A stretch of 63,771 nt of DNA, filler included, from Octopus bimaculoides (Eukaryota), in NCBI RefSeq assembly GCF_001194135.2. It is 8 parts of 8 records of this genome, joined end to end, with 100 filler letters (N's around TTAATTAATTAA, not from the genome) between each part and the next. Parts side by side here need not be neighbours in the genome. Positions count along the whole stretch, not along the records: positions 61,794 to 63,771 come from NC_068982.1; 7 more parts are not named here. One strand, 5' to 3'. The position numbers and the translations under genes were made by a program. Under the pieces are notes generated by a model, which was given only the letters and a program-made list of their open reading frames with translations, made no database searches and had not been told where the DNA came from. This document shows positions 1 to 63,771 of the stretch, piece after piece. The number at the start of each line of letters is the position of its first letter. Positions within the stretch are counted from its first letter, which is position 1.

Positions 1-12
1 ATTTCATCTCAG

Positions 13-363
13 TGGAGGCGCAATGGCCCAGTGGTTAGAGCAGCAGACTCGCGGTCATAGGATCGCTGTTTCGATTCCCAGGCCGGGCGTTGTGAGTGTT
101 TATTGAGCGAAAACGCATAAAGCTCCACGAGGCTCCGGCAGGGGATGGTGGCGAACCCTGCTGTACTCTTCCACCACAACTTTCTCTCACTGTTCCTGTT
201 TCTGTTGTGCCTGTAATTCAAAGGGTCAGCCTTGTCACGCTGAATATCCCCGAGAACTACGTTAAGGGTACACGTGTCTGTGGAGTGCTCAGCCACTTGC
301 ACGTTAATTTCACGAGCAGGCTGTTCCGTTGATCGGATCAACTGGAACCCTCGACGTCGTAAG
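13..363 (+). mobile_element. tRNA-derived SINE, family A (tRNA head plus ~230-bp conserved body ending gatcggatcaactggaaccctcgacgtcgtaa)
   Basis: A-box-like tggcccagtggttagagc and B-box-like gtttcgattccc. The body is near-identical to the inverted copy at 28251-28476. I cannot assign the central domain to a named superfamily from memory. Confidence 0.85.
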
Positions 364-444
364 ATACACTTGTATGAACAAACGAGTGGATCTGAGCATT
401 TTGTCCGGCGTGCTAACGATTCTACCAGCTTGCAGTCATCGTAT

Positions 445-878
445 TCATTCATCATTTAATGTCCACTTATCCATGCGGTTTAATGTCCATTTATCCATGC
501 TTACATGAGCCAGACAGAATTTTAAGGTTGATTCTCTACAGTCAGATGCCCTTCCTGTCTTCAACCTCACCTGTTTCCAAGCAAAGTAGTATCTCCTCAT
601 GACCAGGCACATGTTCACAGAAGATTGGATGGAGAACACCACATGCATGACAGTGACGCTCGTTTACAGCTATCAAGATGTCAAGACAAGGAAACAATAA
701 TACACACACACACACTCAAAAGGCTTCCCTCAGTTTCCATCTTACCAAATCCACTCAGAAGGTTTCGGTCAGCCTGTGACTATAGCAGAAGATATTTGCC
801 CGAGGTGTCATGCAACGCAACTAAAACTGAAACCATGTGGTTGGGAAGCAAACTCTTACTACATAGCTACGGTTGCAC
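445..878 (-). mobile_element. CORE-type SINE (family C) with RTE-like 3' tail
   Basis: Minus strand: degenerate tRNA head, then a CORE-like segment (plus strand cttaccaaatccactcagaagg...tagcagaagatatttgcccgagg), a (CA)n linker and a tail homologous to 3812-4035. A 24-bp tandem duplication sits at the 3' end (455-502). Confidence 0.7.
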
Positions 879-907
879 TTAATAATAATAATAATAGTAA
901 TAATAAT

Positions 908-1087
908 CCTTTCTATTATAGACACAAAGACGAAAATTTGAGGGTGGAGGACAGTTGATTACATCGATAAAAAAGTACCAGTACTCAACTGGTACTTATT
1001 TTATCGACCCCCGAAAGGATGAAAGGCAGAGTCGACTTCGGTGAATTTGAACTCAGAACGTGCTAACGATTCTGCTAGCTCACCGCC
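908..1087 (-). mobile_element. SINE family B (Meta-domain-like), internally deleted
   Basis: Reverse complement of the family-B core gtcgactttgcctttcatcctttcggggtcgataaaataagtaccag. The head ggcggtgagctagcagaatcgttagcac is joined directly to gttctgagttcaaatt. Confidence 0.8.
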
Positions 1088-1151
<64 letters not shown>

Positions 1152-1155
<4 letters not shown>

Positions 1156-1687
1156 GTGGAAATCAAGGCTTACAAAGAGCAAAGACGTGGCATGAGCAAA
1201 CCTCAGAAGGAGTCACCGAAAATGAAAATTGCAAAATCCTGTGGGATACAAAGATTCAGTGCGATCGCCTGACCAGATATCAGAAACCAGACGTTGTTGT
1301 GGTGAAGAAAGAAAGAAAGAACATACATGATAATCAACATAGCATGTCTCGGTGACAAGATCAAAGAGAAAGAAGAAGAAACACTGAACAACTACGACGA
1401 TTTGAAGTGGGAAATACGAAGGTTGTGGTCAATGCGGAGAGTAGATGTGGTACCAATAGTAATTTGGCGCACTTGGAAGTGTCAACACTCAACTACCAAC
1501 ATGGCTCAAAAAGATTGTCACAAATGTAAAGGTAGAACACCTACAAAAATCAGCATTGGTTGCAAGTGCAAGAATTCTTCGCAGGGTTCTTGAAGCATGA
1601 CCAGTAAATAAATGTTACCTTAGTCTGCTGGCTGTGGAAAGCTGACACTTTCCATCATACCAAGCAAAATAAGCTGCGAGTTTTCAT
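1152..1687 (+). mobile_element. 5'-truncated R4/Dong-clade non-LTR retrotransposon 3' end (restriction-like endonuclease domain plus 3'UTR), frameshifted
   Basis: Pieced translation: ENENCKILWDTKIQCDRLTRYQKPDVVVVKKE / MIINIACLGDKIKEKEEETLNNYDDLKWEIRRLWSMRRVDVVPIVI / GALGSVNTQLPTWLKKIVTNVKVEHLQKSALVASARILRRVLEA* (stop 1598-1600). This is a PD..D/E.K RLE pattern. Flanked by (AAT)n at 1088-1151 and 1688-1713. Confidence 0.88.
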
Positions 1688-1713
1688 ATAATAATAATAA
1701 TAATAATAATAAT

Positions 1714-2197
1714 GTACATTGTTTTGTCTTGACATAAAAGATGGGATACAGCAAATATTCTGCTCAATACCACAGATTTGCTTGTCAGTTGTTTGACCTT
1801 AACCAGTTGAGCTTGTCCCTTAGTGGCTGACGATATGTGCATCTCTGATCACGAGTAGAAGTAGTGGGGGAACATCATAGTCATGTGTTGAAAGGAATTC
1901 TTTGGGGGTTTGGATAATTCACCTTTGAAAATATGGGTGTTTCGTTCAACATCCTTAAACAACCCTTATTCAGGGACCTTTTGAGCAGCATGGGATACTA
2001 GACCTGAAGAAAATTCTAACTGTGCCCCACCTGCAAGGTCATGCGTTGTTTATCTTGATATGAGATCACCATGTCGCGCACACATGGTTGTGATGCATAT
2101 GCCTTGTGTACCCTTATCAGACGAGTAGTCATGATGGGTATACTGGGCTTCGTATATTTTACCCCAGTGTCACTTTGATGGTATGCACTGCTCTCTC
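1714..2197 (+). mobile_element. Non-coding ~550-bp interspersed repeat, copy 1 (5'-truncated), embedded in (AAT)n
   Basis: Colinear homology to 62865-63410 over ~480 bp (shared blocks ttcgttcaacatccttaaacaacccttattca and ttgatatgagatcaccatgtc). (AAT)n on both sides. Confidence 0.85.
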
Positions 2198-2198
2198 G

Positions 2199-2236
<38 letters not shown>

Positions 2237-2279
2237 CATGAGGTTAAATTTAGTCAGATGCCCCACAATTTTGTGTGGA

Positions 2280-2400
2280 AGGGATTAGTCAATACTATCG
2301 GCTCCGGTACTTCATTAGTACTTTATTTTATTGGCCTCAAATCAACGAAGTGCAAATTCGAACTCAGAACAGAAAATTTCTGAACAAAATACTCCTGAAA
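2280..2400 (-). mobile_element. Degenerate SINE family B fragment
   Basis: gattagtcaatactatcgg...aaattcgaactcagaac resembles the reverse complement of the family-B core. Confidence 0.55.
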
Positions 2401-2843
2401 GTTAGCCATTTTAAGCCAGTCGGAATTTCCAGTCCTTTGATGTGCTTTTTGATACTCTTGCTTCTGGTTTTTCTCGAATCGAACTCCAATATCAAGGTTA
2501 GGTTTATGTCATTTACAATATTTTAAGATAAGGATTTCAGCTTAGTTTTTTTTCTTTCTTTTTCCCCTCCATTCGTTGTTTAGTGACGGCAGCAAGCTCC
2601 CACATGCGGGGGTGTCTCCGCTAGGCAAGTCTAGCTGGTCCTCGTGCAGAAACATTATATAACAAAATCCGTCTCCAATCTACACGGTATACTCATAAAC
2701 CGTAGTTTAATTACTGACTGATCTCTATTTACAGCATTTTTGGATTGGGTCACGTGAGAGATAAAAGCGTTTTCAGCATTTTTAAAAATATAAAACGTTG
2801 ATCATGTTCAGCAGTTAGACACCGTACAGACTCAGTGATCTCT

Positions 2844-2887
<44 letters not shown>

Positions 2888-3018
2888 NNNNNNNNNNNNN
2901 NNNNNNNNNNNNNNNNNNNNNNNNNNNNNNNNNNNNNNNNNNNNNNNNNNNNNNNNNNNNNNNNNNNNNNNNNNNNNNNNNNNNNNNATCTGTGCATGTG
3001 TTATTGTAAGTGTATATA

Positions 3019-3224
3019 TGAGGAGGTGCTGGCTTTCGTAAAAAGAAAATACAGAAGGATCAGTTAATTATGATTATATTCAACATATTCCCTTCTCAGA
3101 TTCACACACTTATTGCATCGGTCCTTCAGTTTTTCTAAGCCCTGTAAAAGAACTCGGAATGTTGGGCCTCCAACCAAGCCTTTCGCGATACCCTTAAAGC
3201 TAGGAACTTTTCAGCATCCCCTCG
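3019..3224 (-). mobile_element. mariner-derived MITE (internal deletion derivative)
   Basis: TA at 3017-3018 and 3225-3226. TIRs tgaggaggtgctggcttt / aaagctaggaacttttcagcatcccctcg. The minus strand encodes a mariner-type C-terminus FFYRGLEKLKDRCNKCVNLRREYVE*. Confidence 0.8.
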
Positions 3225-3456
3225 TACAATCACGCATATAACATTTATATAGATACACGTGAGAAAAGGTTTATATTGTACCCCACGATGTTTCACATCG
3301 TCTGCAGTAAATCGGTTGGGCAGTTCTCGAGTTTTAGTGAAGCACACACACACATTCTCAGTTTTGTATATATAGATATATCCTATCCGACTAAAGTAAA
3401 AAGAATCTTTAAAATACTTCCGTGCTCTTTTTCCACTTTTACTTTTTACCTCTATG

Positions 3457-3685
3457 CTTCTTCATTGCCCACAAGGGGCTAAACATAGAGGGGACAAACA
3501 AGGACAGACAAAGGGATTAAGTCGATTACATCGACCCCAGTGCATAACTGGTACTTAATTTATCGATCCCGAGAGGATGAAAGGCAAAGTCGACCTCGGC
3601 GGAATTTGAACTCAGAACGAAACGGCAGACGAAATACCGCTAAGCATTTCGCCCGGCGTACTAACGTTTCTGCCAGCTCGCCGCC
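3457..3685 (-). mobile_element. SINE family B, full length, tail type 1
   Basis: Near-identical reverse complement of the copies at 5721-5935 and 17519-17750. Confidence 0.92.
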
Positions 3686-3811
3686 ATACTTTTTACCTAT
3701 AACCTACGATTTGAATGGATTCTTAACCCCTTTTCACATATATATATATATATATATAGTAATGTTTGTTTCCACTTTGTGTAGCTGTTCCATGCAGAAC
3801 ATTGTCTTGAC

Positions 3812-4035
3812 ATCACGTGATAGTTGTATACGAGTATCACTGTCATTCAAAGAAGCAGTTTCCATTGTTACCAATCTTCCACCAAAAACATGTCTGGCCA
3901 CGGCAAAATATTACCTTTCTTAGAAACAAGGAAAGGTTGGGAGCAGGAAAGGTATCCAGCTGCGGAGAATCTGTCTCGACAAATTCATTCCGACCCATAC
4001 GGAAAGCGGTCGTTAAAATGATGATGATGATGATA
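3812..4035 (+). mobile_element. 3' half (RTE-like tail) of family C SINE ending in (ATG)n
   Basis: Homologous to the reverse complement of 445-700. Ends gtcgttaaa(atg)n, followed by (ATA)n. Confidence 0.65.
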
Positions 4036-4044
4036 ATAACAATG

Positions 4045-4080
<36 letters not shown>

Positions 4081-4119
4081 TATGCATGTGTGTATATCTT
4101 TTCCCCACCTTTTATTGGG

Positions 4120-4360
4120 GACAACGGCCATGCAGGGGCACCACCTTGATGGGTTTTATTCGAACAAATCGACCCCAGGATTAATCTTTTTTTTTTTTAA
4201 ATCCGGTAACTTATTAGTGCCCATTACTGAAGCGCTAAGTTATGTGTACGGAAACAAACCAGCACCGGTTCTTAAACAGTAGTTAGGAACACCCAAATGT
4301 ACACGACGAAATTCACTCACAAGGTACTGACCGGCCTAGAGCTATAGTAGAAGAAACTTA
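4120..4360 (-). mobile_element. Degenerate family C SINE fragment
   Basis: gaacaaatcgaccccagga...gcgctaagtta...cactcacaagg...gctatagtagaaga matches the family-C body. Confidence 0.6.
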
Positions 4361-4380
4361 TGTATGTATGCATGAATGAA

Positions 4381-4653
4381 TGTCACGTCACGTGATCACG
4401 TAACCGACCAGGATATCAATTGTTACATATCGCTGGTCACAATGCACTTTTGCATTGTTTTAGCCTTCAGATGATGCCCAACCCGCTGACGAGGCGAGCC
4501 GGCCAACATTCCCCCCTGATCGAAGGGGTACTGGAGCAATGTAAAATGCAGTGTTTTGCACAAGAACACAACGCGTCGCCCAGTCAGGGAATCGAACCCA
4601 CGATCTGGCGATCGTGAGTGCAACAGCCTAACCACCAGACCACGCATCTTCAC
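4381..4653 (-). mobile_element. CORE-type tRNA-SINE (distinct tail)
   Basis: Minus-strand head gtgaagatgcgtggtctggtggttagg...ggttcgattccc, followed by CORE-like gtgttcttgtgcaaaacact...gctccagt. Confidence 0.75.
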
Positions 4654-5598
4654 AGATTTGCTTTTCTGAGCTGTAAAAGGACAAATCAAGACTGGTCGTC
4701 GTTTGTCAAATAATCTACTAAATTAACATCTGTGACACCATTTATTGTACGAAGAAAAGTGTGGACTTCAAAGTTTCTTAAATACACGCTCTAAAAACAA
4801 ACAAAGAAGAACAAAAAAAAAAAAACTAGCAAAAAAAATGTTCTTCTTGCTTTTGACTACAGAAAAACACAAATCATTATCAGTGACATAATTTCAACGA
4901 TTATTGCATATCCTTTATGTAAAACTATAGATTTGTATAGAGAAGAATGTTAAGATAATGTGATACAGGAAATGAGATGATAAGGTTTGCTATAAATACT
5001 CAGCGACTGAAACACGGTCTTTTTCATTGGCAGCTGTAGCTGAATAAAACGTCTTCCACTTGGAAAGATATCTAAAAGCACACACTATCTGTACGGGTCT
5101 TCACATCGTGGATATAGTGTTATTATTGTATGACAAGATGGCGTGAAAAATTGAATTTCTTTAGAAAATGTTCACTGAATATTTTGATATAAAGACTATA
5201 AAGACATGAATGGAACTGGCTTATTGACCCCAAAAAATTGTTTTGTCGATGAAAGAAACCACGGCTTAATGGATATTTGATAAATAAATAAACAAACAAA
5301 TAAATAGATAATATAATTAATATAAGTTTTAAGGTAGCAAGCTAGCAAACAGATGTCTTTTATCTAGACCTGCAATTCTTAACCTGAAGAAAATATGGGA
5401 AGTCCAGTGGAGAAACTATCATTACACGCAATGTTTTCGTAAGATTTATTTTCCTTAATGTTGGCTTTTGAAGTAATATTGGGACGTCGATGTTAATAAT
5501 ACAGTGAGGTAAAAGTTTAATGTTGGAACGTTAATGTTGGATTTAGATAAAGGATGTTAATGTTACATTAATATAGAAGTTAGAAGACAATTAATATA

Positions 5599-5956
5599 GA
5601 CGCTTCTCAACCACATTGTTCCAGGCTCAATCCCACTGTGTGGCGAGCGTTTTTTTCTAGAGCCTCGGGCTGACCAAAGCCTTGTGTGTGGATTTGGTTA
5701 ACGGAAACTGAAAGAAGAAAGGCGGCGAGCTGGCAGAAACGTTAGCACGCCGGGCGAAATGCTTAGTGGTAGTTCGTCTGCCGTTACGTTCTGAGTTCAA
5801 ATTCCGCTTTCATCCTTTCGGGGTCGATAAATTAAGTACCAGTTACGCACTGGGGTCGATCTAATCGACTTAATCCCTTTGTCTGTCCTTGTTCGCCCCC
5901 TCTATGTTTAGCCCCTTGCAGGCAATAAAGAAATAGGAAACTGAAAGAAGCCCGTC

Positions 5957-5989
<33 letters not shown>

Positions 5990-6170
5990 CGTGTCGCTCC
6001 ATCACCGCTTGACAACTGGTGTTGGTGTGTTTACGTCTCCGTAACTTAGCGGTTCGGCAAAGGGGCCGATACAATAAGAGCTAGGGATCTTGGGATCGAT
6101 TTGTTCAACTAAAACCCTTCAAGACGGTGCTCCAGCATGGCTGCAGTCAAATTACAAACAAATAAAAGAA
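5599..6170 (+). mobile_element. Family C (CORE-type) SINE interrupted by a family B SINE
   Basis: The host body is continuous across 5703-5717 / 5936-5950, with tail ggtgctccagcatggctgcagtcaaat...aaataaaagaa. Confidence 0.85.
5718..5935 (+). mobile_element. SINE family B nested insertion with 15-bp TSD
   Basis: Direct repeat ggaaactgaaagaag at 5703-5717 and 5936-5950. A 16-nt internal deletion removes cgaggtcgactttgcc. Confidence 0.93.
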
Positions 6171-6179
6171 CAGAATATA

Positions 6180-6552
6180 GGTGCAGGCAATGGTTGCGTC
6201 GTTAAGAAGCTCGCTTTGCAAACACATGATTTTAAGTTCAGTCTCACTGCGCGGTACATTGGGCAAGTGTCTTCTACTATAGCCTCGGGTTGACCAATGC
6301 TTTGTGAGTAGATTTGGTAGACAGAAACTGCGTGGAAGCACCATATATATATGTGTGTGTGTGTCCGCTTCCCCATCGTTTGACAACCAGTGTCGGTTTG
6401 TTTACGTCTCTGTTATGAAGCGGTTCGGTAAAAAAACAATCGATAGAATAAGAATCAGGCTTATAGGAAAAAAGTAAGTCAATTTGTTCTGCTAAACGTT
6501 TCAAGGCAGTGCCTTAGCCTGGTCGCAGTCCAATGATTGAAACAAGTAAAAA
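6180..6552 (+). mobile_element. Family C (CORE-type) SINE, near full length
   Basis: Degenerate tRNA head, ttgggcaagtgtcttctactatagcctcggg core, (GT)n linker and tail ending tgattgaaacaagtaaaa. Confidence 0.82.
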
Positions 6553-7116
6553 AATATAATAAAATAATAACAACAACAATAATAATATATAAATAAATAA
6601 TAAAAGGATGAAGTTAAATATTGATATAGGGAAGTTAATGCTAAATTAAGATTAGGGACGTTAATGTTAAATATAGAGATGTTAATGTTATGCAACAAAT
6701 CTCGTATACAAGACTGTAAGCGGAGGAGGACAGAATATTGAGTTGGTAAGAGGTAGAGAGTAAATACAGGCTAAATGACACTGATCTAAATAATTGAATA
6801 CCGAGAAAATAAGGACAGCCGGCTTCTTAACCACACTTAACTACGCAGTCATGTGGAACAACAGTTATTAGCTTCAAAGGAAAATCTTGTGGAAAAATTA
6901 GCTACACACGAAAGACGACTGGAGATGGGAATTTTAGCGGGAACACAGTTTTTTATTACATAATTCGATTAATATCTTGGAAGACGTTACAGGGCTATCT
7001 TTACTTTGAAAGTAACGTATTTGGTGGCATAAATGACGCACAGGCATTCTAAAACGAACCCCAAGTTCAGCAGCGCATATTCAGGGGAGAGGGGAATAGT
7101 TTTTAATGCATTAAAA

Positions 7117-7240
7117 CAGGGATCCTAAACCACCAGGCCGCGGGTTAGTATCGAGCCGTGGATCATTTGGTACTGGGCCGCACAGAAAGAATACATTTTG
7201 AAATTTTATTTCTATTTTATAAACTATCGTAGTCTGCGTC
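7117..7240 (+). mobile_element. hAT (Charlie-like) transposon terminal fragment
   Basis: cagggatcctaaaccaccaggccgcggg...gtggatcatttggtactgggccgcacag resembles CAGGGGTCCCCAAC-type hAT ends. Confidence 0.55.
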
Positions 7241-7275
7241 TTTTTTTTTTTGGGGGGGGGGCATTATATATGCAT

Positions 7276-7431
7276 GGGTGTCACTTCAACGTGCAGTCTA
7301 CCTGACCATTTACACTTGAGCAGGTAGTCAAGCCTAAACCCAACCCTAAGCCCTAACCCTAACCTTAGCCCAGATCAGGTTTATTTCACAGCGTAGGAAT
7401 ACAGCGGTAGGCTGCACACTAAAATAGCCCC
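7276..7431. mobile_element. Small TIR element with internal telomere-like (CCCTAA) repeats
   Basis: Imperfect inverted repeats gggtgtcacttcaacgtgcagtctacc (7276-7302) and ggtaggctgcacactaaaatagcccc (7406-7431). Internal cctaaacccaaccctaagccctaaccctaacc. No clear TSD. Confidence 0.5.
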
Positions 7432-7458
7432 GATGTACGTGCTATATATGTAATAGTT

Positions 7459-7663
7459 AAGCTTGCAGAATCGTTAGCACGGCGGGTAAAATGTTTTACG
7501 CCATTTCGCCCGTCTTTACGTTCTGAGTTCAACTCCCACTGAGGTCGACTTTGCCTTTCATCCTTTCGGGGTCGATAAAATAAGTACCAGGTGAGCACTG
7601 GGGTCGATGTAATCGATTTAACACCTCTCCGAACTTGCTGGCTTTGTGCCAGAAAGTGAAACC
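7459..7663 (+). mobile_element. SINE family B, tail type 3
   Basis: Family-B core followed by ctccgaacttgctggctttgtgccagaaagtgaaacc. Confidence 0.85.
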
Positions 7664-8123
7664 AACAATTAAATTATATACTTTGTATTTTGTTATGAGC
7701 ATGATCCCCGGTCCTTGAAAATGTCTCATATGAAATCGGTCTGTAAATACGGTTGTGGACCGCTGAATTAAAGTAGGTAAATATTTAAAAAGCAATCTAG
7801 TAATACATTGCAAAACATTATAGAAGTACCTCAGGTATAGCAGAAAGCATTACTGGTTAGGTAGCAGAGACTATCTGGATTGAAATTAGCATCAGGGACA
7901 AAATTGGCTTCTGGGAGGGCCCGGGACGATTTTTTAAAGGTATTTTTCAGTGGGAAAAAGTGCTTCTAATATGCTATTAAATATGTTATATATATCGGCA
8001 GGTTTGAAACCAAAATAATCCGGGAGAATACAAAAGTGAATTTGGATACTCTGAGTAAAAGAAATGAATATGTAAATGCTTAAGTCATTTATTAGATGTC
8101 ATTATTATAGAGATGATGACTAA

Positions 8124-8340
8124 GGTAAGCGTGCTGGCAGAATCGTTAGCACGCCGGGCAAAATGCTTAGCGGCATTTCGTCCGTCTTTATGTTCTGAAT
8201 TCAAGTTCCGCAGAGGTCGACTTTGCTTTTCATCCTTTCGTGGTCGATGAAATAAGTAGCAGTCGGGCACTGGGGTCGAAGTAATCGACTAGACCCCTCT
8301 CCAAAAATTTCGGACCTTTGTATCGAAATACGAAACCATT
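8124..8340 (+). mobile_element. SINE family B, tail type 2
   Basis: Family-B head and core followed by cccctctccaaaaatttcggacctttgt. Confidence 0.85.
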
Positions 8341-8779
8341 ATTACAGAGTTGACTTTGGTGCTATTCGAACGCAGAATGTAACGAACAGGAACAAATAAA
8401 GCAAGTTATTGTTTCTGCTGCTGTGACGTTTCAGACGTTCTCCTCCCGCCCCCACCCAGCTGCCCCATGATGGCAATAAATTACTGAAACCATAAATAAT
8501 AATCGATTGAAAATAAATACATCAAGCTGTCACAGGTTTGACAAACGAGAATGTTAAAGGATTTGATTGAAAGGTAATTAAAATACGTCTGTGTGTGCAG
8601 ATGTGTGAGGGGTGTGTGTGTGTGTGTAGATATAAACATGGATAATAGACATGTATATATAAATGTATGTATGTTTATATATAGATATATAATTATAAAT
8701 GCGTGTGTATACACATAGGTATATAAATATATCGTCATCATCATATATGTATCTGTGTGTGTGTGGGTGGGTATAACAG

Positions 8780-9140
8780 TAGATGATTCTCCGTCGGTTT
8801 CGACGATGAGTATCCTAGTTGTTCTATCAACTGAAGTACCGACTCGTTAGCGTCTAACTGTCTGAATATTCCATAGACACTTGTATGTTTAACGTAATTC
8901 TCACACAGAATCAGTGTGGCACAGATTCTTGACCAAGCTTAACTTTAGAATTAGGGCTACAGTCCGTCCTATGAGGTTCTTCCCTCTGCCATCTAGCCCA
9001 ATTTCACTCACCAGATTTAGGTCAACCCAAGGCTACATAGGTCGAAAGAAAAGTCTCTTGCTCAGAATGTCACACAGTGAGATCGAATACGGGATTGCAA
9101 GACTTTGAAGTAAACTCCTTAACCACTCTGCTATGCCTAC
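8780..9140 (-). mobile_element. Old chimeric SINE: tRNA head, CORE-like segment, then family-A body
   Basis: 9000-9140 resembles the family-C head and core. 8790-8940 aligns by eye with the family-A body (cgacgatgag...tatcaactga...gaatattccatagacacttgtatgtttaacgtaattctc). Confidence 0.55.
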
Positions 9141-9380
9141 ATCTTCTTACACTAACACGTGCGCATACACTTGCACATACATATATAAATTTGCACCCTC
9201 TCCCACATATATATAAGTAAAGCCAATCGCATCATCAAAGTGCTGTTCCATGTTACTTCTAATTTAACCCCAGGTAGACCTTCCGCCAGCTGATTATCGG
9301 TGTGACGCTGCACCATATACAATATATATTTCTAGCAGGAGGAGCAAACCTCTACCATCATGTAGCAGGCAACAGGATTG

Positions 9381-9938
9381 GGATCTATTTTAAAACGGGG
9401 GCCACATTTTTCATTAATGTTTTACGTAGTGTTTTTGGTACCGAAAGACTTTCAAACTTCGTATACTTATCTATTTTGTGTTATAGAACAGAAAAATTTA
9501 TTTCATGTAAAAAATTGTCTTATTTCGATAATTTCAACCAATCACTGACAAGTATTCAGTTGTTTATATTTACTCCTTTGGCTGATTAAGCCGTAGCTTC
9601 GTTTTATTTGCTTTTTTCATTTTAAATTTGCTTTTTTCATTTTCTTTTTTTCTTCTTCGTTTTATTTGCTGTTTTACCCTAACCCTATCACCGATAGAAT
9701 TGTTTCAGAATCGTTTGTTTATGTAGTCGGCACTTAATGTATATCGGCTGAATGGACGTCAGTGATTGGTTGAAATTACAGAAATACGACAACTTTAACA
9801 TGGAATAAATTAGGGATTTCTTTTTCTTTTTAAAGAAGACTAAGAGAAAAAGATGTTTTATATGACACATTCTACCAGTGTTCCAAGTTTCAAAGTGTTT
9901 CGTTAATGAAAAATGTGGCCCCCGTTTTAAAAAAATCC
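9381..9938. mobile_element. MITE family X copy 1 (GG-initial TIRs, 8-bp TSD; Merlin-like)
   Basis: TSD caggattg at 9373-9380 and 9939-9946. ~38-bp TIRs ggatctattttaaaacgggggccacatttttcattaa, and longer imperfect inverted subterminal blocks. Confidence 0.9.
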
Positions 9939-10642
9939 CAGGATTGCGAGACTGACTCAATTTCGAGCTGGTTGGCTCATCCTCAGTCGTAAGCACCCGG
10001 TCGCCAAAGCGATAGCCAGGGGCCGCACCAGCTAGCAATATATTGTAAACAAAGCGACAATCGATCACTGATTTACAAGCAAAAAAGCTAGTTGTAAAAT
10101 CTCAAGAAGAGAGCAAAGTAGTAACTATACTAACAATTAAAGTCAATCGCCACATCAAAGTCGCTGTTCCATGTTACTACTAGTTTAACCCCAGGCAGAT
10201 CTTCTGCCAACTGGTTATCGGTGCGGCGCTGCATCCTGTATATAAAATATATATGCCTAGCAGGAGATACATACATGGTACCGTGCAGCGGCATACCTAT
10301 ACAAATACTTATCAGATTATGTAGAATACGATTATATCGAATTTTAATGTAAGAAATAAAATTGTCGAGCCTGTACACACGGACACACTGACACACATCA
10401 CAATTTGTTTTTAGAAATTTCAAGTTTTATTTTGTAGATACATATGATATGTGCCAATATGTATGTATGCGAGCCCACCATTTTTTTTTTTTTACCAGAT
10501 CCGGGTATAATCGTAATCTACACCATCTGATTTAAACCTGTGAGCTATGACCATGGAAACAACATGAAACGGAACGCAGGGATCTTAGGAATTTGTCATA
10601 CTGTTTCCTTAAGTTCGGGATTCAATAATTATCTTTTTTCGA

Positions 10643-34200: not shown

Positions 34201-35348
34201 TAAGTACAGTCTCTTTAGGAAAGTTATTTTGCAATGAATTCTTCTTTTTAAAAAAAAAGTGATTGGTGGAAGATTTGGCTGCTAATTCTAGCAGGTCGAG
34301 CGACCGAGTAGAAGCTTTATCGTTGACTAGACGTTGGTGAGTGAAGTAGAGATGGAGGTGGTAGTGGTTGTGGTTGAAGTAGAGGTGGTTGTGATTGAAG
34401 TGGTGATGGTGGTGGTATGGCGGCAGCGGTGGTGAAGGAGAGGGTAGTAGCGGGGTTATGTGATGGTTTTCTAAGAATCTTTTTGGGCCGGGCAAAGAGG
34501 TATAGGTATTGAGAAAGTTAAATGTTATCTACTACTACCACTACTACTATGACTACTACAACTACTAACTACTACTACTACTACTACTTCTACACCCACC
34601 ACCACCATTACTTCAGCTACCAAAATCGTTCTGCTACTGCACGCATGCACATAGACAAGCATAGATATATTCATATATTAATCTTTAATACTTTTTAAAA
34701 GAAATGTGAATAACTATGATAGTGATTAAATTTAACCAGGAATAAACTAATGGAAGATGGCAAGAAACTCTATCCTTGTTTGTTTAGCTTCTTACTAAAG
34801 GAATCTTTTAATAACATCTGTAGTTCTTTACGCCAATTCTAGGGTTTCTTTTATATATATATATATATNNNNNNNNNNNNNNNNNNNNNNNNNNNNNNNN
34901 NNNNNNNNNNNNNNNNNNNNNNNNNNNNNNNNNNNNNNNNNNNNNNNNNNNNNNNNNNNNNNNNNNNNNNNNNNNNNNNNNNNNNNNNNNNNNNNNNNNN
35001 NNNNNNNNNNNNNNNNNNNNNNNNNNNNNNNNNNNNNNNNNNNNNNNNNNNNNNNNNNNNNNNNNNNNNNNNNNNNNNNNNNNNNNNNNNNNNNNNNNNN
35101 NNNNNNNNNNNNNNNNNNNNNNNNNNNNNNNNNNNNNNNNNNNNNNNNNNNNNNNNNNNNNNNNNNNNNNNNNNNNNNNNNNNNNNNNNNNNNNNNNNNN
35201 NNNNNNNNNNNNNNNNNNNNNNNNNNNNNNNNNNNNNNNNTATATATATATATATATATATATAATATTCATGCACATTGCATGCATGTATTTATGTACA
35301 TATATATATGTTCGTAAATAGATATATATACATACACACATACGTACG

Positions 35349-35392
<44 letters not shown>

Positions 35393-36508
35393 CACACACA
35401 TACAGGCATACACTCATCCATCCGTACCTACACACACACAAAGAGGCACAAAATGCGCGAGCGCGTATCTCCTTGGTATTTTATCTTCGAGAATGATTTC
35501 TATTTCATTTTCATGCAGACATTAAATGGAATTTCTTATTGAGCAACATTTAATGGAATTTCTTGTTTCCTGCTGAAAGATTCGTTTTTCCAAATGAATT
35601 AGATCTGCGATGCGAAACACGTGTCAATCTATCTATTTCTCTATTTATCTACTTTATATATGTATGTAAACATAAATATTTGCATTCACACAAAAGATAT
35701 GTAAATAGGCCGGCACATCGAAACTTCGAGGTCACTGTCACCCTTATAAAAGTTTAATAAACCTGTATCCGATGAAAAGTATTGAGTAATCCTTCAGTTT
35801 AATGTAAAATTGCTTTTTTTATTATGTATATATATAACTTGACAAAAGCCTTAATAACACACACACACAAATATATACATACATAAACATACACATGAAT
35901 GTGTGCGTGTATATATAAAACTGTACGTAGACGCAGTTGAGAATAAAGCGAGGAAGAGAGAATAAACTAGTAAAATATAAAGTCAAAAAGAACAACAGTA
36001 GCTGAGACCAAAAGAGAGAGAATCAATAAAGGAAAGCACTTCACTGTAGGGAGTCTTAGACTGGAGCTGGAAGGTAGGGGACAGAATTACTGTGGAGTAT
36101 GATGAAGGGGTCGAGGGCAGCCAGCTCCAACAGTTAAAAGAGATTGTGATGGGTAAGAAAAAAGGCGAGAGAGAGGGGCAAGGTATAAGGGAGTGACGAT
36201 CTGAAGGGTTCTGCTCTCCGTGTTCTCTGAAATTGGGGTCAGGTTTAGTGAGGGAAAAGAGAGAGAGCCTCGCGTTGAAAACGAGACCCACAGTAGAAAT
36301 ATTAAGATTGTCTACTGCAACTGGGCTGCTTTCTAGCAGCAGCAGCGGTGGCTTCACTCATTCGATCGTATAAACAGTAGAACAGCGCTACCTTTGTATT
36401 TATTATTGTTGTTCTTACATCCAAGGCGAGTTCATTGGTGCTTTTATTCGATTTGTTACGTACGACTTAACGGACGATATTGTTTGTTGTTATGATTGAG
36501 ACACACTT

Positions 36509-36621
36509 ATGGCCAGCATAACTTCTAGTCACTCAATTGATTGTCCCACGATCTGCTCAAATTCTTTTGTACGGGGTGATTTTCGGATGTTGAGTGATTC
36601 TAACGGAAACATGTACGTCTG
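36509..36621 (+). CDS. Candidate first coding exon of an unidentified host gene
   Basis: ATGG start; open frame MASITSSHSIDCPTICSNSFVRGDFRMLSDSNGNMYV plus TG; consensus donor G|GTAAGT at 36621/36622 (phase 2). Upstream 36260-36500 is non-repetitive and CpG-retaining. No homology recognised. Confidence 0.35.
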
Positions 36622-37329
36622 GTAAGTAGTAACACGGAAACTTGTGTGCTTTTGTGTGGCTGGATTTTACATACCTTTGCATGTACGTGAGTGTGTGTGT
36701 ACGTATGTATGCGTGTGTATATAATATATACATACATACATATATATTATATATATTTGTGTATATCTTTATGTGTGTGTATATGTATATATATATATAT
36801 ATATATGTATATATAAATGCTTATATATATCCACATGTATTTCTCTGTTATATACACATATAAATGTATTTATATAGTTATAAATACACACACACACACA
36901 CACACACAGATATATACATACTCATAACATCTATATATGTATTTTTGTTTGTGTCTGGTTGATACGTATGGGAGGGGTTAACAGTGGCTGTTGTGATGTA
37001 CAAATATCTGGCTGCATATCTGTACATGTATCAAATACTTGTTATATATTCAAACTACCAATACCTGCACACAAGCATGTGTGTGTATGCACACAAAGGT
37101 GGAAATTATCGTGTGTGTGTGCATGTTTTAAATATGTGTGTCAATCTTTCTGTTTATATATTTCAAATAAACGTTTGTCACAGGGTTAACTAATTTCAAT
37201 ATAATTGCGCAGTGCTTTTAATGAGGTGATCCCTTAATTAAATGAAGTGATATGTACCTTCAAAGGGTCATGATAGTCTAGATGTATGTGGGTGTGTTTG
37301 TTTTTTATATATATGTGCGTGTGTGTGTG

Positions 37330-37386
<57 letters not shown>

Positions 37387-38015
37387 NNNNNNNNNNNNNN
37401 NNNNNNNNNNNNNNNNNNNNNNNNNNNNNNNNNNNNNNNNNNNNNNNNNNNNNNNNNNNNNNNNNNNNNNNNNNNNNNNNNNNNNNNNNNNNNNNNNNNN
37501 NNNNNNNNNNNNNNNNNNNNNNNNNNNNNNNNNNNNNNNNNNNNNNNNNNNNNNNNNNNNNNNNNNNNNNNNNNNNNNNNNNNNNNNNNNNNNNNNNNNN
37601 NNNNNNNNNNNNNNNNNNNNNNNNNNNNNNNNNNNNNNNNNNNNNNNNNNNNNNNNNNNNNNNNNNNNNNNNNNNNNNNNNNNNNNNNNNNNNNNNNNNN
37701 NNNNNNNNNNNNNNNNNNNNNNNNNNNNNNNNNNNNNNNTATATATATATATATATATCTGATTGAACGCCACGCATCCATTTTCAAGTATGTATATATG
37801 TATATATATATGTGTGTGTGTCTGTATATATATATTGTGGTGTGGGGCAATGTTTCGATATTAGTTTACGTATATGTATGAAAAAATATATATTTAGATT
37901 TTTGTGTATATAAATATATATACGTTTATGTATGTGTAATATATATATATAGACAACTCATATATTCTGACAAGAATTCTTTGCAAAATTATACATACGT
38001 ACGTACATACATACA

Positions 38016-38079
<64 letters not shown>

Positions 38080-38179
38080 NNNNNNNNNNNNNNNNNNNNN
38101 NNNNNNNNNNNNNNNNNNNNNNNTTAATTAATTAANNNNNNNNNNNNNNNNNNNNNNNNNNNNNNNNNNNNNNNNNNNN

Positions 38180-38215
<36 letters not shown>

Positions 38216-38973
38216 GTATGTATATAAACATAAACAAACTAACATTTGTTCTTTATAAGCGTTAAAATATATTATGTTGTTATATATATATACATGTATA
38301 TACTTGTGTGTGTGTGTGTGTATGCGTGCGTGTGTATGTGTTTGTGTGCGTGCGTATGTGTGTGTGTAGATATACAAATTTGTGCGTGTCTATATATACG
38401 TATATTATAGGATATAGCAAACACTAATAATGGATTTCTAACAATCTAATGGTGTAGCCTATAAAACACTGCTGCCACAATAACAAATACATCAACAAAT
38501 CAAAATTACACGAACCACACACAGATTGTACCACAGCGCCCACGTGTATGTGTGTCTGTGTGTGTCTGTCTGTCTTTATAATTCGTTTGATACAATATTT
38601 TCATAATATTCATGTTTTTTGTGTGAAATTTGTCCTTTTCAGAAAAAGACCATTGGCAATGCCTTTATCAATTATATATTCAAAATAATGCACCATATAA
38701 AATTAATGAACATATATATATATATATAATAATAATTTTGTCTATCAAAAATTTGGTCTATCAAAAATCTATAAATATACAATTCAAAAATTATAATACA
38801 CTGTATTATAATTTTTGTATTGTATATTTATAGATTTTTGATAGACAAAATTTGGGCAAAACACCAACCAGGGCATTCATAAACAAACAGAATAAATCAA
38901 TTGACATTCCAAAATTCAGATTTGACGTATCACTGTTCAAGTCTATGTTAATCGTGTGTACATGTGTATGCAT

Positions 38974-39027
<54 letters not shown>

Positions 39028-39109
39028 CGCGCGTACGTGTATTTATGTGTGCTTGTGTTTGTGCGTTTGTTCATGCGTATGTGTATGTGCGTATATGTNN
39101 NNNNNNNNA

Positions 39110-39558
39110 CACCATTACATCGCATATGAAAAATGACATCGCTTAAATAGCAGCAATCTTCGACTTCACACGCCCGTGCTTTTTCCAAAACTTGCACCAT
39201 AACACCCTCAAGAGTTTCAGACCCCACTTCTCTGATTTCTCTATTGATGTTCTCCTTCAGTTGCATCAGAGTCTCCGGTTTATTGACGTAAACCCTCTCT
39301 TTCAGGTATCTGCACAAGTTGGCAGAGCTTCCGGAAGGCGTCCAATTCCGATGGGTGAAGGTTCGAAATCCTTGGTTTTCTATCGAAAAAGTCTGGGCTA
39401 GTCAAGTCTGGAAAGCGTGACGGCCAGTTGACATTGCCGTAGCGAGAGATTATTCTTTCTCCAAAGCACTGCCGTAGCAACTGCATTGTTTCTCTTGCGG
39501 TATGAGCAGTTGCCCCATCTTGCTGGAACCATGTAAGATGCCTACTTTGAGAAGCCAA
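39110..39558 (-). pseudogene. Tc1/mariner-superfamily transposase C-terminal remnant
   Basis: WFQQDGATAHTARETMQLLRQCFGERIISRYGNVNWPSRFPDLTSPDFF / LCRYLKERVYVNKPETLMQLKENINREI...YLSDVIFH. Split by a 67-bp insert at 39318-39384. Confidence 0.9.
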
Positions 39559-39561
39559 ATA

Positions 39562-39857
39562 GAAAGAGACGCCAAATACGTCCAACCACTATAAATTTTC
39601 AGTTTAATATACACAAGCTGGAAGCAAGAAAAGTGGACCCATCAAAAGGTTCTGTGGGTATGTATAAATATTTCCATTTATTTTGCCCAAAATATTGTAC
39701 TGATGATGGAAGAGTTATTAAACTAATCCAGAAATTGATCGATCTAGAACTATCTGAATTATTTTATGAAATTTAGGTCGGTCTACTTTTCCCGCTTTCA
39801 TCGTGTGTATATTAAAGTGAAAATTTATAGTGGTTGGACGTATTTGGCGTCTCTTTC
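39562..39857. mobile_element. MITE with ~80-bp TIRs and TA TSD, abutting or inside the mariner remnant
   Basis: ta|gaaagagacgccaaatacgtccaaccactataaattttca ... tgaaaatttatagtggttggacgtatttggcgtctctttc|ta. TA at 39560-39561 and 39858-39859. Confidence 0.9.
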
Positions 39858-39997
39858 TAGCGTTTAGGTATGGTAGCTTCTGTGCCCTTCTAATTTTATT
39901 CTACACAATTATATATCTCTATATCCGAATTTTACCTAAAAGATTATTTTTATATGCTGGCCACGAATAGAATTCATTAATTTTAATGATTTTATCC

Positions 39998-40034
<37 letters not shown>

Positions 40035-40039
40035 GACGG

Positions 40040-40160
40040 ATTTCGTTCAGTTTCCGTCTACCAATTCCAAGTAGAAGACACTTGCCCAAGATGTCACGCA
40101 GTAGGACTGAACCCAGAATCATGTTGTTGGGAAGCAAGCTTTTTACCACACAGCCACGCC
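40040..40160 (-). mobile_element. Family C SINE head and core, internally deleted
   Basis: ttcagtttccgtctaccaattcc|aagtagaagacacttgcccaagatgtcacgcagtaggactgaaccc. Confidence 0.78.
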
Positions 40161-40731
40161 TGTATGCATGCATTCATTTATGTATGTATGTATGTATGTT
40201 TGTGTGTGTATGTCTGTCATTCAGTTTTATTTCAAGATTTCTTGCCAATAGAGAAAGAGTCCTTCATTGGTATTTCAACAACATCAACAGGGTATTTTTG
40301 TACATATGTATGTATGTATGTATGTATGTATATATGTATGTATGTAATTATTCACCATCTGTATGCACTAGCACAAACACAGCTTGAAACAGAGAAATAA
40401 TAGCGCGAATGTTTATACGAATGCGCTCATACACACATATCCGTATATGCGTACGCATTCGCACACATTTATTTTGTATAACATGTACTGATGTATTTGC
40501 GCTTATGTGTTGTCTGTTGTGATTTACTTCAATTCTCCCGAGTTTCTGGTTTCGAGGTATGTTTATCGTTTTTGTCACCATATATAAGAATATATGAATA
40601 TATTTAGTGATATATCAGTTGTATTCCGAGATTGGCCGAATAAAAATTCTCTCTCTCTCTCTCCCATCTCCTTCTCCCCTCTCACTCCCAATCTATCTCC
40701 TTCTGTCTCTCTCTTGCACTCTTTCTTTCCC

Positions 40732-40785
<54 letters not shown>

Positions 40786-41149
40786 CACACACACACATAC
40801 ACTAGAAGCTAACTGCTTACCCTATAGCTTTCCACAACATTTCCTAAATATTGGTTTACTTTTGGGTAAACCGAAAGGCCTTGAGATTTAAAGGAAAGGA
40901 GAAACAGTGAGAAAGAAAGAAAGAAAGAAAGAAGCAAACAAAATTATGAAGATATTTAATATAATTATTTGAAATCACTAGAATATGTCATATTCAAACT
41001 GTTTGCATGTCGTAAGGACAATATTAGCATTAAATGAAGGATAAATATANNNNNNNNNNNNNNNNNNNNNNNNNNNNNNNNNNNNNNNNNNNNTTAATTA
41101 ATTAANNNNNNNNNNNNNNNNNNNNNNNNNNNNNNNNNNNNNNNNNNNN

Positions 41150-41181
<32 letters not shown>

Positions 41182-41352
41182 GTATGTAACTATATATATA
41201 TGAAAGTATATATATATGCATGTGAGTATATACATATATATATATATGTATATATACATATATAAGTATATACATATCATATATATACAAACATAGATGG
41301 GTACATTGTATGTATATTTCGGCATATATATGTGTATGTACATATGCGTATG

Positions 41353-41401
<49 letters not shown>

Positions 41402-42189
41402 NNNNNNNNNNNNNNNNNNNNNNNNNNNNNNNNNNNNNNNNNNNNNNNNNNNNNNNNNNNNNNNNNNNNNNNNNNNNNNNNNNNNNNNNNNNNNNNNNNN
41501 NNNNNNNNNNNNNNNNNNNNNNNNNNNNNNNNNNNNNNNNNNNNNNNNNNNNNNNNNNNNNNNNNNNNNNNNNNNNNNNNNNNNNNNNNNNNNNNNNNNN
41601 NNNNNNNNNNNNNNNNNNNNNNNNNNNNNNNNNNNNNNNNNNNNNNNNNNNNNNNNNNNNNNNNNNNNNNNNNNNNNNNNNNNNNNNNNNNNNNNNNNNN
41701 NNNNNNNNNNNNNNNNNNNNNNNNNNNNNNNNNNNNNNNNNNNNNNNNNNNNNNNNNNNNNNNNNNNNNNNNNNNNNNNNNNNNNNNNNNNNNNNNNNNN
41801 NNNNNNNNNNNNNNNNNNNNNNNNNNNNNNNNNNNNNNNNNNNNNNNNNNNNNNNNNNNNNNNNNNNNNNNNNNNNNNNNNNNNNNNNNNNNNNNNNNNN
41901 NNNNNNNNNNNNNNNNNNNNNNNNNNNNNNNNNNNNNNNNNNNNNNNNNNNNNNNNNNNNNNNNNNNNNNNNNNNNNNNNNNNNNNNNNNNNNNNNNNNN
42001 NNNNNNNNNNNNNNNNNNNNNNNNNNNNNNNNNNNNNNNNNNNNNNNNNNNNNNNNNNNNNNNNNNNNNNNNNNNNNNNNNNNNNNNNNNNNNNNNNNNN
42101 NNNNNNNNNNNNNNNNNNNNNNNNNNNNNNNNNNNNNNNNNNNNNNNNNNNNNNNNNNNNNNCATGTATATATATACATATATATACAT

Positions 42190-42405
42190 GTGTGTGTGTG
42201 TTTGTGTGTGTGTATGTTTGTATATTATTGTGTTTGCGTCTGTATTTTTCCCTTCTCACCATTGCGTGACAACCGATGTTGATGTGTTTATGTCCCCATG
42301 ACTTAGCGGTTCGGCAAAAAAATCACCGATAGAATAAGTACCAGACTTACAAAAAATAAATCCAAGGATCGATTTCTTCGACTAAAAGGTGTTGCTCCAG
42401 CATAG
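42190..42405 (+). mobile_element. Family C SINE 3' half
   Basis: gacaaccgatgttgatgtgtttatgtcccc..acttagcggttcggcaaaa...ggtgttgctccagcat. Confidence 0.8.
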
Positions 42406-42407
42406 CA

Positions 42408-42930
42408 CCAGATACGATCGTGTCAGATAATGGCACACGATTCACGAGAAAGGAGTTCAAAAAATTCTGTCAGTCTTGATGTAGCATGTGGTAACTCCGC
42501 CATATCATCCAAGGTCAAATGAGTTAGCAGAAAGATTGGTCGACACATTCAAGATAGCCTTAAGAAAGACCAGACGGGAAACTTTTGAAGATAGAAATAT
42601 ATCAAAGTTCTTACAGGTGTACAGAATAACACCGAATCCAAATACAGAGTCGGTTAGGTCGACCGCAAATTTGATGTTCTCCAGAATGGCTCGTTCTGTT
42701 TGACAAATTGTTACCGAGTAGGAAACGGAAAATGCAAAATTCGGAAAGTAGAACGAAATGTTTTAACACAGGTGATGAAGTGTATTTTATAATGTATAAA
42801 AATGGAAAGTAGGACTGGGAACAAGGTAATATCACACTGGACGTTTGGGTAATGTGATGTACATGGTAAAAGGACCAAAATATGAACATAAAAGGCATTT
42901 TAACCAATTAAAGAAAAGATGTACCAAAAA
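42408..42930 (+). pseudogene. Ty3/Gypsy LTR-retrotransposon integrase remnant
   Basis: PDTIVSDNGTRFTRKEFKKFC / VTPPYHPRSNELAERLVDTFKIALRK...FLQVYRITPNP / GNVMYMVKGPKYEHKRHFNQLKKR: SDNG and YHP.SN..AER integrase motifs, with stops and frameshifts. Confidence 0.88.
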
Positions 42931-43545
42931 TCAAGAAAGGCGATTTCATTATACACTTTTTCATGCTTTTATTCTTTCATTCGGTTTATGTTTCTTGTCC
43001 CCACTGTGGTGTTGTGTCTGTCCTTGTACTGTCCCGCCTGTGCGAATGGCCATAGTGCCAAAATAAAGAAAAAGAGAGTCGGTGATCTGTGTAAGCCGAG
43101 AGTTGCATATTGTCTAGTGTAATTACAAGTATTGTATATTGAGTGGAACGATTTGCGAGGACGTTATTTATTATCCCGTTATATCGNNNNNNNNNNNNNN
43201 NNNNNNNNNNNNNNNNNNNNNNNNNNNNNNNNNNNNNNNNNNNNNNNNNNNNNNNNNNNNNNNNNNNNNNNNNNNNNNNNNNNNNNNNNNNNNNNNNNNN
43301 NNNNNNNNNNNNNNNNNNNNNNNNNNNNNNNNNNNNNNNNNNNNNNNNNNNNNNNNNNNNNNNNNNNNNNNNNNNNNNNNNNNNNNNNNNNNNNNNNNNN
43401 NNNNNNNNNNNNNNNNNNNNNNNNNNNNNNNNNNNNNNNNNNNNNNNNNNNNNNNNNNNNNNNNNNNNNNNNNNNNNNNNNNNNNNNNNNNNNNNNNNNN
43501 NNNNNNNNNNNNNNNNNNNNNNGTTGCTTACTTTTTACTCAGTCT

Positions 43546-43589
<44 letters not shown>

Positions 43590-43662
43590 CTTGTAAATTT
43601 ACATACATATATATAAACTCCGGCGCGCGCACGCACATATCAACAGACACACACACAAACAC

Positions 43663-43720
<58 letters not shown>

Positions 43721-44686
43721 CTCTCTCTCTCTCTCTCTCTCAATCGTGCGCACGCGCGCACACACTCAGCCATTTTAGATAGTCTGCTGCCTGTGGGATA
43801 CCTGTCAGAGTCCAAATTTTTTGATCTGAAAGAATCATTCGACGATTTTCATTTGTTTACCATATGCATGATTATATATTTGTTGATGGGGTATAAGTTT
43901 GAGTATATGTGTGTGCTTATGTGTATATGCGTATCCGTACATACGCGCGTTTGCATGTACTTCGCGGTTGTTTTGAGGGTGACAGACTTGCCGATAAGAA
44001 TATCTCTGTTATCTAAAAGAGATTTATTAAACTAATCTACTAAGACGTGTTTCAGATTATCTAACTTTATATATAGTTTCGTTTTCTTTTTTATTCTATT
44101 TGTTTGTTGTTATTGCTGGTTTTTCTGGATGGGGTCAGGGTTATTGTGTATTGTGTTTAAGAAATAATGTACTTTTAGTGAAAGAGCGTACGCTATCACA
44201 GGATTAATAACCTGCCAAGATCTCTAGAATTAATCTTACAACAATCTTGTGGCAGACCGATTCTATAACCTAGTTTTGATTCCAAACTCTTTCTATGCTG
44301 ATCTTGCTGCTGCTGATCTTGCTGCTGCTGATCTTGCTGCTGCTGCTGCTGCTACTACTACTGCTGCTGCTGCTGCTATTACTGCTGCTGCTGCTGCTGC
44401 TGTATGTAAGAAACAATTATTATTGCAATTTGTCTCAGTCCTCCATGTAGTAAGAAAGTACCGAAAGTTATAAAAGAGCCATTATGTAACTCGCTTGACC
44501 TATTAGAAATAGCTGTCAATTCTCCTTCAAATTATGTCTTACCATTTTAAAAGTGAAAGTATTCTTTTGAAAATGTAACTCAAGATATTCATTAATCTGA
44601 AGAAAAAAGATGGAATGGTTATGCATTGGACACATTTTGTCATAGGGTTGCTTAACCAGTTTATATGTGTGTTTGTGAGTACAGAA

Positions 44687-44731
<45 letters not shown>

Positions 44732-45164
44732 CGAGTGTATTTATATACATAAATGCTTATACGATAATAGCTAGAGGACTACGTTCGCGTGTGTGCGTGC
44801 CTATATATTTTGCTTGTACGGTTTGTATATATACAAGTATTTATGTCATGGCCGCTTGTATTTACGTGTGCATCACTCCTTCTTTCTCTCTCTTTCTCTC
44901 TCGTTCTCTCTCTCTCTCTTTCCCTCTCGTTCTCTCTCTCTCGCTTTCTATCTTTTTTATATGTGTGTGTGTGTTTGTGTATTTTTTCTCATTATATATG
45001 CGAGCATACACATATATGCGTGGTTTCGTATGGTGATATAGCATGTTCCTGCCTTTACCTCTCTTCTCTCCCCTTACTAATATTAGCTACATCTCTGTCC
45101 TCCTTCCCATTCTCTCACTCTCTCTCTCTCTTTCTCTGACGTACACGCACATGCATACACGCAA

Positions 45165-45217
<53 letters not shown>

Positions 45218-48200
45218 TTCTAATCCTAATTTATTTAACCGTCAATGCCAGTTAACATTTCATTTCTCTCTAACGAAGCCTTCTGCCGAAACGTTAGATT
45301 GTTCCTCTTCCTCGTGGCATAACTCATATTACTGTTTTAAGTATGCTTACAACCCTTTGCCAACGCACAGCATTACTACTTTTCTCGGGTTCTACTGTTT
45401 TACTAAAATATCATTGATGGTTATACCGCCAGCTTCTTCGATCCCTCAGTTTCCAAATCCATTCTTTTGTCACAATGGAGGTGAGGGAGACGGCGACGAC
45501 GGTGATAAGAGTCTTCACTGAACTCAGCTCTTGTCACTCCTACAGAATTGTGCCTGATTAAAATGGCGAAGATACCATAAGTGTGATATCTTCTTAATGT
45601 TGGATGGAAGCCATTAAGTCTTATGTGTCCCATACATTGATCTGCAATACACATCGATGACATAATACAAACAACTGACCCTCTCATTATTACTACCTGT
45701 ATTTAATGAAACAGCTTCAGTTTTAATTTGCTCCATAGATTAGAGTAAATCCTTAAAGTTTTAGCCGTGAGGAAATATGATGTTGCGACCTTCTTGAATT
45801 TCACCGGTGAAATAATTAGTAATATAACGTAAGTCTAATGATTTACAATTTGTAATGAAGGCCGATATCAAACTATGATTCTCCTCTGTTCTTAAAACTA
45901 TTTACTCAGCGGAAATTATGAATAATATTATGTGTTTTGCAATATCCAGAAAACTCTGGCTGTGTTAAAATATATTTTGAAAGTGGCTTAGAAACATATA
46001 GAACTTGCTGGTCACTTACAGCCGACATTTTTTTTTTTAATTTTACTTTTGCAGTACAGAAACATAGGTTAAAAATTGGCTTCTGAAAATTTCATCTTAG
46101 ATCGCTAAATCGCATCGGAAAGAACAGAAAAATAATATCTTCGACGGTGCGGAAACATTATAAGTTTGTTCGAGATATACCGCAACGCAATTGTTTAAAT
46201 TAGTTCTCCGTTTAAGTTCATCAAAGCAAATAACTTTGATTGAACTCACTGTGCTATTTGCAAGTATCATAAAAGAAGCACACGTATTCAAGACTGAAAC
46301 ATTCAAGACCAGTCTGGCCAACAGCCTGAGAGAAGCCAACTTCCTGTTCAAGGTTCTCGTTATAGAGGACAGAGTAGAGATTTTATGCGCAAATCAGCTT
46401 ACGATCTAATGAAACAACTCCCAATTTCTGGAAAGAACAGGACCAAAGCTCTAAAGGCAATATCAGCGACAGCGGAAAGGTGTTCCAGCTGGATCTAGTC
46501 GAGAAGGAGCAAAAACAACCTCCATGCCGTTGGAAGGTGATATACTTGCATTTTAACACTAAGGAAAGTAACTCTGAGTGAGAAATTTTGGTAGCGTTGA
46601 GTTCCACCGCTACCATGACAACTAAAGTTATTTCTTATTTAAGTATAAATTTAAAACCTGAGTCAACTGAGAGAATATTTCAATTAGATGAAATTTATAG
46701 GCGATTTAAATGCTCAAGTCTCCGATATTCAAGTGGCTAAAAGGTGTCAGAAGAAGGGCACCCAGAAATCATGACCGGGATGCAGACCGGCCACGTTAGA
46801 GTGTAAATAAGTTAAGAGCCGAAACATATGCTTGAGTGGGATTTCTCCTCTGGAGACCTGCTTTTCAGCTCTCTTGAGAGTTTCTTACCGTCAGTTCCCC
46901 ATTCAAGTGATGAAAATATATTTTTTCTCATCCTAATTCGTTGGAGAACATGTCCAATAAATTTGGGCTATATTTGAAGAGAAGAATTTATTGCATATAC
47001 CTATTCAGCTATCTATGTTTAAAAATATGCTGGCCTGATTATATAATCTAAATGCTAATATTCAAAAGTTCGTATTCAAATTCCACGAAGCTCAAACTTC
47101 AAACAAACTGCATACGCAGTTTTCGTTTTTGTATTTCTAATTAGGCGTGTTACTTATTTGACATTTACATGCTCATAAAACTACGCTGCTCTTTATGCAT
47201 GAATGCAATTGAATCATCCATGTTAGAAATAGTATGTGTGTGTATGTGGTTATATGTTTGTTTATGTATGCATTAAATTCGTTAATAAGACAATCGGTAA
47301 ATTAATTTGGGCTAACCAGTGCAACTACATATTAATTAGTTATACTTATGTATACATACCAAGAAGGGTTAAAATAAGTCCACGAGTCATTATTGTGATT
47401 CGTTTGCTTTTAATTTGTTGGTCATTGTACATGTTAGTGCTAATAGGTGTGAATTAAACACATTTTCCATAAATATTAATGGCACGTTACAGCTTTAGAC
47501 TTGTTTGTTTCATTAATCTGAAATTTTTAGTTGTACTGGTTTACCACCAAAATGTGCCGGACACAAAACCAATCAATCTTTAGTGATTCTGAGCCAATGA
47601 TCTTAAAAATCTTGCTCATTTTCAAGATTAACTAGTTTTTTTTTTCTTTTCTTTTTTCTTGTAATTTAATCTTCAATGTAATGAAACCGTTTGCTGTTTC
47701 GGGAAAAGAGTGTTAATAGATATAAATCTTTGGAAGCTAATTATGGCAAGGATATTCATTTTTAAGAGTTTTGGAGATACATAATTACGTCCCATTTTAA
47801 TTTCTTCAGAACCAATGGAGCGTCAGTTACAACCAACTGTATACACGTGAATTATATGACTTTTACTTAGAGTTTGAAAAAGAACTTACTATACATTTTC
47901 ATGATTGTTTTGCTTTTGAGAGGTAAATAATGTCGCATGCCTATCCGCGTATAGTCTAACAATAATCCGTAAATATTCATAGGTTTCATTTACCCTGGTA
48001 ACGTTTTCCCGGTAGTTATACCCTTGAAAAATCTTTTTTCCATGCTTCAATATTAAAAAAACAACAACAAACAAAACGTGAACTTAGGTAATGTATTTTC
48101 ACAGACATCTTGCGGCCCAGCTCTTGATAGGCCTCACAATGTTTGCGATGAAAGCTTCATAGTTTTCAGTTGGTTTGTTTCCAAATAAATTATAACTATT

Positions 48201-48677
48201 CTGAAAGCTTTCAAAATATCATCAAATGAATCGGTTTTCGGAGGTATGCGTATCTCAAGGCCGAGAAAACACATTAAAAAAATTGTATCACTAATTGCTG
48301 GAAATTATCCCTACAATGATAAATCCAAAACAATGTCGGATTCCTTATAAAACTAATGATAAAGCAGGATACTGTAGTGGTCTCTTCTTTTATTTAATGC
48401 CAATCATAAGGAAATTTTGAAGTTAAGCAAGAATAGAAGTCATTGCTATAGATCTGTGGGCTTTATCCTTACTATAGGTGTTGCGAAATACATAGATTTC
48501 TGCCAGCCATTAACCCTTGAACTGGGGCTGCAGCAAATATGGTGAATATACTCCGGAATAATCATTTAAAGACGTTTTTGTTACATGTTGTTATTGCTTT
48601 TGTTGAGTAAAATTTGTTGAAAAAAGCCGCAATAATTATGCACCAACCTAATATTTCAAAGGCGGAAAGCGTCTACT

Positions 48678-48719
<42 letters not shown>

Positions 48720-49085
48720 GTGTATACATACATACATACATACATACATACATACATACATACATACATACATACATACATACGTCATTCTGATTTTCTA
48801 TTTATTAAATCAATTATGGTATTTATTCGTTATCAGAAAGAATCTATTCGGTGCCTCGTAGAACATTCTCGATATTTTGATTTTACCTTTTTAGCAAAAG
48901 GGATTATCATCCAGTCTATATTTTTAGAACAATTTCTTAAATTATAGTTTGGATTGTAATTAGTGGTTATAGTCGGAGTGAACATTTTGATCTTGTTTCT
49001 TATTGTATTAAAGTTTTTGTCATTGGTATTTTTACTAGTTGACTTTGGTCGGGTGATGAGGCCGTTGTTATAGCTCTTTACATTG

Positions 49086-49120
<35 letters not shown>

Positions 49121-49263
49121 ATACAGATATATATACATATATATANNNNNNNNNNNNNNNNNNNNNNNNNNNNNNNNNNNNNNNNNNNNTTAATTAATTA
49201 ANNNNNNNNNNNNNNNNNNNNNNNNNNNNNNNNNNNNNNNNNNNNTATATATATATATATACA

Positions 49264-49294
<31 letters not shown>

Positions 49295-49482
49295 ATGTAT
49301 GTGTGTATGTATGTATGTAAACACATGTACGCATGCATACATATATACAGACCACGTTTCAAATTAGTCTTCAGGCTTAGATTTCCAATTAGTGTACTTT
49401 TGTCCTCCTTTTCCCCTCTCTTTCTCTCTCTTTCTCTATTTTTCTATATACATTACATACACGCGCGTGCTTATACCTACCA

Positions 49483-49515
<33 letters not shown>

Positions 49516-49516
49516 C

Positions 49517-49547
<31 letters not shown>

Positions 49548-49684
49548 CCTACCTATCTCCCTATCGATCTATCTATCTATCAATCTATGTGTCTGTCTGT
49601 CTATACCTACATATACGTGTGTGTGTATTTGTGTATGTGTGTGTGTGTATGTGTATGTGTGAGTGTATCTAGATGTGTAAATAA

Positions 49685-49724
<40 letters not shown>

Positions 49725-50339
49725 TTGTGTAAGTGTACGTATGTATGTCATCTACCTGTCTGTATCTATGTATGTATATCTATCTATCTATCTATCTATC
49801 TATCAATATATATANNNNNNNNNNNNNNNNNNNNNNNNNNNNNNNNNNNNNNNNNNNNNNNNNNNNNNNNNNNNNNNNNNNNNNNNNNNNNNNNNNNNNN
49901 NNNNNNNNNNNNNNNNNNNNNNNNNNNNNNNNNNNNNNNNNNNNNNNNNNNNNNNNNNNNNNNNNNNNNNNNNNNNNNNNNNNNNNNNNNNNNNNNNNNN
50001 NNNNNNNNNNNNNNNNNNNNNNNNNNNNNNNNNNNNNNNNNNNNNNNNNNNNNNNNNNNNNNNNNNNNNNNNNNNNNNNNNNNNNNNNNNNNNNNNNNNN
50101 NNNNNNNNNNNNNNNNNNNNNNNNNNNNNNNNNNNNNNNNNNNNNNNNNNNNNNNNNNNNNNNNNNNNNNNNNNNNNNNNNNNNNNNNNNNNNNNNNNNN
50201 NNNNNNNNNNNNNNNNNNNNNNNNNNNNNNNNNNNNNNNNNNNNNNNNNNNNNNNNNNNNNNNNNNNNNNNNNNNNNNNNNNNNNNNNNNNNNNNNNNNN
50301 NNNNNNNNNNNNNNNNNNNNNNNNNNNNNNNNNNNNNNN

Positions 50340-50374
<35 letters not shown>

Positions 50375-50375
50375 C

Positions 50376-50408
<33 letters not shown>

Positions 50409-51241
50409 TTGTGTGAATTTGCATATGTATCCGTGTGTGCATGTGTATACACATACACACACACACACATACACACCACACTCAGGTATACTTTTATACG
50501 CCCACACACACACACACACACGCACACACACACACACACATATATATATATACATACCACACTCGGATACACTCGCACACACTCACACACATTCACACAC
50601 ACACATACGTATATATGCGTGTAAATGTTAATATAATGATATTGATATGGGTTTATTTATGTATTCAAAAGAAAAGTGACGTCTGTGAAATACTTATACA
50701 TATATGACACGCAATAGCAGCTCTCTTACTGACACTTTATATTACTGTTCGGTGAGGAACTCAAAAATATTGGCTATTCAAATCCTAATTTCAGTGTGTG
50801 CGTGTGTAAAACAATTCATACATCCATCCCTACATACACATACACACATAGATGTATATATAGTATATACATACATATACATACGCACTACTCGAATACT
50901 TGCATAGAAACATATGGAAAAGAATAGGAACCAATGCAAACATTCTAAATGTTATAATATACATTTTGAATGTGGGAAGTCTAAATATTATTTATCTGTT
51001 GGACGTGGGAGTTAATACCATATAATATTCTTTGACTGCGATTTTTTTCTTTTTTTAATCAGTATTCTGAATATATTTTCACTACTACGTACACTCAAGG
51101 CAAACATGTTAAGATAACACTGAGGAAGAGAAAGCACTCGGAACAAATAAACTCTACGCGAGCTCTCTTTTATAAAATGTCATTTAGAATACAAACAAAC
51201 ACGAACGCAACAGATTTGACCTACATAGACCAAACACGATA

Positions 51242-51282
<41 letters not shown>

Positions 51283-51682
51283 ACAATATGTTGGGAAAGA
51301 TATATTTCGTTTAAAATGTTGGGTATATCAGATATAATATTTAATAGATTAGGCGTTCGTACAGATGGCGAGTGTGAAGGGGAAACGTTGTCAACAATAA
51401 GAATAGTCATCTGTATACTTTTCTATTATATTTTTATACCCTTAAAATCCAGGAAATGAGAGCGGGGATATGAAAACGAGTGCATCAAATAAATCAGATT
51501 AAAGCTTCCATCTGACAATCATCTCGGATTTATAAGATGATTTGCATAACGAGAAAACGATAAATATTCATATTTCGTAGGTTCAGGAATGTACGTAATT
51601 TTTATTTGCCATTTTAAAAATAAATTCGTAGATTAAAATAGCTTACAGTTTATAGCTGTATACAGAGTTTGTTTTTACAGCG

Positions 51683-51716
<34 letters not shown>

Positions 51717-52747
51717 ATATTTATATTTGTCATTGTACATTTTCTCTTCCTGAATGGAGTATAAAGAGTTTATTTTGACCGACCACCTGCACGGCAAAGA
51801 AAAGATTACGTTAAAAAAAAATAACCTCGGTCTTGCTCTTTTCGTCATCCTTTGAACAACCATTCATCTTTAAAGATTTTAAGAATGTCTTGTAGATTTT
51901 TATTGTTCAAGATATCGTAATCAACAGTTGAGTCTAAATCATAGAGTAACTTCATTTTTCTAAGTGTATAAATTCAACCATACTTTGTTTGATTCGCACA
52001 GATTGGTAGATATCCATCCTTTTGTTCTACTGATAACGGGATACGAAGCTGAACGTTCTGTAGATATCTTCTTTTTGCTGTATTTTTCTTAACAAAAATT
52101 TATATCAAGTAGACAGATGACTTCAATAGCAAGGCATGGTTATATTTTGCGAGTGTCGCGGATAGCAATATCAGTTCAGTTTAACTTTTAATTTGGTTGC
52201 TCTTTTTATGTGTAGTTTCTACCAATATTCGTTTCATCCATCGCTCTCAACGCGTTCATTTTTATTGGTCATTATTTTTATATGTATATGTGCGTGCGTA
52301 TGTATGTATGTATGTATGTATGTATGTTTACTTATTCCTTATATTCAGTTTTTCTTAATATTGTCTTAATCTTCAATGTAAAGAATATCTTGATCTCCAA
52401 CTTCAACAGAAAACTCAAAAAGTACATTTTCATTGCAGCAGGAGAATATATATTTTTCTCTGAATGTGCCACTACTGCCTTTACTAGCACTATAGTCAAA
52501 TTTCTCGATGATGTTAGATTCTGATGCTGCGGGTGGTTTCACCGTCATTTGAATGCAGAAAACGATGAATGGCTTTCTCCAGTTAACCAAGAAAGGAAGT
52601 TGCAGTTTTCCAAGCACTGCCTGCGACATGCACAGTCACCAATCTGCCAAGTTATCATCTAGAAACCGAACAATAGGAGAATGAACTATAGGAACTCTTA
52701 CAAACATAGTTAAGATTCTGCTGAAGGTCAATAGTTCTGTTATTACA

Positions 52748-53012
52748 GTTCGATCCCCGGGCTGGGTTGTGTGTTGTGCTCTTGAGCAAGACACTTTATT
52801 TCACATTGTTCCAGTCCACTCGTCTGTAGAAATGTGTTGCGACACCACTGATGCCAAGCTGTATCGGCTTTTGCTCTTTCCTTGGATAACAGCGGTGGCG
52901 TATATGCATGGGCGACTGTTGGTCTTCCATAAACAACCTTGACCGGACTTGTACCCCGGAGGGGAAGTTTCTAGGTGCAATCCCGTGGTCATCCATGACC
53001 GAAGGGGATTTT
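52748..53012 (+). mobile_element. CORE-type tRNA-SINE with RTE-like tail
   Basis: gttcgatccccgggctggg...gtgctcttgagcaagacactttatttcacattgttccagtccactcgtctgtagaaatg...ggtcatccatgaccgaagggg. Confidence 0.8.
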
Positions 53013-53244
53013 TACTCATTACAAACGAGCTTAGGACACTGAAGAGAGAACATGACATGTGAAGCATCTGTCATTGCTAGTTAACACGAATACATTACAA
53101 AATCCTTAAGTTTGCGTACTGTTTTTGGACTAACCCTCCATCAGGATGAGAAGAAAAAATAGATTTTAGCTGAGAAATGAACAGTTGAATTTTTACGTTG
53201 TATATCTCTCCATTGAAAAATCAATCCCGAATGTCAGTTTCTTC

Positions 53245-53490
53245 TCCATTTAAGTATGTATGTATGTATGTATGTATGTATGTATGTATGTATGTATGTA
53301 TGAATTATGTATGTATGTATGTATGTATGTATGTATGTACGTATGAATTATGTATTATGTATGTATGTATGTATGTATGTACGTACGTATGAATTATGTA
53401 TGTATGTATGTATGTAGGTAGGTAGGTAGGTAGGTAGGTAGGTAGGTAGGTAGGTAGGTAGGTAGGCAGATAAGTAGGTAGGTAGGTAGG
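53245..53490. repeat. Compound tetranucleotide microsatellite (GTAT)n to (GTAG)n
   Basis: Directly visible. Confidence 0.95.
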
Positions 53491-53622
53491 TTTTATCAAG
53501 AATTGATAGAACGTGCTGTACACACACACACACACACACATATATACATACGTATATATATACATATGCACATACGTACGTATGTGCATATTATGTATGT
53601 ATGTATTACATATTGTGTATTA

Positions 53623-54342
53623 CGAATTGCATTCCAGAAATTTTGAGACTTTTTTTGGAGAGGAAGTTATAACTGTCCTAAATTATTGTAAGTTTAATGT
53701 ATCATTGCTACGCATCTAATAAGCTGGCCTGCCAACTTTCTTATTCCAAATTGAAGGAAGCTGTAACAGTATTTTGAACACACCTTACTAAACACTGATT
53801 GTCACAACTGTCTAGTTTGCAGAATGCGGTTGGGACATTTGGAAGCTCGCTATGCAATAAAGTTTTGTGTTGAAGAGAGATACCAGAACATCAGAGCTGG
53901 TTGAGCAAATTCGCAATTTTCTTGATAAAGACCGTCGTGTGTCTTTCTAGACACACGACATAAAAGCATTCAGTTTGGAGTTAATGTGAGAATTATACAC
54001 TGAATTATTTATGAAGATCTGAACATGTACAAAATTTGTGCAAAGTTACTTTCTCAAGGGGCTCAGTGACGAGAATTCTGGTAACCAAGTACTTGACAGA
54101 GATGGGCATTAAAACTGTCTTTTGGTTGTTCCTCAAGCTGAAGAACTTCAGGGGCAATTGTTTTGAAGATAAAGGACAAGAGTCCTGAATACCTTCACTG
54201 TGCAGGACTTCCATGGAGCCTTCACTACATGGCTGGAGAGCTACAAGTCGGAGGATTCTATTTCAAAGGAGATAAGAGTTTTGTTCTTTGAAATTAATAA
54301 ATGTCTTTCCTGAAAAAGTCTGAAAACTTTTGGAATTCACCT
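53623..54342 (+). mobile_element. Internally deleted mariner element
   Basis: TA followed by cgaattgcattccagaaattttgagacttttt and the inverted end aaaaagtctgaaaacttttggaattcacct. Remnants EARYAIKFCV, RTSELVEQIRNFLDKDRRVS, EDLNMYKICAK and VLNTFTVQDFHGAFTTWLESYK..GFYFKGD. Confidence 0.8.
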
Positions 54343-54344
54343 TT

Positions 54345-54524
54345 CTCTTTTACTTGTTTCAGTCATTTAACTGCGGCCATGCTGGAGCACCGCCTTTAGT
54401 CGAGCAAATCGACCCCGGGACTTATTCTTTGTAAGCCTAGTACTTATTCTATCGGTCTCTTTTGACGAACCGCTAAGTGACGGGGATATAAACACACCAG
54501 CATCGGTTGTCAAGCGATGCTAGG
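54345..54524 (-). mobile_element. Family C SINE 3' end
   Basis: cttttacttgtttcagtcatttaactgcggccatgctggagcaccgcc...gaaccgctaagt. Confidence 0.88.
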
Positions 54525-56991
54525 NNNNNNNNNNNNNNNNNNNNNNNNNNNNNNNNNNNNNNNNNNNNTTAATTAATTAANNNNNNNNNNNNNNNNNNNN
54601 NNNNNNNNNNNNNNNNNNNNNNNNTATATACATATCGATAGAAGATAGATACACACATTTACATGCATGCAAACAATTATATGTTTTTATGGTATGCCTG
54701 TGAATATATATGCTAGCACGTTTGTGTTCCAAATCACCTATTTTATTGTTTTAGCATTTTAAGTCGTAAATTGCTTTCTATTACATCATTGTTTTTATAT
54801 GCTGTCCATCATGATGTGTTTTTGTATAGAACAATCTCACATTAGTTTCTTATAATATTCATCCAGATAGCTATTGCTACAATCATATCTTGATGATCTT
54901 ATTTCAGTCACTTATAAGAACTCTATAAGCAGCTACTATGGAGATATGCCGATTCATTCTCTGGAGAGTAAAATGTTTCTAATATATGGCAGCTATCACA
55001 CGAATGGGATTTCCTTATTTTTGCAAGATAAGAATGCTAATGCCTCAGGCTTTCTATTTTGAAGTTATATCAATGCAGAAATTTCGATTGAGAATGTAAC
55101 GCGGGTATGTGCTCTAGAATGAATTCGAATTCTCTAGAATTTCCTCTAGAATGAATTCTGTGCTGTCATTGTTTTAAATGTTTCGTGCTACTATAGCCCT
55201 CAACGATAGCCAATCCATGTTCTTTCCATTCATCTACAATGAACATTATGTTAAAAAGTATTAAATGCGCTTATGACTTGATGTTTGATTTGAAAATAAT
55301 ATATATGATATTATGGGTAACTTGTTTTATGACGTATTTTCTAAAACGGTATCATTTGAGGTCACTACACGTAGGTGTACGCTGCTCATTGAGAATCATA
55401 TCTAATCACCTTTAAAAATGTTATCTGAATGCTGTGGAATATACTTGGAAATTTATTGCTGATTTACAAGAATCTTTCCAAATGTTTGTTCTGTGTCTCG
55501 TCTTGAAAAATCTAGAAAGGTTTAGTTTGAGGTATAATACGCTAATAGAAAATTTGCTTAAAGAGTGAAACAGGAGACTATATACAGCTATATGTATCAT
55601 ATTTATACAAGATATATATAACAGTATAATTAACATACAAGCTAAGAAAGCATGTGATAATTTTTCTATAGTGGGGCATTTTTGCATGGACATTTAACCT
55701 TACTCTCAGCTTTTCATGACCTTTTGGCATAATGACTTAGAGATATTATGACTAGCAGGACAATGATTACTTCACGGAATGAATGGCAAATCTACTGGGT
55801 TTATCTTTAAAAACCTGAAAGAGTAGCCTGTATTGTATATGTATGGAAAGAAGTTCGCTCATTTGCAAATCATTGAAAGGTGATAGAAATTGGAATACAA
55901 ATATTACTTAATACACATTATATATACACTTTATGTAATTTATGCACAATTTTAAAGACTTAATATACAGTAATCATAAAATAAATGTTTATTATTACTT
56001 TTCCACTTTTCTCAGAAACAATATATATATATATATATGTCTTGTACATATGATACAACTTTTAGTTAAATTGCAAATATCTGCCAAGTATATAAGCGTG
56101 TATTTTTTCTCGGAATTGCGCTTATGCACATACGTTAAGTGATTCGTGAAATAAAATACTTTCAAAAAATGCATTTTCACTATCTAATCACCACCACTAC
56201 CAACATCACCACCACCGTCTCTTTCTCTCCCTCTCTCTCTCCCCCCGCTCTTTCCGTCCTCTCTCACTCCTTTCTTCACTCACTCTCTCCATCTCCATCT
56301 CCTCTCATTCTGCCTTTCTTTAACCTCACTATCAGAACACCACACCTCTGCTGAAATTAGACTTTTAACTCTCTTCATCTACCTTCAACTAACTTTTCCA
56401 ACAATTAATACTTATTATGTTCCTTCAATCTCACATTATGGATCATGGACGTTTCTCTCTATCTCTTTTTCTGCTCGCCTCTTTCTGTCTCATCCTTCAC
56501 CTTATCCTCTTTTTATTTCTCCTCTTTCTTCCCCCTCTCTTTCACTTCAAGTAATCACGTGAAAGTGTTACAATTACATTCCTCCTACCTAACCCCATGA
56601 ATGCAATCTTTCTCCCTCTTAGTTTTTCTCCCACCCTCTTTTTCTCTCTCTCTGACTTTTCTTTCTACCTCTTTTGCTCTAATCACGTGAAAGCGTTACC
56701 GACGGGCTAAGTAACGCAATGACAAGCAGAATTATTATAAGAACAGATGGCCCCGTGCCGTCTAAAATGAAGGCTAATTGTAGTATTCTATATATAAATA
56801 AGGATAAGAGATAGAATATGGATGGTAATTCAAATTAATACACTTCTCCATGTTTTGTGGTTGTACTTTGAGATGTGATATCGATCATCGTTTGCTACTG
56901 AAGGAACGCTAGTTCACACATATAAAGTTTCACATACTTTATTTATATCATTTACATTGGACTGATATGTGTCCTCGTTTTGTTTGTTGTT

Positions 56992-57038
56992 ACCACAACG
57001 TTTCGGCTGATTTACTCTCCAGCGTTCATCAGGTGTCC
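56992..57038 (-). ncRNA. Minimal type-I hammerhead ribozyme-like motif within a ~200-bp repeat (56930-57130)
   Basis: Minus strand GGACAC-CUGAUGA-A-CGCUG(GAGAGUAAAU)CAGCC-GAAA-CG-UU-GUGGU. Helix III is the palindrome ACGU. This copy has a C-C mismatch at the base of helix II and one mismatch in helix I. Confidence 0.6.
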
Positions 57039-57256
57039 TGGTGGAATTTTGAACCCAACCATGGGTTTTCTTTCCATTGTGAAGGCTTCTTTGATTTTTG
57101 TTTTCTCCGTAGAATTTCAATCATTCCAGAACCAAGTTTGCCACCACTCCTTCCTTCCTAATTCATCTATCACCCTTCCATTCCTCATTCGTATGTTGTG
57201 ACGGAGAAAAACACAATAGTATTATTATAGTAGAAGATGACTCACANNNNNNNNNN

Positions 57257-57300
<44 letters not shown>

Positions 57301-58934
57301 TGTGTGTGTGTGATATTAACATAAATTGTTTGCAGCATATGCCATTAGAAGATAATGGGATCAGATATCGCAAATGAAGTTAAGACAATTCTATATTTAT
57401 TTAATCAGGTTTTCGAAATGATAGTATGTTATAACGAATAGCATATAATTTTGTTATTAAACCATTAGTCTCAATAGGATTTTAACCACTAAATGTAACA
57501 AAGAAATGTAACACTTAAATGGATACCATCAAATTGTTACCATTAATAAGACATAAGGATCTATATAGGAGTTTTAATAAGGAATCTTTAAAGGGTGACA
57601 GAAACTTTAATAATGTCTACCGAAATTAATGTGAGGTAATAGTATATCCAAGCGGTTGACTTTATAACAATAGACAAGTTAGAACATTGAGAGAAAACTA
57701 CCATTAGCACAGATGTTGAAATAGAAATGTGAGAAATATTAACCAAATTTATCATTCTCACTGTTTGATGTAGATTCTACAGTAAAATACGAATAGAACT
57801 AAATGACATATTTGTCTCAATGTATTATTGAAGAAAATTATATGATTAATGTGTAACTAGGACAATAGTTAATGACTGCCAGATATTTAGTAGCACTGGG
57901 TTCATAGCTCCTACCGGAAGGGTTTAAAAGAGACGCCTTGTCTTATCTCACCTATTCTAGGCAATTTTCCTCTATTGTCTACATCTATATCGCACCAGTT
58001 TCCTTCTCGTTATCATTTTCTCTTGAGCGTCATCTGTCTTACATGTGAACTCAACCTATTTCAATTTACGCATAAATTTAGATACAAACTAGTAGTTTTC
58101 AGATGAGGTTCTTTTGTTTTGTTTTTTTTTCCTTTACATCAAACAAGCATCTACTGTCAGAACATCAGACCGATGTATTACTTTATGGACCGCCGCAGGG
58201 ATAATTAGTGAAGTTTGAAATAATTGATATTTGATCTAACACCGTGAACAGCGAGAGCAAACATCAAAAATGATCTTGCTCTACACTGCAGCATTAGTTC
58301 CAATCCAACTCTCTAAACATATAACTGTAACGTAATAATCGCACGTTATCATATAAGTATTATAAAATTCTATCTTAGATATAAAATAGTTGTTCATTTG
58401 ACTTCAGCAGAAAACTGTGTAAAATCAGCATTTTAGAAAGAATCACTAATATTCCAGAATGTTGTTACTTCTAGCTTTGTATCAGCTTCCCACACGCAAC
58501 ATGAAAATACAAATATAGACGGAAAGTAACAGAGATAGCGACATCGCTTCAGCACTTCAAATAGCTGGACATTTTCTTCGATATCTGTAAGGGCGTATTT
58601 CACAAAGCAGATAGTTAACAATTGAAGAAATTCTCTTAGGGATTTCTTTACTGCAATACCTATCAATCAGATTCGCTATTGCCTATTCTCAGATAATTTC
58701 ATTCTGCCCAATAGGTTTGGCTGTTCTACAGACGGAATCTACAATCTGTACACAAAAGCTGGTGGCATAACCACAAAATGCCCATCAAAGAAATATTTTC
58801 ATGGAAAGCACCTGAACGAACACATTTTATTTTGATAACATCGATTATCGTATGGTATATAAGTACGTATAACAACGCAAACTCTTACATAACATCGCTG
58901 ATACACACTCATAAATATTTATATACTTAAATGC

Positions 58935-59070
58935 GCAGTAAAAAGCTTGCTTCTCAGTCGCATGGTTCCGGGTTCAGTTCCAGTGCATAGCAGCTTGAAC
59001 TATTGTCTCCTACCTTAGCAATAAAGGGACCAAGTCTTTGGGAGAGAATTTGCTTTTAGGAAACTGAAAT
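58935..59070 (+). mobile_element. Degenerate family C SINE head and core
   Basis: aagcttgcttctcagtcgcatggttccgggttcagttcc...ggaaactgaaatgag. Confidence 0.65.
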
Positions 59071-60061
59071 GAGAACTTTTTTTTTTTTCATCTATGTATG
59101 TGTATTTATTAGACGAAAAGATACCACAAGAACGAAAGCAAGACAAGTATCGCAAGTCATTTAGAATATTCAATTAGAGCAAGGTGAATTTGATGTAATT
59201 AATTAGTTAATTAATTAATTAATTACTTAATTATTGGATGTCTTACAACTGTTTCTGGAATATCTCACGTGATAGGTGAGCATCTCTATATACTGGGTAT
59301 CCCGTTATCAGAGACACAGTGACTATATAGGAAGGTTCTAGACAGGGAATTCACAATTTAGAAAGGTATAGAATAATAGATAGCAGAATAAAGAGCAAAG
59401 CATTAGATAGAATACAGACAGAGGAATATTCTTCTAACTACTGCTTTACTCTTTATTATTCTATCTATTAATTTTTTCCTTTATAAACTGTGAAATAATT
59501 CTTGTGGGGGACTTCCCTACTTGCTCACCTTGTCTGTGATGACGGAATACCCAGTGTACGGAGATGCTAACCTTTAACTTGAGATATCCCAGAATCAGCT
59601 GTAAGACACACAATAATTAATGAATGAATTAAATCACCAATTAATCAATTGGTTAGTTCAAATTCACCATACTCTAATTTATATNNNNNNNNNNNNNNNN
59701 NNNNNNNNNNNNNNNNNNNNNNNNNNNNTTAATTAATTAANNNNNNNNNNNNNNNNNNNNNNNNNNNNNNNNNNNNNNNNNNNNATTCATCCGAATACAC
59801 AAATACAAAGTTTTTTCGTTGTTACTGGTTTCATTCTTTGTAACAGTTTTTTTTTTCAAAATACCTCGATGAGGCTAAATCGTGTGAATGCCCTCGTCAA
59901 TATCTCAGCATTCTAGAACAACCTTTATTAATTTTGCAATACATACATACACACATACATACATACATACATACATACATACATACATACATGCATATAT
60001 GTGTGCATGTGTCGCGCGTGTATAATCAATCAGTAATTGTGATTCTATCCCCTAATATTTA

Positions 60062-60210
60062 TTAATAACGGTGATAATAGGGATGATGATATCGATGACA
60101 ACGACAGCGATAATGACGACGAAGATGATGACGACGACGACGATAATGGTGGTGGTGGTGATGATGATGATGATGATGACCACGACGGCGACGACAACCG
60201 ATGAGGAAGA
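60062..60210. repeat. Mixed triplet repeat (GAT/GAC/GTG)n
   Basis: Directly visible. Confidence 0.9.
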
Positions 60211-61794
60211 GAGGAGGGGGGGGAAACGAAAATATAAATATCAGATACAACATAGGGTGCGTGATTGTCAGGGTGCTTTCCAACCACGTGCTTCCGCGTT
60301 CGAATTTAAACGATAGCAACTGGGCCGGATGTTTTCTACTTACAGCTTTGCATTGACAGATAACTTGTGAGTAGAATTTTGCAGAAAGGAATTCTCTTGG
60401 TCTTATTTATGTACATAAGATGTATACACACGTTAACAAACATACATATAAGTAGACAAACGCTTGTATATATTTGCGCGCGTATATGTAAGCGAAGGCA
60501 CACAGTCACCTCAGACTCATATATATATATATATATACACACACACACGCACACTGACCAATATATAGTCCGTGTTTATGTATATATGTATCTATCTGTC
60601 TATCTTTCTATCTATCTATCNNNNNNNNNNNNNNNNNNNNNNNNNNNNNNNNNNNNNNNNNNNNNNNNNNNNNNNNNNNNNNNNNNNNNNNNNNNNNNNN
60701 NNNNNNNNNNNNNNNNNNNNNNNNNNNNNNNNNNNNNNNNNNNNNNNNNNNNNNNNNNNNNNNNNNNNNNNNNNNNNNNNNNNNNNNNNNNNNNNNNNNN
60801 NNNNNNNNNNNNNNNNNNNNNNNNNNNNNNNNNNNNNNNNNNNNNNNNNNNNNNNNNNNNNNNNNNNNNNNNNNNNNNNNNNNNNNNNNNNNNNNNNNNN
60901 NNNNNNNNNNNNNNNNNNNNNNNNNNNNNNNNNNNNNNNNNNNNNNNNNNNNNNNNNNNNNNNNNNNNNNNNNNNNNNNNNNNNNNNNNNNNNNNNNNNN
61001 NNNNNNNNNNNNNNNNNNNNNNNNNNNNNNNNNNNNNNNNNNNNNNNNNNNNNNNNNNNNNNNNNNNNNNNNNNNNNNNNNNNNNNNNNNNNNNNNNNNN
61101 NNNNNNNNNNNNNNNNNNNNNNNNNNNNNNNNNNNNNNNNNNNNNNNNNNNNNNNNNNNNNNNNNTAAATATATAGGAGTCAGTATAAGATGCTTCACCA
61201 ACATACTGAAAATGTATATATATATATACACACATACATATACATACATATACACACGCACACATACATGTCTTGGCATGTAGAAGTATATATGTATACT
61301 GACATTTCAGTGTGAGAGACATTAACCCATCCAAAACCATGGAAATCTATAACATCTCTTAATCATTTATTATTTGATGCCAACATTTTAGTCGCACATC
61401 CGCAGCTTAATCGGTGATGAAACTCAAGCACAGTTAAACGATTACATCATTGATTAGGATGGAAAGAGGCCGATAAAAGTTTTACCTGCAATAAGAAACT
61501 ATTAAGGGTAATTCATAGTTTTCTTTTTGTCTTTTTTTTTTTGGGTGGTGGGGTTCAAAGCTGATATGTGTCTTCCACGCTGTAATGGCTATAGTATCAA
61601 ATCTGTCACAAAACAAATCATTTAATCACTTCCCAGACAATTACATTTCCGATCAAGATACACACACACACGCACACACACACACACACACACNNNNNNN
61701 NNNNNNNNNNNNNNNNNNNNNNNNNNNNNNNNNNNNNTTAATTAATTAANNNNNNNNNNNNNNNNNNNNNNNNNNNNNNNNNNNNNNNNNNNNT

Positions 61795-62260
61795 TGTAAT
61801 TTTAAACTTTGTTCCTCGTTTGAAGGTAAATTCAGAGCCTTCAAGTAGGTAAGGGCAGGTGCCACAATTAGGGCGTGCACATTTTTTAACTGATGGGGGT
61901 GGAAGTGGTGTATGTAGTTTGGAATTGGTTAATAATGTTTTCAAAGATTTGTGTTGCCTTTTGCATTTAAGGACTTAATGATATTGTTCATTTTCGGGTC
62001 TGTGGTGAGTAAGGGGAGGTTTTGTTTAATTGTGGTGAATGCTTCGATGTGGTGAATGCTCCGAGTTAAATGAGTCGCCATATCAGTATTATAAATTTGT
62101 TTCAATTTTTTTAAATAAACTTCTCAGACCCTCAAACTTTCTAGCAACTTCTCATCGTTTGACAGTATTTTTCAGGGAACGATGTTCGAAAGGCATAAAG
62201 TGCTTTGTTTCTGTTTATCGCTTCTTTTTATATCATCTAATTTCATTTTGTTAAACATAG
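61795..62260 (-). pseudogene. Penelope-like element remnant (linker and Cys-rich region preceding GIY-YIG)
   Basis: FTTIKQNLPLLTTDPKMNNII / KRQHKSLKTLLTNSKL..VKKCARPNCGTCPYLLEGSEFTFK. The GIY-YIG motif itself would fall in the adjacent gap. Confidence 0.72.
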
Positions 62261-62544
62261 TGATTTTGTCCAGATGTACGTCTAAGCTATTACAAATTAA
62301 AATCTAATACAAAATGAGGCATTAGAAAATACACGTGCTCAAGATGAGAAGCGATTACATACTTCATATATATAAGTGTTAATGTGCGAGTGGATATTAC
62401 CAAAGTACATATGGCATCGCGGCAATTACACCGACGCGTCAAAAATGCTGTAGGAAGGGTACGGATGCAGACTCATGTTTTTGAATAGCTTTCATCTTGA
62501 AATTATATATTCTTGTATAAATATGTATGTGTGTCTGTGTGTGA

Positions 62545-62742
<198 letters not shown>

Positions 62743-62864
62743 AGGCACTACTTGAAACCTTTGGTGATTTGTTATTGCTTGCTTTCAAGTAAAGAATAAC
62801 TGGTAATTAAGGTAATTAAGAACTATCCGAAATCTTTCATAATAGACAAAATGATAATATAAAT

Positions 62865-63410
62865 GCTCTGATGCAGTACCAGGTACTGGCTCCCATGGCT
62901 CCTAACTTTAAATGATTGGAAGTGTTTTCATGCACTTGTTTTGTCCTGGTATAAAAGATGGACTACAGATAATATTCTTCTCAACATCAGAGATTTGCTT
63001 GTCATTTGTTTGACCTTAACCAGCTGAGCATGTCTCTTGGTGGCTGACAATATGGCGACTGATCCCGAACAGAAGTAGTGGGCGGGGTGCATCATAGCCT
63101 TGTGCTGAGAGGAATTCTTTGATGTTTGAATAATTCACCCCTGGAAACATAAGTGCTTCGTTCAACATCCTTAAACAACCCTTATTCAAGGACCTTTTGA
63201 GTGAGATGGGAATCTCGACCAAAAGAAATTTCTAACTGGGCCTTACCTGCATGGTTGTGCGCTGTTTACCTTGATATGAGATCACCATGTCACGCACATA
63301 TGGTTATGATGCATGTGTCTGATGTACCCTTATCAGACGGGTAGTCATGATGAGTATACTGGGCTTCGTATATTTTACTTCAGTGTCAATAGATGGCATG
63401 AACTGCTCTC
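62865..63410 (+). mobile_element. Non-coding ~550-bp interspersed repeat, copy 2 (longer 5' end)
   Basis: Homologous to 1714-2197, with ~70 extra 5' bases (gctctgatgcagtaccagg...). Preceded by a degenerate AAT tract and fused at its 3' end to R4/Dong RT. Confidence 0.85.
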
Positions 63411-63420
63411 TTATTCCAAG

Positions 63421-63771
63421 ATGATCTTAGAAGATTGTCACAAGCGACACAAAAACTTGTCAATAGCCTGGATAGACTATAAAAAGGCCTTTGATAGCCT
63501 ACCACATAGCTGGATTAGGAAATGTCTGGAAATGTATAAAATAGCTCCTACTCTGCGAAACTTTTTATCTGTAAGTATGAGATCATGGAGAACCACACTG
63601 GTGTTGAACAATGACAATGAATCTCTAAATGCTGGAGATGTAAGAATTTCATGTGGCATTTTCCAGGGTGACTCACTATCACCACTCCTCTTCTGTCTAG
63701 CCCTAATACCGCTCTCAAAATTGCTCAATGATGCACAGTATGATTATAAAATATTTGATAAAAATATAAAT
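63421..63771 (+). mobile_element. R4/Dong-clade LINE reverse transcriptase, open to the window edge (missed by the ORF track)
   Basis: MILEDCHKRHKNLSIAWIDYKKAFDSLPHSWIRKCLEMYKIAPTLRNFLSVSMRSWRTTLVLNNDNESLNAGDVRISCGIFQGDSLSPLLFCLALIPLSKLLNDAQYDYKIFDKNIN: 117 uninterrupted codons with WIDYKKAFDS and GIFQGDSLSPLLF RT motifs. Confidence 0.92.

Follow-up and report, generated by a model that had tools for sequence, protein, structure and literature searches.

Retroposon families are recognised by their many copies, which share a fixed 3' end and a tail while their 5' ends are ragged. Insertions may also combine sources, as in U6/L1 chimeras, which are single insertions made from two transcripts. 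To our knowledge, no parasites of a LINE with a restriction-like endonuclease are well described other than R2 SIDEs. These short internally deleted elements are internal deletions of full-length R2 (Eickbush and Eickbush, 2012; PMC3414825). R2 encodes a ribozyme at its 5' end and requires its 3' sequences for protein-RNA binding and for the start of target-primed reverse transcription (TPRT) (PMC3414825). Given this 3' sequence requirement, a partner of an R2-clade LINE would be expected to carry the 3' end of that LINE. Persaeus is likewise a SIDE, derived from CR1 (PMC6740152). For Dong, the target is known to be TAA microsatellites (PMC3812793), and in Octopus vulgaris Dong-R4 accounts for the most recently active LINE insertions, in a genome that consists of ~66% repeats and holds 893 recently active 'Unclassified SINE' families (PMC13282606).

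The window is a composite stretch of Octopus bimaculoides DNA of 63,771 nucleotides, filler included, and all positions given without a locus name count along it. The DNA analysed here is 61794-63771, which contains one copy of a candidate stretch. The original prediction proposed this copy (62865-63410) as a candidate non-autonomous, non-tRNA retroposon mobilised by an R4/Dong LINE. It also described another copy at 1714-2197, outside the DNA analysed here, as lacking the first ~70 bp and ending in (AAT)n.

A non-coding stretch beside a Dong-type LINE

The features that we placed along the analysed DNA are as follows.

61794-62105, minus strand: two neighbouring partial ORFs, truncated by the left edge, with a C-x5-C-x2-C knuckle at their end
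62545-62735, no strand assigned: compound microsatellite (AAT)~33 (AAG)~23 (AAC)~10, from Tandem Repeats Finder
62736-62864: AT-rich spacer, 129 bp
62838-62864, no strand assigned: imperfect (TAA)n tract, CATAATAGACAAAATGATAATATAAAT, immediately before the candidate stretch
62865-63390, no strand assigned: candidate stretch, 0.53 kb, non-coding
63088-63104 and 63297-63313 (63088-63313), plus strand: long-range complementary arms, 17 nt, 82%
63391-63771, plus strand: Dong/R4-type LINE, 5'-truncated inside the RT domain (Pfam RVT_1, open frame)

The 62865-63390 stretch is non-coding. By composition it stands out from its left-hand surroundings, with 43% G+C against 25-36% upstream; the step itself, at 62860, is from 25-30% to ~43%. 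An ORF scan found nothing longer than 68 aa, and none of the ORFs matched Pfam. The 68-aa ORF had no homologue among 5.8 billion proteins, and the six-frame translation of 62740-63400 had none in the same database at E<=10.

Searches for small-RNA heads and promoters gave the same picture of absence within the stretch. ARAGORN predicted no tRNA gene, and an Rfam cmscan at E<=10, covering tRNA, 5S, 7SL, snRNA and all ribozyme models, returned no family. The stretch contains no A box when up to 1 mismatch is allowed and, with up to 2, no B box; the sole B-box match lies in the LINE. The stretch is therefore without the tRNA, 7SL, 5S or snRNA head of a classical SINE and without an internal Pol III promoter. 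Nor does any inverted repeat link the ends of either 62865-63410 or 62745-63410, and so the terminal inverted repeats of a DNA transposon or MITE are missing as well. The original prediction had described this copy as having no ORF, no TIRs and no Pol III A/B boxes; on all of these points our scans agree with it, the box scans having covered 62865-~63390. By eye, the minus strand at ~63010-63030 resembles a tRNA D-arm; we set this likeness aside, since ARAGORN, Rfam and the box scans do not support it.

A 5' self-cleaving ribozyme, for which the original prediction had proposed a search, was found neither by Rfam (E<=10) nor by a loose custom descriptor of HDV-like folds. None of the descriptor's matches begins 10 nt or less from 62865 or 62745; the 3 that lie elsewhere compare with 0-3 in shuffles. 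Folded as a whole, the stretch has z = -2.45 on the plus strand and -0.70 on the minus strand, and none of its local 160-nt windows folds significantly. The main source of the whole-stretch signal is the helix between 63088-63104 and 63297-63313, which, in this single sequence, may be due to chance. We accordingly give little weight to a structured-RNA reading of the z = -2.45 value, which no local window supports.

The adjoining LINE starts at ~63391 (+/-10), and its open frame continues past the right edge at 63771. Its RT fragment covers positions 55-143 of the Pfam RVT_1 profile (E=1.5e-10), is 86% identical in aa sequence to P0061, a predicted protein of O. vulgaris, shows ~90% nt identity to locus L001, and aligns to aa ~500-700 of full-length relatives (1100-1230 aa). 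Homology to 265 relatives begins at 63382-63421 (tblastn), and identity to relatives drops at ~63391 from ~65-70% to noise. Upstream, no LINE coding was found in any frame of 61794-63390. Given these homology starts and the absence of upstream LINE coding, sequence comparison indicates that the copy in the window is 5'-truncated, or internally deleted, at ~aa 530 of its ORF. An apparent continuation of LINE homology as far as 63319 ('P.Q.G', across a 10-aa gap) was discarded as a chance extension. Ahead of the fragment, an ATG at 63313 begins 26 further codons of open RT frame.

The stretch and the LINE abut, with at most 7 bases (ATGGCAT) between them. For 62865-63410 it is thus correct, as originally claimed, that the copy touches R4/Dong sequence: a Dong-type RT fragment abuts its 3' end. 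The AT skew is negative in the stretch (T>A on the plus strand) and positive in the A-rich LINE, and this change of sign argues that two different sequences meet at the junction.

Further characters of the LINE come from its relatives. L001 is a 20.5-kb O. vulgaris locus on chromosome OX597814.1 that encodes P0061; it carries a paralogous Dong copy, 5'-truncated at ~aa 300. In this copy a CCHC knuckle is followed by a PD-(D/E)xK-like (restriction-like endonuclease) C-terminus (...KPDIII...LIDMTVP...KYKD...), and a 3'UTR of ~190 nt is followed by (AAT)5. Full-length relatives carry RVT_1 only and no APE (Exo_endo_phos) domain (Pfam), and their best solved-structure (PDB) matches are all R2 proteins. 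The markers of a Dong/R4 element are thus spread over several sequences, with the RT in the window copy, the CCHC knuckle and restriction-like endonuclease in L001, and the lack of APE in the relatives. At the level of sequence, the knuckle and endonuclease C-terminus of the paralogue, its (AAT)n end, the missing APE domain and the R2 structure matches confirm the adjoining LINE as Dong/R4-type.

L001 also contains one 176-nt sequence twice in inverted orientation (L001:9832-10007, plus strand, and L001:10855-11030, minus strand), the two being 98% complementary. Both break the LINE ORF, and the homologous site of the window copy is without them. The pair stems either from two insertions of a small repeat or from an inverted duplication.

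The Dong 3' end and the TAA-type setting

A near-complete relative from another host, L002, also has its 3' end in (TAA)n. In the 3'UTRs of L001 and L002 a hairpin precedes the (AAT)n/(TAA)n junction by ~55 nt (L001 ~11920-11945; L002 ~12145-12170). It reads GTCTC-TGGGT-GAGAC in octopus and GTTCC-TGGCT-GGAAC in L002, so that, in the two sequences compared, two base pairs are changed on both sides. This conserved hairpin is a candidate for the element that the Dong reverse transcriptase recognises. L002 and a further locus, L003, come from ENA metagenome assemblies (ERZ25067570, ERZ25878469), in which megabase contigs of clearly animal host DNA, very AT-rich, carry a near-complete TAA-targeting Dong-type LINE along with Pox_A32-like ATPase ORFs. 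The top ENA matches reach at most 70% aa and 67% nt identity; they originate from another, very AT-rich host, and so no octopus sequence was obtained from them.

The stretch shows none of these 3' characters. Its local alignments to the L001 Dong 3'UTR and to the LINE (9200-11985) scored no higher than shuffles, and nothing in the LINE downstream of aa ~300 resembles it (L001, one Dong family compared). An alignment of its ends to Dong UTRs had been put forward in the original prediction, and for the 3'UTR it yielded no similarity (L001, one family). The 5' region of the Dong copy in the distant host was not similar to the stretch either. The conserved 3' hairpin motif has no match in the stretch or elsewhere in 61794-63771. 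No (AAT)n tail is present at the 3' end of the 62865-63390 copy, and the sole (AAT)n of 61794-63771 (62545-62642) lies ~220 bp upstream of the stretch's 5' end. With one Dong family compared, then, the stretch has neither the shared 3' end nor the simple-repeat tail that marks a LINE-dependent retroposon.

The surroundings of the stretch are of TAA type. In the compound microsatellite, which ends ~130 bp upstream of the stretch, the AAG and AAC blocks are 100% matches and the AAT block 97%. The tract at 62838-62864 matches (TAA)n at 19/27 positions, against a background of 10.1 +/- 2.0 (99th percentile 16), and is the top (TAA)n-like 27-mer in 61794-63771 outside the microsatellite. The truncated Dong copy in L001 is also preceded by a TAA-like tract (17/27). 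At the start of the LINE in the window, the match to (TAA)n is only 8-11/27 and no TAA units are left. The stretch thus has a TAA-like flank on its 5' side, while its 3' side is taken up by the LINE. A 5' border at 62865 is compatible with Dong-type integration, either of the stretch alone or of stretch and LINE as a unit; we rate this as suggestive only, because the tract sits in the AT-rich fringe of the microsatellite.

Farther left, the minus-strand ORF fragments at 61794-62105 read ...KGNTNLKTLLTNSKLHTPLPPPSVKKCARPNCGTCPYLLEGSEFTFKRGTKFKIT and had no Pfam match. Their C-x5-C-x2-C knuckle seems to resemble the linker that precedes the GIY-YIG nuclease in Penelope-like elements, and the fragments are possibly the remnant of a Penelope-like or GIY-YIG element. 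Within this interval, at 62031-62064, a 17-nt unit (TGTGGTGAATGCTYCGA) is tandemly duplicated in perfect register with 94% identity.

Searches for further copies of the stretch returned no matches, a result uninformative on its copy number in octopus. Exact 23-31-mers were not found in JGI metagenome contigs and GTDB genomes, and six 15-16-mers were not found in the full text of ~8 million papers. Twelve k-mers, taken on both strands, were missing from 400 kb of an O. vulgaris transcriptome supplement (PMC9115989). This last test is uninformative because its positive control, Dong RT k-mers in the same supplement, also gave no match. Neither the 20.5-kb L001 locus nor the two ENA loci hold a copy (blastn, nhmmer); for O. 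vulgaris, 20.5 kb is too little sequence for this to carry any meaning.

Possible origins of the junction

The reading that we prefer, with a confidence somewhat short of even, is that the stretch is pre-existing unclassified DNA next to which a 5'-truncated Dong copy inserted, in two separate events. The stretch would then probably be one copy of an unclassified interspersed repeat, of which an octopus genome has many. Two events are suggested by the abrupt end of LINE homology at ~63391 with no LINE coding upstream, and by a stretch that has neither similarity to the LINE from mid-ORF to 3' end nor the Dong 3' hairpin. Given the repeat load and the active Dong-R4 lineages reported from O. 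vulgaris (PMC13282606), nested or adjacent repeats are also the default expectation. In such a sequence of events, 62865-63390 would already have been present as non-coding DNA bordering a TAA-type microsatellite region, and a Dong-type LINE would later have integrated immediately 3' of it. The Dong restriction-like endonuclease would have cut (TAA)n, and the RNA would have been copied by TPRT until reverse transcription halted, or met a break in the RNA, within the RT-coding region, leaving a dead 5'-truncated copy from ~63391. The contact between stretch and LINE would reflect the target preference of Dong and the repeat density of the genome rather than a parasite-host relationship. This order is inferred, as is the disappearance of TAA units from the 5' junction of the LINE. 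Against two events, that junction has no TAA units, and the best TAA-like tract borders the stretch on its 5' side, which would fit the entry of stretch and LINE as a unit.

Entry as a unit could have come about if the stretch were the leader, or 5'UTR, of this very Dong element, with ~1.6 kb of N-terminal coding sequence lost by internal deletion to give a SIDE-like intermediate. We consider this origin unlikely, although the TAA-like target tract lies where it predicts, at the stretch's 5' boundary and not at the LINE start, the two sequences abut almost directly, and the RT frame runs open back to the ATG at 63313. The AT skew is unlike on the two sides of the junction, and large internal deletions are much rarer than simple 5' truncation. 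The L001 copy shows that internal deletions do occur in the Dong family at hand. The size of the stretch would suit a leader: in O. vulgaris the mean length of recently active Dong-R4 insertions is ~4.2 kb (4,732,901 bp over 1129 insertions; PMC13282606), which leaves roughly 0.5 kb once an ORF of ~3.5 kb and a 3'UTR of ~0.2 kb are subtracted. Against this, the leader of the related Dong in another host is apparently ~100 bp and without similarity to the stretch, though conservation of UTRs is unexpected at such a distance. A unit could also have been assembled by a template switch, the Dong RT jumping during TPRT from the 5' end of a broken LINE RNA to the 3' end of another RNA, from which the stretch would derive. 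R2-clade reverse transcriptases do jump templates in vitro, and both the direct head-to-tail junction and the restriction of the TAA-like tract to the outer 5' boundary agree with such a chimera. These events are rare compared with simple truncation, the stretch has no independent support as a transcript, and nothing in 61794-63771 separates a chimera from the two-event model; we regard this origin as very improbable.

The original proposal makes the stretch a non-tRNA, SINE-like retroposon mobilised by Dong. In the form considered here, a promoter-less element would have been copied by Dong into (TAA)n, and the truncated LINE would later have hit its 3' TAA tail. This origin has in its favour that the top TAA tract of 61794-63771 is flush with the stretch's 5' boundary, much as a similar tract precedes the bona fide truncated Dong copy in L001, that the neighbour is of confirmed Dong type, and that octopus combines hundreds of unclassified SINE families with active Dong lineages. 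The missing Pol III head also agrees with the term 'non-tRNA'. The 62865-63390 copy nevertheless carries no tail, is not similar to the Dong 3'UTR (one 3'UTR family compared), is missing the hairpin that is conserved across hosts, and has no ribozyme or HDV-like fold at its 5' end, and we doubt that it arose in this way. A Dong-mobilised non-autonomous family might do without a Pol III head, Dong 3'UTR and hairpin altogether if a (UAA)n-type tail alone annealed to the cut (TAA)n, a mode of mobilisation that seems to us distinctly unlikely. Under the two-event reading, to which we return as the preferred one, the stretch as a single copy looks ordinary for now. It cannot yet be labelled a retroposon, and to do so would be premature.

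What is at stake differs between these origins. A head-less retroposon driven by Dong would be among very few described parasites of restriction-like-endonuclease LINEs, and would exploit a site-specific LINE by a relaxed mode, unlike R2 SIDEs. It would bear on how Dong chooses its templates, by 3' structure or by pairing of a tail with the TAA target, and might account in part for the hundreds of 'unclassified SINE' families reported from octopus genomes. If the stretch is instead flanking or unclassified repeat DNA, or a Dong leader, the locus would be nothing out of the ordinary, a dead LINE insertion in a genome rich in repeats.

Comparison with known systems

SIDEs, both those of R2 and the CR1-derived Persaeus, are non-autonomous, LINE-dependent elements that have no ORF and no Pol III head, and the stretch is likewise ORF-less and without a Pol III head. 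SIDEs are shortened by internal deletion from their parent LINE. The stretch has neither a Dong-like 3' end (one family compared) nor a ribozyme. For these two reasons we do not file it as a SIDE.

Classical SINEs, with which we group the 'Unclassified SINE' families of O. vulgaris (PMC13282606) for this comparison, resemble the stretch in having no ORF, in occurring in a SINE-rich genome and in size, ~0.5 kb being long for a SINE and possible. They are unlike it in their tRNA, 7SL, 5S or snRNA head, internal promoter and tail, all of which are missing in the 62865-63390 copy.

LINE-mediated chimeras of the U6/L1 kind offer a parallel in arrangement. There, too, foreign sequence is joined head-to-tail to a 5'-truncated LINE, and target-type sequence is present at the outer border only. 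The foreign part here, by contrast, matches no known small RNA (Rfam). Compared with Dong/R4-clade LINEs, the stretch has no coding or nt similarity from aa ~300 to the 3' end, but the neighbouring RT fragment is of this kind and the surroundings are a TAA-type microsatellite region.
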